Shown one piece after another: positions 1 to 64,000 of a stretch of DNA of 64,000 bases. Numbering within the stretch: the first letter of the stretch is position 1; every line of letters begins with the position of its first letter. The stretch covers positions 358,117 through 422,116 of the forward strand of contig QCUR01000001.1 in assembly GCA_003208875.1 (NCBI GenBank). The letters are read 5' to 3'. The stretch is from Prochlorococcus sp. AG-679-M23. Its GTDB lineage: Bacteria > Cyanobacteriota > Cyanobacteriia > PCC-6307 > Cyanobiaceae. Under the pieces are notes generated by a model, which saw only the letters and a program-made list of their open reading frames with translations, was not told the DNA's origin and searched no databases. Both the position numbers and the translations under genes were made by a program.

Positions 1-15
1 GCACCTCTAATAATT

Positions 16-62
16 ATTGACATTCGGTCTAAAATTGGAGGGATAAAACCCTCCTTTTTTTT
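16..62 (+). repeat. Island gene-leader element, copy 1 (core + hairpin + T8 before ATG)
   Basis: ATTGACATTCGGTCTAAAATT, then GGAGGG-ATAAAA-CCCTCC, T8 and ATG at 63; matches copies at 334 and 2287. Confidence 0.8.
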
Positions 63-326
63 ATGAACACACTCATCATTTCAACTTTTAGCTGTACATT
101 TGAGGAATTTAAAAATGATGTTACTAATTTATTTCTTGAAGAAATGTGCAAAGAATTTGTGACTGATTATGAGTTTGTAAAAGTCAATGATCATAAATCT
201 CATTTATTAATGAACTGTACTGACTTAGAAAAATTAGGTGCAGAGATGGAATCGCCTTTTGCAAAGGAATGGGATAAAAAAAATAATTGTAAGGATACCG
301 TATATGCAATTGAGCTTGTTGAATGA
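63..326 (+). CDS. Small acidic hypothetical protein (87 aa), possibly a distant DUF3764-like protein
   Basis: ORF directly after leader copy 1; N-terminal TFSCTFEEF resembles TFKISVPFEEW of 2329..2607. Confidence 0.7.
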   Translation: MNTLIISTFSCTFEEFKNDVTNLFLEEMCKEFVTDYEFVKVNDHKSHLLMNCTDLEKLGAEMESPFAKEWDKKNNCKDTVYAIELVE

Positions 327-333
327 TGTGATC

Positions 334-379
334 ATTGACGGTTGATCTAAAGTAGATAGTGTATAAAAGCGCTTTTTTT
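334..379 (+). repeat. Island gene-leader element, copy 2
   Basis: ATTGACGGTTGATCTAAAGTA, then AGTGT-ATAAAA-GCGCT, T7 and ATG at 380. Confidence 0.8.
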
Positions 380-505
380 ATGTCCTCTTCAATGAAAGAT
401 TTCTTGGATAAATTTTTTGATTTATGTAGAGAATATCAAGAAGAAATTCCACCTCAAAAGATGGCTGAAGTTTTAAGAGATTACGCAGATAGGTTAGATG
501 GATAA
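380..505 (+). CDS. 41-aa protein MSSSMKDFLDKFFDLCREYQEEIPPQKMAEVLRDYADRLDG (not in ORF track)
   Basis: Manual translation; follows leader copy 2; its TAA overlaps the next ATG (TAATG). Confidence 0.75.
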   Translation: MSSSMKDFLDKFFDLCREYQEEIPPQKMAEVLRDYADRLDG

Positions 506-690
506 TGTTAAATACAGATGAAGCAACTGCATTAGCCAATTGGATACAAAACTGGAAAAAAACTTATAAGGAAAATCCAAAGTTAAATGAATGTATTACA
601 TGGTTTGAATGGAAATACCAAGATAGAGAACTTACTTCAAGTGATAAGAGTTCAATCGCAACTATTTTGAGATATAACTCGGAAGAATAA
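505..690 (+). CDS. Small hypothetical protein (61 aa, Trp-rich)
   Basis: ORF track; translationally coupled to the upstream ORF. Confidence 0.7.
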   Translation: MLNTDEATALANWIQNWKKTYKENPKLNECITWFEWKYQDRELTSSDKSSIATILRYNSEE

Positions 691-692
691 TT

Positions 693-785
693 ATGTATTG
701 AATAGCTATTACTTATGGAGTTGTTAGTTTGTTATTACTTGGTGGCTTTGTGTATTTAACCTTCAAAATGACCTCTAAAAAATGA
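693..785 (+). pseudogene. Single-TM micro-protein with in-frame TGA at codon 3 (MY*IAITYGVVSLLLLGGFVYLTFKMTSKK)
   Basis: Manual translation; hydrophobic helix plus basic tail; ATGA overlap with the next ORF. Confidence 0.5.
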
Positions 786-877
786 TTGGAAGTTTGCCTA
801 AATTAATTGCTCTTCTTATGGTCTTGCTACTTGTAGGTAGTACTTTTGTTGGTGGGATTATTTACTTTATAAAATGA
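782..877 (+). CDS. 31-aa single-TM micro-protein MIGSLPKLIALLMVLLLVGSTFVGGIIYFIK
   Basis: Manual translation; ATGA overlaps at both ends. Confidence 0.55.
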   Translation: MIGSLPKLIALLMVLLLVGSTFVGGIIYFIK

Positions 878-1029
878 AAAAGTGTGATTGATGTAATAAG
901 GAAGATGTGATCCATTACAGAGTAAAATCTATAAATTATAAAAGTTGGATTTTTTGCTGCAAGCAATGTTGGGATATTGTTTCAAAAGAAAGCCAATATT
1001 CTTATGGTGGAACAAGAAAATCAAAATAA
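874..1029 (+). pseudogene. Small CxxC...CxxC protein with in-frame TGA at codon 6 (MKKCD*CNKEDVIHYRVKSINYKSWIFCCKQCWDIVSKESQYSYGGTRKSK)
   Basis: Manual translation; two Cys pairs and a YGGT tail resembling a small cyanobacterial Zn-finger-like family; TGA at 889-891. Confidence 0.65.
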
Positions 1030-1143
1030 ATGGAATTTTTTACTGAAATTTGGAATAGTCAACCAGCTACAGTTATTGGTGTAGGAACAGCAACTTTAAT
1101 ATTATTGGGAATTTATATATTTTTACTCAATACATATAAGTAA
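1030..1143 (+). CDS. 37-aa single-TM micro-protein MEFFTEIWNSQPATVIGVGTATLILLGIYIFLLNTYK
   Basis: Manual translation; ATG directly after the previous TAA; TAATG overlap with 1143..1538. Confidence 0.6.
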   Translation: MEFFTEIWNSQPATVIGVGTATLILLGIYIFLLNTYK

Positions 1144-1538
1144 TGATTGAAGAAGGAGAAATAATTGAAATTCCAGTAGAAAATCCTACTTATTTCACTA
1201 AGACAAAGCAAAAAGAAATAGGGATTATTGTTTTTAGTTCTCTTACTGTAGTTTTATTATTATTGGCTATAACTGTTAGGAATAAGCCTGAAAATGTTTC
1301 CAGAAGAAAAGAATTAAAAGAAGCAGAGAATGAAAGAAATCAAGAAGCCAGAGAAAATTATATAAAGGATTTAATGGCTGATCCTTATTTAAATATAGTT
1401 ACAGAAGATTTTTTTGAGGTACATAAAGAAAGATTAAAGGAGCATAGAATCTCAATATATCAAGGGGTTACATATTATTTAGGTAAAAAAGGAGGTCTTT
1501 ATTATCGGAGCTCCAAAGGTACAAGAATTTATATCTAA
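1143..1538 (+). CDS. Single-TM hypothetical protein with charged coil and C-terminal GKKGGLYY motif
   Basis: ORF track; TM segment IGIIVFSSLTVVLLLLAITV. Confidence 0.75.
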   Translation: MIEEGEIIEIPVENPTYFTKTKQKEIGIIVFSSLTVVLLLLAITVRNKPENVSRRKELKEAENERNQEARENYIKDLMADPYLNIVTEDFFEVHKERLKEHRISIYQGVTYYLGKKGGLYYRSSKGTRIYI

Positions 1539-1615
1539 TTTTTAAGTATTTAATCCTGTTGAAACTAATAAATACTTTATCTAGAATTCTAAAAATTATA
1601 AATTTGGGGAAATTT

Positions 1616-1759
1616 ATGAGTGGAGATTATGAGACATTAGAAATCAATCAACCTAAGATTTCTTATTTTAATAAAAGATCGGAAGATAATACTTTATGGC
1701 TAGATGAAATGATTAATAAAATTGAAGAAATGAAAAACAACATTAGCGAAGCTGCTTAG
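1616..1759 (+). CDS. Small hypothetical protein (47 aa from ATG 1616; track start 1559 is TTG)
   Basis: GGGGA upstream of ATG 1616 favours this start. Confidence 0.55.
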   Translation: MSGDYETLEINQPKISYFNKRSEDNTLWLDEMINKIEEMKNNISEAA

Positions 1760-1832
1760 AAATTAAAAATTTAAAAAAACATTTGCATAATTTCTTACCT
1801 TTGGTAATTTTAGTGAGCTTTAATAAGTTCAA

Positions 1833-2042
1833 ATGCAAGATCAAAGTATTGAAAAGATAGCAGCAGTTGCAGTAAACATAACTAGGGTGCTGGTAATAAT
1901 TTATCTAGGCTTAGTAGAGGTATTTAAAATAGGCAAATCACTTAGAAAGATTTTAGTTACTGATAATTCTCAAAAATGGGCTTCACAAGCTTATTCAATT
2001 CTAAAAAGACGACAAGCTAAACAAAAATTAGCGGGAGTTTAG
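1833..2042 (+). CDS. Small hypothetical membrane-associated protein (69 aa)
   Basis: ORF track; hydrophobic N-half, basic C-half. Confidence 0.55.
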   Translation: MQDQSIEKIAAVAVNITRVLVIIYLGLVEVFKIGKSLRKILVTDNSQKWASQAYSILKRRQAKQKLAGV

Positions 2043-2228
2043 AAAATTAGTTATTTAGTTTTAGTTGTTTCGGTATTAATACCGATATACAGAAAATATT
2101 ATTCGTAGTAATTTCTAGTTAATTAAATGGAGGGATCAGAAATGATTGATAGTCCACCAGAGAATTTAATTAGATTGGTTTAAACAGCCAAATCCTACTA
2201 AATAAAAATAAGCTAAGTATTCCTATAG

Positions 2229-2270
2229 GAGGTTGTTTTCATTTAAAGGCTGAGTTCAACCTCTTTTTTT
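2229..2270 (+). terminator. Terminator-like hairpin with T7 tail
   Basis: GAGGTTG (2229-2235) pairs with CAACCTC (2257-2263), followed by TTTTTTT; loop is long (21 nt). Confidence 0.45.
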
Positions 2271-2286
2271 GATGCAGGCTTTTATC

Positions 2287-2328
2287 ATTGACAGTCGATC
2301 TAAAATAAGGGGTAATTAGTTCTTTTTT
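2287..2328 (+). repeat. Island gene-leader element, copy 3
   Basis: ATTGACAGTCGATCTAAAATA, weak AAGGG/TTCTT stem, T6 and ATG at 2329. Confidence 0.8.
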
Positions 2329-2607
2329 ATGTCTCTTGAAACTACTGTTTTCACTTTCAAAATAAGTGTCCCTTTTGAAGAATGGGCTGCGGTTTATGAC
2401 AGCGAAGAAAATATACAAATGAATAAAGAACGTGGAATTATTTGCCTATATAAAGGTTTAATGAAAGATGATCCAACCAATGTAATTCTTATTGAGCAGG
2501 GTGAAGAAGGGAAATCAAAAGCTATGTTTGAAGATCCAGCAGTGAAACCATTAATTGAGAGTGCAGGTCATATTTATGATTCAACCGTAATATCCAGTTA
2601 CTTCTAA
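2329..2607 (+). CDS. DUF3764-family protein
   Basis: ETTVFTFKISVPFEEWAAVYDS...LYKG...DDP...IESAGHI pattern typical of this picocyanobacterial family. Confidence 0.75.
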   Translation: MSLETTVFTFKISVPFEEWAAVYDSEENIQMNKERGIICLYKGLMKDDPTNVILIEQGEEGKSKAMFEDPAVKPLIESAGHIYDSTVISSYF

Positions 2608-3159
2608 GTGAAACGCTTATTGCTCGCATCGCTTTTATTAGGTTTTATTTCTCCAGTAATGGCTAAAGAAATTTGTACCCTTACAAGTGAAGTAGAACCA
2701 GATGTAACTATAACTTTGCAAAACTCTGGTTCTTCTTATGGTGTAGGGACTCTTAATTATAAAAACAAACCTTCATTAGGTTTCGATGTAGGTATCTGGA
2801 ATGGATATGGAGGTCAGTATTACACTGCAAGATCATATTCACCTGAATTATTAAAAGAAGAAAAAACCTTTCAAGAAAGAACAAAAAATACAAAAGAGAT
2901 TAGAACAGGACATTTTATGAATTTTGTGGGAAATCAATTAGGAAGAGCAACTAAAATAATGGATAGAAAATCTGGAAAATTAAGAGCATTAATGCCTTCA
3001 CTTTCACAAGGTTATTATTATTCGATTCCTTTTACAGAAGAGGGACAATATGGGAGACAGAAATTATCAAAAGAGATGAAAACTATTATTGACGCTACAG
3101 AGGGATTTTTTGTTGATTCAGGAGGATGCAGAAAATTCTTTCCTTATGGATGGGATTAG
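2608..3159 (+). CDS. Secreted hypothetical protein (183 aa)
   Basis: Signal peptide MKRLLLASLLLGFISPVMA; GTG start directly abuts the previous stop; two Cys. Confidence 0.8.
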   Translation: MKRLLLASLLLGFISPVMAKEICTLTSEVEPDVTITLQNSGSSYGVGTLNYKNKPSLGFDVGIWNGYGGQYYTARSYSPELLKEEKTFQERTKNTKEIRTGHFMNFVGNQLGRATKIMDRKSGKLRALMPSLSQGYYYSIPFTEEGQYGRQKLSKEMKTIIDATEGFFVDSGGCRKFFPYGWD

Positions 3160-3404
3160 ATGAGAGGATATTTTTCATTCTCCGCACTTCTATGCAGTAG
3201 AAGAGGACCATTTATATAGTCATTGATCGCCTCTCCAAGGGTGATGGGGATATCTAGGAAAACCTTTTTTGTTCTCTCTTCAACCGCATTCTCCCAGGAT
3301 TGGGCCAGATCCCTGGAAAGAAATGTTCTGGATCTCGGACCGACATAATTCTTCCTTCTTATTAGGACCTGCCAGCCGCTGCCGCTTCTTCTGATTGTTG
3401 CCAT
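3156..3404 (-). pseudogene. N-terminal fragment of a phage-type tyrosine integrase
   Basis: MATIRRSGSGWQVLIRRK...SRTF..RDLAQSW...E...ITLGEAINDY matches integrase N-terminal arm-binding/core-binding start; no catalytic domain; about 47% GC at 3301-3360; next to tRNA 3' end. Confidence 0.75.
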
Positions 3405-3544
3405 TTCGGTGTCATCGTATGTGTGATGCACCTCCAGATATCTACCTTTAAAACAGAAAAGTAGACCCGCAATCGGACGTCCACTTCTGATGAATTCTTT
3501 TTAGCGATAGTGATAATCTCTTTGATACCAAGTTATCCAACGAG

Positions 3545-3616
<72 letters not shown>

Positions 3617-3626
3617 TGAAAAAAAG

Positions 3627-3708
3627 TGGGCCGGGTTGGATTTGAACCAACGTAGGCAGAGCCAGCGGATTTACAGTCCGCCCCCTTTAACCACTCGGGC
3701 ACCGACCC
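3627..3708 (-). tRNA. tRNA-Tyr(GTA)
   Basis: Reverse complement GGGTCGGTGCCCGAGTGGTTAAAGGGGGCGGACTGTAAATCCGC...GGTTCAAATCCAACCCGGCCCA; long variable arm, anticodon GTA. Confidence 0.97.
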
Positions 3709-3809
3709 CTACTATTTGAACTTATCAGTTAATGGTCACTTTGTGTGAAAATGTTTTGGTTTTTTTGTTTCTTTCTAGATAGCATTTAAATGAAAAGACT
3801 TAATAACTG

Positions 3810-4250
3810 ATGAATATTTTATTGATAAATGGGCCAAACCTTAATTTGTTGGGTATTAGAGAACCTGAAATATATGGAAATAAAACCTTGAATGATATTG
3901 AAAAAGATTTAAACAAAGTTGCTAACGAAAAAAGTATTAATCTTGAATGCTTTCAAAGTAATCATGAAGGCGAAATCGTTGATAAAATCCAATCCTCGGT
4001 AAGTAGAATCAGTGGAATCCTTATTAATGCCGGTGCTTTTACTCATACTTCAATTTCTATAAGAGATGCTTTAATTGGATCAAAAATCCCATTTGTAGAA
4101 CTACACATATCAAATATCTTTAGCAGGGAAGAATTTCGAAAAGAATCTTTTCTTACAGACAAAGCAATAGGAATAATTAGTGGATTTGGTATTACAAGTT
4201 ATTTTCTTGCTCTTGAGGGAATAATTGAATTTTTAAGTAGTAATAAGTAA
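3810..4250 (+). CDS. aroQ: Type II 3-dehydroquinate dehydratase
   Basis: [29 protein letters not shown] motifs. Confidence 0.97.
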
Positions 4251-4859
4251 ATGCTAGTAGATTTTAAAAGGCCCTCTTCTAATATTAAATATTTATCCTC
4301 ATTATCCTCAGAAAGTTGGCTAGAGCAAGCTTTATCGAATCCAATAGAGATACTTATTGATCATGCTCATTGTGAAAGAAAAGCTGCTGGAGTTGCAATT
4401 CAATTAATGTTTAGATATCCATCTGAACCCGACCTGGCAGAAGTTTTGAGCCCCATAGCAAGGGAAGAGTTAGAGCATTTTGAAAAAATACTTGTTTTAC
4501 TAAAGGATCTTGGTCATTCGCTTAAAGCTCTTAAGCCTCCCCCATATGGAGCTGAATTGGCTAAATGTGTCAGAAAAGTGGAACCATATAGAATGTTAGA
4601 TAGTTTCTTAATAGCAGGACTTATTGAAGCAAGAAGTCATGAAAGATTAAGTTTACTAGCATTGAATTCTGAGCACAAATCTTTCAAGTTGCTTTATGAG
4701 TCTTTACTTGAAAGTGAAGCAAGACATTTTGGAATTTATTGGAAACTAGCTCAGACTAAATTCTCTAAAAATGAAACTAACAAAAGATTAGAGGAATTAT
4801 CTAATATTGAATCGGAGATCTTATCCCAAACGTTTGCTTTGCCAAGAATTCATAGTTAA
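4251..4859 (+). CDS. miaE: tRNA-(ms2io6A37) hydroxylase
   Basis: DHAHCERKAA, EELEHF, IEARSHER, SEARH di-iron motifs. Confidence 0.92.
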   Translation: MLVDFKRPSSNIKYLSSLSSESWLEQALSNPIEILIDHAHCERKAAGVAIQLMFRYPSEPDLAEVLSPIAREELEHFEKILVLLKDLGHSLKALKPPPYGAELAKCVRKVEPYRMLDSFLIAGLIEARSHERLSLLALNSEHKSFKLLYESLLESEARHFGIYWKLAQTKFSKNETNKRLEELSNIESEILSQTFALPRIHS

Positions 4860-4879
4860 TTGAATTTTGTTATTCATTT

Positions 4880-5635
4880 ATGGGAATTAGAAAAACTCTA
4901 AAAAATCTGCTTGGTTTTAAAAGTGATCTTGCATCATTAACAGTAGTTGGTGTTGGTCCTGGAGATAGTTCTTTACTAACTATTGCTGCAATAGAGGCAA
5001 TTAAAAAAGCAAAACTTATAGTTTTCCCAATTTCAAGTGATGATAGAAAGAGTGCATCTGCGGAAATAGTCAAAAAATATATCAAATTCAAGAAAAAAAT
5101 ACCTATTATTTTCCCAATGGCAAGACAAGAATTTGATCCAGATCAAATCTGGTCTAGTGCTGTGGATATAATTGTTAAATCTGTTAGAAACAATAAATCT
5201 GTTGCTTTACTTTGTCTTGGAGATCCTTCACTTTATGCAAGTTCCTCAAATATTCTGAGAATAATAAATAATAATTATCCTGAAATAATCACAAGGACAA
5301 TACCAGGGATATCATCTATCTCAGCAGCAGCAGCTTTAAGTAATTTTGATTTGGTAAAGAAAGGTGAGACTTTGATATTAAAAGAATGTCCTTCTTCTAA
5401 ACCTGAAATAATAACTCTAATAATTCAGACTAAAGCGAATAAAACAGTTTTAGTACTTATGAAAGTTGGGAAAAGATGGGGGTCAGTTAAAGAAGTTTTA
5501 AAAAAAGAGAAAATCATTAATAAAGCTTTAATCGCTTTAAATGTAGGGATGCCTGATCAAATTATCCAACATGCTTCAAAATATAATGTGGAGACAATGC
5601 CTTATTTTTCTTTAATTTTGATAAGACCTAATTAA
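4880..5635 (+). CDS. cobI: Precorrin-2 C20-methyltransferase
   Basis: VGVGPGD..LLT, FPM, LGDPSLY, IPGISS tetrapyrrole methylase motifs. Confidence 0.88.
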   Translation: MGIRKTLKNLLGFKSDLASLTVVGVGPGDSSLLTIAAIEAIKKAKLIVFPISSDDRKSASAEIVKKYIKFKKKIPIIFPMARQEFDPDQIWSSAVDIIVKSVRNNKSVALLCLGDPSLYASSSNILRIINNNYPEIITRTIPGISSISAAAALSNFDLVKKGETLILKECPSSKPEIITLIIQTKANKTVLVLMKVGKRWGSVKEVLKKEKIINKALIALNVGMPDQIIQHASKYNVETMPYFSLILIRPN

Positions 5636-6117
5636 TGAATAAGGACAAATTTCTAAGAAATGATTTTCAATGGTCTATAAGTAGGCAAATATTGTCTTTA
5701 ATACTTGAAGATAAAGTAAGTGATATTTTTGTATGTGAATTAGTATGGGAAAGACTTTTTTATATCAATGAACCTTCTATGGATGGATGGATTTCAAGTT
5801 CCTTAACTCCATCATATTGGTCAGAAAAATTTTCAAAAGCTCCTCAAATTATTTCAGAACGATCAGCTTCGGTTCATTTGACACGATCTATACCGAAAGA
5901 TCACAAACAAAATTTAAAAAAAATTCTTAATTTTAAAGGTTATAAAATTAACGAACTTTATCCTAGAAGAACAAGAAGAGCAACTGCTGTCAATTGGCTG
6001 ATCTATTGGTCTATTGACTCGAGTTCTTCTTTAGATGATTTTTCTAAGTTACCTAAAATATCTTCCCCATCTCCTAATCCAGCAAAAGGTCATTTTGGAG
6101 ATCCTGAAATCAAATAA
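5635..6117 (+). CDS. DUF1823-family protein
   Basis: VHLTRSIPKDHKQ.LK..L.FKGYKI.EL.PRRTRRATAVNWL. Confidence 0.8.
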   Translation: MNKDKFLRNDFQWSISRQILSLILEDKVSDIFVCELVWERLFYINEPSMDGWISSSLTPSYWSEKFSKAPQIISERSASVHLTRSIPKDHKQNLKKILNFKGYKINELYPRRTRRATAVNWLIYWSIDSSSSLDDFSKLPKISSPSPNPAKGHFGDPEIK

Positions 6118-6189
6118 ATACTCCTGGATAGAGTAAAAGATAGTATTGAGGGTATAGTTGTAATAGATCTAATTTTCTTAGGGGAATAA

Positions 6190-7566
6190 TTGACTCTTCC
6201 ATCAATAGCAATAATCGGAAGACCTAATGTTGGGAAGTCTACTTTGGTTAATAGGTTATGCCAAAGTAATGACGCAATTGTATTCGATAAACCTGGAGTT
6301 ACTAGAGATAGAACTTATCAAAATGCTTCTTGGGGGGGGAGGGAATTTCAAGTGGTTGATACGGGAGGATTAGTTTTTGAAGATGATAGTGAATTCCTCC
6401 CCGAGATTCGTACTCAAGTATTTTTAGCATTAGAAGAGGCTTCTCTCGCTTTATTTGTAGTTGATGGAAATCAAGGTGTAACTGACGGTGATTTATCCAT
6501 AGCAAAATGGCTAAGGAATTCAGCTTGTAAGACAATTGTTGCAGTAAATAAATGTGAATCTACATCCTTGGGAGTTTCTTTGGCCTCTGAGTTCTGGAAA
6601 TTGGGTTTAGGTGAACCTTATCCTGTCTCTGCTATTCATGGCTCTGGAACAGGGGATCTATTAGACCTTGTTATTGATGGATTCCCTAAAGATTTAAATA
6701 TTGAAGATAAAGAAGATAAAATAATGATGTCAATTATTGGGAGACCAAATGTTGGTAAATCCAGTTTGTTAAATGCTATTTGCGGAGAAAAAAGAGCAAT
6801 AGTTAGTGATATAAGTGGGACTACAACTGATTCAATAGATACTCTTATTAAGAAAGATTCCCATCTATGGAAAATAGTCGATACCGCAGGAATAAGAAGA
6901 AAAAAAAATGTAAAATATGGAACTGAGTTTTTTGGAATTAATAGAGCTTTTAAATCTATCGATAGAAGTGATGTTTGCGTCCTGGTTATAGATGCCATAG
7001 ATGGTGTGACTGATCAAGATCAGAAATTAGCAGGACGAATAGAAGAACAAGGTAGAGCATGTGTCATTGTAGTAAATAAATGGGATCTTGTAGAGAAAAA
7101 TAATTCCACAATCTATGAAGTAGAAAAAGAACTTAGATCAAAACTATATTTTTTGCATTGGTCAAAAATGATTTTCATTTCAGCTTTGACTGGTCAAAGA
7201 GTTCAAAATATTTTTGAGCATGCTCTTAGTGCTGTAACCCAACATAGAAGGAGAGTCACAACTTCAGTCGTTAATGAAGTTCTTAAGGAAGCTCTTGGAT
7301 GGAAAAGTCCACCAACAAAGAGAAGCGGAAAACAAGGAAGACTTTACTATGGGACTCAAGTAAAAAACCAGCCTCCAACTTTTACTCTTTTTGTAAATGA
7401 CCCTAAATTATTTGGAATTACATATAGAAGATATATTGAAAAACAAATAAGATTAAATCTTGGGTTTGAAGGGTCTCCAATAATTTTACTTTGGAGAGGA
7501 AAACAGCAAAGAGACCTTGAAAAGGAGACTTCAAAAAAGAATATTAATATTATTCAAAAAGATTAA
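6190..7566 (+). CDS. der: Ribosome biogenesis GTPase Der (EngA)
   Basis: Two GRPNVGKS G-domains and a C-terminal KH-like domain. Confidence 0.98.
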
Positions 7567-8480
7567 TGAATTTTCTTACTAAATTTCCTATTGGACAATA
7601 TGTTGATGGTAATAGAAGTTGGTTAAGAATTGTCGACAGTAGATTAAAGATAATTGCAGTATTTATTTTTCTAATTACTCCAATCTGGGCAGGCCCATTA
7701 TGGAGACTAAGTTTAGTTATTTGTTTGATATCTATTACTTTTATCAGTTTGTTACCCTTTAGAGTTTGGTGGCGATCACTCCTCTTCCTTATAGGATTAT
7801 CATTAATAATTGGATTATTATCATTAATTGCATTTTCTGATATTCAATCTCTTGATAGTTCTTTAAGAGATCCGAATGAATTGAACTTGATTCTAGAAAG
7901 TCAGGAAACTTGGAATATTTTAGAAATTCCATCTAAGAAAATAGGATTTATAACTCTTGGGCCCTTTAACCTATCTAGGAAAGCTTTTGAGTTAGGAATA
8001 AAAACTTCAACATTAATATTTACTGTTATTCATAGTGTGAATTTGATGCTGCTAACAACATTACAGGAGGATATAGCCTGGGCCTTAAGTTGGTTTATGA
8101 TCCCTTTGAGAAAAGTTGGGTTGCCTATTGATAAATGGCTTTTTCAATTACTGTTAGCATTACGCTTTATTCCTTTAGTTCAAGAAGAATTGCAAAACAT
8201 AATTAAATCAGTATCAGTTAGATCAATAAATCTTAGAAGTTTGGGTTTTAAGAAATCTATTAATGTTTTATTAACAATGGTTGAAAGACTTTTTTTAAAT
8301 ATATTCTTAAGAATTGATCAAGGAGCAGATTCGTTACTTTCTAAAAAAGAAATAACAATAAAAACTAATAGATATAAAGCTTTTGATAAAAAAAATTCCC
8401 TAACTTTTATTTTTAATTCATTATCGATTTGTTTTATATGCATAGCAATTTTTCTTAGAAAACAGTATGGTGCATGGTAA
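7566..8480 (+). CDS. ECF transporter T component (CbiQ/EcfT family)
   Basis: Multi-TM; GQY, D.RLK, LALRFIP motifs. Confidence 0.85.
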   Translation: MNFLTKFPIGQYVDGNRSWLRIVDSRLKIIAVFIFLITPIWAGPLWRLSLVICLISITFISLLPFRVWWRSLLFLIGLSLIIGLLSLIAFSDIQSLDSSLRDPNELNLILESQETWNILEIPSKKIGFITLGPFNLSRKAFELGIKTSTLIFTVIHSVNLMLLTTLQEDIAWALSWFMIPLRKVGLPIDKWLFQLLLALRFIPLVQEELQNIIKSVSVRSINLRSLGFKKSINVLLTMVERLFLNIFLRIDQGADSLLSKKEITIKTNRYKAFDKKNSLTFIFNSLSICFICIAIFLRKQYGAW

Positions 8481-8497
8481 ATAAATAAATTTTTAGT

Positions 8498-8764
8498 TTG
8501 AGTTCAGAGCGTTATTTAAATCACCCAACATTTGGAATGTTATATCAAGTCTCTCTAGGAAGTGAGGGTAAAGATATTTATGCGACTTTGTATGCACAAA
8601 AAATGTTTTTTTTAGTTGAAGTTAAACAACGAGAAGTGTTTTTTGAAGTTATACCTTATTTAGATGCTAGAAATCAGTCTGAATTAAACCTGCAAAGAGC
8701 AAGAAGACAAGGATCAGAAGATTTCACAAAATGGGAAAATTTATTTAGACAAACTTTTTTATAA
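8498..8764 (+). CDS. pipX: PII/NtcA-interacting protein PipX
   Basis: ERYLNHPTFGMLY, ATLYAQKMFF. Confidence 0.95.
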   Translation: MSSERYLNHPTFGMLYQVSLGSEGKDIYATLYAQKMFFLVEVKQREVFFEVIPYLDARNQSELNLQRARRQGSEDFTKWENLFRQTFL

Positions 8765-8767
8765 AAT

Positions 8768-9406
8768 TTGGAAATTTCAAATTACTTGCAAATTAAAAAA
8801 CAATTACCTCTTAATGTAAATTTACTTGCTGTGAGTAAGGGGTTTAGTAGTAAAGAAATCAAAATTATAAATAATCTAGGACAAAACGATTTTGGGGAAA
8901 GTAGATTTCAAGAGGCTATTGAGAAGAAACTCTTATTAGATGATTTAAAAAATATAAAATGGCATTTCATTGGAAGAGTGCAGACTAATAAAATAAGAAA
9001 AATAGTACAAAATTTTGAATATATTCATTCTGTAGACTCATATGAAAAATTATTAAAGATTTCTAATGTTTCATTTGAAGAGAAGAGAAATCCAATAGTA
9101 ATGTTGCAAGTCAAATTAAGTGATGATCCAAATAAAGGAGGTTTTAATCCTAAAGTATTGTTAGAAAAATGGGACCAGATTAAGGGATTTAAAAGTATCA
9201 AAATTAAAGGCCTAATGACAATCAATCCAAAGGGTTTGAGTTCAATAGATAATATTAAACTATTTAAAAAATGCCGGTTACTTGCAGATTCACTTAAACT
9301 TAAGGATTGTTCAATGGGAATGTCAGGAGACTGGGAGGAAGCTGTTAAAGCAGGTTCTACTTGGTTGCGATTAGGGTCAATAATTTTTGGTAATAGAATA
9401 TATTAG
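8768..9406 (+). CDS. pipY: PLP-homeostasis protein PipY (YggS family)
   Basis: LLAVSK, WHFIG..Q.NK, SMGMSGDW..A...GST..RLG; follows pipX. Confidence 0.93.
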   Translation: MEISNYLQIKKQLPLNVNLLAVSKGFSSKEIKIINNLGQNDFGESRFQEAIEKKLLLDDLKNIKWHFIGRVQTNKIRKIVQNFEYIHSVDSYEKLLKISNVSFEEKRNPIVMLQVKLSDDPNKGGFNPKVLLEKWDQIKGFKSIKIKGLMTINPKGLSSIDNIKLFKKCRLLADSLKLKDCSMGMSGDWEEAVKAGSTWLRLGSIIFGNRIY

Positions 9407-9564
9407 TCGTTAATTAATTATATTTTATAAAAATCTTGTTTTTAAACTTGCAGTAAACTATAAGTAACGTTATTTAAGTATAGGTAGTTTATTCATTAAT
9501 AAAAGATGGATATATTACTAAAGGTTTTTTGACCTTAGTTATCAATTTCAAGAGGATTTAAAAG

Positions 9565-10137
9565 GTGTCACTTATTTCTCGATTAAAGGCAGTTGTAGCA
9601 GGGGATGATTATCTGGATGATGATTTTGATGAGTTGGATTATGCATCAGAGGATGAATTTAATCGAAATAATGATTTTAAACAAAATCAAAAAAACTCGA
9701 ATGCACTTTCAAATTCAAATCCATTTGAATTTATGAATAATAATAGGACATCAAATGTGGTTGGAATGCCTGGCATTGCTAATTCATCTTCTGAGGTAAG
9801 CTTGATGGAGCCTAGAAGTTTTGATGAAATGCCTCAAGCAATACAGGCATTAAGAGAAAGAAAAACTGTAATTCTAAATTTGACTATGATGGATCCTGAC
9901 CAAGCACAAAGAGCAGTTGATTTTGTTGCAGGAGGTACATATGCAATAGATGGTCATCAAGAAAGAGTTGGGGAAAGCATTTTTCTTTTTGCTCCTAGTT
10001 GTGTAAATGTAACTAGTTCTTTCCCAGAGGAAGCTTCTCCTTCTAATGTTTCAAGCAAAAAGACATCTTATAATTTTGAAACTAACACAACTCCAGAGCC
10101 AGCTTGGGGAGAATCTAAATTATCGGCTTACAGTTAA
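9565..10137 (+). CDS. sepF: Cell division protein SepF
   Basis: [24 protein letters not shown]. Confidence 0.95.
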
Positions 10138-10144
10138 TTAATTT

Positions 10145-10951
10145 GTGACTAGTAAAATCGCAGTCATTGGGTTTGGAAATATTGCAAGAGCTATTATTAC
10201 TCCGCTATTTGATAAAAATTTACTAAATCCAAAGGATGTTTATTGTTTAGTAAATACAAAAAAAAGTTTAGAAAATATTAGAAAAAACTATAAGTATGAT
10301 ATTAATATTTTTCAGGCAAACTCCAAAGGTTCAGAAATTATATGGGATTGCAAAGTTAAACTTCTCTCTGTAAAGCCTCAGCAACTTAAAAATATAATTG
10401 AATTAAAAAAAAATAAAAATAATTTATTGGTTTCTATTTTAGCTGGTGTATCTTTAGAAAAACTTATTAAAAAATTTCCAAATCATAAATGCGTTAGGGT
10501 AGTAACTAATATTCCAATAACAATTGGTAAAGGTTTAACTGGAATATCCTGGGGAGATGAAATAACAAAAGATCAAAAGCAATTTATAAAAAGATTATTT
10601 GAAAACTCTAGTAAAATTTATGAATTTCCTGAAGATTTACTCGATATTTTTTTATCAGTAACATCTTCTGGACCAGCTATAATTGCCTTGATTATTGAAG
10701 CTTTAAGTGACGGAGGTTTAAGCGGCGGATTGCAAAAAAGACTTTCTGAAGAACTAGTTGTAGAGATGATTCTAGGCACTGTTAGTTTAATAAAAGAAAC
10801 TAATTTAACAACTGCTGAGCTTAAGAATATGGTAACTTCTCCTGGGGGCACAACCATATCAGCACTAAGGGTTTTAGAAAATAAGAGTTTAAGGTCTGCT
10901 CTTATAGAAGCAGTAGTTTCGGCCAGTAATCGTAGTAAAGAATTTCGTTAA
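10145..10951 (+). CDS. proC: Pyrroline-5-carboxylate reductase
   Basis: IGFGNIA, VKPQ, SSGPA, VTSPGGTT. Confidence 0.95.
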   Translation: MTSKIAVIGFGNIARAIITPLFDKNLLNPKDVYCLVNTKKSLENIRKNYKYDINIFQANSKGSEIIWDCKVKLLSVKPQQLKNIIELKKNKNNLLVSILAGVSLEKLIKKFPNHKCVRVVTNIPITIGKGLTGISWGDEITKDQKQFIKRLFENSSKIYEFPEDLLDIFLSVTSSGPAIIALIIEALSDGGLSGGLQKRLSEELVVEMILGTVSLIKETNLTTAELKNMVTSPGGTTISALRVLENKSLRSALIEAVVSASNRSKEFR

Positions 10952-12114
10952 GGGTTAGATATTTTTATAGTATTTAAGTAAAGTTTTTCCAGAGCTTCAA
11001 TATTTTTTTTAATTGTATATCTTTCAATTACTCTTTCACGTGCTTTTTCCCCTAGAGCCTTTGTGAATGAAGGATGATCTACCAAAATTGGAATTATAGT
11101 TTTTAATTGAGTGACAACATTTTCAGTAGAGATCACAATGCCTGCTCCATTATCTAAAACCTCACCATCAGCTCCAGCATCAGTTGCTACACAAGCTGTA
11201 CCAGTGGACATTGCCTCTAAGAGTGATAAGGATAGTCCCTCTATTAAACTCGGTAAAAAAAATACCTCTGCGATTTGCATAATTGCTACCCTGGTTTCTA
11301 AATCAGTTTCTGATCCCCACCAAATTAATTTATCTTTTCCTAGGTTAGAAAAACTATTTTCCAGTGTAGGCTTCATTGGTCCGTCTCCAACAATTACTAG
11401 TTTGCAATTATTAGTTTTTGTTTGACGCCAGGATTTTAAAAGAGCCTCAATATTTTTTTCATTGGCAATCCTTCCCATATATATAAATATTCTTCCATTC
11501 CCTAGTTTACTTTTTACTAAATTATATTTTTTACTTTTTACTTTCACAGGTTGCCAAATACTTTCATCAACTCCATTTGGAATAATTATTTGCTTTTCTT
11601 TACTAACGCCTAGGTTCTCTAAAAGTGATTTTTGAGGTTCTGAAAAAACAATTATTTTATGAAATTTAGCGAGAGAGGGCGCATAAAGTTGATAAGTTAG
11701 TTGTTGAGTACTTGCAGTTAAGTTCCTATTATTTTTATCAAATGCGGGATGAAATGTCCCTACAAGTGGGCGGTTTATTTGTTTGCAAAGTTCAGGCAAT
11801 CTAAAGTCGAGAGGAGATAAAGTTAGACTTGCATGAACTATATCTGGCTTTAATCTCTCTAATGAATGCCTTAGTTCTTTTTCTGCTCTTGGAGAGGGGA
11901 TCGTATAAACTTGTGATTTAATTAAGTAAGGAAGACTGACCTCAGGATCGTTTGCTAAAAATAAGGATTTAGATTCTTTTACATTAGAGGGATTATCAAA
12001 ATGTATAAAACTTACTTTATGGCTTCTCACTTTTAATTGTTCAGTAGTTAAATTTCCATAACTTACATTTCCACAAAAGGGAGATTTTTTACCTAGCCAG
12101 GCAACATGAACCAC
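10948..12114 (-). CDS. Glycosyltransferase family 4 (GT-B)
   Basis: IPNGVD, GRIA.EKN, PS..EGLSLSLLEAMS.G. Confidence 0.9.
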   Translation of the reverse strand: MVHVAWLGKKSPFCGNVSYGNLTTEQLKVRSHKVSFIHFDNPSNVKESKSLFLANDPEVSLPYLIKSQVYTIPSPRAEKELRHSLERLKPDIVHASLTLSPLDFRLPELCKQINRPLVGTFHPAFDKNNRNLTASTQQLTYQLYAPSLAKFHKIIVFSEPQKSLLENLGVSKEKQIIIPNGVDESIWQPVKVKSKKYNLVKSKLGNGRIFIYMGRIANEKNIEALLKSWRQTKTNNCKLVIVGDGPMKPTLENSFSNLGKDKLIWWGSETDLETRVAIMQIAEVFFLPSLIEGLSLSLLEAMSTGTACVATDAGADGEVLDNGAGIVISTENVVTQLKTIIPILVDHPSFTKALGEKARERVIERYTIKKNIEALEKLYLNTIKISNP

Positions 12115-12199
12115 ATCAAATTAATCAACTATTTATAAAGTTAACAGTCAAAGTTACAATCATCGAGATCTTTTAATTTAATAACAATTTACCCCTTAA

Positions 12200-12979
12200 T
12201 TATCTATAAAATTCTCTTAACATTTTTAGTGACGATAATTCTTTTTCTAATTGAGCAGAGATCCAATTTTCAACAATTGATAATATCTTAAGCCAAACTT
12301 TTTTAGGTCCTAATAATTCTCCATTTGATTTGATTGGTAATTCTGCGAAAAGAAGTCTTTGTAAAAGAGCAATTTCAGAAGCATTCACTTTTAAAACACT
12401 ATCTACATCTTCTACTGTAGAAAATCCCTCATTTGGTAAATAGGAACATTGCCAATCCCAGTTACCTAAGGGTGGAATGATAGGCTCGCCCGTTTTACAG
12501 CAAAAATTTACAGGAATATTTATCCCTCCAATTGCTAATAAATGAATTAAAGATTGAATACTCATTGAAAGCATTTTGAAGTCCTCTTCACTTTCAAGGT
12601 TATATTCATAAATTCGATCTAAATGAATAAGTACGCTAGACAAGTAATCTTTTTGCTTGTCATTGTTTCCAACTAATAAAAAGGTTAATTCAGTTATTGC
12701 TTGGGCTGCAGCAAGACATTCTATATTTTTCCCCAATCCGTTGTAGCTTTTGAGAATTTTAATTTGACGAACAGACTTAAGACTTCTTTTCCCAAAGATC
12801 TGAAAACTTAAATATGTTAAAGGAGTAGCTGCAGCAAGACTACTTTTTGGACGCCTGGCGCCTGGAGCTGCAAGCCTAATAATACCTTGTTCATCTGTTA
12901 AAACAGTTATTAATCTTCCACTCTCACCTAGCGGACTAGCTTTAATACAAAGACCTTTTATTCTACTTTCGCCTGACAT
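12200..12979 (-). CDS. recO: DNA repair protein RecO
   Basis: LGE..RLITVLT.EQG...APGARRPKSSL OB-fold start. Confidence 0.92.
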   Translation of the reverse strand: MSGESRIKGLCIKASPLGESGRLITVLTDEQGIIRLAAPGARRPKSSLAAATPLTYLSFQIFGKRSLKSVRQIKILKSYNGLGKNIECLAAAQAITELTFLLVGNNDKQKDYLSSVLIHLDRIYEYNLESEEDFKMLSMSIQSLIHLLAIGGINIPVNFCCKTGEPIIPPLGNWDWQCSYLPNEGFSTVEDVDSVLKVNASEIALLQRLLFAELPIKSNGELLGPKKVWLKILSIVENWISAQLEKELSSLKMLREFYR

Positions 12980-13639
12980 TTAAATAAGTCTAATTTCTTT
13001 AAAAATCTCATTAAAATTTGAAGTTCCAATACAATCTATACCTGAATCAAATAAATCAACAACTTGGGTTAGTGTTTTTATGCTTCCTACCACTTTTATA
13101 GAATTCTGGTTGCCAATAAATTTTAATATTTCAACTATATCAACTTTAGAAATAGCAGGTCCAAAACCATCTCCAAATTGAAAATTTGTTATTCCTAATT
13201 CAAGAGAAATTTCTATGGCTTTTTCAAAAAGTTCTTTATCTAATTTTGTTTTGTTTATGATTATTGTGACTGGTAATTCTGAAGCATTAATACTCTCAAT
13301 TTCACTGGCAAAACTATTTAAATCATTTTTAGATAGTTTTAGAAAATTAGGGATGTATTCTATTCCGCTTGCACCATTATCTTTTGCATAGCAAACAAAT
13401 TCATCAATAAAATCAAGTGGTAAATCAGCTAATGGATAAGAAATTAGAGTATTTATATTTACTTTATGATTGTTTAATGCATCTTTTATAGGACTTAAAA
13501 AGTTAAGAGATGTAGAAACATTTCTAATATTATATTTTTGAATTAAATCGCAGTTGACATTTAATTCTTCCAAAGATAAATACGGATTAATTAATATTGC
13601 ATGTATCTTTTCATTTAATTCGTAATCGATATTAAACAT
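12980..13639 (-). CDS. deoC: Deoxyribose-phosphate aldolase homologue (divergent)
   Basis: TIM-barrel pattern (ISYPLA, A.DNGA, IK..GSIKT, G...IGTS) and lrtA-deoC-recO synteny; catalytic motif altered. Confidence 0.75.
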   Translation of the reverse strand: MFNIDYELNEKIHAILINPYLSLEELNVNCDLIQKYNIRNVSTSLNFLSPIKDALNNHKVNINTLISYPLADLPLDFIDEFVCYAKDNGASGIEYIPNFLKLSKNDLNSFASEIESINASELPVTIIINKTKLDKELFEKAIEISLELGITNFQFGDGFGPAISKVDIVEILKFIGNQNSIKVVGSIKTLTQVVDLFDSGIDCIGTSNFNEIFKEIRLI

Positions 13640-13647
13640 TTTTAGTA

Positions 13648-14232
13648 TTATTTAGACTGGATTAATCCATAACCGCCATGATTCCTTTTATAAATAACTT
13701 GTAGTTCATTATTTACTTTATTTCTAAATACATAAAATTCATGATCAATAAAATCTAATTGTTTTCTAGCCTCTTCCAAAGAGATAGGAATCATTTCAAA
13801 ATATTTTTTTTTAATAGATGGTTCAGGTAGTCTCACCTCTCTTTCCTCGTTGAATATATCTTTATCTATAGAATCTGATTCTTCAATCGCATTGGAATAA
13901 GAATTTTTATTCTTTACAAGATTATTATGTAATTTTTTATTATGCCTCTCTTTATATTTCCGTAGTTTTCTACAAAGTTTATTTGAAACCAAATCAATGC
14001 TTGAATAAAGATTTTCTGTTTTTTCTTCAGCTCTGATAATAGTTCCATTAGCAAAAATTGTAACTTCAGCTGTTTGGAATGAAACCCTTGGATTCTTTTC
14101 GATTGAAAGGTGTATATCTACTTCTTTAACGATATCCTTATAGTGATGCGTTGCTTTTTCTATTTTTGCCTCAGTATATTCTTTTAAAGGTCCTGTAAGT
14201 TCGAGATTCTTTCCATGGATTAAAATTTTCAT
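13648..14232 (-). CDS. hpf: Ribosome hibernation promoting factor (long HPF / LrtA)
   Basis: I.GKNLELT, LYSSIDLV..KL.RKLRKYKE, H.FYVFRN, VIYKRNHGGYGLI. Confidence 0.95.
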   Translation of the reverse strand: MKILIHGKNLELTGPLKEYTEAKIEKATHHYKDIVKEVDIHLSIEKNPRVSFQTAEVTIFANGTIIRAEEKTENLYSSIDLVSNKLCRKLRKYKERHNKKLHNNLVKNKNSYSNAIEESDSIDKDIFNEEREVRLPEPSIKKKYFEMIPISLEEARKQLDFIDHEFYVFRNKVNNELQVIYKRNHGGYGLIQSK

Positions 14233-14276
14233 AATAAATCTAAAAATATTTTCATATTTCCTAAATCTACATAACT

Positions 14277-14921
14277 ATGATTAATAGAACATCAATAATT
14301 AAACAACCTGATAAAATTTCATTTTTTTATGATGTATATAAATTACAAAAAGAATATCAAGACTCATTAATTTCAGGTAAATCAAATATGAATTTTATTT
14401 GGTTAGGCGAGCATCAACTTTGTTATACAGTCGGAAGAGGTTCCAATATGGATAACTTGCTTTTCTCAGCAGATGAACAAGATGTATTTAAAATTGATAG
14501 AGGTGGTGAGGTTACATGCCATATGCCAGGACAGTTAGTTACTTATTTAGTTTTAGATTTGAGTAATTTTAATAAAGATTTAAATTGGTATTTAAGAAAA
14601 ATTGAAAAAATAATTATTAAAACTCTAAGGAGTTTTAATATTAATTGCTCTACTAAAGATGGATTTACAGGTGTGTGGATAGGAGAAAGGAAAATTGCTT
14701 CAATCGGTATTGGATGCAAACGGTGGGTAACGATTCATGGCTTCTCAATAAACGTTAACTGCAAATTAGAAAATTTTAATAAGATTGTTCCTTGCGGTAT
14801 TGAGGGCTGCCAAATGGTAAATATGTCTGATTACAATAAAAATGTAGATATAAAAGAAGTTAAGAAAATTGTTAAAAAAATCATTCATGAAGAGTTTAAT
14901 TTTAATTTTGTATCAGAATAG
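14277..14921 (+). CDS. lipB: Octanoyltransferase LipB
   Basis: EH...[34 protein letters not shown]. Confidence 0.95.
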
Positions 14922-14951
14922 AAACTTAAAAGATTTGGAAATTTCATAAAT

Positions 14952-16877
14952 ATGGAAGAATTAGCATATTGGCCTGCAGCAAAATCTCTTTCACAAAATG
15001 AAAAATTTACAAGTAAAAGGAAAGATATAAATAATCTTGATCATGTTGATCAAATATGGGAATACTTAAAATTAAAATGTGGGAATACAGTAGCTATTAA
15101 TGATTTGAGAGGAAAGAATAAAGAAAAAATTTCCTATTCTGAGTTAGCTAATTTAATCACTAAAGTCTCTAATTCTTTTAAAAATTATGGAGTAGTTAAA
15201 GGTGATGTTGTCACATTTATATCTGAAAACTCACCAAGATGGTTAATAGCTGATCAAGGGTTGATGCGATTAGGAGCTATTAATGCTGTAAGAGGTATTA
15301 ATTCACCTTCAGTAGAATTAGATTACATAATTGAGCATTCTAATTCTGTTGGTCTAATTGTTCAATCTAAGGAAGTTTGGTTGAAATTAAATAAAAAAAA
15401 TGAATTAAAAAAAAGATTTAAATTTATAATTAATCTGGAAGATGAACAATTTGAAGATTTAATAAATTGGCCTGAATTTATAAAAGCAGGAGAAAAAAAT
15501 CTTTTAAAAAATAATAGTTTCGAAAAATATAATCATCATAGTAACGATATTGCCAGCATTCTCTATACATCAGGGACAACAGGCAAACCAAAAGGTGTTC
15601 CCTTGACACATGCAAACTTTTTACATCAAATCATTAATCTGGCCCATATCGCCGATCCAGAACCCGGAACTGCTGTCTTGAGTGTGTTACCTATCTGGCA
15701 TTCGTATGAAAGAAGTGCTGAATATTTCTTTTTTTCATGCGGGTGTACTCAATTTTATACAAATCCAAAATTCCTGAAAGATGATATTAAACAAGTTAAG
15801 CCAGTTGTTATGGCTACTGTTCCTAGGCTATGGGAGGCTATTCATGATGGCTTTTTCTTGGCTTTAAAAAAAATGCCTCCTAAAAAACAAAAAATCATAA
15901 AGGTTTTGATAAAGAATAGTTCTATTTTTAAAAGAAATTTAAGAAAGATCAGAAATTTAGAAATTAATCAAGTAAGTTCTTTAGCAAAAATATCTTTGAC
16001 AATATCTATAATAGGAAGATTTTTGATACATAAGATATCTTCTACTTTTTTATGGCCAAGTATTTTGAAACAATTATGTGGAGAAAAACTTAAATTTCCA
16101 ATCAATGGTGGGGGTGCTTTACCTGAGCACGTAGATTTGTTTTTTGAATCTTTAGGTATAGATGTTCTAGTCGGTTATGGATTAACAGAAACTAGTCCAG
16201 TACTAACTTGTAGAAGAAGAGAACTTAATGTAAGGGGATCTTCTGGACAGCCATTGGCATTTACTGAAATTAAAATAATGAATGAAGAAAAAGATAAGAT
16301 TTTGAAATTTAAAGAGATAGGCAAGATTCTTGTTAAAGGACCTCAAGTTATGAAAGGTTATTTGAATAATATTTCAGCTACTAAAGATGTTTTATCAAGA
16401 GATGGTTGGTTTGATACTGGAGATTTGGGTTTTCTTATTCCAAATGGATCTTTGGTTATAACAGGGCGAGCCAAGGATACGATAGTTCTTTCTAGTGGTG
16501 AAAATATAGAGCCAAGTCCCCTTGAAACTGAGATTCTTAGTTCTGAATTTATTAATCAAGTTCAACTAGTAGGTCAAGACAAAAAGTGTTTAACAGCACT
16601 TGTCGCTCCAAACATAGAATTAGTAGAAAATAAATTCTTTGAAAATGATATTTCTAAATTAAATACGAATAAAAAAATTGGTTTGTTTTTTAAGTCGCAG
16701 ATAAATAATTTGTTAAAAAACAGATTAGGAGCAAGATTTGAGGAACAGGTATTAGATTGCTATTTTGTTGATGCTTTTACTTTAGAAAATGGTTTATTGA
16801 CTCAAACTCTTAAGCAGAAAAGAAGAGAAATAGTTGATTTATATTCATCACAAATAGAAGAAATGTATAAAAAATAA
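14952..16877 (+). CDS. Long-chain acyl-ACP/acyl-CoA synthetase (Aas/FadD)
   Basis: YTSGTTGKPKG, GYGLTET, GWFDTGDLG, GRAKD. Confidence 0.92.
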   Translation: MEELAYWPAAKSLSQNEKFTSKRKDINNLDHVDQIWEYLKLKCGNTVAINDLRGKNKEKISYSELANLITKVSNSFKNYGVVKGDVVTFISENSPRWLIADQGLMRLGAINAVRGINSPSVELDYIIEHSNSVGLIVQSKEVWLKLNKKNELKKRFKFIINLEDEQFEDLINWPEFIKAGEKNLLKNNSFEKYNHHSNDIASILYTSGTTGKPKGVPLTHANFLHQIINLAHIADPEPGTAVLSVLPIWHSYERSAEYFFFSCGCTQFYTNPKFLKDDIKQVKPVVMATVPRLWEAIHDGFFLALKKMPPKKQKIIKVLIKNSSIFKRNLRKIRNLEINQVSSLAKISLTISIIGRFLIHKISSTFLWPSILKQLCGEKLKFPINGGGALPEHVDLFFESLGIDVLVGYGLTETSPVLTCRRRELNVRGSSGQPLAFTEIKIMNEEKDKILKFKEIGKILVKGPQVMKGYLNNISATKDVLSRDGWFDTGDLGFLIPNGSLVITGRAKDTIVLSSGENIEPSPLETEILSSEFINQVQLVGQDKKCLTALVAPNIELVENKFFENDISKLNTNKKIGLFFKSQINNLLKNRLGARFEEQVLDCYFVDAFTLENGLLTQTLKQKRREIVDLYSSQIEEMYKK

Positions 16878-16934
16878 ATTAAAAAAGAAAAATCTCTTTG
16901 ATATCTCTATATTGAGAGGGTAAATTAATTTTTT

Positions 16935-17381
16935 ATGGAAACCAAAAACTCTATATCCATCAAACGTTCAATAGCAATAAAAGCTATTGTTACCCCTACT
17001 TGGAAAGAAGATGCTGAGAAGGAATTAAGTAATGCGATTTCCGCAGTTGACCAACAGTTATCACAACTTGAACAAGAAGGTCAACAAATAGTTAGTAATA
17101 TAAGATCCCAGTCAGTAAATCCATTAGATCCTAGAGTTCAAGAGCAAGTTGGCCAAGTTCAGCAACAAGTTGGCGCAAAAAGAAACGAACTAGAAGAGCA
17201 AAAAAGAAATCTATTGCAACAACAAAGTCAAGTTCGTGATTTAAAAATGGATGAAATTGTTGATCAAGGACAGGTTGATAGCTTTTGTGATGTTTCCGTT
17301 GGGGATAATCTTATTAAGAAGATGCAAGTTTCAATAATAGTTAAAGATGGGATAATTCAATCGATTAATAATAACGAATAA
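16935..17381 (+). CDS. YlqD-family protein
   Basis: IKR.I..KAIVTP.WKE, Gln-rich coil, V.VGDNL..KM. Confidence 0.85.
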   Translation: METKNSISIKRSIAIKAIVTPTWKEDAEKELSNAISAVDQQLSQLEQEGQQIVSNIRSQSVNPLDPRVQEQVGQVQQQVGAKRNELEEQKRNLLQQQSQVRDLKMDEIVDQGQVDSFCDVSVGDNLIKKMQVSIIVKDGIIQSINNNE

Positions 17382-17515
17382 ATTTAAAGGTTTAAATTCC
17401 TTTTGAATGTAAATCATAGTTTCTTTGGCGCTATTTTTTTGTAAAATATAAACATACCGATCTTTAGGAGTTTTGTAAGTTCTTAAAGCTAGTAAAACCT
17501 TAAAAAATCTATCTG

Positions 17516-18886
17516 ATGTCTCACGAAATATTTATGCCAGCTCTTAGTTCTACTATGACTGAAGGCAAAATTGTTGAATGGTTAAAGAATCCTGGAGATA
17601 AAGTTGAAAGAGGAGAATCTGTTTTAGTTGTTGAATCAGATAAAGCTGATATGGATGTTGAATCTTTTCAAGATGGATATCTTGCTGCAGTACTAATGCC
17701 AGCTGGTAGTACTGCTCCAGTTGGTGAAACCATCGGACTTATTGTAGAGAATCAGGATGAGATAGCTTCTATACAAGAACAAAATAAAGGTAAACAGACT
17801 GAAGTATCCAGTGATGGTCAACTCGATTTACCAAATAACAAACCTGAAATAAAAGAAGAAAAGCAAAAAGAGGTGCCTCAAAATAATGAGCAGGAAGTCG
17901 AGATTAAAAGGGAAAAAGTGCTAATTACCTCTAATGAGATTCAATTTAACGCCTCTACTAGTAATAATAATTCTTCAAGAGTAATAGCATCTCCAAGGGC
18001 AAAAAAACTTGCTTCTACAATGGGAGTTGAATTAGCAAAAGTGCAGGGATCAGGACCTCATGGAAGGATTCAGGCTGATGATGTACTGAAGGCAAATGGC
18101 CAACCTGTGTCTATTCCATGGATAGGAGAGGGAAGTTCTCCCGCTAGTATTTCCAGTCCTCATGTTCAAGCTGAAAGGAAGTCAGAGATATTAGGGAATA
18201 GTTTTGGAAACCCCGGTGAAACTGTTCAATTTAATACTCTTCAAAAAGCTGTAAATAAGAATATGGAATCAAGTTTAAATGTTCCATGTTTTAGAGTTGG
18301 TTATTCAATTAATACTGATAAATTGGACAATTTTTACAAGAAAGTAAAGCAAAATGGAGTTACTATGACTGCGTTGTTAGTCAAGGCAGTTGCAAAGACA
18401 CTTAAAAAACATCCCCAAGTTAATTCAAGCTTTTCAGAAAACGGAATTTCTTATCCAGAAAATATAAATATTGCTGTGGCTGTTGCTATGGAAGATGGAG
18501 GGTTGATAACTCCAGTATTAAAAGAACCTTGTAACACTGATTTATTTGAATTATCAAGAGAGTGGAAAGATCTTGTGAAAAGATCTAGAGCAAAACAATT
18601 AGAACCAGATGAATACTCAACAGGAACATTTACTTTGTCAAATTTAGGAATGTTTGGTGTTGACAGGTTTGATGCAATACTTCCACCAGGTACAGGTGCG
18701 ATTTTAGCCATAGCATCATCGAAGCCAACAGTTGTTGCTAATAATGATGGCTCAATATCTGTTAAAAAAATAATGCAAGTAAATTTAACCGCTGATCATA
18801 GAGTAATTTATGGTGCTGATGGTGCATCATTCTTAAAAGACTTGTCTTCTCTCATTGAAAACGAGCCAGAAACACTTGTAGCCTAA
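17516..18886 (+). CDS. pdhC: Pyruvate dehydrogenase E2 (dihydrolipoamide acetyltransferase)
   Basis: Lipoyl ESDKA, ASPRAKKLA E3-binding domain, DHRVIYG. Confidence 0.97.
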   Translation: MSHEIFMPALSSTMTEGKIVEWLKNPGDKVERGESVLVVESDKADMDVESFQDGYLAAVLMPAGSTAPVGETIGLIVENQDEIASIQEQNKGKQTEVSSDGQLDLPNNKPEIKEEKQKEVPQNNEQEVEIKREKVLITSNEIQFNASTSNNNSSRVIASPRAKKLASTMGVELAKVQGSGPHGRIQADDVLKANGQPVSIPWIGEGSSPASISSPHVQAERKSEILGNSFGNPGETVQFNTLQKAVNKNMESSLNVPCFRVGYSINTDKLDNFYKKVKQNGVTMTALLVKAVAKTLKKHPQVNSSFSENGISYPENINIAVAVAMEDGGLITPVLKEPCNTDLFELSREWKDLVKRSRAKQLEPDEYSTGTFTLSNLGMFGVDRFDAILPPGTGAILAIASSKPTVVANNDGSISVKKIMQVNLTADHRVIYGADGASFLKDLSSLIENEPETLVA

Positions 18887-18892
18887 ATTTAA

Positions 18893-20017
18893 TTGAATTT
18901 TGAAATTAATAATGATGAAATAGATCATAAGCTAGAAGCTTATGATTATATTCTTGATGAAACATTAATTGCTAATAAACCTTCTAAAGTAAGGCATGAA
19001 TCTAGATTAATGATAGTTAGAGATAGTTCATTAGAAGAAGACTTTACAACAAATAAATATACAAAGAATCTCTTAGACGAACTTAGAAATGGTGATTTGG
19101 TAGTTGTAAATGATACGAAGGTGATGAAAGCAAGGTTAAAGGTTGAATTAGAAAATGGGAGATTAGTCGAATTATTAGTTTTGGAGAAAGCAGATCAATC
19201 TACTTGGCTATGTTTAGCAAGGCCTGCTAAAAAGTTAAAAATAAATAGTCAATTAAATTTAAAATCATCCTTGGCAAAAGATATAAAATTGCATATTTCT
19301 GGAATTGATAAAGAAACTGGAGGAAGATTTATCAAGTTTCCAGAAAATATAAATGATCTAATCTCAATGAATAATCTCCTTGATATATATGGAGAAATAC
19401 CCCTCCCTCCATATATAAAAAGCGCCGAAGAAGAATCTTTTCATGAAAACAATTATCAAACTGAGTATGCAAGTAATCCTGGAGCAGTTGCTGCGCCAAC
19501 AGCAGGATTACATTTAAGTAAAAGTCTTATTTCAAAATTAAAAAAAAAAGGTATATTAGTTATGCCAATTACTTTGCATGTAGGTTATGGAACATTTAAG
19601 CCAATTGATCAAGAAGATTTATCTAATTTAAAACTTCACAAAGAGTGGGTCAGTGTTAGTAGGAAAGTGGTGGAAGAAATAAAAAGAGTAAAAAAAACGG
19701 ACAGAAGAGTTATAGCTATTGGAACTACATGCGTAAGAGCTCTTGAAAGTTGTTATTCGTATGAAATGGAAGACCTAATTCCTATAGCTAAGTATGTTGA
19801 TTTAGTAATTAAGCCAGGCTATAAATTCAAAGCAGTTGATGGATTATTAACTAATTTTCATCTTCCAAAGAGTTCATTATTACTCCTAGTAAGCGCAATG
19901 ATCGGTAGAGAAAGATTACTAAATCTGTATAAAAACGCCATAAAAGAAAAATTTAGATTTTTCTCTTACGGCGATGCTATGTACATTTCCCCAGATTCAT
20001 TTCTGGTGAACAAATAA
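18893..20017 (+). CDS. queA: SAM:tRNA ribosyltransferase-isomerase
   Basis: PLPPYI, AVAAPTAGLH, TLHVG.GTF, TNFHLPKS, FFSYGDAM. Confidence 0.97.
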   Translation: MNFEINNDEIDHKLEAYDYILDETLIANKPSKVRHESRLMIVRDSSLEEDFTTNKYTKNLLDELRNGDLVVVNDTKVMKARLKVELENGRLVELLVLEKADQSTWLCLARPAKKLKINSQLNLKSSLAKDIKLHISGIDKETGGRFIKFPENINDLISMNNLLDIYGEIPLPPYIKSAEEESFHENNYQTEYASNPGAVAAPTAGLHLSKSLISKLKKKGILVMPITLHVGYGTFKPIDQEDLSNLKLHKEWVSVSRKVVEEIKRVKKTDRRVIAIGTTCVRALESCYSYEMEDLIPIAKYVDLVIKPGYKFKAVDGLLTNFHLPKSSLLLLVSAMIGRERLLNLYKNAIKEKFRFFSYGDAMYISPDSFLVNK

Positions 20018-20019
20018 AT

Positions 20020-21006
20020 TTAAGCTTTAACTGGCTCCTCAATTATTCCACTTGGAACTTCAGTAAACATAATTGATGATAAATACCTCTCAGCTAAATC
20101 TGGCAAAACAACCACTATAGTTTTTCCTGCATATTCATCTTGCTCAGCTAATCTAACAGCAGCAGCAGCAGCAGCCCCGCAAGATATTCCTACGAGAAGA
20201 CCTTCTTCTTTTGCCAATCTAAGAGCCATCTCGATTGATTCATCATTCGTAACCTGTTCAACTTTATCAACAATTGATAAATCAAGGTTTTTAGGAATAA
20301 ATCCTGCTCCTATACCTTGTATTTTGTGTGGTCCAGATTTAACTTCTTCACCATTCATTGTCTGCGTAATAACAGGGCTATGTGATGGTTCTACTGCTAC
20401 AGAAATAATATTCTTGCCCTTCTCTTGTTTGATGTATCTTGAAACTCCTGTAATTGTTCCACCTGTTCCAACTCCAGCAACAAAAACATCAATCTCACCA
20501 TCGCAATCGTCCCAAATTTCAGGCCCAGTTGTTTTGAAATGAATTTCTGGGTTTGCTGGATTATCAAACTGACCCGGCATGAAGTATTGAGAGGGATTAC
20601 TTTCTGCGATCTCTTTAGCTTTGGCTATTGCTCCTGGCATACCTTTAGAAGCCTCTGTTAAAACAATTTCGGCGCCTAATACTGCCATCACTCTTCTCCT
20701 TTCAATAGACATAGATTCCGGCATTGTAAGGATTAGTTTGTAACCTCTTGCTGAAGCAGTAAAAGCTAGGGCAATTCCAGTATTTCCAGATGTAGGTTCA
20801 ACAATGGTTTTGTCTTTTGTAAGTTTTCCGCTTTTCTCCGCATCCCATATCATGTTTGCACCAATCCTACATTTAACACTATAAGCAGGATTTCTTCCTT
20901 CGATTTTTGCTAATACAGTAGCTTTTGCGTTTTTAGTAACTGATTTTAATTTTACTAATGGAGTGTTTCCAATAGCGAAACTGTTGTCCTCATAAATTTT
21001 TGCCAT
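20020..21006 (-). CDS. cysK: Cysteine synthase A
   Basis: [31 protein letters not shown]. Confidence 0.97.
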
Positions 21007-21091
21007 TTATATTATTGAGAAAATATACATTAATATTAACTATTTTTTTGAAAAAGAGTATATGATTTTTTATACGGTAAATACTAGGTAT

Positions 21092-22561
21092 TTAAAAATT
21101 ATTTAATGCTTCAGAAAAGATTCTCCATAAGTGATCTTTATCTTCTAGTCCAACAGATACTCTAATAAGGTGCGAAGGAATGTTAAAACTTTCAACCCAA
21201 TCTAATTCGTCATAATGAGCTAATAAAACATAAGGACATACAAGGGTAAATTTTGTACCTAAACTAGGACCTTTTGATATTTGAAGAGAATCATAAAACT
21301 TTTTAGCTTTCTCAAGACCTCCTTTTAATTCAAACGATAATAAGCAACCATATCCCCCATCAGGAGTAAGTATAGAATTGAAATTAGGACAATTTTCGGG
21401 ATGGAAAATATTTTTGATCTCTTTACAGGTTTCTAATCTTTTTTTTAATTCTAAACATGCTTTATTTTGCTCAAAAACTCTTTGTTTTACATCTCTACTA
21501 GCTTTTTCGAGTGAAACCATATCGCCATCAGAAAGCATTGGAAGGTTGATTTCATTTAAAGCATTTCTAAACTGATCAATCCATCTGCTTTTTGGATTTA
21601 GTATTAGTGACCCAGCAAGAATATCCCCGCTACCTGAAAAGATTTTTGTTAGTGAAGTGAAAACGATATCTGCATGTTCTAAAGAATTTATATTTAAATT
21701 TGAACCAATAGTATCGTCAACTATCACAGGTATATTTAATTTATTAGCTATTTTTGAAATTTTTTTTATGTTCACACATTTGAGCATTGGATTACTTGGT
21801 AATTCAATAATCAAGGCTGCTGGATTTATTTTTATCATTTCTAATTCAATATCCTTGCAATTTTCTTCTGTTATTAACTTGGCTCCATGAAAGATATTCA
21901 TTGGTAATTTAAGTACATCTACATATGGAAAACCAATTTGAAGTGTAGGTCTATCTGGAAATAATTTATATATTATTTCTAATGATGTGTATAAAGCTGA
22001 CATGCCAGATGAGGTCAAGTGAACATCATTAGAGTTTGTTTTTGTAAACTTAGAAATTCTATCTTTTATTCTTTGACAACTTTCTATCGCTAAAGACTTT
22101 GAAGGGCAATCCTCTAGGCCCAATTCAATTGCAGCCGCTCTTGAAGATATACCGAGACCGGTATGTTGCCAAAAAGATCTTGCATATTTGCTCGCTGATT
22201 CTCTAGTAATTAAAAAAGCTAAATTATGCCTTCTTTCGATATATATAGATCCTTTAGAAGTATTTCTATCACAGTACTTTTTTGCTTTTAAGGCTATTTT
22301 TTCATTTGGATAGGGCCAGATACTTGTATCATTTAAGTGACTTTCTTTTTTTACCTTTTCACATAATCTTTTTACTAAAGGATTAAGTCCAAAACGAGGA
22401 TAGATTGACTTTAATAATTCCATGCATTTTGGATTTTTTTCCTCATAATTAATTACATCTTTCCAAGTTGGTAAAGCTACAGAAACAGCATGTTCATTAT
22501 CAGGAATCGAATATCCCAACTCTAAACTTCTCCATATTGGATTTTTTAGTAAATTTCTCAC
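21092..22561 (-). CDS. Cystathionine gamma-synthase-like PLP enzyme (long form)
   Basis: SSGMSA, E.PSNP, VDDT, SLTK.FSG, KGPSLG, RVSVGLE; extended N-terminus HAVSVALPTW...YPRF. Confidence 0.85.
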   Translation of the reverse strand: MRNLLKNPIWRSLELGYSIPDNEHAVSVALPTWKDVINYEEKNPKCMELLKSIYPRFGLNPLVKRLCEKVKKESHLNDTSIWPYPNEKIALKAKKYCDRNTSKGSIYIERRHNLAFLITRESASKYARSFWQHTGLGISSRAAAIELGLEDCPSKSLAIESCQRIKDRISKFTKTNSNDVHLTSSGMSALYTSLEIIYKLFPDRPTLQIGFPYVDVLKLPMNIFHGAKLITEENCKDIELEMIKINPAALIIELPSNPMLKCVNIKKISKIANKLNIPVIVDDTIGSNLNINSLEHADIVFTSLTKIFSGSGDILAGSLILNPKSRWIDQFRNALNEINLPMLSDGDMVSLEKASRDVKQRVFEQNKACLELKKRLETCKEIKNIFHPENCPNFNSILTPDGGYGCLLSFELKGGLEKAKKFYDSLQISKGPSLGTKFTLVCPYVLLAHYDELDWVESFNIPSHLIRVSVGLEDKDHLWRIFSEALNNF

Positions 22562-22563
22562 TT

Positions 22564-23736
22564 TTAGAATTTATTTAAGGCAAATAAGATATCTGAAATT
22601 AAATCATTTGTATCTTCACAACCTACCGACAATCTTATAAGTGAATCATCAATACCTAGAAGGGTTTTTGTTTTGTCATCAACAGATGCATGAGTCATTG
22701 TTGCTGGGTGGCAAATTAAACTTTCAACGCCTCCAAGACTCTCTGCTAATGAGAAATATCTGAGTGATTTACAAAATTTAAAAGTGTCCGATTTGTTTAA
22801 ATTCAATTTAAGGGTGATCATTGAACCACCAGATTTCATTTGTGATTTTGCTAAATTAAATTGTGGATGTTTTTGATTAAAGGGATAAAAAACTTTACTA
22901 ATTATTCTGTGATTTTCAATTTTCTTAGAAATTATCTCTGCACTTTTTGTTTGTTGTTCGATTCTTAGAGGGAGAGTTTTTACTCCTCTTGTAATTAACC
23001 ATGTATCAAAAGGCGAGGGTTGAAGTCCTAAAGCTTTTTGAGAGAAAAGCATCTTACTATTCCATTCCTCATTATTCGTTAGGACTGCTCCACCAAGTGC
23101 ATCACTATGGCCATTTATAAATTTTGTTGTACTTATAAGAGATAGTGTTGCGCCTAGTTCTAGAGGTTTTTGAATGAGAGCTGTAGAAAAGGTGTTATCT
23201 AGAACTACAGGTATTTTGTACTTATTAGCTTCATCACAAATAAGTTTAATATCAAGTACTTTCAAAAGAGGATTTGTTGGACTTTCAAGCCAAATTAAAG
23301 TTGGATGAAAGTCTTTAATTTCTTTAAAATTTTCTTTATTTGTAAAATCTGTATATAAAACTTCTATTCCAAATTTTTTGAAAATCTTATCGAACATTCT
23401 TATTGTACAACCATATAGATTTGACTCGCAGAGTATTTTATCGCCTGATTTTAATGAAGATGTAATTGCAGTTACTGCACTTATGCCAGATCCAAAAATT
23501 GTACAATATTTGGATTCTTCTATGGATTTAAGTATATTTTCTAGAATTTTAAAGTTTGGATTACCTGATCTGGTGTAATCGAAATTGCCCTTATTACCAT
23601 GTTTAAATGTTGAGGTAGAAAAAATTGGTGGCATGACACATCCAGTCTCTTCAGAAAATGTTTCTCCATGATGAATTGATAAGGTTTTAACACCTGGCTT
23701 TTTGATGATATTTTTCTTATTTCCCATTGTTTTCAA
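22564..23736 (-). CDS. Cystathionine beta/gamma-lyase or gamma-synthase (MetB/MetC family)
   Basis: YTRSGNP, ESPTNP, DNTF, STTKFINGHSD, ESLGGVESL..HPATMTH. Confidence 0.92.
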   Translation of the reverse strand: MKTMGNKKNIIKKPGVKTLSIHHGETFSEETGCVMPPIFSTSTFKHGNKGNFDYTRSGNPNFKILENILKSIEESKYCTIFGSGISAVTAITSSLKSGDKILCESNLYGCTIRMFDKIFKKFGIEVLYTDFTNKENFKEIKDFHPTLIWLESPTNPLLKVLDIKLICDEANKYKIPVVLDNTFSTALIQKPLELGATLSLISTTKFINGHSDALGGAVLTNNEEWNSKMLFSQKALGLQPSPFDTWLITRGVKTLPLRIEQQTKSAEIISKKIENHRIISKVFYPFNQKHPQFNLAKSQMKSGGSMITLKLNLNKSDTFKFCKSLRYFSLAESLGGVESLICHPATMTHASVDDKTKTLLGIDDSLIRLSVGCEDTNDLISDILFALNKF

Positions 23737-23801
23737 AATAAGAATTTATTAAACCTCTCAACAATAAGGTGAGTGATTTAATAATTTGAAGAAAAGGATT
23801 T

Positions 23802-24410
23802 TTATACTTTTCTTGAATAGTATTCAACAACTAATAACTCGTTTATTTCAAGTGCGACCCATTCTCTATCACACTTTCCGTTGATTTTGCCTGTTAACTT
23901 AGGTTTGTCTAACTCTATATGAGGTGGGACATTAGCTAAACCAGGAAATTCAATATTACCTTCTACAAGTTTTTTACTCGCTTTGTTTTCTTTAATGCTA
24001 ATTACATCTCCTGGTTTACATTGGTAACCTGCAATATCAAGAACTTTTCCATTAATGGTTACATGCCCATGATTTACTAATTGTCTTGAACCTGGGATTG
24101 TTCCACCAAAACCTAATCTAAAACAAACATTATCTAATCTGTTTTCTAAAAGTCTAAGGAGATTGGTTCCTGTAGAGCCTTCTTGAGCTCTAGCTTTTTT
24201 AACGTAACGAACTAGTTGCCTTTCAGAAACTCCATAGTTGAATCTAAGTTTCTGCTTTTCTTCTAGACGAATTGCGTATTCTGATCGCTTGCGACGGGCT
24301 TGGCCGTGCTGACCTGGAGGATTTGACTTCTTTGAAGCTTTCCTAGTGAGACCTGGTAGTTCTCCCAAGCGACGCGTAACCCTTAATCTTGGGCCGCGGT
24401 ATCTTGACAT
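23802..24410 (-). CDS. rpsD: 30S ribosomal protein S4
   Basis: [29 protein letters not shown]. Confidence 0.99.
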
Positions 24411-24505
24411 AATTTTAAATTAAAATTGAGATTTGCAATAAATTGGATAATTGATTAAATTCAACTAAACTAATTACTACTGGACTCTTATTTTACATCA
24501 TTAAA

Positions 24506-24742
24506 GTGATTAAAAGCGTCAACAAACTACTTACATCTATATTTCTTTTGATGATTTCCTTCTATCAAAAGTGGTTCTCGCCTTTTTTTGGACCAAGATG
24601 CAGATTTATACCAAGTTGTAGTTCTTATGGATACGAGGCTATTAAAAGGCACGGCCCTTGGAGAGGTGGATGGTTGACCTTGAGAAGATTAAGCAAATGT
24701 CATCCGTTAACCCCATGCGGTTGTGATCCTGTTCCTGATTAA
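24506..24742 (+). CDS. yidD: Membrane protein insertion efficiency factor YidD
   Basis: [23 protein letters not shown]. Confidence 0.93.
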
Positions 24743-24746
24743 GTGA

Positions 24747-25049
24747 ATGAAAATACTCATTTTTGTTAGGAAAGGTTGTTGCCTTTGTGAGACATTAAAA
24801 AATAAACTAATAAAAATAAATCTTAAAGAAATAAAACCTAAATTAGAAATTAATGAAATTGACATAGATAGGTTTGATTTGTACCAAGATAAATATAAAA
24901 AATTTGATAATGAAGTTCCTGTTGTCGCTATTAAAGAAAGTAAGTCTCAAAAAATTATTGAGTTACCTAGGATCTCTCCAAGATTGAAGGATGATCAACT
25001 AAAAAAATGGCTAGAAAAAAATATAAAGATTGCTTTGAATAACAATTAA
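24747..25049 (+). CDS. Glutaredoxin-like protein (DUF836)
   Basis: GCCLC, EVPV, LPR.SPR. Confidence 0.8.
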   Translation: MKILIFVRKGCCLCETLKNKLIKINLKEIKPKLEINEIDIDRFDLYQDKYKKFDNEVPVVAIKESKSQKIIELPRISPRLKDDQLKKWLEKNIKIALNNN

Positions 25050-25056
25050 TTGGAAG

Positions 25057-26595
25057 ATGAGATCAATAAAATTACATAAACTTCTATCTTTGGTAAAAAT
25101 TGTACCAACATCTTTGTTGATAAATCCAGAAATAACTAATATATCTTTTAATTCCAAAGAAGTTGAGAAAGGAACTTTGTTTTTGGGATTGCCAGGATTA
25201 AATGTCGATGGAGGGAAATATTGGAAAGAGGCTATTGAAAATGGTGCAGAGGCAGCCATTATTGGTTTCAAAGCCAAAGAACTAACTGAAACTATTGATC
25301 ATAAAAAAGTTCTTGTTATAGAAGAGCCTTTAGGGGATCTTTTTTGTGGTCGAATAGTATCTGAGTTTTGGAAAAGACCTTCAAGTAAACTTAAACTTAT
25401 TGGTGTGACAGGTACTAATGGGAAAACAACAATAACCTTTATATTAGAATATCTTCTTAATAAATTAGGAAAAAAGACAGCTTTATTTGGAACATTATTT
25501 AATAGGTGGCCAGGATATTCAGAGGTCTCTTCACATACAACTGATTTTGCGGATAAACTTCAAAAGAAATTAAATGCTGCAGTTGAAGCCGACTCTGAGT
25601 TTGCAATATTAGAAGTAAGTTCCCATGCTATTGCTCAAAATAGGATATCAGGTTGTGAATTTAAGGCAGCTATTTTTACAAATTTATCTCAAGATCATCT
25701 TGATTATCATTCCGATATGGAATCGTATTTTAAGACAAAACAAAGATTATTTTTCCCGCCTTACTTATCAGTAAAAAATGGAATAGCTGTTTTAAATTGC
25801 GATGACCTTTGGATCTCTAAATTGCCAACTCATCTAAAAAAAAGATCGTCTGTAGTTACTACAAAAAAGATTAAGAGCGAATTTAAAAATGAAGAATTAT
25901 TTTATGTAACAGATAAAAATTTCACTGGAAATGGTTCCTCATGCATCTTTCATACCCCTGAAGAAAAAATAAACCTTTTTGTGCCACTAGTTGGAGAGTT
26001 TAATTTAATGAATGCAGTTCAAGCAATAACAATTTTGTATAAACTTAATTTCTCTTTAAAAGATTTATCAAGATCAATAAAATCTTTTCCAGGTACTCCT
26101 GGGAGAATGGAGAAAATTGATATTGATAATAATGATGTTTCAGCATTACTTCCAACTGTAATCGTTGATTATGCCCATACACCTGATGGATTAAAGAAAG
26201 TTTTGAAATCAATTAAAAAACTTTGTGAAGGAAAACTTATAACTGTTTTTGGATGTGGTGGAGATAGAGATAGTGGGAAAAGACCTTTAATGGGATCAAT
26301 AGCTGAAGAGTTTTCTGATTACGTTTTCATAACATCAGATAATCCAAGATCAGAAGACCCTGGAAAAATAGTAAGTGAGATTTTAAAGGGTATTGAAAAA
26401 AGAGATCAAATAAAAATTGAAATTAATAGGTTTATAGCAATAAAAGAATCTATTGAATTTGCAAAAAAAGAAGATATTGTTTTAATCGCAGGTAAAGGAC
26501 ATGAGGACTATCAAATTCTAAATGATAGAATTATTGATTTTGATGATAGAAAAATTGCTTACAAATTTTTAGAAGAAAAAAGTCAATCTAAATAA
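25057..26595 (+). CDS. murE: UDP-MurNAc-tripeptide synthetase
   Basis: GVTGTNGKTT, EVSSH, DHLDYH, DYAHTPD, DNPR, AGKGHE. Confidence 0.97.
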   Translation: MRSIKLHKLLSLVKIVPTSLLINPEITNISFNSKEVEKGTLFLGLPGLNVDGGKYWKEAIENGAEAAIIGFKAKELTETIDHKKVLVIEEPLGDLFCGRIVSEFWKRPSSKLKLIGVTGTNGKTTITFILEYLLNKLGKKTALFGTLFNRWPGYSEVSSHTTDFADKLQKKLNAAVEADSEFAILEVSSHAIAQNRISGCEFKAAIFTNLSQDHLDYHSDMESYFKTKQRLFFPPYLSVKNGIAVLNCDDLWISKLPTHLKKRSSVVTTKKIKSEFKNEELFYVTDKNFTGNGSSCIFHTPEEKINLFVPLVGEFNLMNAVQAITILYKLNFSLKDLSRSIKSFPGTPGRMEKIDIDNNDVSALLPTVIVDYAHTPDGLKKVLKSIKKLCEGKLITVFGCGGDRDSGKRPLMGSIAEEFSDYVFITSDNPRSEDPGKIVSEILKGIEKRDQIKIEINRFIAIKESIEFAKKEDIVLIAGKGHEDYQILNDRIIDFDDRKIAYKFLEEKSQSK

Positions 26596-26677
26596 AATTT
26601 CTTAAGCAAATAAGAGAGATATTTGCACAAATAATTAGAAAAGTTTCTTAGAATCAATAAAAATTTATTCTTAAAAA

Positions 26678-27382
26678 ATGAAAGGTTTAGCCTTGGTTGT
26701 AGGCTCTGGTGGAATTGGTACCCAACTAGCTACGGATCTGAGCAAAAGTGAAAAAGAATTGGATGTTGTTTTGTGTGGAAGAAAAAGTCAATTTAATTCT
26801 TTTTGGGAATTAGACATAGAGGATTCTCAATCACTTTTGCAGTTTAAAAGTAAAATTTCGAATCATTCTTCGGAATTAAGATTAGTAGTTAACGCTACTG
26901 GAAGACTTCATAGTGAGACTCTTAAGCCAGAAAAAAGATTACAACATATTGATAAAAAAAATATGATGGAAAGTTTTTCAATAAATGCCTTTTCTCCTAT
27001 TTTATTAGCTAAAGCTATTGAAGAATTTATACCAAAAGATAGTGATTTTAATTTTGCGAGTATAAGTGCAAGAGTTGGTAGTATTGGAGATAATCAAACT
27101 GGAGGTTGGTATTCATATAGAGCCGCAAAATCTGCACAAAATCAGTTTTTTAAATCTTTAAGTATTGAGTGGGCTAGACGTTTTCCAAAAGCTACTATTA
27201 CATTGCTTCATCCAGGAACAGTTGATACTGATTTATCTAGACCTTTTCATAAATTTGTTCCAGAACATAAATTATTTAGTACGGAAAAATCATCCCAATT
27301 CTTGATCAATATTATTAAAAATCAATCACCAGCTTCTACCGGAAAATTTATTGCATGGGATAGCTCAGAAATTCCTTGGTAA
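26678..27382 (+). CDS. Short-chain dehydrogenase/reductase (CsgA/C-factor-like)
   Basis: G.GGIG, SARVGSIGDN..GGWYSYRAAK, LHPGTVDT. Confidence 0.9.
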   Translation: MKGLALVVGSGGIGTQLATDLSKSEKELDVVLCGRKSQFNSFWELDIEDSQSLLQFKSKISNHSSELRLVVNATGRLHSETLKPEKRLQHIDKKNMMESFSINAFSPILLAKAIEEFIPKDSDFNFASISARVGSIGDNQTGGWYSYRAAKSAQNQFFKSLSIEWARRFPKATITLLHPGTVDTDLSRPFHKFVPEHKLFSTEKSSQFLINIIKNQSPASTGKFIAWDSSEIPW

Positions 27383-28546
27383 TTTTTTTATTTCTTCAGA
27401 AAGAAAATTAATTTCATCATCCGTTGTCATCTGATGCACGCATGCTCTAAACCATTTTGGGTCTTCTAAAACTCTAATCCAAATTTTCTTTTCTCCAAGT
27501 TTCTTAACAAATCTGACCTTATCTTCAATATTTTCGATATTAAAACTAACTATCCCATTTAAGTATTTTTTTTCTAAAACTAAATCAATTTCGTTAAATT
27601 GATTTAAATTATCCCAAAGTTTTTCACTTAATCTTTTGATGTTTTTGCTTTTTTCTTTTTCAGGGCATTCTTTATCCAAAAGATCTAAAGAAGTCCGTAG
27701 ACCTGCAAGTAAAGGAATACAAGAGGTAGCTACTTCAAACTTCCTCGCATCTTCATGAAAAAGGTTATCTGACGGCTCATAAATTCCTTGTTCTTTTTTT
27801 AATGATTTCCAACCAATTATTGTTGGATCTGTTTCATGAATAAATCTATCTGAGAGATAAATAGCTCCCAGTCCTTCAGGACCACAAGCCCATTTATGAG
27901 AAGTTATGGAATATAAATCAGAATAAAAAACTTCATCTTCAATTTTTATATGACCAAAGGTTTGAGCTCCATCAACAAGTAGATAAGAATTTTCTCTATT
28001 ATTTTTTAATTCGATTGAAATTTGTTTTAAAGGAATTTTATATCCAAAGTTCCACAAAATATGTGAAATAATTAGAATCTTAGTCTTACTATTTAGATTT
28101 TTTGAAATCTCTAAAATTATATTTTCGTCGTTTAGATTTTTAATTTTTTGGATTGATAAAATTTTGAATATTAATTTATTTCTTCTGCAAAATTCTCTAC
28201 TTGCAGCTACTACTCCAGGATGTTCACAGTCACTTATTAATAATTCTTCTCCCTCTTCTACTTTTATACCCCAAAAAGGCAAAATCATTCCGGAAGAAAT
28301 ATTCTCAGTTAAAGCCACATTTTTTGATTTAACACCTAATTTTTGCGCAATAATTCTTTTTGTGCTCAATATTTCTTTAGAAATAAAAGGCCACATATCA
28401 TTTGTAAATGGTCCTAAATCTTGAATGATTTCCCAAGTTTTAACAATTGCTTCTAAAGAAGATTTTGGTAATGGTCCTTGACCTCCATAATTGAAGTAAT
28501 ATTTATTTTTTAATGCGGGTATTTGATCTCTTAAATTAATTGTCAT
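27365..28546 (-). CDS. Class V aminotransferase, cystine/cysteine lyase (C-DES-like)
   Basis: YFNYGGQGP, EHPG, VDGAQ, HKW.CGPEG. Confidence 0.88.
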   Translation of the reverse strand: MTINLRDQIPALKNKYYFNYGGQGPLPKSSLEAIVKTWEIIQDLGPFTNDMWPFISKEILSTKRIIAQKLGVKSKNVALTENISSGMILPFWGIKVEEGEELLISDCEHPGVVAASREFCRRNKLIFKILSIQKIKNLNDENIILEISKNLNSKTKILIISHILWNFGYKIPLKQISIELKNNRENSYLLVDGAQTFGHIKIEDEVFYSDLYSITSHKWACGPEGLGAIYLSDRFIHETDPTIIGWKSLKKEQGIYEPSDNLFHEDARKFEVATSCIPLLAGLRTSLDLLDKECPEKEKSKNIKRLSEKLWDNLNQFNEIDLVLEKKYLNGIVSFNIENIEDKVRFVKKLGEKKIWIRVLEDPKWFRACVHQMTTDDEINFLSEEIKKLPRNF

Positions 28547-28578
28547 CCAAATTTTAAAATTAAATTTCTTGAAAAGGG

Positions 28579-29373
28579 CTAAATATTTCCTACTAAAGTA
28601 ACTGTTCTAAATTCAATATCTTCAATAACTTTCCAAGGTTCATTACTTCTCTCCGCAAATTCTAAGTTTTTAAAACCTAGATCTTTAAAATCACTCAGGA
28701 ATTCTGGCTCATACCATGCTCCACTAATACATCCTGTCCATAGATTATGATCATTTTGCAATCTTAAAGGAACTTTTTTACTTGAGACAATATCGCTTAT
28801 GGCTATTCTTCCATTATCTTTAAGAACTCTTTTTATATTTCTTAAAAGATTTTTTCTAGATTCAGGATTTACTAAATTTAAAACACAATTACTTAAAATG
28901 ATATCAACTGATTTGTCTCCGATTAATGGATTTAAATCTTTATCTAATTCATCAAGATTTTCAATTGATCCTCCAAGAAATTCTGTGTTGATGAAACCTA
29001 TCTTTTCTGAAAACTTTTTGGAAGCATATCTTGATAATTTAAGCATATCAGGATTTTGATCAACCCCAATTACTTTCCCCTCTTCCCCAACAATTTGAGA
29101 ACAAATAAAGGCATTTTTGCCGCTTCCACTACCAAGATCTAAAACAACATCATTTTTCTTTACATATTTTGTTGGATCACCACATCCATAATCTCTCTCA
29201 ATAACTTCTTCAGGAATTGCTTCAAGTAAAACAGGATTAAAACCAACAGGTGTGCAAAGACAACTCTCTTTTTCTAATGCAGCAGAACCATACCTTTCTT
29301 GAATAGCATTTTTATGATCAAGACCTTTTGAATTTTTATTTAACTCATCAGTATTGCAGCAATCACTAGACAT
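28579..29373 (-). CDS. ArsM-like SAM-dependent methyltransferase
   Basis: LC.P, YGCGDP, LDLGSGSG, SNCVLNL, WTGCISGA. Confidence 0.8.
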   Translation of the reverse strand: MSSDCCNTDELNKNSKGLDHKNAIQERYGSAALEKESCLCTPVGFNPVLLEAIPEEVIERDYGCGDPTKYVKKNDVVLDLGSGSGKNAFICSQIVGEEGKVIGVDQNPDMLKLSRYASKKFSEKIGFINTEFLGGSIENLDELDKDLNPLIGDKSVDIILSNCVLNLVNPESRKNLLRNIKRVLKDNGRIAISDIVSSKKVPLRLQNDHNLWTGCISGAWYEPEFLSDFKDLGFKNLEFAERSNEPWKVIEDIEFRTVTLVGNI

Positions 29374-29405
29374 TAAAATTTTTCTGATTCTTAATTAATA
29401 TAGCC

Positions 29406-29434
29406 AAAAAAAAAACCCTATTTAGGGGTTTTTT
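29406..29434 (-). terminator. Intrinsic terminator (possibly bidirectional) after the DUF4278 gene
   Basis: A10-CCCT-ATTT-AGGG-G-T6. Confidence 0.65.
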
Positions 29435-29449
29435 CTTTTTTGAATTAAA

Positions 29450-29623
29450 TTATTTAGTGTAGTTAGCACCTCTGTAATTTAATTCTGCTTTTTCATTACT
29501 TGAAGAAGCGTCATCCATTCTATTGGTGTATACGTTTCTTCGGTAGGTAAGTTCAACAGGTTGCTTTTTAGCAGCCTTTTTATTTTGAACGTAGTTTTTA
29601 CCTCTGTAAGTTAAAGTAGTCAT
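29450..29623 (-). CDS. DUF4278-family small protein (57 aa from ATG 29623)
   Basis: Three L(T/N)YR(G/R)xxY repeats; lies downstream of the riboswitch. Confidence 0.85.
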   Translation of the reverse strand: MTTLTYRGKNYVQNKKAAKKQPVELTYRRNVYTNRMDDASSSNEKAELNYRGANYTK

Positions 29624-29645
29624 GTTTCGATGTGACAAAACGGCC

Positions 29646-29698
29646 ATCCCCCGTTCCTTGGTATGACTCGAACTGCGCCTTCTAAAGAAGGTGAACGA
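29646..29698 (-). ncRNA. Glutamine-II riboswitch (Downstream-peptide motif)
   Basis: Minus strand CGTTCA-CCTTC-TTTA-GAAGG-CGCAGTTCGAGTCATACCAAGGAACGGGGG; CGTTC/GAACG P1, P2 hairpin, 5' of a DUF4278 gene. Confidence 0.88.
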
Positions 29699-29701
29699 AA
29701 T

Positions 29702-29715
29702 GTAGCAATAGCTAC
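29702..29715. promoter_or_regulatory. NtcA binding site in a repressing position
   Basis: GTAGCAATAGCTAC = GTA-N8-TAC; 6 nt downstream of a minus-strand TATAAT (29722-29727), so it overlaps the expected start site. Confidence 0.8.
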
Positions 29716-29879
29716 TTTTTTATTATAAACGTATTTTTGTATTGCTGTCCAGATATTACGGATAGAAATAATTTTTTAATTTTTTTTTAATTATTATCTT
29801 AAGTAAATTTTGGTGTGATTTATATCTAAAAGGGATTAGGTTTATATTTAATTTCCGCTTTACTAATTAATTTAAATTT

Positions 29880-30140
29880 ATGACAGGGTTTTTATATTTT
29901 TTGGGAAATACTTTGAGATGGCCCGCTTTAAAACCAAAAGAATTTTTTTCTTTACATGCATACTTTACTATTATTTATTTGATAACTTTTACATTAAGTA
30001 AGAATGAAGTTAATCAGTCAAATTTAGTATTTACATTAGGAATTTTAGCTCCTCTTTTAATAGCTATAGGTCAAGGACTTCCTGTAAATTGCTTAGATTT
30101 TAAATCATCATTAACTAAGGAATTAAGCAAAGAGTCTTAA
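29880..30140 (+). CDS. Small membrane hypothetical protein
   Basis: ORF track; two hydrophobic segments. Confidence 0.7.
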   Translation: MTGFLYFLGNTLRWPALKPKEFFSLHAYFTIIYLITFTLSKNEVNQSNLVFTLGILAPLLIAIGQGLPVNCLDFKSSLTKELSKES

Positions 30141-30161
30141 AAAAGATTTTCAAAAAATAGC

Positions 30162-30407
30162 TTATAAAACTTGGACTACTTCACTAATTTCAGGAATCAT
30201 TTCTTTTAGCTTTCTTTCTATCCCCATTTTTAATGTCATGGTACTGCTTGGGCAGCTTCCACATGCTCCTTGAAGTCTTACTTTAACAATGGGACCATCA
30301 ATTTCTGCTATTTCTACATTACCTCCATCTGATATTAAGAAAGGTCTTAGTTCATCTAAAACTGTTTCTACATTTTCATTTGTAAGTGGTAATGTTTCAG
30401 TACTCAT
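30162..30407 (-). CDS. NifU/NfuA-like Fe-S carrier
   Basis: [21 protein letters not shown]. Confidence 0.95.
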
Positions 30408-30478
30408 AATTTTAAATTAACTTTATAATAAGACTAGAAAGAAATGCGATTAATTGCAAAAAAAATAATTTTTCTGTT

Positions 30479-31972
30479 GTGACTTCTAAAAGCATCTTAA
30501 ATAAAAATAATAGTTATGATGCGATATTGGTAGGGGCAGGAATAATGAGCGGAACACTTGCCTTATTAATTACAGAAATTTTACCTACAATAAAAATATT
30601 AATTATAGAAAAGTTAAATAAACCAGGTAGTGAAAGTACTGGTGCATTTAATAATGCAGGAACTGGTCATGCTGCAAATTGCGAATTAAATTACACCCCC
30701 GTAGATGAAAATGGAGATTTACAAATAGATAAAGCCCTTTCTATAAATCGTTCCTTTGAAAATTCAATGTCTTTATGGGCCTCATTGTACTCGAAAGGGA
30801 AGATAGATATTAAAAAATTTTTAAAATTTATTCCTCATATAAGCTTTGTCACAGGGACTGAAAATATTTCTTTTTTAAAAAAAAGATTTATAGCAATGTC
30901 TAAATATCCAGAGTTCGCAGACATGGAATTTTCATCATCTTTTAATCAAATAAAATCATGGGCACCACTTATTACTACTAGTAGAGATCCATTAGATAAA
31001 GTAGCAGCTACTCGAATAAAAAGAGGAACTGATATCAATTTTCAAGCTTTAACAAGAGAATATCTAACTTATATTTCTAAGAATAAGAATGTTGAAATTT
31101 GTTATAATACAGAATTAATAGATTTAAAGAAAACAGATAAAAAACAATGGAAATTAAAAGTTCGTTCACTTGGTAAAATCGTTTCCCTGAACACTTCATA
31201 CGTTTTCCTTGGAGCTGGTGGCAAAACAATAAACTTTTTGCAAAAATCTAAAATTCCCGAAGCTAAAATATATGGTGGTTTTCCTGTTAGTGGAAAATGG
31301 CTTATTTGTGAGGAAAAGTCTTTAACGGAAAAACATAATGCAAAAGTATATGGGAAAGCAGATATAGGATCACCTCCAATGTCAGTGCCGCATTTAGATA
31401 CAAGATGGATTGAAGGCAAAAAATTTCTTCTCTATGGCCCTTTTGCTGGTTTCACGACTAAATTCTTAAAAAAAGGCTCTTATTTAGATTTATTTAGTTC
31501 AATTAAAAAAAGTAATTTATTTTCTATGTTTGATGTTGGGATTAAGAATAACGAATTAATTAATTATCTTTTTTCACAATCTCTTAAGAGTCATAATTCT
31601 AGAGTTGAAAATTTAAGGAATATGATGCCATCAGCTGAGCCTTCGAATTGGTATTTAGAGAATGCTGGGCAAAGAGTTCAAATAATCAAAAAAACTAAAG
31701 ATGGAGGTTCTTTGCAATTTGGCACGGAAATTGTCAACTCGGGAGATGGTTCACTTTCTGCTTTATTAGGTGCTTCTCCTGGAGCTAGTACAGCAGTTTC
31801 AATAATGATTGAGGTTTTAAAAAAATCTTGCCTTTTTAATGCTGATAAATTTGAGCTTGAGAATAAATTAAGTAATCTTCTTTATGAATCTGAAATAAAA
31901 AATGAAAGAGATAATAATTTTTTAGAAATTATTAAAAAAAGAAATAATTCTATTCTAGGTTTCCATCCATAA
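30479..31972 (+). CDS. mqo: Malate:quinone oxidoreductase
   Basis: [39 protein letters not shown]. Confidence 0.96.
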
Positions 31973-32029
31973 TCTTAATTAGCTATTATGGATTAAGAGA
32001 AAAAATATAGGAATCGTTCTTTAATATAT

Positions 32030-33838
32030 ATGACTGATATATCTGTTTCAAAAATAAGAAATTTTTGCATAATAGCTCATATTGATCATGGTAAATCTAC
32101 TCTCGCTGATAGGTTGCTTCAAGATACTGGTACTGTGAAGCAAAGGGATATGCAAGATCAGTTTTTGGACAGTATGGATCTTGAAAGAGAAAGGGGTATA
32201 ACAATCAAATTACAGGCTGCAAGAATGAAATATAAAGCAAAAGATTCGCAAGAATATATTTTAAATTTAATTGACACGCCAGGACATGTTGATTTTTCTT
32301 ATGAAGTAAGTAGATCTTTGCAGGCTTGTGAAGGTGCTTTATTAGTTGTTGATGCAAGTCAAGGTGTAGAGGCTCAAACTTTAGCCAATGTTTATCTTGC
32401 CCTTGAAAATAATTTAGAAATAATTCCTGTCTTAAATAAAGTTGATTTACCTGGTGCTGATGCTGAAAAAATAAAGCAAGAAATTGAAGAGATTATTGGA
32501 TTAGACACATCTAATGCAATAAATTGTTCTGCTAAAACTGGAGAAGGAATAGAAGATATATTAGAAGCAGTTGTGAGTAGAATTCCTCATCCTCAAAATG
32601 AAGTTAAATCTCTTACTAAGGCGCTTATCTTTGACTCTTATTATGACCCCTATAGAGGTGTAATTGTTTACTTCAGAGTGATAGCTGGGTCAATCAATAA
32701 AAAGGACAAGATCTTACTTATGGCAAGTAAGAAAAACTATGAGTTAGATGAAATTGGAATAATGGCTCCTGATGAGAAGCAAGTTAATGAACTTCATGCG
32801 GGAGAAGTTGGTTATCTGGCTGCATCTATTAAGTCAGTAGCTGATGCAAGAGTGGGAGATACAATCACACTATTTAATTCTCCTGCTAAAGATCCTCTTC
32901 CTGGATATAAAACAGCTAATCCTATGGTGTTTTGTGGATTGTTCCCAACTGATGCTGATCAATATCCAGATTTAAGAGAGTCTTTAGAAAAACTGCAATT
33001 ATCTGATGCAGCGCTTAAATACGAACCCGAGACAAGTAGTGCTATGGGATTCGGCTTTAGATGTGGATTTTTAGGACTTCTTCATATGGAAATTGTTCAG
33101 GAAAGATTGGAGAGGGAATATGATTTGGATTTGATAGTAACAGCACCTTCAGTTATATATAAAGTTAATTTGAACGATCAGGAAGAAATATTAATTGATA
33201 ATCCTTCTACAATCCCAGATCCTCAATCAAGAGAATCAATAGAAGAACCCTATGTAAAAATGGAAATTTATTCTCCCAATGAATTTAACGGGACACTAAT
33301 GGGTTTATGCCAAGAAAGAAGAGGTATTTTTATTGACATGAAATATATCACTACAGATAGAGTGACTTTGATTTACGAAATACCATTAGCAGAAGTCGTT
33401 ACTGATTTTTTTGATCAAATGAAAAGTAGAACTCAAGGATATGCATCAATGGAATACCATTTGATTGGATATAGAAAAAATGATCTTGTTAGGTTAGATG
33501 TTCTTATAAATTCTGAAAGAGCTGATCCTTTAACTTCTATTGTTCATAAAGATAAGGCCTATGGAATTGGTAGGGGCTTAGTAGAGAAATTAAAGGAGCT
33601 TATACCAAAACAACAATTTAAAATACCAATTCAGGCTTCAATAGGTAGTCGTATTATTGCAAGCGAAAGTATTAGTGCATTAAGAAAAGATGTCCTTTCT
33701 AAGTGCTACGGGGGAGATATCTCTAGAAAAAAGAAACTTTTGAAGAAGCAAGCTAAAGGGAAAAAGAGGATGAAGGCAATGGGTAAAGTTGATGTACCTC
33801 AAGAAGCTTTTATGGCAGTTCTGAAATTAAATCAGTAA
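32030..33838 (+). CDS. lepA: Elongation factor 4
   Basis: [36 protein letters not shown]. Confidence 0.99.
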
Positions 33839-33920
33839 TTAATTTCAATTTAAAAACTAAAAGCTATTTAATCTTTGAAACAATAGGTATATTTTAGTTG
33901 ATTCGAATAATCATAAATTT

Positions 33921-34754
33921 GTGAATTCAAACTCATCAAATCAAGTTGCTCAGAACATTAGAAGGACTGGATTTTTAATTGTACTTTCATATCTTTTAAT
34001 AGTATTAATCATGAAAATATTAGAGGCTAATAACTTTTTTGGTTATTCTTTATCATCATTTAGTAATGATATTTTTGCACCACCTTCCTTAAAGCATTTA
34101 TGTGGTACTGATAGATTAGGAAGAGATGTTTGTTTAAGAACTTTACAAGGTTCATCTATAGCTATTGAAGTTGTATTCCTTGCAATTTTCTTTGCTTTAA
34201 TTTTAGGCCTTCCATTAGGGTTGTTGAGTGGATATTTTGGAGGGATCCTTGATAAATTCTTATCACTTGTAATGGATACTATTTTTTCAATTCCTGTTAT
34301 TTTGCTCTCAGTAGTAGTAGCTTTTGTACTTGGTAAAGGGATTATTAATGCCTCTATAGCCCTATGTATAGTTTATTCTCCTCAATATTTTAGACTAATC
34401 AGAAATCAAACAATGTTAATAAAATCAGAGACATATGTTGAAGCTGCAAGGGTTTCGGGGGCTGATGTTAAAACTATAATTTTTAAATATATACTTCCAA
34501 ATGTGATAACTCCTTTACCTATTCTCCTTACTTTAAATGCTGCGGATGCTGTTTTGGTATTAGGAAGTTTGGGATTTTTAGGGTTAGGAGTTCCTGCAAA
34601 TGTTCCAGAATGGGGAAGTGATCTTAATCTTGCGCTTGCGGCAATACCAACTGGGATTTGGTGGACTGCATTATTCCCAGGATTAGCAATGTTTTTTTTA
34701 GTCTTAGGTCTTTCTTTTATAGGAGAAGAACTAGAAAATATTTTTGAGAATTGA
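33921..34754 (+). CDS. Peptide ABC transporter permease (DppC/OppC family)
   Basis: GTDRLGRD, YVEAARVSGA, PEWG. Confidence 0.9.
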   Translation: MNSNSSNQVAQNIRRTGFLIVLSYLLIVLIMKILEANNFFGYSLSSFSNDIFAPPSLKHLCGTDRLGRDVCLRTLQGSSIAIEVVFLAIFFALILGLPLGLLSGYFGGILDKFLSLVMDTIFSIPVILLSVVVAFVLGKGIINASIALCIVYSPQYFRLIRNQTMLIKSETYVEAARVSGADVKTIIFKYILPNVITPLPILLTLNAADAVLVLGSLGFLGLGVPANVPEWGSDLNLALAAIPTGIWWTALFPGLAMFFLVLGLSFIGEELENIFEN

Positions 34755-34774
34755 AAAGTTAATTTTGATATTTT

Positions 34775-35446
34775 TTAGTTATTAGCAACTTCATTAATTT
34801 CTCCATACTGATTTATCTTTGGATATTTATTTCCAGACTTTCTGTATATAGAAGCTAACTCAGGATAACTCCATTCAAATAATGTTTTTTCGTATTCTTC
34901 TGCACTTAAACCTTCTCCTTTAAGAGGAAGTAAACTCTTACTTTCTCTTTGTCGAATAGCTTCAAAAAGTAAAATAGAAGCTGCTACTGAAACATTCAAA
35001 GATTGGACCATTCCTGACATTGGAATGAAGATTGATTCATCAACTTTTGAAATTAGTTGATCACTTAACCCCCACTTTTCTGCTCCTAAAACAAAACAAG
35101 TATTTTCTGAATAGTCAAAATTCCTGTAATCAGTTGATCTCTCATTTAGTGTTGTTCCGTATAATTTAAAACCTTTCTTTTTTAGTTCAGATACTGCAGA
35201 AATCGTTGTCTCATGATTATTCAATTTGACCCATTTTTGACTCCCTTGAGCTGTACTGTTAAAAGTTTTAACTTTGTCTTTTTCACAAATAAAATTTGCT
35301 TCAAAAACACCTGCCGCATCACATGTTCTTAATATCGCAGATAAATTGTGTGGCTTATTTACTGCCTCTACTAGAACCGTTAAGTTTTTCATTCTGCAAT
35401 TTAAAACATTTTTTATTCGCTCAAATCTTCTTGGCAAAATTGACAT
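34775..35446 (-). CDS. trmH: tRNA (Gm18) 2'-O-methyltransferase
   Basis: KPHNLSAILRTCDA, GAEKWG, IPM.GMVQSLNVSVA. Confidence 0.93.
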   Translation of the reverse strand: MSILPRRFERIKNVLNCRMKNLTVLVEAVNKPHNLSAILRTCDAAGVFEANFICEKDKVKTFNSTAQGSQKWVKLNNHETTISAVSELKKKGFKLYGTTLNERSTDYRNFDYSENTCFVLGAEKWGLSDQLISKVDESIFIPMSGMVQSLNVSVAASILLFEAIRQRESKSLLPLKGEGLSAEEYEKTLFEWSYPELASIYRKSGNKYPKINQYGEINEVANN

Positions 35447-35615
35447 CTTAAAAATGTTTAAAGTTGATTTAATTATATTCGTTCCAAAAATATAATTTAA
35501 AATATAAATTTTTTAAAGTTTTAAATAATTACTTTTATATTACTTCAAATTCAATCTATGGATTAATTAATCGGTTATTTAGTTTATACTGTTCTAGTAA
35601 TTTAGACGAGATTAA

Positions 35616-35819
35616 ATGGCTTACATTGAATGGGATTATACGGTTATAACTAGTATGGTAGAAGCCCAGGGCTGGACGTTACCAGAGCATGAATCAAAAG
35701 AATGGAAACAATTTAACGATGAACTTGGAGAGAAGATGAGAGGAGTTGGAATTGTGTTCGAAAAATATTGTAAATTCGCTCCAGATATTGGAGAAGGGGT
35801 TCATCTTTTAGATGATTAA
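35616..35819 (+). CDS. Small acidic hypothetical protein (67 aa)
   Basis: Isolated ORF, GC-richer than its flanks, GAG upstream, hairpin downstream. Confidence 0.7.
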   Translation: MAYIEWDYTVITSMVEAQGWTLPEHESKEWKQFNDELGEKMRGVGIVFEKYCKFAPDIGEGVHLLDD

Positions 35820-35826
35820 AAATTTA

Positions 35827-35856
35827 AACCATTGATGTATCCCTTAATCAATGGTT
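35827..35856. terminator. 10-bp inverted repeat after 35616..35819
   Basis: AACCATTGAT-N10-ATCAATGGTT. Confidence 0.5.
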
Positions 35857-36031
35857 ATTAATTTATACATTAGGAAAATTTTGATTGAATTAGAGAAAGA
35901 AATTATTAAGGCTTTATAAAGCTTCTTTTGAAACTCTATAAGTAACGTTAATAAAAATCTTTAAAAAGCTTTTAATTATTAATTGTCCACAAAAAAGTTA
36001 TTTAAATTTTATATTTAAGTAAAAAGGTAAG

Positions 36032-36424
36032 ATGCAAAATAAATTAATCTTTTTATTCGATGGTGGTTGCCCATTATGTCTTAGAGAAACTAATTTCTTA
36101 AAAAGCAAAGACGAGTTAAATAAAATTGACTTTGTTGATATAAATAATATTAATTATAATCCTGTTCTTTTTAAGAACATCTCATATGCAGAAGCAATGT
36201 CAAATCTTCATGGGATTTTAGAAAATGGAAATATTATCAAAGGGCTAGACGTATTAGCATATTCATATGAATTAATAGGGTTAGGGTGGGTTTACTATCC
36301 TTTGAAAATTGAATTCCTTGCGCCGGTTTTGAGGTTATTTTATAAATATTGGGCAAAATACAGACTTAAAATTACTGGCAGAAGGAATATTGATAAACTC
36401 TGTACTTCTGAATGTAAGCAGTAA
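36032..36424 (+). CDS. DCC-family thiol-disulfide oxidoreductase (DUF393)
   Basis: FDGGCPLC, G.D....Y..IG.GW, Y..WAKYR. Confidence 0.88.
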   Translation: MQNKLIFLFDGGCPLCLRETNFLKSKDELNKIDFVDINNINYNPVLFKNISYAEAMSNLHGILENGNIIKGLDVLAYSYELIGLGWVYYPLKIEFLAPVLRLFYKYWAKYRLKITGRRNIDKLCTSECKQ

Positions 36425-36425
36425 A

Positions 36426-36662
36426 ATGGAGATTATTGATATAGACAGATTAATCGAGATGTGTTGGGAAGATAGAACTCCTTTTGAAGCTATTGAGTAT
36501 CAATTTGGTTTAAAAGAGGAAGATGCTATTAAAATAATGAGAAATAATCTTAAGCCAAAATCATTTAAAGTCTGGAGAAAAAGAGTTTCTGGAAGAAAAA
36601 CAAAACATATGGAACTTAAAGATTCAACTAGATTTAAATCTACTCATAAAAGAAAATTATAA
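36426..36662 (+). CDS. TIGR03643/DUF2805-family protein (start revised to ATG 36426)
   Basis: RLIEMCWEDRTPFEAI..QFGL.E...I..MR, WRKRVSGRKTKH. Confidence 0.88.
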   Translation: MEIIDIDRLIEMCWEDRTPFEAIEYQFGLKEEDAIKIMRNNLKPKSFKVWRKRVSGRKTKHMELKDSTRFKSTHKRKL

Positions 36663-36665
36663 ATT

Positions 36666-36797
36666 TTGAAAATCTTACCAAGCAAAATATGTCCTGTTTG
36701 CAACAGGCCATTTAATTGGCGCAAAAAATGGAAGGATTGTTGGGAGGAAGTCAAATACTGTTCTAATAAATGCAGAAATAGGAAGTCATTAATATGA
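36666..36797 (+). CDS. DUF2256-family Zn-finger-like protein (43 aa, TTG start; not in ORF track)
   Basis: [38 protein letters not shown] overlap with the photolyase. Confidence 0.85.
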
Positions 36798-38284
36798 ATG
36801 AGATATCTATCATATTTCCAAATCAACTTTTTAGAGAAAGCCCACTCTTGAAATTAAATTGTGAAATTTTGATGATAGAAGATTCATTATTTTTTGGTAA
36901 TGATAAATTTCAAAAGTCAATTAATCACAAAAACAAATTAATTTTCCATAAAGCCTCAATGCTTGCCTATAAAAAATATCTGGAAAATTCAGGTCATAAA
37001 ATTCTTTATAGCGAGAATAGAAATAATCTTTCCACGGTTGAGTATTTATCAAAATATATGCAAGGAAAATATCAAAAGATAAATATTATTAATCCTCATG
37101 ATTTTTTAATTATGAAGAGGATAAATAGATTTGTTGAAGCTAACAATCTCAAATTACAAGTTTTCAAATCCCCAATGTTTGTTACTAATGAAGACGTACG
37201 AGAAGCTTTTAAATCTAATACCAAAAAAGCCTTGATGGGAAGATTTTATGAGAATCAAAGAAGAAGTCAAAATATATTATTAAATCCTGATGGCTCACCT
37301 CAAGGAGGTAAATGGAGTTTTGATGAATTAAATAGAAAAAAATTACCCAAGAAAGTAAATATTCCTGAAATCCCAAAATTACCAAAAAATCAGTTTGTAA
37401 TTCAGGCTGAAAAGATAATTTCTAATCTAGAGATAGAGTTTATAGGTGAAAGTAATCATTTTATATATCCAACTTCTTTCGAAGAAGCTGATAGTTGGCT
37501 TCATGATTTTTTTGAAAATAGATTTTCTTTATTTGGCGATTATGAAGATGCAATTAGTAAGGAAAAAGTTTTTTTATGGCATAGTTTACTTTCCCCTCTT
37601 TTAAATAGCGGTTTATTGACTGCCAAAGAAGTTATAAATAAGGCATTAACTTATGGTGAAAAAAATAAAGTTCCTATTAACTCTCTAGAAGGTTTTATTC
37701 GTCAAATAGTTGGATGGAGAGAATTCATTTGCTTAGTTTATGAAAAATATGGTACAAAAATGCGTACTACTAATTTTTGGAATTTTGATAATAAGCCTAT
37801 GCCTGAGTGTTTCTATAAGGGAACCACAGGAATCGATCCAGTAGATATCGTAATAAATAATATTATTAAATACGGTTATTGCCATCATATTGAGAGGCTT
37901 ATGATAATAGGTAACTTTATGCTTTTATGTCGTATACATCCTGATCATGTTTATAAATGGTTTATGGAAATGTTTATAGATTCTTACGATTGGGTAATGG
38001 TCCCTAATGTTTATGGAATGAGTCAGTTTAGTGATGGAGGGATCTTTTCAACAAAACCTTATATTTCTAGCTCAAATTATGTGAAAAAAATGTCTGATTA
38101 TAAATGTGGCCCTTGGTGTTCAATCTGGGATGGTTTGTTTTGGAAATTTATAAAAGATAATGAAACTTATTTTAGAAAACAATATAGACTTGCAATGTTA
38201 ACGAGAAATTTAGATAAAATGAGTGACGAAAAGCTAAATAGTCATTTAAGAATAGGTGAGGAATTTATTAATAATCTTTATTAA
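36794..38284 (+). CDS. Cryptochrome/photolyase, PhrB/CryB (bacterial 6-4 photolyase) clade
   Basis: [50 protein letters not shown]. Confidence 0.92.
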
Positions 38285-38585
38285 AACAAATACTAAATTT
38301 ATAGCTAATTTTAAAACTTAAGAGAATCTAATGATATTAATAAATATTTAAAACACATGTTAGATTGATAGATATATAGATCATTAATTAATCTAAAATA
38401 ATTTATCTAGGTGTAATTTTTACTATTTTGCTTCCTTTTTTTAATTTTGATTGAATAATAAACTTGTACTTGAAATTAAGTGCTCAAAAAGAATTATTTC
38501 CTTTCAAAGCTAGATATGTTATTTATTTAGAAAAAATAAATGAAGACTTACTTTTAATCTCTTTAAATTTTTGTCCTAATTGTAA

Positions 38586-38723
38586 ATGAAAAAAAATAAA
38601 AAAAATAGATTATTTTCAAGAGAAAAAGTCCATTCTCTTAACATCTACATATTTTTGGGATTCAATTTAACCTTAGTAAGTGTTCTTGGTTTTATTTGGT
38701 TTAATACTTCAATTAATAGCTAA
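38586..38723 (+). CDS. 45-aa single-TM protein MKKNKKNRLFSREKVHSLNIYIFLGFNLTLVSVLGFIWFNTSINS (not in ORF track)
   Basis: Manual translation; basic N-terminus plus one TM helix. Confidence 0.5.
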   Translation: MKKNKKNRLFSREKVHSLNIYIFLGFNLTLVSVLGFIWFNTSINS

Positions 38724-38782
38724 GAACAATATTCATAATTAATAGTATATTTAGCATATATTACTAAACAAGATTTTATAAA

Positions 38783-40096
38783 TTGATTAAAGGGTACCTT
38801 CAAAGAAAAGCATCTTGGGAAATTCTATTAAAAGTAAGTTCAGGAATTCATTCAGATCATGCTCTAGAAAAGGTACTAAAAAATTATGAGTTCAATTCAT
38901 TAGATATAGCATTCATAACGGAATTATCTTTTGGATGTATTAGATATAGAAAATTTCTTGACATTTGGATAGACCATACATCAAAACTTTCTCATATAAA
39001 GCAACCACCAAAACTAAGATGGCTTTTACATATAGGTTTATATCAATTATTAAAAATGGATAAAATACCATGTTCTGCAGCTATTTTTTCAACTGTAGAA
39101 GTTGCAAAGAAAACTGATTTAAAAGGTTTGGCTGGAACTGTAAACGCAATATTACGAAATACCGTTAGATATATAGAAAAAGAAAATATCCCCAAAATAT
39201 CCTCAGATGAAATAGAGAGATTGTCTTCTCTTGAGTCATTACCAATATGGCTTGTAAAAGAAATTGTTAATTGGGTAGGAATAAAAGAAGCTAGAAATAT
39301 CGCCAAGGCATTTAATAAAAAACCTTCAATTGATTTGCGAATTAACTCTCTGAAAACTGATTTAAATAAATTTTTGAATCAACTTGCCGAATGTAATATT
39401 AATGCTACTGCAATAAGTCAATTAAAAAACGGGATCGCCTTAAATTCTAATCCAAGGTCTATTAAAAAACTCCCTGGCTATAGCGATGGGCTGTGGGTAG
39501 TCCAAGATAGATCTTCTCAATGGGTCGCTCCTCTTTTAAATCCAATGAAAGGGGAAAAGATTCTAGATGCCTGCTCTGCACCAGGAAGTAAAACAACTCA
39601 TTTAGCTCAGTTAGCTAATGATGATGCTGAAATCTTAGCTGTTGATAGATCAGAAAAAAGATTGAAAATACTTCAATCAAATTTGGAAAGATTAAATATA
39701 AAAAGTGTTAAAACTTTGAAAGCTGATGCAACTAATTTAGTTGATATTAAGCCAAATCTTATCTCTTATTTTGATAAGATCTTAATTGATGCTCCATGTT
39801 CAGGGATTGGGACCTTAGCAAGAAACCCTGATTCAAGATGGTCTTTAAGTAAGGATAAAATAAATCAATTAATTCTTTTACAGGAAAGATTATTAGAAAG
39901 CGTTTTACCTCTTTTAAAAAGAAATGGAACTTTAGTTTATTCAACTTGTACAATATGTCCTGAAGAAAATAATTTTCTAATTAAAAGATTTTTGACAAAA
40001 AATAAGGAAATTAAATTAGATAGTGAAAAACAAATCTTACCGAGATTTGATGAACCAGGAGATGGGTTTTATGCAGCAAAAATTTCTTATAAATAA
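38783..40096 (+). CDS. rsmB: 16S rRNA m5C967 methyltransferase
   Basis: NusB-like N-terminus, VQD, DACSAPGSKT, DAPCSG, YSTCT. Confidence 0.95.
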   Translation: MIKGYLQRKASWEILLKVSSGIHSDHALEKVLKNYEFNSLDIAFITELSFGCIRYRKFLDIWIDHTSKLSHIKQPPKLRWLLHIGLYQLLKMDKIPCSAAIFSTVEVAKKTDLKGLAGTVNAILRNTVRYIEKENIPKISSDEIERLSSLESLPIWLVKEIVNWVGIKEARNIAKAFNKKPSIDLRINSLKTDLNKFLNQLAECNINATAISQLKNGIALNSNPRSIKKLPGYSDGLWVVQDRSSQWVAPLLNPMKGEKILDACSAPGSKTTHLAQLANDDAEILAVDRSEKRLKILQSNLERLNIKSVKTLKADATNLVDIKPNLISYFDKILIDAPCSGIGTLARNPDSRWSLSKDKINQLILLQERLLESVLPLLKRNGTLVYSTCTICPEENNFLIKRFLTKNKEIKLDSEKQILPRFDEPGDGFYAAKISYK

Positions 40097-40115
40097 AAAA
40101 TAAAGTATTTTATTA

Positions 40116-41879
40116 TTAAATCTCTAAATCATATATTTTACTTATGAACTTTTTCCAAAAATAAGCTGCATTACCGCTAGATAACTTAGATTCTTTGTTT
40201 TCATCAAAACCTATCCAAACTCCTGTAGTAAGATTATTAATTGAACCAATAAACCAAAGATCCCTGTTCCCGTCTGAAGTTCCTGTCTTTCCATATACTC
40301 TTTCTCCTTTAATTGAGGCTGCTATCGAAGTTCCTTCCGAAACTGATTTTTCAAGTAGATTATTTAGGCTTTTGTTTACTTCGGAATCTAATATCTTCTC
40401 ATGTATAAATTTATTTTCCCAAACTAATTCATAATTATTTGATTCTATTTTTTCAAGAATGCTTGGCTTATATAGATTTCCATTGCTATTCAAAGCTGCA
40501 TAGGCATTTGTAATATTTAGGAGGCTATCTCCATAAGATCCGATAGCTAATGGTAGAAATTCTTCAAACTGTTGTTTATAACCCAGGCCAAATAAATTAG
40601 CTAGATTTATAATTTTTTTCAGACCTATATTACTAGAAATTTTTAGAGGAACTATATTTGAGGAAGTTTTAAAAGAATCTATTAAAGATATCTTACCTCG
40701 ATAAATTTCAGAAAAATTTTTGGGACAATAATCTTTCCAGCACTTAGGTAAATCTTCGAATTTATCATTTAATTTTATACCTTCTTTTAACGCTGCCGTA
40801 TATGGAATAATTTTAAAAGTTGAACCTAAAGGCCTTATGGCTGAGGTAACCCTATTAAATTCGTTTATTGTTGGTTTCTTACCGGTTATCATTGTTCTAA
40901 TTAGACCGCTATTGGATTCTATTGATAACAATGCTGTCTCAATATTTTTAGGCCCTATAGAGCTAGAAATTTTTTGTCCTATTTCCTGCCAATCTTTGTT
41001 GATGCTCGATTTTATCCTTAAAAATTTGTACTTTTTATGATTTTTGATTTTGTTATTTGTTTCCTTGAGGATGAAATTTACTAATAAATTATCTTTATAA
41101 TCTTTATTATTTATTGAATAATTTAATTTAACTTTTTCCTTTAGAGCTTCATTTCTCTCATCTAAAGATATGTAGCCATCAATATACATATCTTTTAAAA
41201 TTTTATTTCTTTTTTTAATAGCTAAATTGATATTTTCATAAGGCGAATAAATTGAGGGAGCAGGGGCTAATCCAGCTAATAAGGCAACCTCAGATAATGA
41301 TAATTCCGTTATGAGTTTTCCAAAATAAACTTGGGAGGCTTCATTAATTCCATAAGCTCCTGATCCTAAGTAAATATTATTTAAATATAATTTTAAAATT
41401 TGATTTTTACTGAATTTCAAATCTAATACTAAGGAAATTATTATTTCTTTAATTTTTCTTTGAAAACTTAAATCATTATTTAAGAAAATTAATCTCGCTA
41501 CTTGCTGAGTAATAGTGCTTCCACCCTCTTTAAAGTATCCGCTCTGAACATTACTAATAAAGGCTCTTGATAAACCTATTAAGTCAATTCCATTATGGTT
41601 AAAAAATCTTTTATCCTCACCAGAGATAAAAGAATACTTTACAAAAAATGGTATCGCATTTGTATTATCAAGAACATCAAATTTTCGACTTAATTTTCTT
41701 AACGTTTTATTATCAGAAGAAAATATTTCATAAGAATAGGGTATTGATTTTGAAGTATTTATTTTAAGTGGGTCAAAATTTAAAGTAATCCTAATTAAAT
41801 TAAGTATGGGGAAAAATATGACAAAGGAAATAAATATTGAGGAGCTAAAAATAAAATATTTATATTTTATTCCATTCAC
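40116..41879 (-). CDS. Class A penicillin-binding protein (transglycosylase/transpeptidase)
   Basis: EDKRF..HNG, GGSTITQQ, RKIKE, STFK, SSN, KTG. Confidence 0.93.
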   Translation of the reverse strand: MNGIKYKYFIFSSSIFISFVIFFPILNLIRITLNFDPLKINTSKSIPYSYEIFSSDNKTLRKLSRKFDVLDNTNAIPFFVKYSFISGEDKRFFNHNGIDLIGLSRAFISNVQSGYFKEGGSTITQQVARLIFLNNDLSFQRKIKEIIISLVLDLKFSKNQILKLYLNNIYLGSGAYGINEASQVYFGKLITELSLSEVALLAGLAPAPSIYSPYENINLAIKKRNKILKDMYIDGYISLDERNEALKEKVKLNYSINNKDYKDNLLVNFILKETNNKIKNHKKYKFLRIKSSINKDWQEIGQKISSSIGPKNIETALLSIESNSGLIRTMITGKKPTINEFNRVTSAIRPLGSTFKIIPYTAALKEGIKLNDKFEDLPKCWKDYCPKNFSEIYRGKISLIDSFKTSSNIVPLKISSNIGLKKIINLANLFGLGYKQQFEEFLPLAIGSYGDSLLNITNAYAALNSNGNLYKPSILEKIESNNYELVWENKFIHEKILDSEVNKSLNNLLEKSVSEGTSIAASIKGERVYGKTGTSDGNRDLWFIGSINNLTTGVWIGFDENKESKLSSGNAAYFWKKFISKIYDLEI

Positions 41880-41880
41880 T

Positions 41881-42828
41881 TTAAGCTACTAAAAAACTAT
41901 GTCCTATTGCTAGAGCGGTTACTAACATTCCAGTTATAAGGAATGGCTGCGCGCTTGCCTGGTATTTGACATCAAATTTTAACGGGTCCCTTAGTAACCA
42001 CATATCTTGAAATGTAATTTGAGGAATTACCAGTAAAACTAAAATTACTGATGCTAAATGTTGTCCAATAACAATTAATACGATAACCATTGCTAATTGA
42101 AAAATATCAATGAGACCAGCACTTATTCGACTAGCTTTTTTAATTCCAAATATTACAGGTAAGGAATTCAATCCTAGTTTTGAATCCCCTTCAACACTTT
42201 TAAAATCATTTATAACTGCTATTCCAAGCCCAGAAAGACTATAAGCAAGAGTTAGTAATGCAGTAACAATAGTTAATTTCCCAAATAAGGCTTGTCCCGC
42301 CCACCATGGGAGAGCTATATATGAGGCTCCTAAAGCATAATTTCCTAGCCAGCCATTTTGCTTCAATTTTAAAGGAGGAGCAGAATAGATATAACTTACT
42401 AAAGACCCACCTAAAGCTAGAAGAAAGACAGAGGGAAAACTATGTTTTGCATATAAATCTAATAAAAAAGAAACTACTAGACCAGCAATAAGTAATACCC
42501 AAATTTGTATTTTTACTTCCTTAATCGAAATCTTTCCAGAAGGGATTGGTCTATTAGGTTCATTAATAGCGTCAATTTCTCTATCAAAAAAATCATTAAT
42601 AGTTTGGGTATAACCTGCTAGAAGTGGTCCGCTCATGAGCATGCATGCTAGTGAGGCTAAAACGTTACTTATTGTCCACTGAAAGTTTCCGCTTGCGGCA
42701 GCTCCACAGATTACCCCCCATATCAATGGGATCCATGTGATTGGCTTCATTAATTGTATGCGTAGTTTCCAAATACTTGAAGTCTCTGAAGCCCCTTTAA
42801 TTCCTAATAATTGTTTTGGATCATTCAC
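41881..42828 (-). CDS. chlG: Chlorophyll synthase
   Basis: QLMKPITWIPL, NDFFDREIDAINEP.RPIPSG, NDFKSVEGD. Confidence 0.98.
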   Translation of the reverse strand: MNDPKQLLGIKGASETSSIWKLRIQLMKPITWIPLIWGVICGAAASGNFQWTISNVLASLACMLMSGPLLAGYTQTINDFFDREIDAINEPNRPIPSGKISIKEVKIQIWVLLIAGLVVSFLLDLYAKHSFPSVFLLALGGSLVSYIYSAPPLKLKQNGWLGNYALGASYIALPWWAGQALFGKLTIVTALLTLAYSLSGLGIAVINDFKSVEGDSKLGLNSLPVIFGIKKASRISAGLIDIFQLAMVIVLIVIGQHLASVILVLLVIPQITFQDMWLLRDPLKFDVKYQASAQPFLITGMLVTALAIGHSFLVA

Positions 42829-42837
42829 TTTTAATAT

Positions 42838-43062
42838 TTAACCTTTCTCAATTTCTTCAGGGAAAAACCAATTTTCTTCACCATTTTGCAATCTAACAGT
42901 AATGCCAATACTTCTCCCATCGGTCATTTTATATCCTGTTGTTAAAACTCTTGGGTTTGAGGATATTTGATCAATTAGCTTTGCAGGCAATCTATCTTTA
43001 ACCTTGTTAATGTTAATTTTAACTTTACTACCAATTTTGGGTAATAATTTAGTTTCAGCCAT
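42838..43062 (-). CDS. petP: Cytochrome b6f subunit PetP (DUF2862)
   Basis: IGSKV....VKDRL, GYKMTDG..IG, WFF.EEI; adjacent to chlG. Confidence 0.8.
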   Translation of the reverse strand: MAETKLLPKIGSKVKININKVKDRLPAKLIDQISSNPRVLTTGYKMTDGRSIGITVRLQNGEENWFFPEEIEKG

Positions 43063-43121
43063 AAGAGGTAAAATGGAAGCTATTATGCAAGATTAACAGT
43101 CTTTGGTCAATTTTTTTTAAA

Positions 43122-43889
43122 ATGGTAGCTCTTCGTTTAATTCCTTGTTTAGATGTAGCAAATGGAAGGGTCGTTAAAGGTGTTAATTTTGTAAACCTTA
43201 GAGACTCTGGTGACCCTGTCGAATTAGCGTGTAAATATTCAGAAGCAGGAGCTGATGAATTAGTATTTTTAGATATAAGAGCTAGTGTGGAAAATAGAAA
43301 AACATTAGTTGATCTTGTCTCTAGAACTGCGAAATCAGTTAAAATCCCCTTTACTGTTGGTGGTGGAATAGATTCGATCATATCAATTAATGATCTTTTA
43401 AGAGCGGGAGCAGATAAAGTAAGTTTAAATTCTTCTGCAGTTAAAAATCCAGACATAATTTCCAAAAGCTCTGCAAATTTCGGAACACAATGTATTGTTA
43501 TTGCTATTGATGCAAGAAAAAAAACTAATAAATCTAATGAATGGGAAGTCTATGTTAAGGGTGGACGTGAGAATACTGGTTTAGATGTAGTAAGTTGGGC
43601 AAAAAAAGTTGAGAAATTAGGTGCTGGAGAAATTTTATTAACTTCAATGGATGGTGATGGAACACAAAATGGATACGATTTATTGTTGACTCAAACGGTT
43701 GCAAATGCAGTTAATATTCCTGTTATCGCTTCTGGGGGGGCAGGCTGTGTAGAAGATATTTATGATGTTTTTACTGAAGGCAAAGCCTCGGCAGCACTTT
43801 TAGCATCTTTACTTCATGACAAAAAACTTACTATAGATGAAATAAAATCTTTTCTTATTGAAAAGAAACTACCAATTAGACCTAATTAA
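43122..43889 (+). CDS. hisF: Imidazole glycerol phosphate synthase cyclase subunit
   Basis: [36 protein letters not shown]. Confidence 0.98.
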
Positions 43890-43924
43890 AAAAATAATTT
43901 ATTATTTATTAAAAACATTTAAAT

Positions 43925-44626
43925 ATGCGATATAAAAAAACTAATGAGGTTCAAACTATTTTTAACAAAATTTCTTGTAGTTATGACTTTTTAAATAGTT
44001 TACTCAGTTTAGGATTACACAAATATTGGAAAAAGGAATTAGTTGATTTATTAAAACCAATTGATGGAGAGAATTGGGCTGATTTGTGTTGTGGAACTGG
44101 GGATTTATCATTTTTAATTTTTAAAAAAGTTTGGCCCAATGGGAGTGTTACTGGAATAGATAGTGCAAGGGAAATTTTAAATATTGCAATGGAAAGGTCG
44201 AAATTGATTGAAAATAAATTTATCTCTTGGGAGATGCAAGATATCTTAGAAATAGATGAAGATTTAAAAAATTATGATGGAATTTGTATATCTTATGGTT
44301 TAAGAAATTTAGTCAATGTAGAGGAAGGACTAAAAAAAGTTTTTAATCTTTTAAGTGATACGGGTAGAGCTGGGTTTCTTGACTTTAATCATTCTAAATT
44401 TAATTCTAAAGCTGATTTGTTTCAAAAAATATATTTAAGATTTGTTGTGGTCCCAATTTCAAAAATTTTTAGATTAAGTAAAGAATATTCTTATATTGAA
44501 AAAAGTATAAAAAATTTTCCAAAGGGAAACGAACTTATGCTAATTGCAAAAGGAGTAGGGTTTAAGAAAGTTGAATATAGGACTATTTTTTTCAATCAAA
44601 TGGGAATATTAATATTAGAAAAATAA
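43925..44626 (+). CDS. menG: Demethylphylloquinol/demethylmenaquinone methyltransferase (MenG/UbiE)
   Basis: F..I...YD.LN..LSLGLH..WK, DLCCGTGD, YGLRN. Confidence 0.85.
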   Translation: MRYKKTNEVQTIFNKISCSYDFLNSLLSLGLHKYWKKELVDLLKPIDGENWADLCCGTGDLSFLIFKKVWPNGSVTGIDSAREILNIAMERSKLIENKFISWEMQDILEIDEDLKNYDGICISYGLRNLVNVEEGLKKVFNLLSDTGRAGFLDFNHSKFNSKADLFQKIYLRFVVVPISKIFRLSKEYSYIEKSIKNFPKGNELMLIAKGVGFKKVEYRTIFFNQMGILILEK

Positions 44627-44634
44627 AATTCATC

Positions 44635-45117
44635 TTAATTATTTTTTCTCCAACAAAAAGTACATTTTCCCCATCTTGATATCTCACCTTCTGGTGCAGG
44701 ACTATTGCATATTTTGCAAATAACCATATTGTCATTCTTTATTCTGCTCGGATGATTTTCCCAGACTGTTTTTGCATTAATCTCTTTTTTATCTAAGCTT
44801 TTGACTTCATAATTTTGAATTATCTTTATTTCATTTAAATTTATTCCAAATCCGCTAATACTCTCCTTTAATCTATGTTTGTTATAAATTAGTGCCTGCC
44901 TCCATTGTGGATGATTTACAGCAATAATAAGAGTCTTTTGTTCGATTTTTAAGGGCTTACATGCTTTAGATAATTCCAGACCAATTAACTTTTCCCAATT
45001 CTCATTTAGTTTGGATAGTTTATCTAGGTCTTTCCATGATTTTTTGAAATTATCAATACAATTTCGCATTGATGATGGATATCTTTTATTCAATATTGGT
45101 AAATATCTTTTATTCAA
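44635..45117 (-). CDS. DUF721 (DciA-like) protein with C-terminal CxxC...CxxC
   Basis: W..LIG..L...C.P, V.HPQW.Q.L, CKIC...CTFC. Confidence 0.8.
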   Translation of the reverse strand: MNKRYLPILNKRYPSSMRNCIDNFKKSWKDLDKLSKLNENWEKLIGLELSKACKPLKIEQKTLIIAVNHPQWRQALIYNKHRLKESISGFGINLNEIKIIQNYEVKSLDKKEINAKTVWENHPSRIKNDNMVICKICNSPAPEGEISRWGKCTFCWRKNN

Positions 45118-45192
45118 TTGATATAATTAAAGTTATAAGGGTTAAGATAATTTAATCTTGTCAAGATTGCCTGTTTTTTATATTAAGGATTT

Positions 45193-45942
45193 GTGAAAGT
45201 TTTAGGATCAGTAGCTAAGACCACATATTACTACAAAAAAATCCAGGGAGTTTGTCCTAATTGGAAACTTCAATACAAATTAAAATGTAAAAGTACTGAA
45301 TACGAACTAACAAATTGGCTCCAAGATTCTCCAATCAAAAGATATAAACCAAGAGCAATAGTAGCTAAAGAACAATTTTTAGGAACAGGTCAGAATTCAA
45401 GACGATGGATTTCTCCTAAAGGAGGCATTTGGCTAAGTGCGGCTTATCCAATTTTTACCTCAAAATTTTCAAGTGAGATATTTAGTCTTTCATTCGCAAT
45501 TAAGTTATGTGAAATGTTGAATAAGGAATCTATAAAAGTCGATTTAAAATGGCCAAATGATATTTTTTTTAATTCAAAAAAATTAATTGGATTTTTACCC
45601 AGAGTGATAACAAGAGGGAAAGAAATTATCTATTTAAGGATAGGTATCGGCATGAATTTTTTAAATAAAACTCCATTAGAGGGCATTGCTTTATCTGAAA
45701 TACTTAATACTAAAAATATATGTGAACATGTTTGGACTGCAAAAATCCTTAAAACTATTCATGAGTCAGTCGAATGTAATGATAGAAAAGAATATATTAT
45801 TAAAAACGCAAATAAATATCTTACAAAAAAACATTTACCTAGAGGATATAACTCAAATGATTGGTTAATAAAAGAGGTAGATGATAATGGGAATTTGAGA
45901 ATTTATAATGGAATCCAGGAGAAAATATTAACGAGGTTTTAA
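45193..45942 (+). CDS. birA: Biotin-[acetyl-CoA carboxylase] ligase
   Basis: STE, Q..G.GQ..R.W.SP.GG, LKWPND, KKL.G, GIG.N. Confidence 0.88.
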   Translation: MKVLGSVAKTTYYYKKIQGVCPNWKLQYKLKCKSTEYELTNWLQDSPIKRYKPRAIVAKEQFLGTGQNSRRWISPKGGIWLSAAYPIFTSKFSSEIFSLSFAIKLCEMLNKESIKVDLKWPNDIFFNSKKLIGFLPRVITRGKEIIYLRIGIGMNFLNKTPLEGIALSEILNTKNICEHVWTAKILKTIHESVECNDRKEYIIKNANKYLTKKHLPRGYNSNDWLIKEVDDNGNLRIYNGIQEKILTRF

Positions 45943-45944
45943 AT

Positions 45945-46631
45945 TTATTTAACTTTTAATTCAATTATTTTCCCATCTTTAAACTTTGCTATTTTCTTTG
46001 CCCGACTTGCAACTTCATCTTCGTGCGTAACTAAAACTATAGTTATACCTGATTCATGAAGTTTATCAAAAAGGTCTAAAACATCTTCTGTCGTCTTTGA
46101 ATCTAAAGCGCCAGTGGGTTCATCGGCTAATAAAATTGCAGGATTATTGATAATTGCTCTTGCAATAGCTACACGTTGTTGTTGACCTCCTGACAATTGA
46201 TTAGGACGATTATTTACTCTCTCAGAAAGTCCAACTTTGTCTAATGCATTTTTTGCTCTTTTTTCTCTTTCTATAGGATCTACCCCTGCATAAATCATCG
46301 GTAAAAGAACATTTTCTAGTGCTGTAGCGTCTGCGAGAAGGTGGAATTGTTGGAAAACAAATCCTAATTTTTGGTTTCTTAACTCAGCTAATTCATCATC
46401 AGATAAATTTTCAACAGGAGTTCCATTTAATTTATAAACGCCTTGAGATGGTCTGTCTAGACAGCCAATAATGTTCATTGCAGTACTTTTACCTGAACCA
46501 CTTGCGCCCATAACTGCCAAATAGTCCCCTTTATAAATTTCTAAATTCACATTATCTAAGGCTTTTACAATAAGTTCATCTTTGCCATACATTTTTGATA
46601 CTTTTTCTAAGGTCGCAACTTTTTTAGTCAT
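45945..46631 (-). CDS. ABC transporter ATP-binding protein (LolD/MacB-like)
   Basis: GASGSGKST, LSGGQQQRVAIARA, ADEPTG. Confidence 0.93.
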   Translation of the reverse strand: MTKKVATLEKVSKMYGKDELIVKALDNVNLEIYKGDYLAVMGASGSGKSTAMNIIGCLDRPSQGVYKLNGTPVENLSDDELAELRNQKLGFVFQQFHLLADATALENVLLPMIYAGVDPIEREKRAKNALDKVGLSERVNNRPNQLSGGQQQRVAIARAIINNPAILLADEPTGALDSKTTEDVLDLFDKLHESGITIVLVTHEDEVASRAKKIAKFKDGKIIELKVK

Positions 46632-46645
46632 TTATTAATTCTCTT

Positions 46646-48166
46646 CTAAAGAACATTATTTGTTATCGCTAATATATCTTGTAAAAAAGGAGTTTCTGAT
46701 ACTGCTGAATTAGCTAATTTGAAAAGAGGGTTAGAAAGTATTCCGCCTAAAGCTGTAATAGCTATGCAAGTATATAGTGCAATTCTAAGTGGAGGTAATC
46801 CAATGATGTTCCAGTTGATCTCAGGATAAGATTTAACTATTTCAGAAGCTTCTTGTGGTTCTTTTACTACCATCATTTTTATAACCGAGATGTAGTAATA
46901 AATTGAAATTACTGAAGTTATTAATCCGACAACTACCAAAAGGTATTGATGGTTAGCCCAACCTGCAAAAAACAAATATATTTTCCCGAAAAAACCCAAC
47001 ATAGGCGGAAGCCCACCAAGAGAAAGAAGACATAGGCTCAGTCCCAAAGTAATTAAAGGATCTTTTTGATAAAGGCCTGAATAATCTGTAATTCTATCTG
47101 ATCCAGTTCGGAGTGAAAAAAGTATTACACATGAAAAAGCCCCTAGATTCATAAATAAATATGCAGCTAAATATAAAACAGCTGATGAAAGACCATCTTG
47201 TGTTCCAGATACTATGCCAATCATTACAAATCCAGCTTGACCAATGGAACTGTAAGCCAACATTCTTTTCATTGAGGTTTGGGCCAATGCCACAATATTT
47301 CCTAGGGCCATACTCAAGATGGCTAAAATTGTAAAAAGTAGTTTCCATTGTTCATCGAAAGAAGAAAAAGTAGTGCTTAAAATTCTTATTGCAAAAGCAA
47401 ATCCGGCAGTCTTAGATCCTACAGATAAAAAAGCTACTACAGGTGTTGGGGATCCCTCATAAACATCAGGTGTCCATTGATGAAAAGGAACTGCAGCAAT
47501 CTTAAAAGCAACAGTTGATAAGACAAATACTAGTGATAAGGATGTAATAAATGATGGTTTATTTATTATCTCTACCCCGATGGTTGATAAGTTTGTGGAA
47601 CCACTAAGACCATAAAGGAATGAGGATCCATATAAATAAACAGCGGCAGCAGCTGATCCAACTAGGAGATATTTTAAAGCGGCCTCTGAACTTCTAGGGT
47701 CTCTCTTGAGATAACCAGAAAGACAATAACTAGCTACTGATAAAGTCTCTAAAGATATAAATACACTTACGAGGTCCGTAGATCCACACAAAAGCATAGC
47801 TCCTAAAGTTGCTGATAAGACTATTGCAGCGAATTCCCCAATTGGACTTCCACTTTGCTCTGTGTAACGCCAACTAATAAGTAAGGAAATTAGAGTTGAT
47901 AGTGCAATAATTGATCTAAATGCAATAGCTAAATTATCTGAATTAAAAGAGCCTAGGAATGAACTATTTACAGGGTTACTCCACTGTAAAGCGAGACTTA
48001 TAAGAGAACTGCCTAATGAAATGTAACAAATAACTGGTGCCCACCTTGAGGCAGTTTTTTCGCCAGCAAGATCCACAAGAAGAGTTCCAACAATACCAAG
48101 CAAAATGAAAGCTTCTGGAATAATTGCTTGAGCATTTAAATTAATTGTAAAGATTTCGTTCTGCAC
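46646..48166 (-). CDS. ndhB: NAD(P)H-quinone oxidoreductase subunit 2
   Basis: [37 protein letters not shown]. Confidence 0.97.
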
Positions 48167-48333
48167 TTAATTAAATTGAATGTTTGATTGTAAGGATGTA
48201 AGAGTTAAACTTACTTGATTATAATTTGTGGGGATAAGTTTTGAAATCTTCGAGCAACATTGCTTAAAGGGTTTCAATACATCATAATATGCCCTAATTG
48301 ATTAAAAAAACACTAATTTTATCGAAATAGACC

Positions 48334-50946
48334 TTGGATCACACACTTGTTATTGTTGAAAGTCCCACAAAGGCAAAAACTATTAGAAAGTTTTTGCCTT
48401 CTAATTATGAAGTTTTAGCTTCCATGGGACATGTAAGAGATCTTCCAAAAGGAGCAGCTGAAATTCCTGCATCAGTTAAAAAAGAAAAATGGTCAAGGAT
48501 AGGTGTAAACACTACAGAAGATTTTGAACCACTTTATATTGTCCCAAAGGAAAAGAAGAAGGTTGTTAAAGATTTAAAAAATGCTTTAAAAGATGCTACT
48601 CAATTGTTACTAGCAACTGATGAAGATAGGGAAGGAGAGAGTATAAGTTGGCACTTAATGCAAATTCTTAAACCAAAAATCCCAACTAGGCGAATGGTTT
48701 TTCATGAAATCACTAAAAAGGCAATTAATAAGGCACTTGATGAGACAAGAGAAATTGATATGGAATTAGTCCAGGCTCAAGAAACGAGAAGAATTCTTGA
48801 TAGGCTTTTTGGATATGAACTTTCTCCATTACTATGGAAAAAAGTAGCTCCCAGACTATCTGCTGGTCGTGTTCAGTCTGTTTCAGTAAGATTGCTTGTT
48901 AAGAAGGAAAGAGAAAGGAGAGCGTTTAAAAAAGCCTCTTACTGGGGATTAAAAGCCTCTTTGCTTAAAGATAATATTTCTTTTGAATCTAAGTTATTTA
49001 GTCTAGATGACCAAAAAATCTCCAATGGTTCTGATTTTGATGAAAAGACAGGTAACTTAAAAAAAGGTAATAAATCTTTAATTTTGACCGAAGACAGGGC
49101 AAAGAGTCTTCTCAAAAATTTATCCAAGGAAAAGTGGAAAGTCTTAAAAGTAGAAAAAAAACCTACAATTAGGAAGCCTGTTCCACCCTTTACTACTAGT
49201 ACTTTGCAGCAGGAAGCTAATCGAAAACTTCGACTATCTGCAAGAGAAACAATGAGATGTGCTCAAGGCTTATATGAGAAAGGTTTCATTACATATATGA
49301 GAACTGATTCAGTACATCTTTCTGAACAAGCGATTAGAGCGGCGAGAGAATGTGTAAATTCAAAATATGGGAAAGAATATTTATCAAGCTCAGCTCGTCA
49401 ATTTAATTCAAATGCTAGGAATGCACAAGAAGCACATGAAGCTATCAGGCCGGCTGGAGAAGTATTTAAAACTCCAAATGATACAGACTTGTCAGGAAGA
49501 GATCTCTCTTTATATGAATTAATTTGGAAAAGAACTGTTGCCAGTCAAATGGCGGAAGCAAAATTAACAATGATTAATGCTGAAATAGAAGTTGGGGAAG
49601 GATTATTTAAGTCAAGCGGAAAAAGTATTGATTTTGCAGGTTTTTTTAGAGCTTATGTAGAAGGTAGTGATGATCCAAGCGCATCACTAGAACAGCAAGA
49701 AGTCATTCTTCCTGATTTAACTCAAGGGTCTGTTCTAGAAGTTGATAGCAAAGAGGCTACTTATCATGAAACCAAATCACCAGCTAGATATACTGAGGCT
49801 GCATTAGTCAAAGTTTTAGAAAAAGAGGGAATAGGAAGACCTTCTACTTATGCAAGTATTATTGGAACAATTGTAGATAGGGGCTATGCAAATATTTCTT
49901 CAAATTCCTTGTCGCCTACATTTACAGCTTTTGCTGTTACGGCATTATTAGAGGAACACTTTCCTGATCTTGTTGATACTACATTTACGGCAAAAATGGA
50001 ATCTTCATTGGACGAAATTTCTTCAGGTAATCTTGAGTGGCTTCCATATTTAGAAACTTTTTATAAAGGTAAAAATGGTCTTGAGGTAAAAGTTCAGAAA
50101 ACTGAGGGTGATATTGATGGGAAAGCATACAGACAAGTTGATTTTGATGACTTACCTTGCGTAGTCAGAATTGGTTCTAATGGCCCATGGCTTGAAGGGG
50201 TAAAAATAGATGAATCAGGAAATGAAATACAGGCAAAAGGTAATCTTCCTATGGATATTACTCCTGGAGATTTAGATAAAAAGAAAGTTGATCAAATTCT
50301 TAGTGGCCCCTCAGATCTTGGAACTGATCCAAAAACTGGAGAGCAAGTATTTTTAAGATTCGGCCCTTATGGACCTTACGTTCAATTAGGAAATACTGAA
50401 GAAGACAAAGCGAAGCCAAGAAGGGCCTCTTTACCAAAAGAGTTAAAAACTGATGACTTAACTTTATCGGAAGCTCTAGAACTTTTAAGCTTACCTAAAT
50501 TGTTAGGAGAACATCCAGAAGGTGGAATTGTTGAGGCAGATAGGGGAAGATTTGGTCCATATATTAAATGGATAAAAAATGAAGATGAGTCTGAAAATAG
50601 ATCTTTAAAAAAAGAAGATGATGTGTTTAAGGTTGATCTTAAGCGCGCATTAGAAATCCTCGCGATGCCAAAATTAGGTAGAGGAGGACAAGAAGTAATA
50701 AAGGATTTCGGAAAACCTAAAGAATTAAAAGATAAAATTCAGATTTTAAATGGAAGATATGGACTATATATAAAGTGTGGAAAAACAAACGTTTCTTTAC
50801 CTAAAGATACTGATTTAGAAAAATTTACACTTGATAATGCTTTGGTTTTATTAGAAGAGAAAATGAAAGATAAAAAGAGCTCTGGTTTCAAAAAAAATAA
50901 AGTAATTAGTAAAAAGACCTCAAAGAATAAAAAAAGTAAAAAATAA
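48334..50946 (+). CDS. topA: DNA topoisomerase I
   Basis: IVESPTK, ATDEDREGE, SAGRVQ, ITYMRTD, C-terminal GRFGPY repeats. Confidence 0.98.
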   Translation: MDHTLVIVESPTKAKTIRKFLPSNYEVLASMGHVRDLPKGAAEIPASVKKEKWSRIGVNTTEDFEPLYIVPKEKKKVVKDLKNALKDATQLLLATDEDREGESISWHLMQILKPKIPTRRMVFHEITKKAINKALDETREIDMELVQAQETRRILDRLFGYELSPLLWKKVAPRLSAGRVQSVSVRLLVKKERERRAFKKASYWGLKASLLKDNISFESKLFSLDDQKISNGSDFDEKTGNLKKGNKSLILTEDRAKSLLKNLSKEKWKVLKVEKKPTIRKPVPPFTTSTLQQEANRKLRLSARETMRCAQGLYEKGFITYMRTDSVHLSEQAIRAARECVNSKYGKEYLSSSARQFNSNARNAQEAHEAIRPAGEVFKTPNDTDLSGRDLSLYELIWKRTVASQMAEAKLTMINAEIEVGEGLFKSSGKSIDFAGFFRAYVEGSDDPSASLEQQEVILPDLTQGSVLEVDSKEATYHETKSPARYTEAALVKVLEKEGIGRPSTYASIIGTIVDRGYANISSNSLSPTFTAFAVTALLEEHFPDLVDTTFTAKMESSLDEISSGNLEWLPYLETFYKGKNGLEVKVQKTEGDIDGKAYRQVDFDDLPCVVRIGSNGPWLEGVKIDESGNEIQAKGNLPMDITPGDLDKKKVDQILSGPSDLGTDPKTGEQVFLRFGPYGPYVQLGNTEEDKAKPRRASLPKELKTDDLTLSEALELLSLPKLLGEHPEGGIVEADRGRFGPYIKWIKNEDESENRSLKKEDDVFKVDLKRALEILAMPKLGRGGQEVIKDFGKPKELKDKIQILNGRYGLYIKCGKTNVSLPKDTDLEKFTLDNALVLLEEKMKDKKSSGFKKNKVISKKTSKNKKSKK

Positions 50947-50948
50947 AT

Positions 50949-51533
50949 ATGGGTTTTATAAAAAATAAATTATTTATTTTTATTATCTTAATTTTATTAC
51001 AATCTTGTTCTGGAGGAAGAATTGGAAATTTTTTTGAGTCTAGTTTTAAAAATATTGAAGAGAAAAAAATAAAAGAAGATGTCAAAAATAATTTAAAGAA
51101 TAAGATTGTTATTAATTCTGGGGGAATTGTAGAAAAAAACAAGAATATTGAAGAGAAAAAAATAAAAGAAGATATTAAAAATAATCTAAAAAATAAAGTT
51201 GTTATTAAATCTGGGGGAATTGCGGGGAAAAACAAAAATATTGAAGAGACAAAAATGAAAGAAGATCTCAAAAATAATTTAAAGAATAAGGTTTTAAAAA
51301 AGTCTGAGAAGAAATCAAAAAAAAATAAAATAACTGCTGATAAAAATATATCCTTTCAAAATAGAGAATATAAGCCTAAATCATATAAAATTATTTTCAT
51401 TTTAAAAGATGTAGATCCAAAAGATCCAACTGCAGATTTAAGGACCATTTTGAGAAATTCTGATGTAAATTTTGAAATAGAAAAGATTGAACGTTATTTT
51501 GATCCAAAAAATAAAACTATAAAAAGTAATTAA
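50949..51533 (+). CDS. Lys-rich lipoprotein with internal 31-aa repeats
   Basis: Lipobox LQSC; repeat NIEEKKIKEDxKNNLKNKxVIxSGGI. Confidence 0.8.
   Translation: MGFIKNKLFIFIILILLQSCSGGRIGNFFESSFKNIEEKKIKEDVKNNLKNKIVINSGGIVEKNKNIEEKKIKEDIKNNLKNKVVIKSGGIAGKNKNIEETKMKEDLKNNLKNKVLKKSEKKSKKNKITADKNISFQNREYKPKSYKIIFILKDVDPKDPTADLRTILRNSDVNFEIEKIERYFDPKNKTIKSN
51048..51293 (+). repeat. 93-bp in-frame tandem repeat, about 2.6 copies
   Basis: AATATTGAAGAGA at 51051, 51144 and 51237 (period 93). Confidence 0.92.
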
Positions 51534-51554
51534 ATATTTATACAAAAATTTCAT

Positions 51555-52193
51555 ATGAAACTTTCAAAAAAAAATGAGGCACTTAATATAATTGAACCAG
51601 CATATTTAGCCTCTCTCTCTTCATTACTTTGGATAGCTTTATATTATTTACCTATAGGAGGAGCTTTGTTGAGATTAATATTACCTCTACCTATAATCTT
51701 GTTGCATTTGAGAAGAGGAACTAAAACTGCATTTGAAGGTCTCATAATACAATTTCTTTTGTTGTTGATACTTATGGGTCCAATAAGAGGAACTTTATTT
51801 TTATTCCCATATGGGATATTAGCTTTTTGGCTAGGGTGGTCTTGGTTTATGGAAAAAAATTGGTGGCTTAGTTGGTGTGTAGGTTTTGTTCTTGGGACAC
51901 TTGGATTTTTTATAAGGGTATTTGCATTATCAACTTTAGTTGGGGATAATCTTTGGATAATAATTACAAGAGCAAGTTATGGCCTTATAGATAAATTTAT
52001 TGAACTATTTAATATGCCATTCTCTCCTTCGATCCAAATTATCCAAATAGTTGCAATATTATTAATAATTTTTCAAGAAATGGTATATGTTTTAACTATA
52101 CATATACTCGCATATTCCCTTTTCCCTAGATTAAATTCAAATATTCCTGATCCTCCAAAAATAATTAATGGATTTGTTGATTTAGGTCTCTAA
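51555..52193 (+). CDS. DUF2232-family membrane protein
   Basis: E.AYLAS, PLPI.L..LRRG, LMGPIRG. Confidence 0.8.
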   Translation: MKLSKKNEALNIIEPAYLASLSSLLWIALYYLPIGGALLRLILPLPIILLHLRRGTKTAFEGLIIQFLLLLILMGPIRGTLFLFPYGILAFWLGWSWFMEKNWWLSWCVGFVLGTLGFFIRVFALSTLVGDNLWIIITRASYGLIDKFIELFNMPFSPSIQIIQIVAILLIIFQEMVYVLTIHILAYSLFPRLNSNIPDPPKIINGFVDLGL

Positions 52194-52207
52194 AATAATT
52201 TTATATA

Positions 52208-53365
52208 ATGCAAACATCGTATTTAGGGATAAATTTATTTGGAAGTAAAGGTAATCAAAAATTGTTTTCTGAGAGGGTAGATTTTCTTAAGAAAGAAATT
52301 AATAATTTTATTTTCTATCTTGTGATTGCAGGAACAGAAACATCTCAAATTCAAGGTATATCCGCAGCAGGAATTAATTCAAAAGCCAGAAGAAGAACCG
52401 CCTTAGCAGACGCTGAGTTTCTTCTTTTTGGGGCCTCAAAAGATCATAAGTATAAATTACCCTTTTTAAATGCAGGAGTTACTCCTGCCTTAATAAGCTA
52501 TGTATGTAGGAAACTTATATGCGCAAGTCCAATAGTTGTTCCTATAGGAATAAAAGAAAAACCTTACTTTAGTCATTTAATTGTGGAGAATTATTTAGTA
52601 GGCCCAGCTAAATGTTTGACTACTGGAAAATCTATGAATAAAGAGAGAGTTTTGAGTCTTTACAAAAAAGGACTAGAAATTGGAAAATCTACGAAACAAC
52701 CCATATTTATTTCAGAATCTGTACCAGGAGGAACTACAACTGCTCAGGCAGTAATGGAAGCTTTTGGCTTAAATGTAAATAATTTAATAGGGAGCAGTTT
52801 GATTAATGCTCCTAGGAACTTAAAAACAAAAGTAATTAAAGCTGGTCTTTTAAAAGCAAATTTAAAAAATAATTTTGACTCTTTAGATGTTATTTCTTCA
52901 GTCGGAGATCCATTTCAAGCCTTCTCTATGGGATTATTGATTGGAGCAAGATTAGCTAAGCAATCAGTTGTATTATCTGGAGGTAGCCAAATGTTAGCTG
53001 TAATTTTACTTGCGTTGGAATTTATTGATTCTAAACAAAAACAGGAATTTGTTGATTTCGTTTTTATAGCTACTACTGGATGGTTGGTTAAAGATAATTC
53101 ATTGGGTGATTTATTAGATTTAATAAATGAAAAACACAATGTAAATTTATTAGGATTTGCAAGCTCTCTGAATTTTAAATCATCTACATTTAAAGAATTG
53201 ACTGATTATGAAATAGGTTATGTAAAAGAAGGGGTTGGTGCTGGTGGGATGTCAATTCTTGCTTTTCTTAAGGGTTTTAGTAATGAAGAAATAGTTTCAA
53301 GGTGTCAAATTAATATTGAAAGAATGAAGGATTTAGGTCAAATTTCCTTAAACAAGGATTGTTAA
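52208..53365 (+). CDS. cobT: Nicotinate-nucleotide lower-ligand phosphoribosyltransferase (cyanobacterial/archaeal CobT type)
   Basis: GISAAG, ESVPGGTTTA, VGDP, GGSQM, Y..GYVKEGVGAGG. Confidence 0.88.
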   Translation: MQTSYLGINLFGSKGNQKLFSERVDFLKKEINNFIFYLVIAGTETSQIQGISAAGINSKARRRTALADAEFLLFGASKDHKYKLPFLNAGVTPALISYVCRKLICASPIVVPIGIKEKPYFSHLIVENYLVGPAKCLTTGKSMNKERVLSLYKKGLEIGKSTKQPIFISESVPGGTTTAQAVMEAFGLNVNNLIGSSLINAPRNLKTKVIKAGLLKANLKNNFDSLDVISSVGDPFQAFSMGLLIGARLAKQSVVLSGGSQMLAVILLALEFIDSKQKQEFVDFVFIATTGWLVKDNSLGDLLDLINEKHNVNLLGFASSLNFKSSTFKELTDYEIGYVKEGVGAGGMSILAFLKGFSNEEIVSRCQINIERMKDLGQISLNKDC

Positions 53366-54367
53366 ATGCCTAAAAATCATCCTACAAGAAGGCAATTCCT
53401 TAATTACGGAAAACTATCTCTCCTTTTCTTTTTAAATTCATGTAGTAATTCTTTAAAAAAATTTAAAATTGGTTTTCAAAGTTCGATTTATCCAAAATCT
53501 TTAAAAGATACATTACCTTCGATTTGGCAAAAAGAAAATATTAATTTTAGTAAGCTTAAATTAGAAAAAAATAAAATAAAATTATCTAATTCAGACTTTA
53601 TTTTGGTTAATGATGGATGGCTAAATAGTATTGATTTTACAAGTTTTCAAAACATAAATAATTTATTTTCAAATGATATATTAGATAATAGATCGCGAGA
53701 TTTTTTAAAAAGTTTTAAAGAATATCAACGTGATAAATTATTTCCGGTAGGTGTTGTTCCATATGCAGTAATTATAAAAAATAATAAAGATCTAATTTAT
53801 GATGCTAGTAATTCTTGGGATTTTCTTCTTGATGAGAAGTTGAAAGGAAAAATTATATTCCCTCAAAGCCCGAGAATATTAATTTCAATTTCAAAAAAAA
53901 TTAGTGTAAAAAATTCACTTAGCAAACTGAAAGAACAAGCAATGTTATTTGAGGATAAAAATTCAATAAATTGGTTAATTAATTCTCCTGCATCTGTTGC
54001 GATTATCCCCTTTTCACTATGCGAAAAATATCTTAGGGTTGATTCAAGACTTTCGATTGTTTTCCCAAATAAAGGTGTTCCTTTAATGTGGAATTTTCTT
54101 CTAACTAAATCAAAAATTAATAATATTGTATTAACTGATTGGATTAAGTCCTTAGATAAAAGGTCTACTATCGATAAGTTAGCTAATCAAGGTTGGTATT
54201 TACCTTTTAAAAATAAATACTCTCAGGAAAAATACAATATCAAAATTGAAAAAAATAATTATGGTCCATCTAAAAATTGTTGGGAAAATAGTTGGTCTTT
54301 TTCACCTCTAAATAAAGAAGAGCAATTAAGTCTAGAAAAGTTGTGGAATCAATCATTAACCCCATAA
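53366..54367 (+). CDS. Extracellular solute-binding protein (PotD-like, divergent), Tat lipoprotein
   Basis: TRRQFL twin-Arg plus LNSC lipobox; W..LLD..LKGKI, P..G...W. Confidence 0.7.
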   Translation: MPKNHPTRRQFLNYGKLSLLFFLNSCSNSLKKFKIGFQSSIYPKSLKDTLPSIWQKENINFSKLKLEKNKIKLSNSDFILVNDGWLNSIDFTSFQNINNLFSNDILDNRSRDFLKSFKEYQRDKLFPVGVVPYAVIIKNNKDLIYDASNSWDFLLDEKLKGKIIFPQSPRILISISKKISVKNSLSKLKEQAMLFEDKNSINWLINSPASVAIIPFSLCEKYLRVDSRLSIVFPNKGVPLMWNFLLTKSKINNIVLTDWIKSLDKRSTIDKLANQGWYLPFKNKYSQEKYNIKIEKNNYGPSKNCWENSWSFSPLNKEEQLSLEKLWNQSLTP

Positions 54368-55498
54368 TCTTTTTTTAGGCTTTTCACTTAATAAGTTGTG
54401 AGTTTCTTTTAATAAAGCTGGTATATTTAATTTGCTAGGACATTTTGGAATACATTCATTGCAATCTAAGCAAAAAGAGGCATCTTTTTCTTCCCACCAG
54501 TGGCCTGCCCTCCCTATTAAATTATATCTTTCTTTAGCAAATTCTAATTGACCATACCCAATAGATATATTTCTCAAACGAAGTATTTCAGGAATAGGAA
54601 TTTCACTTGGACATGGTAGGCAAGATCTACATTGCTCACATTTTGAAGACTTTAACTCTTCATTTGCAAAATGTTCGATATTTTCTAATGCACTAATTTC
54701 AGAAGATGTAAGTTTTTGACTTGAGTTTATAAGCTTTTTTGCAATATTAAAATCTTCAAATTTTGTAGCGCCTAAAGATAGAGTTGTAATTCCTTTCGAT
54801 AGTAAAAATCTATAAGCTAGCTCCAGAGGATGGTATGGTGCTGATGCTCTTAATAAAGATTCGTTTGGAGCATATAATCTTCCACCCTTATCAGCAGGGG
54901 ATATTGCTAATACACCCATTTTCTTTTTTAAAGCTAGTTGGGCAAGGCTTATTTTTGATTGATCTAAAAAATGTAAATGAAGATTGCAAAAACTAAAAAC
55001 TTCACAGTTAATTGCATTTTCAATGAGTTTATAACTGCCATGTGAACTGAACCCAACTTGATCAACAAAGCCTTTTTTAATTACCCATTTTAAAAACTTC
55101 CCCCCCTCTCCATTTAGAACCCAATCTAAATGCTCTTCTAAATTTATTCCATGGAACGCAAGATTATTTATTTTATTTAACTTTAAATTTTTGAGTGAAT
55201 TTTCGAAATTCTCTTTTAGATAATTAAAATCTCCTTTAGGTAATACTTTAGTAGTAATTATCCATTCTTTCCTAAATATATTTTCGGAAGCTTCTAATTC
55301 CTTTAATGACTCCCCGATTAGTTTTTCAGCGTTACCGTAAGCAGCAGCAGTTTCTAAATGATTAATGCCCGCATCATGAGCACTTTTTATAAGGTAATTC
55401 ATTTTATCAAGACTCTCTGTCGCTCTCATTGTGCCTAAAGTAAACAAACTTACATCGCACGCTTTTCCAAATGATCTTTTCTTAGAATCAATTATCAT
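54356..55498 (-). CDS. Aldo/keto reductase with C-terminal 4Fe-4S dicluster
   Basis: LGTMR, GINHLETA..YG, CxxCxxCxPCP and CxxCxxCxxxCP. Confidence 0.9.
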   Translation of the reverse strand: MIIDSKKRSFGKACDVSLFTLGTMRATESLDKMNYLIKSAHDAGINHLETAAAYGNAEKLIGESLKELEASENIFRKEWIITTKVLPKGDFNYLKENFENSLKNLKLNKINNLAFHGINLEEHLDWVLNGEGGKFLKWVIKKGFVDQVGFSSHGSYKLIENAINCEVFSFCNLHLHFLDQSKISLAQLALKKKMGVLAISPADKGGRLYAPNESLLRASAPYHPLELAYRFLLSKGITTLSLGATKFEDFNIAKKLINSSQKLTSSEISALENIEHFANEELKSSKCEQCRSCLPCPSEIPIPEILRLRNISIGYGQLEFAKERYNLIGRAGHWWEEKDASFCLDCNECIPKCPSKLNIPALLKETHNLLSEKPKKRLWG

Positions 55499-55609
55499 CT
55501 TTATATGATTAATACCTGCTTAATAACTTTTTAATTTATTTATAGTAGAAAATGTTTTAAAGTAAATCAAAGTTAATAATAGTTTTTCAAATAATCTTTA
55601 TTTAAAGTT

Positions 55610-56269
55610 ATGTTTACAGGAATAGTTCAGGCAATAGGAAAACTTAAAAAGGGAAACCCCCTTTTAATTATTGAAATTCTAGATCAGCCTTTTGATATGC
55701 AAATAGGTGATAGTATTGCAGTTGATGGAATTTGTTTAACAGTAAAAGAGATTTCAAATAATCAATTTAAAGTAGATGTAAGTGAAGAAACTTTAAAAAA
55801 GACTACTTTAGGAGAAAAATCTAATATTAACCAAATAGTTAATTTAGAGCCAGCTCTCCGTATATCGGATCGTCTTGGGGGCCATATAGTTAGTGGCCAT
55901 ATTGATGGTTTGGGAAAAGTTGAAAATATAGAAAAACTTGAAAAATCATGGCTTTTATCAATTAAGTGGCAAAATAAAAACTTTTCCAAATATATCGTCG
56001 ATAAGGGAAGCATATGTGTAAACGGCATTAGCCTTACAATTGCAAAATCTCAAAATGAAGGGGAAATTTTTACGATTGCAATTATTCCACATACATGGGA
56101 AAACACTAATCTCAAAAATTTAGCAATTGGCGATAGTGTAAATCTTGAAGGAGATGCATTAATAAAGTACGTTGAAAAACTACTTAAATTTAATGAGAAT
56201 ATAGATTCAGAAAACTTTCCGCTAGAAATCTCCTCAAATTGGCTTAAAGAGAATGGCTGGAATAAATAA
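55610..56269 (+). CDS. ribE: Riboflavin synthase (alpha chain)
   Basis: MFTGIV, GDSIAVDGICLTV, GGHIVSGH, NGISLT. Confidence 0.96.
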   Translation: MFTGIVQAIGKLKKGNPLLIIEILDQPFDMQIGDSIAVDGICLTVKEISNNQFKVDVSEETLKKTTLGEKSNINQIVNLEPALRISDRLGGHIVSGHIDGLGKVENIEKLEKSWLLSIKWQNKNFSKYIVDKGSICVNGISLTIAKSQNEGEIFTIAIIPHTWENTNLKNLAIGDSVNLEGDALIKYVEKLLKFNENIDSENFPLEISSNWLKENGWNK

Positions 56270-56274
56270 TATTC

Positions 56275-56628
56275 TTAATTTAATGGAGTAAGGGAGATGA
56301 TTTTAGAATCTTTTTTCAGATCAATTTTATATTCTTGACCTGGCTCTAATCCTAATTTTTTTGTATAGGCATGACCTATCAATAAGTTACCATTGCCATG
56401 AACTTTTGTTTTGAATTCTGCTTGCCTCCCTCTTGAAGATCTGTTCCCAGCCCTACCAGCGCCACTATTACTTAACTTGTACCCCTTAGCTTCAATAAGT
56501 GCTCTATAAAAACTTTTTCTTAAGACTCTTCCACTAGGACCTACATAGCCGCAGCCTCTTGCTATTTCATCCTCAGATTTATTGCTGAGTAATTTAGATT
56601 TTTCTAGAAGTTCTTTTCCTACAAGCAT
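56275..56628 (-). CDS. Cyanobacterial AbrB-like regulator
   Basis: L.GKELL, ARGCGY, FY.AL.EAKG, V..NGNLLIG.AYT. Confidence 0.9.
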   Translation of the reverse strand: MLVGKELLEKSKLLSNKSEDEIARGCGYVGPSGRVLRKSFYRALIEAKGYKLSNSGAGRAGNRSSRGRQAEFKTKVHGNGNLLIGHAYTKKLGLEPGQEYKIDLKKDSKIISLTPLN

Positions 56629-56725
56629 TATATGAGCTTTTTCTTATTATATATTCTTACCAATAATGAGAATTGTGGCAATACAAGTTAATAAAAAATA
56701 GATTTTTTGAAGAATAAATTCTCTA

Positions 56726-57328
56726 TTACAAGAGATACAAAATTATAAATAAAATAACCCAAATTCCATCTACGAAATGCCAATATAATTCAACAGCTTC
56801 TAATGGGAACATGTTTTGATTAGTAATTCTTCCTTTCTTTGGTCTTGTTTGCCAAGAAATAATTAATATCATTAATGTCCCTAAAGTTACATGTAAACCA
56901 TGAAAGCCAGTTAAGGCATAAAAAGTACTTGCAAATAAATTATCCGTTAGTCCGAACGGCAAATTAAAATATTCAAATAGTTGACATATTAAAAAAGTAA
57001 TCCCAAGTAGAGCAGTGACTAGTAACCATTTTTGAGTATCAGAATTTTTATTTTTAATAAGAGCTTTTCCTGCTTTATGAAAAGTCGCGCTACTTACAAG
57101 CAATAAAATTGTATTTAATGTAGGTATGGGAAGTTCTAATTCATAAATAGCCCCATCTGGTAAAGGATTAACTGCTTTATATGTGAGGTAGGCAGCAAAG
57201 AAGCCAGCAAAAGTCATCCCATCTGCAATTAAAAAAGTTATTAATCCAAACATCCTAAAGTCTTCATGATGTTCACCCGCCTCAATATCATTTTTTTTAA
57301 TTTCTTTTGAACTGTCTAGTGTTGTCAT
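56726..57328 (-). CDS. ctaE: Cytochrome c oxidase subunit III
   Basis: TGFHGLHV, YWHFVD.IW. Confidence 0.96.
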   Translation of the reverse strand: MTTLDSSKEIKKNDIEAGEHHEDFRMFGLITFLIADGMTFAGFFAAYLTYKAVNPLPDGAIYELELPIPTLNTILLLVSSATFHKAGKALIKNKNSDTQKWLLVTALLGITFLICQLFEYFNLPFGLTDNLFASTFYALTGFHGLHVTLGTLMILIISWQTRPKKGRITNQNMFPLEAVELYWHFVDGIWVILFIILYLL

Positions 57329-57340
57329 GGTGTTTTTTGA

Positions 57341-58966
57341 TTAATTTTCTTGAGAAATTGGTTTGCCATAACCATAAGGTTCTTCAACTAGAGGTGCTTC
57401 GCCTTCCCAATTTTCAACAGGTGGGGGAGAGGATGTTAACCATTCAGGAGTTAAAGCATTCCAAGGATTATCCCCAGAATCCTTCCCATTTTTAATACTT
57501 AAGAATATATTTACTAAGAATGGAATAGTACTTATAGCCATTAAGAGAGCTCCTAGGCTACTAATCTGATTAACAAATTGAAATTGTGGATCGTATTCCG
57601 CAACTCTTCTAGGCATTCCATTAAGACCAAGCCAATGTTGAGGAGCGAAACATAAATTAAAGCCAATAAAAGTTATGGCAAAATGTAGTATCCCCAGTTT
57701 TTCGCTCATTAACTTACCGGTTACCTTTGGGAACCAATGATATATAGATGAGAAGATAATAAAAACAGTCCCTCCATAAACTATGTAATGGAAGTGAGCA
57801 ACAACGAAATATGTATCATGCACGTGAATATCAAAAGGTACCTGAGCAAGAGCAACTCCTGTAATACCGCCAAATACAAAATTTATAATAAATCCACATG
57901 AGAATAACATTGCACTATTGATAGATATTTTCCCACCCCATAAGGTTGCAACCCAATTAAAAAATTTAATTCCAGTCGGAACTGCTATAAATGCTGTCGC
58001 AATAGTAAAGAATAATCTCATCCAAGGAGGGGTACCACTTGTAAACATATGATGAGCCCAAACAACTAGACCAAGCACAACTATTCCCATTATTGAAAAA
58101 ACCATTGTGGTATATCCAAAAAGTGGCTTTCTTGAATGCACTGGAAGAATTTCACTTACTAGGCCGAAAGCAGGAAGAACCATTATGTAAACAGCTGGAT
58201 GAGAATAGAACCAAAATAAATGTTGGTAAACAACTACGTTTCCGCCTAAAACAGGGTTAAAGAAACCGGTATGAGCAACAATATCAAAGCTAAGTAATAT
58301 TAATGTTCCAGCTAAAACTGGAGTTGACAAAACTACTAATAAACTTGTGCCTAGCATCGCCCAACAATACATAGGTAATTGCATCAGCTTTAACCCCGGT
58401 CGCCTTAATTTGATAATTGTTGCAATGAAATTTATCCCTCCAAAGATAGAGCTGCCTCCGAGCAACAAAACACTCATTATCCAAATGATTTGTCCTGATT
58501 GAGGGGTGGTTATACTCAAAGGTGGATAAGCCGTCCATCCTGCCTGTGCAGCCCCCTCAACAAAATAACTAGCTACTAACATTAAACCGGAAGGAGGTAT
58601 CAGCCAAAAAGCTACAGCATTCAATCTTGGGAATGCCATATCTCTAGCTCCAACGTAAAAAGGAATTAAATAGTTCCCAAATGCACCATTTACTACAGGA
58701 ACAATCCACAAGAAAATCATTATTGTCCCATGTAATGTTAAAACTTGGTTATATACATCTCTAGGCATAAAGTCTGACATTGGACTTGCTAATTCAATTC
58801 TTATTGCACTTGCCAAAGTTCCTCCAATTAAATAAAAAAGAAACCCGCATACAAGATATTGAATACCAATTACTTTATGATCGAGACTAAAACTAAAATA
58901 TCTAAGCCATCCTTTAGGTTGAAGACTTTTGGTATTACTATCCTGTGGATCAATTGATATCGTCAT
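57341..58966 (-). CDS. ctaD: Cytochrome c oxidase subunit I
   Basis: HGTIM, WFYSHPAVY, WAHH, AHFH. Confidence 0.98.
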   Translation of the reverse strand: MTISIDPQDSNTKSLQPKGWLRYFSFSLDHKVIGIQYLVCGFLFYLIGGTLASAIRIELASPMSDFMPRDVYNQVLTLHGTIMIFLWIVPVVNGAFGNYLIPFYVGARDMAFPRLNAVAFWLIPPSGLMLVASYFVEGAAQAGWTAYPPLSITTPQSGQIIWIMSVLLLGGSSIFGGINFIATIIKLRRPGLKLMQLPMYCWAMLGTSLLVVLSTPVLAGTLILLSFDIVAHTGFFNPVLGGNVVVYQHLFWFYSHPAVYIMVLPAFGLVSEILPVHSRKPLFGYTTMVFSIMGIVVLGLVVWAHHMFTSGTPPWMRLFFTIATAFIAVPTGIKFFNWVATLWGGKISINSAMLFSCGFIINFVFGGITGVALAQVPFDIHVHDTYFVVAHFHYIVYGGTVFIIFSSIYHWFPKVTGKLMSEKLGILHFAITFIGFNLCFAPQHWLGLNGMPRRVAEYDPQFQFVNQISSLGALLMAISTIPFLVNIFLSIKNGKDSGDNPWNALTPEWLTSSPPPVENWEGEAPLVEEPYGYGKPISQEN

Positions 58967-59766
58967 AAGCTAACCTCAGTTTTTGTGTTTTTGTTAAACC
59001 AATCTTGGTAGTCAGATTCTTCTTCAACTATTATTGAAGCTCTCATCCCCCCGTGATAAGGGCCACATAATTCCGCACATATTATTGGATATTTTCCAAC
59101 TTTAGTAGGAGTGAAATTTAATATCGTAGGTTGGCCAGGAATAATATCTTGTTTTATTCTGAATTCTGGCACCCAAAAAGCATGAATTACATCTTTTGAT
59201 TCCATCTTCATAGAAACTTTGCGATCAACTGGAACATGAAGCTCCCCAGAAATAAATTCCCCTTTCGGATAATTAAATAAAAAGGCAAATTGCATAGCTG
59301 AAACTTCAACAGATAAATTATTGCTAGCAACCTCATTATTTGATGCCTGGCTGATTCCAGCCCATATCTTTTCTGTGTTGGCGGTCATCATTTCATGGCT
59401 ATGATTTAGTTCTTTCATACCTCCCATTCGATCGTAAATGTTGTAGCTATATAAACCTATTATTAAAACAATAATAGATGGGATAATTGTCCATACAATC
59501 TCTAGGGTTAAATTACCTTCTAAAGCTATCCCATCTCCATATTGATCTTTTCTTTTTCTGAATTTAAATAAACTATATATAACGGCTATGGTCATTCCTA
59601 TGAAAATTATTAATCCAATGATAAAAAGAATTTTAAAAAGTTCATCATAAATTGGAGCATTTATACTAGCTTCGGCAGGGAGTAAGTTAACATTAAATCC
59701 GATCCAAAAAGATATACCAAATACAGCGGAAATTATAAGAATTAAATAAAAGTTTTTATTTAACAA
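58963..59766 (-). CDS. ctaC: Cytochrome c oxidase subunit II
   Basis: DVIHAFW, CAELCGPYHGGM CuA motif. Confidence 0.97.
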   Translation of the reverse strand: MLNKNFYLILIISAVFGISFWIGFNVNLLPAEASINAPIYDELFKILFIIGLIIFIGMTIAVIYSLFKFRKRKDQYGDGIALEGNLTLEIVWTIIPSIIVLIIGLYSYNIYDRMGGMKELNHSHEMMTANTEKIWAGISQASNNEVASNNLSVEVSAMQFAFLFNYPKGEFISGELHVPVDRKVSMKMESKDVIHAFWVPEFRIKQDIIPGQPTILNFTPTKVGKYPIICAELCGPYHGGMRASIIVEEESDYQDWFNKNTKTEVSL

Positions 59767-59978
59767 TTGATGTAAAAAATGTTATTTATATTTTCAACAT
59801 ATTCAATTTTTTTAATTTTGCATTGTTTGTTAATGGAAAATTATTGAAATTTACAACTTCTTAAGATTTTTAAAAAAAAAGAAGTATTATTAACAACTTT
59901 TTATAGGTTTATGTCAGGAAAAAAAGATTAAAAAAACAAATAAATTTTAAAAATTAAACATTTACTTTTAATTAATGT

Positions 59979-60953
59979 TTGATATTTGAATCTAAATTAA
60001 TATGCAGAAAAAGAACTTTGAATAATTTGTTCAAAAACGAAATATATCAATCAAAATACAAGTCAGTTTTTCTGAAATTGGGAATCCATTGCGTTTTGGC
60101 CTTAATAGCTTTAATAGTTATTGGAGGAGCTACTAGGGTGATGGAGGCCGGTCTTGCTTGTCCTGATTGGCCCTTATGTTATGGGACTTTTCTTCCCCTT
60201 AATCATATGAATTTAAGAGTTTTTCTAGAATGGTTTCATCGTTTGGATGCTTTCCTAGTAGGGCTGTTAATTCTTTCTGAATTCATACTTTCAATAGTTT
60301 GGAGAAAAGATCTTCCAAATTGGTTACCAAAAACTTATTCATTATTAGTCTTCTTAGTAATTGTTCAAGGCTCTATTGGAGCATTGACAGTAATTAATTT
60401 ACTTAATTCCTACTCAGTTACTGCTCATCTTTTGACAGCTTTTTTACTCCTAATAACAACAATAACCATCAATCAAAATCTAGAAAATAATGGGGCTAAT
60501 AAATCATTGACTTGGTGGAAGATATTATTATTTTTCCCTCTAATACTCACTTTAGTTCAATCTTTTATTGGAGTAAGGCTTTCATCAACTTGGTCTGCAC
60601 ATCTCTGCTTATCTTTTAATAAACAATGTTTAATTTTAGATACTCATAAATTATTTGCTATCCCAATTTCTATTTCTATTTTATTTATTTTGGCTATCTC
60701 AATATATAAACAAGATTTGTTCCAGAATAATTGGAGATACCTTTGCTCACTTTTTTTGCTTTTGATTTCCCAGGTTGTTCTAGGAGTATTAAGCCTTAGA
60801 ACTAATTTAAGTGAACCTCTTTTTGTTATTGGTCATCAACTTAATGCTTCTTTGTTAATTGCGACCCTAACATCATTGATTTTTAGAAATCCTTACCTAA
60901 ATAAAAAAATCAATCAACCATTTAATTCAGTAATAGTAGGTTTAAACTCATGA
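59979..60953 (+). CDS. ctaA: Heme A synthase (start uncertain, possibly TTG 60018)
   Basis: GGATR...[18 protein letters not shown]. Confidence 0.92.
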
Positions 60954-61948
60954 AAAGTAATTTAGAAAACTTAAATTTCCAGACTTCAATTCGTGAACAA
61001 GTTGTACCTTCAAGAAAAAAAGTAAAACTACCTGCGTGGCTTGAAGTTGCCAAGCCTAGGTTGATTCCATTATTACTAGCTACAACTTTAGGAGGTATGG
61101 CATTAACGGAAGAATGGCCTTTATCCTCTCCTAAGCTTATATGTACTTTAGGGGGAGGTGCCTTGGCAGCCGCGGCAGCTGGAGCGCTTAATTGTTTGTG
61201 GGAAATGGACCTAGATAAGAGGATGAAAAGGACAAGTAATAGAGCTTTACCCTCAGGTAAATTGTCATTTAATACTGTTTTTTTAGGTGCAGTATCTTGT
61301 ACATTGGCAGCTGCAATGCTTTTGATAAGTGGGGTAAATTATTTAGCTGCTGGTTTAACATTGTTGGGATTATGTAGTTATGTGATTTTATATACGATAA
61401 TTCTTAAACCAAGAACAACTCAAAATATTGTTTTTGGTGGTGTTGCAGGAGCCATACCTCCTTTAGTAGGAGCTTCGGCAGCCACCGGTCATATAGGACT
61501 TAGTGGTTGGTGGTTATTTAGTTTGGTAATGCTTTGGACCCCAGCTCATTTTTGGGCTCTTGCAATTTTATTAAAAGATGATTATGCGTCTGTAGGTATA
61601 CCTATGCTCCCTTCCGTTAAGGGTTCGGCTTTTACCGTCAAAGCTATTTCTCGCTACGGATGGGCAACTGTTTTTATGAGTATTCTTGGTGTTTTTGCTT
61701 TACCTGAGGGAGGCCTTCTTTATTTGATAATGCTTTTACCTTTTAATGGAAGACTTTTACAATTAATAAATAGATTGAAAAGTTCACCAGACGATTTAGA
61801 AAAAGCTAAAGGATTATTCAGATGGTCAATACTTTATATGTTTGGTATTTGTCTTTTGCTATTGATTTCAAGAACTCAACTTTCAGTGGATTTCGAACAT
61901 CAGTCTATGCAAATGTTCTTATCATTAAAGTCATACTTTAATTATTAG
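60950..61948 (+). CDS. ctaB: Protoheme IX farnesyltransferase
   Basis: [23 protein letters not shown]. Confidence 0.95.
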
Positions 61949-61981
61949 ATTGATGTAAAGTATTAGAGGATAAATTCTAGT

Positions 61982-63001
61982 TTGATGAATTATATACAAA
62001 TTACGGATCTTTCAAAATCCTATTCTGATATTAAGGCATTAAAAGATTTATCAATGGAAATTAATGCTGGTACATTATTTGGAATCTTAGGTCCAAATGG
62101 TGCGGGTAAGTCTACTCTCATAAAAATACTAGCTACTTTAGTAGAACCAGATGGTGGTGAGGTTTTTGTAAATAATATCAATTTAATTAAAAATCCAAGA
62201 AAAATTAGAGAATTAATTGGTTATGTGGCTCAAGATATTGCTCTCGATAAAATCCTTACAGGGCGTGAGTTATTAGATTTTCAGTCGGATTTATATCATA
62301 TGAATAAAAAGGAAAAATACGAAAGAATAAAATTATTAATAAATCAATTAGAGATGAATGATTGGATTGATAGAAAATGTGGAACATATTCAGGAGGAAT
62401 GAAAAGAAGAATAGATTTGGCTGCAGGCCTTTTACATTTGCCCAAAGTTTTAATATTAGATGAACCAACGGTAGGTTTGGATATTGAAAGTAGAAATATA
62501 ATTTGGCAACTTTTGAAAGATTTGAAGAATGATGGCATGACAATTATTTTGAGTAGTCATTATCTTGATGAAATAGATAAATTAGCCGATAGTTTGGTAA
62601 TAATTGATGATGGGAAAGTTATAGCTCAAGGAACACCTGCTCAACTTAAAAATAAATTAGGAGGAGATAGAATAACCTTAAAAGTAAGAGAATTTAGTAA
62701 TCATGAAGAGTCTAAAAAAATAAGTGAAATTTTATCCTCAATCAATGGAATCAGTCAGATTATAATAAATAAGGCGCAAGGTTATTCAATTAATTTTGTA
62801 GTAGATAAGGAAAAGGATTTGCTCACAAAACTAAAAGTAGAATTAGCTTTTTCAAAGTTTGAAATTTTTTCTCTCGCGCAAAGTCAACCTAGCTTGGATG
62901 ATGTATATCTACAGGCGACGGGCAAAACATTATTAGATGCTGAAATTTCCATGACTGGTAAAAGAGATCTAAAAAAAGAATCGAAGCAATCAATGAGATA
63001 A
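61982..63001 (+). CDS. ABC-2 exporter ATP-binding protein
   Basis: GPNGAGKST, YSGGMKRR, LDEPTVGLD. Confidence 0.93.
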   Translation: MMNYIQITDLSKSYSDIKALKDLSMEINAGTLFGILGPNGAGKSTLIKILATLVEPDGGEVFVNNINLIKNPRKIRELIGYVAQDIALDKILTGRELLDFQSDLYHMNKKEKYERIKLLINQLEMNDWIDRKCGTYSGGMKRRIDLAAGLLHLPKVLILDEPTVGLDIESRNIIWQLLKDLKNDGMTIILSSHYLDEIDKLADSLVIIDDGKVIAQGTPAQLKNKLGGDRITLKVREFSNHEESKKISEILSSINGISQIIINKAQGYSINFVVDKEKDLLTKLKVELAFSKFEIFSLAQSQPSLDDVYLQATGKTLLDAEISMTGKRDLKKESKQSMR

Positions 63002-63055
63002 AAATAATAAATTTTTTGATAATTAATTATAATGATGATTAAAAGTTCTTAAATA

Positions 63056-63880
63056 ATGGAATTAAAACAATATAATTTATTTTTTTTATATCAAGAAACT
63101 GTTGCTTTAACCAAAAGATTATTTATCCAACTAAAAAGAAGACCCTCTACTCTATTAGCGGGCATATTGCAACCTATAATTTGGCTCTTTTTATTTGGAG
63201 CTCTTTTCTCAAAAGCTCCTGAAGGTTTTCTACCAGGAGTTGATTCTTATGGAAATTTTTTGGGAGCAGGACTAATTGTTTTTACTGCTTTTAGTGGAGC
63301 GTTGAATTCAGGCTTGCCTTTAATGTTTGATAGAGAGTTTGGCTTTTTAAATAGGTTACTTGTCGCACCTCTAGCGAGTAGATTGTCTATTGTTTTATCC
63401 TCATTCTTTTACATAACTATTCTGAGTTTTGTTCAAAGTATTGTGATAATGATAGTTTCATTTGTTTTGGGTTATGGATGGCCTGACTTTTATGGGTTAG
63501 GAATTGTTTTTACAACATTAATACTATTAGTACTCTTTGTGACATCAATAAGCCTCTGTTTGGCTTTTGTTTTGCCTGGTCATATTGAATTAATTGCTCT
63601 TATATTTGTTATAAATTTGCCTCTTCTTTTTGCAAGTACTGCGTTAGCACCCATTTCTTTTATGCCAAATTGGCTAGGGTGGTTAGCCTCCTTAAATCCA
63701 TTAACTTTTGCGATTGAACCTATCAGGATTGCTTATACTCAAACTATGAATTTAGACGTGGTGGCTTTACACGCACCATATGGTGACTTAACTTGTAAGA
63801 GTTGTATCTCAATTTTATTTTCTTTAACAGTTTTTTCTTTAATTATTATTAGACCACTGTTAAATAGAAAATTAAATTAA
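63056..63880 (+). CDS. ABC-2 exporter permease
   Basis: Six TM segments; DREFGFLNRLLVAP, NPLT. Confidence 0.92.
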   Translation: MELKQYNLFFLYQETVALTKRLFIQLKRRPSTLLAGILQPIIWLFLFGALFSKAPEGFLPGVDSYGNFLGAGLIVFTAFSGALNSGLPLMFDREFGFLNRLLVAPLASRLSIVLSSFFYITILSFVQSIVIMIVSFVLGYGWPDFYGLGIVFTTLILLVLFVTSISLCLAFVLPGHIELIALIFVINLPLLFASTALAPISFMPNWLGWLASLNPLTFAIEPIRIAYTQTMNLDVVALHAPYGDLTCKSCISILFSLTVFSLIIIRPLLNRKLN

Positions 63881-63887
63881 TAAATTT

Positions 63888-64000
63888 ATGTTTTTAAAAG
63901 ATCATCTAAAAGATACTTACCACAAAGCATCTTTTGATAATAATCATTTGATGTTAGAAAATATAATTAATGTATGGGCACATAGGTTTGGACCTGAATC
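63888..64000 (+). CDS. Hypothetical protein, truncated by the window end (MFLKDHLKDTYHKASFDNNHLMLENIINVWAHRFGPE...)
   Basis: Open frame from ATG 63888 to the end of the window. Confidence 0.55.
   Translation, partial: MFLKDHLKDTYHKASFDNNHLMLENIINVWAHRFGPE

Follow-up and report, generated by a model that had tools for sequence, protein, structure and literature searches.

The short repeat found near the left end of the window (the whole stretch of 64,000 nucleotides from Prochlorococcus sp. AG-679-M23 that was analysed) very probably forms, judging from sequence comparison, the joint between small swappable gene cassettes of the genomic islands, with exchange occurring within its core. The first-pass annotation had considered the repeat to be either a recombination site for gene cassettes or a portable promoter/operator, and the former option was supported by breakpoint mapping. 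In what we regard as the best explanation, island genes would swap neighbours inside a 16-20 bp core shaped as the tRNA-Asn anticodon arm, the putative cutting and rejoining enzyme being a tyrosine integrase of the tycheposon kind (likely acting in trans), and the front of the cassette would carry a predicted -10 box, a terminator hairpin and a U-rich translation start. Taken as a whole this mechanism is tentative and we rate it at slightly under an even chance. The finding bears on the traffic of single small genes into, out of and between Prochlorococcus islands, and it supplies a defined site of 16 bp and a cassette unit, together with hundreds of natural junctions and a few candidate enzymes.

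Anatomy and distribution of the repeat

The three copies described in the first-pass annotation were recovered with the letters it quoted, starting at positions 16, 334 and 2287, and with T runs of 8, 7 and 6 nt that end at an ATG (63, 380 and 2329, respectively). The consensus derived from them matched three times in the window (at most three mismatches; mean of 0.10 in shuffles, with 0 of 100 shuffles reaching three), a test that is circular because the pattern came from the same three copies. A matrix built from other genomes, which is free of this circularity, yielded 13 sites scoring at least 18 in the source genome versus 0-3 in 10 shuffles. The consensus describes real copies, but it is degenerate and blurs a near-invariant core, since copies 1 and 2 of the window are decayed. 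The true core is ATTGACAGTCGATCTA (16 bases). Behind it come a TAnnnT box, a hairpin rich in G, a run of T and, in most cases, a start codon, the element measuring 46-48 nt. Each of the 16 core positions was 89-100% conserved among 83 sites selected by the hairpin alone, the box was found at positions 15-20 in 261 of the 276 representative sites, and the hairpin had a median of -8.7 kcal/mol (-0.8 for shuffled sequences). A fixed distance to the ATG, as expected from the first description, held for the majority of sites but not for 69 of the 276, which had no ATG/GTG at the expected distance.

All three copies in the window are on the forward strand, as are the genes behind them. Copy 1 (14-62; decayed core 16-31, box 30-35, type-B hairpin 37-54, T run 55-62) and a gene encoding 87 amino acids that belongs to no family (63-326) constitute a core-to-core unit (16-333) that was found at four loci with three different upstream flanks. 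Copy 2 (332-379; decayed core 334-349, box 348-353, weak hairpin 358-373, T run to 379), whose core begins 7 nt past the stop of that gene, precedes cargo genes of 41 (380-505) and 61 amino acids (505-690), the former of which was found at nine sites with eight different flanks. Copy 3 (2285-2328; perfect core 2287-2302, box 2301-2306, type-A-like hairpin 2308-2322, T run 2323-2328) has its core 16 nt behind the end of the small RNA Yfr11 (2121-2270, forward strand) and precedes a DUF3764 gene of 92 amino acids (2329-2607). A strong copy was present upstream of three of the four DUF3764 genes of the source genome and a decayed one upstream of the fourth; outside the genus no element was found upstream of DUF3764 genes. 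A weak and probably decayed core trace (785-805, forward strand; score 10-15) is within the range of chance matches.

On the reverse strand, a 91-codon ORF (3156-3431), resembling an integrase N-terminus by eye only and without a match in Pfam, NCBIfam or PHROG, is followed by tRNA-Thr and tRNA-Tyr (3544-3708). The tRNA-Thr gene is duplicated (second copy at G000:C1:357149-357220), which places the three copies of the repeat inside a 4.5-kb insert bounded by tRNAs. Metatranscriptome contigs, from which strand and start cannot be read, covered the region and included joints 2304->367 and 61->692 as well as ends left loose at 2287 and 2328.

In agreement with the claim that the core genome is free of the repeat, no strong copy was found in the window between 3.7 and 64 kb. 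A wider scan revealed a repeat family with 4-18 clustered copies per genome in all 41 genomes of the genus, including 13 strong copies in the source genome. In g60 the TAnnnT box is less pronounced, and the g54-type variant lacks it altogether. We rejected the idea of one dif-like copy in each of the other genera, because two-mismatch matches there showed a scatter no different from the controls, g60 excepted. No Rfam family matched the element.

Exchange of cassettes within the core

The junctions of 338 sites were compared. The bases left of the core were found to track the upstream gene and the hairpin type to track the downstream gene, which indicates exchange inside the core: position 0 agreed with the upstream flank in 208 of 260 pairs (0.41 at random) and the hairpin type with the downstream gene in 190 of 237 pairs (0.53 at random). 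Two or more partners were observed for all 30 flank clusters and for 31 of the 32 gene clusters (clusters of at least three members), all nine recurrent core-to-core units had at least two upstream partners, and the order of units was reversed between loci L064 and L086. As comparison shows, the cassette unit consists of the core, the leader, one or two small genes and a short tail (0.2-1.5 kb, without an enzyme). Some sites have no gene behind them. Of 129 flanks, 35 had an ORF stop no more than 15 nt from the core, compared with 85 of 2000 random places. Neighbouring sites were on the same strand in 44 cases and on opposite strands in 6, and no inverted-core product of the right-right type was found.

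Among pairs with near-identical tails and different genes, the hairpin type differed in 38 of 77 (0.46 expected at random), and 25 of these 38 discordant pairs had a common run of only 16-20 nt, so that longer homology confers no advantage. Partners switch within the core, as the cassette option would have it, but the new junctions on the left scatter between -24 and +5. The position of the cut cannot be mapped more finely because core variants are almost never common to both partners; within one hairpin type, alleles track neither side clearly. Core-free alleles were seldom core-like. One gene was found with both hairpin types, implying that exchanges also occur to the right of the hairpin. 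Cassettes would presumably leave as circles and then enter another core; no core-to-core circle junction was present in the contigs of eight runs, an assembled form that drops rare variants. A 2547-bp duplication in L063 was discarded as a product of the core, as its start is no core.

The scatter of junctions over 30 nt could also be read as the mark of a dispersed REP/MITE-like repeat, either selfish or neutral, which took up a tRNA sequence once, was homogenised by gene conversion and was trimmed by deletions against gene ends. The numerous decayed copies and one head-to-head fusion through the hairpin (L061:15538/15595) are in line with such a history. Nevertheless, no cognate transposase was found and no target duplication was seen, and neither the strict orientation to start codons nor the lineage tracking of tRNA-Asn described below fits it, making this origin quite improbable.

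Relation of the core to tRNA-Asn

Neither the relation to tRNA-Asn nor that to integrases had been noted in the first-pass annotation. When the core is compared with the anticodon arm of tRNA-Asn, read as its reverse complement, 14 of 15 bases agree, whereas only 8 of 3000 shuffled queries reached 13 of 15 in any tRNA. The arm, 7-nt loop, arm geometry is present in the core and centred on the tRNA-Asn loop, and the core follows changes of tRNA-Asn in three lineages. The likeness to the tRNA-Tyr arm (11 of 15 bases) is within chance and was set aside. At the DNA level the site may be read as arm (-3 to 1), loop (2-8) and arm (9-13), as in anticodon-centred att sites, and the single change in the loop would block recombination with the tRNA gene itself. 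However, no half-tRNA was found next to the core and no integrase within 1.5 kb of tRNA-Asn (34 loci, some of them cut by contig ends). The integrases that do adjoin the core are located at tRNA-Ser and none was found beside tRNA-Asn in those 34 loci, which leaves the tracking of tRNA-Asn unexplained at the DNA level.

The core may instead act as RNA: read-through transcripts would base-pair with tRNA-Asn, whole or as a fragment, and so govern their termination, decay or translation at the hairpin, and the shuffling would be a by-product, with crossovers landing in the sole stretch common to all copies. Consensus positions -2 to 14 indeed pair fully with the tRNA-Asn arm of their own lineage in three lineages, and the differences obey G-U rules throughout (8 of 8 consensus differences, at four positions). 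Both changes that pairing requires have happened (position 1 in g60 and position 13 between g54 and g1), the change that wobble would cover is absent (position 9 in g60), and the tRNA of the own lineage was the best partner for 258 of 276, 22 of 24 and 7 of 7 sites. The predicted duplex is about -22 to -27 kcal/mol against -1.5 for the core's own hairpin, and the lack of an integrase at tRNA-Asn would be expected. On the other hand, C-to-T accounts for three of the four wobble positions and is a common drift in AT-rich DNA, three lineages amount to few events, and the g60 set was gathered with a pattern in which positions 1 and 13 are fixed, although the relation was first seen without that constraint. 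No fold links the core to the hairpin, the folded and modified tRNA arm would need opening, and genera g41 and g12 have the g60 tRNA, yet no element was found in them. Exchange by homology alone over 16-20 bp should moreover prefer partners of the same type, and no such preference was observed. We consider a purely RNA-level role rather unlikely. The core was also rejected as an RNA hairpin in its own right, its fold being weak and compensatory changes absent.

A further alternative is that tRNA-Asn guides or primes the exchange by annealing to the core (at an mRNA 3' end or in single-stranded DNA), after which a polymerase or an RNA-guided recombinase would copy or join. This would unite the tracking of the tRNA, the crossover in the core and the position just past stop codons. 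It is nonetheless improbable: reverse transcriptases occur in 6 of 285 genomes, none of them the source genome, are retron-like by reading and have no core in their loci, IS110 and Y1 transposases (PF01797) gave no match above the cut-off in the source genome, and positions 17 onward come along with the cassettes, although they would be missing from an mRNA that starts near 26. To our knowledge, tRNA-primed cassette exchange is without precedent.

The more general notion that host tRNA-Asn or a fragment is the specificity factor, wobble pairing at the 17-nt joint either guiding or priming exchange or switching the terminator, has in our view a minority chance of being correct. If true, the most abundant phototroph would have both the shuffling and the expression of its island genes tied to the state of tRNA-Asn (nitrogen status or phage-driven tRNA cleavage). 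Complementarity that works at the RNA level would be a use of a tRNA for which we know of no bacterial example.

Candidate enzymes and phage carriage

For the preferred mechanism, i.e. exchange by a tyrosine integrase, the position of the core is suggestive: in 17 of 57 loci with tycheposon-type integrases (16 with a score of at least 18) it lies -5 to +22 nt from the integrase stop codon, compared with 16 of 483 island ORFs. According to a quick version of the integrase tree, this adjacency spans several distant clades, and one integrase flank was found at seven loci with six different first cassettes. Two adjacent integrase families are present in 27 and 58 of 285 genomes, and neither has a close homologue in the source genome, the recombinase genes of which encode a 386-aa tyrosine recombinase, a 189-aa fragment and a resolvase. 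In the stretches fetched, no partial tRNA-Ser was found downstream of integrase-plus-core loci. Two other candidates were set aside, namely the 189-aa fragment (no close homologue in five genomes of the genus) and the small serine recombinases (of 30 loci fetched, 23 could be evaluated, the other 7 having no located ORF; three of the 23 contained a core, none adjacent). The candidates that stay on the list are the P0076 and L358 families, the 386-aa recombinase, which is of the housekeeping kind, and the resolvase; P0076 had no PDB sequence match.

None of 50,697 phage records contained the element. Nine stretches were found in viral contigs, with a full element on three contigs, in all cases at the contig end. 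In L347 three copies are joined to uvsX of a T4-like cyanophage; this contig may be chimeric and was not counted as support.

Promoter and operator roles

A promoter role, as predicted from the letters of the element, is plausible. The TTGACA of the core and the -10-like box cannot form one sigma-70 promoter, as the box follows after only 7 nt. TTGACA was therefore rejected as a working -35, this being the sole TAnnnT box, and a promoter scan called none of these sites. Transcription might start near position 26, within the hairpin, in which case the hairpin would halt only read-through from upstream.

The first-pass annotation had further compared the core to a TetR-type operator. A repressor site overlapping a promoter, its copies spreading and shuffling by illegitimate recombination, would account for the imperfect palindrome adjoining the TAnnnT box, and the cargo is enriched in small DUF3764, DUF3804, DUF3303, DUF1330, cupin and 2OG-Fe(II) genes, a composition conceivable for a stress regulon. 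The regulator search, which covered TetR, gave no TetR_N match in the source genome (99.99% complete), and the centre of the core is conserved as much as its arms, contrary to the TetR comparison. An operator would also leave the tracking of tRNA-Asn, the sites without a gene and the adjacency to integrases unexplained, and we give it little credence.

Comparison with known systems

In T-box riboswitches a leader pairs with a tRNA upstream of an intrinsic terminator. The leader of the element could likewise pair with a tRNA ahead of a predicted terminator, but it has no stem I, specifier loop, antiterminator bulge or Rfam match, and its 17-nt complement spans the whole anticodon arm. From REP/IS200-type HUH repeats it differs in having no cognate Y1 transposase above the cut-off.

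Anticodon-centred att sites were described for 2083 of 3919 islands in Islander (PMC4383910), and the symmetric arms flanking a 7-nt anticodon loop are shared with their attB/attP. Here, however, no half of a tRNA is duplicated, the loop is one base off the tRNA gene, and the tRNA-Asn gene was not seen as an insertion site (34 loci).

For tycheposons, the sections covered of Hackl et al. (bioRxiv 10.1101/2020.12.28.424599) describe single genes as gained and lost in islands, active elements as 3.6% of island material, the arrival of the remaining island DNA as merely hypothesised, and the att sites as partial copies of seven tRNA/tmRNA genes, Asn not included; in these sections we found no mention of a repeat of this sort. 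The core motif was not found in 12 of the 22 supplement files of PMC5607370. Our element shares the islands and the integrase family with tycheposons and cryptic integrase elements, and the copies in the window are in a tRNA-bounded insert; in contrast, its core matches an anticodon arm and not the 3' end of an island tRNA, and its units are small and enzyme-free.

A parallel in organisation is offered by integrons: small-gene units in tandem on the same strand are reordered and exchanged at a short core, stops abut the site, and some arrays start at an intact tyrosine recombinase gene. There are also differences. No IntI (TIGR02249) matched in the source genome, the two adjacent integrases fall short of the IntI model, and the element has neither GTTRRRY/RYYYAAC boxes nor a long attC hairpin, carrying instead a short separate hairpin at the 5' end of the cassette that moves with the downstream gene. 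Moreover, the integrase, if present, points into the array, and arrays are dispersed over several islands. The repeat is thus an integron-like cassette system, yet no integron.

Finally, the element is probably the published 48-bp repeat PRE1, the annotation having already raised that name. PRE1 (Prochlorococcus repeat element 1) reportedly measures about 48 bp, occurs in about 9-13 copies per genome restricted to islands, and is said to have been proposed to mediate gene rearrangement between islands. Length (46-48 nt here), copy number (13 strong copies here, 4-18 per genome in the genus) and clustering agree with this, the comparison being one of description and not of sequence. In the literature searched, to which the PRE1 supplement did not belong, we found no other paper naming PRE1 and no account of the cassette anatomy, the crossover zone, the tRNA-Asn match or the integrase adjacency. 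If the two are the same, a repeat noted in 2006 would acquire a mechanism.

The repeat in the window and beyond

Re-reading of the sequence placed the three copies of the element (at 16, 334 and 2287 of the window), their T runs and their start codons where the first-pass annotation had put them. The window is an island edge, and all three copies lie inside a 4.5-kb insert (G000:C1:357147-361754; in the window up to 3638) that is delimited by a complete second copy of tRNA-Thr(GGT) and contains a pyrE-like ORF of 179 aa (named by eye), cassettes, Yfr11 (with its 3' end just upstream of copy 3) and an integrase-like stub. An ORF for a small membrane protein (window 692-785) is interrupted by an early stop, and in population contigs it is fused directly to copy 1.

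The element comprises, in this order, a core (consensus ATTGACAGTCGATCTA), a TAnnnT box, which 261 of the 276 representative sites have at positions 15-20, a hairpin that is either type A (AAGGRGC/GCTCCTT) or type B (AGAGGG/CCCTCT), a T run and, in 189/276 sites, a start codon at a distance of 41-47 nt counted from the first base. At metagenome sites chosen by hairpin A alone, the core was in register in 79 of 96 distinct cases. Promoter and terminator roles are predicted for the element from its sequence pattern and folding. The cargo genes are small (median 87 aa); a scan of 50 ORFs, 48 of them cargo representatives, found a Pfam match for 15, mainly to DUF3764, DUF3804, DUF1330, DUF3303, cupin, PDZ and 2OG-Fe(II). 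Many pre-core tails are the cut-off first 9-10 codons of common MKRLLL signal-peptide genes (e.g. L061:4117-4150 and window 2608), and in one locus two elements are fused head-to-head and share one hairpin (L061:15538-15595).

The repeat is real and widespread, and is probably the known PRE1 repeat. Eight further full elements were the next-ranked matches of a matrix built on the three copies alone, and a matrix trained on other genomes found 13 sites scoring at least 18 in this genome (0-3 in 10 shuffles). All 41 genomes of its genus, g1, contained 4-18 matches, the listed ones grouped into a few stretches per genome, while a reversed control gave one match over all 41; the scan of genomes proposed earlier did find copies beyond the window. 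Judging by size and GC, g1 is probably the high-light group. Sampling across the family gave a match at one mismatch in 7 of 151 genomes (five from g1 and two single hits), and the named records bearing the core are nearly all Prochlorococcus. A full g1-type element outside g1 (L334:626, in a genome of genus g18) is possibly a transferred cassette.

The TetR-type repressor suggested earlier as binder of the motif was not found in this genome, nor were IntI, IS110, a Y1 transposase or a reverse transcriptase. A 74-aa island ORF (G000:C6:4129-4353), ribbon-helix-helix-like by eye, is a candidate binder. Six of 285 genus genomes have a retron-like reverse transcriptase (465-485 aa) that follows a zinc-finger-like gene (L645-L650).

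Gene exchange at the core

Comparison of the junctions indicates that genes are exchanged in the core. Clustering of the 338 distinct sites gave 167 clusters on the upstream side and 148 on the downstream side, combined in 276 ways. Position 0 tracks the upstream flank (208/260 pairs, 0.41 expected), whereas hairpin type tracks the downstream gene (190/237 pairs, 0.53 expected) and not the upstream flank (80/153); the pairs in these counts are non-independent, and permutation gave 0/2000 for position 0 and for hairpin type. In 77 pairs the tails are near-identical but the genes differ; hairpin type differed in 38 of them, the rate that random pairing predicts. The shared stretch is just 16-20 nt long in 25 of the 38, and the remaining ones have decayed cores. 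All nine recurrent core-to-core units, including the window unit 16-333, have at least two upstream partners, and two genes were found in both orders (L064, L086), so deletion alone is insufficient as an explanation.

Breakpoints, for which a check for one fixed position in the motif had been proposed, map to the core as a whole, and the data do not place the cut inside it. Further limits are that alleles within one hairpin type are uninformative, that first-time junctions spread over -24 to +5, and that hairpin type has changed in some of the genes.

Relation to tRNA-Asn and to integrases

The core is the reverse complement of the tRNA-Asn anticodon arm at 14/15 positions, with the loop at its centre; 13/15 in any tRNA was reached by 8 of 3000 shuffled queries. 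The tRNA-Asn gene was first met as a weak matrix match. A variant element occurs in 35 of 41 genomes of genus g60 by pattern search, with hairpin, T run and partner changes as in g1, and a third variant in genera g54, g34, g21, g15 and g27. For each variant the own-lineage tRNA-Asn was the best match (258/276, 22/24 and 7/7 sites); positions -2 to 14 pair with it without true mismatch, all consensus differences being of the G-U type.

We favour a reading in which the core would be a tyrosine-integrase site on anticodon-arm geometry, because homology length makes no difference to exchange, orientation is kept, and among tRNA att sites the anticodon-arm class is the most frequent (PMC4383910). 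Readings in which the core pairs as RNA with tRNA-Asn are, taken together, nearly as likely, since they account for the lineage tracking and the DNA model does not. This tracking, however, comprises few independent events, C-to-T drift accounts for three of the four G-U-type positions, the g60 sites are biased by the pattern used to collect them, and g41 and g12 have the g60 tRNA-Asn variant without the element. None of 34 loci had an integrase adjoining tRNA-Asn.

In one other genome (G102), an intact tyrosine recombinase of 391 aa ends 9 nt upstream of a perfect core; 27 of 285 genus genomes have homologues of it, in nearly every case beside tRNA-Ser, and a second integrase family occurs in 58 of 285. 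Of 60 integrase loci, three with an unreadable C-terminus were left out; 17 of the 57 evaluated had the core at -5 to +22 nt relative to the stop, compared with 16 of 483 other ORFs of the islands, and the three extra-genus loci among the 57 were all without it. Core-linked and unlinked alleles are intermixed among near-identical integrases, with linkage arising in several distant clades of a quick tree, and one integrase flank was followed by six different first cassettes over seven loci. Adjacency is not proof of catalysis, because the core-adjoining integrases target tRNAs other than tRNA-Asn, neither family is present in this genome, and the core also adjoins ordinary genes. The tRNA-Ser integrases of L376-L390 have a poly-glutamine tract of variable length at the C-terminal end, and the final codons of a second integrase (L442:3551-4822) are encoded by the core itself.

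Comparison with known systems

The cassette structure of the repeat and its tRNA link are undescribed so far. Within the literature covered, which takes in few subscription papers and no bioRxiv supplements, nothing relevant was found on PRE1, on the sequence of the core or on cassettes of Prochlorococcus; the available parts of Steglich 2008 (PMC2518516) mention neither PRE1 nor the core, and those of a preprint on HLII recombination (10.64898/2025.12.29.696893) mention no such repeat. At one contig end (L347:1-1100), a T4-like cyanophage uvsX region (82% to P-TIM68) is fused with two cargo genes and three elements, either a real capture or a chimera. By the membership criteria the element falls outside the integrons, although its mode of working is that of an integron array, and the integrase-plus-core loci look like integron platforms.
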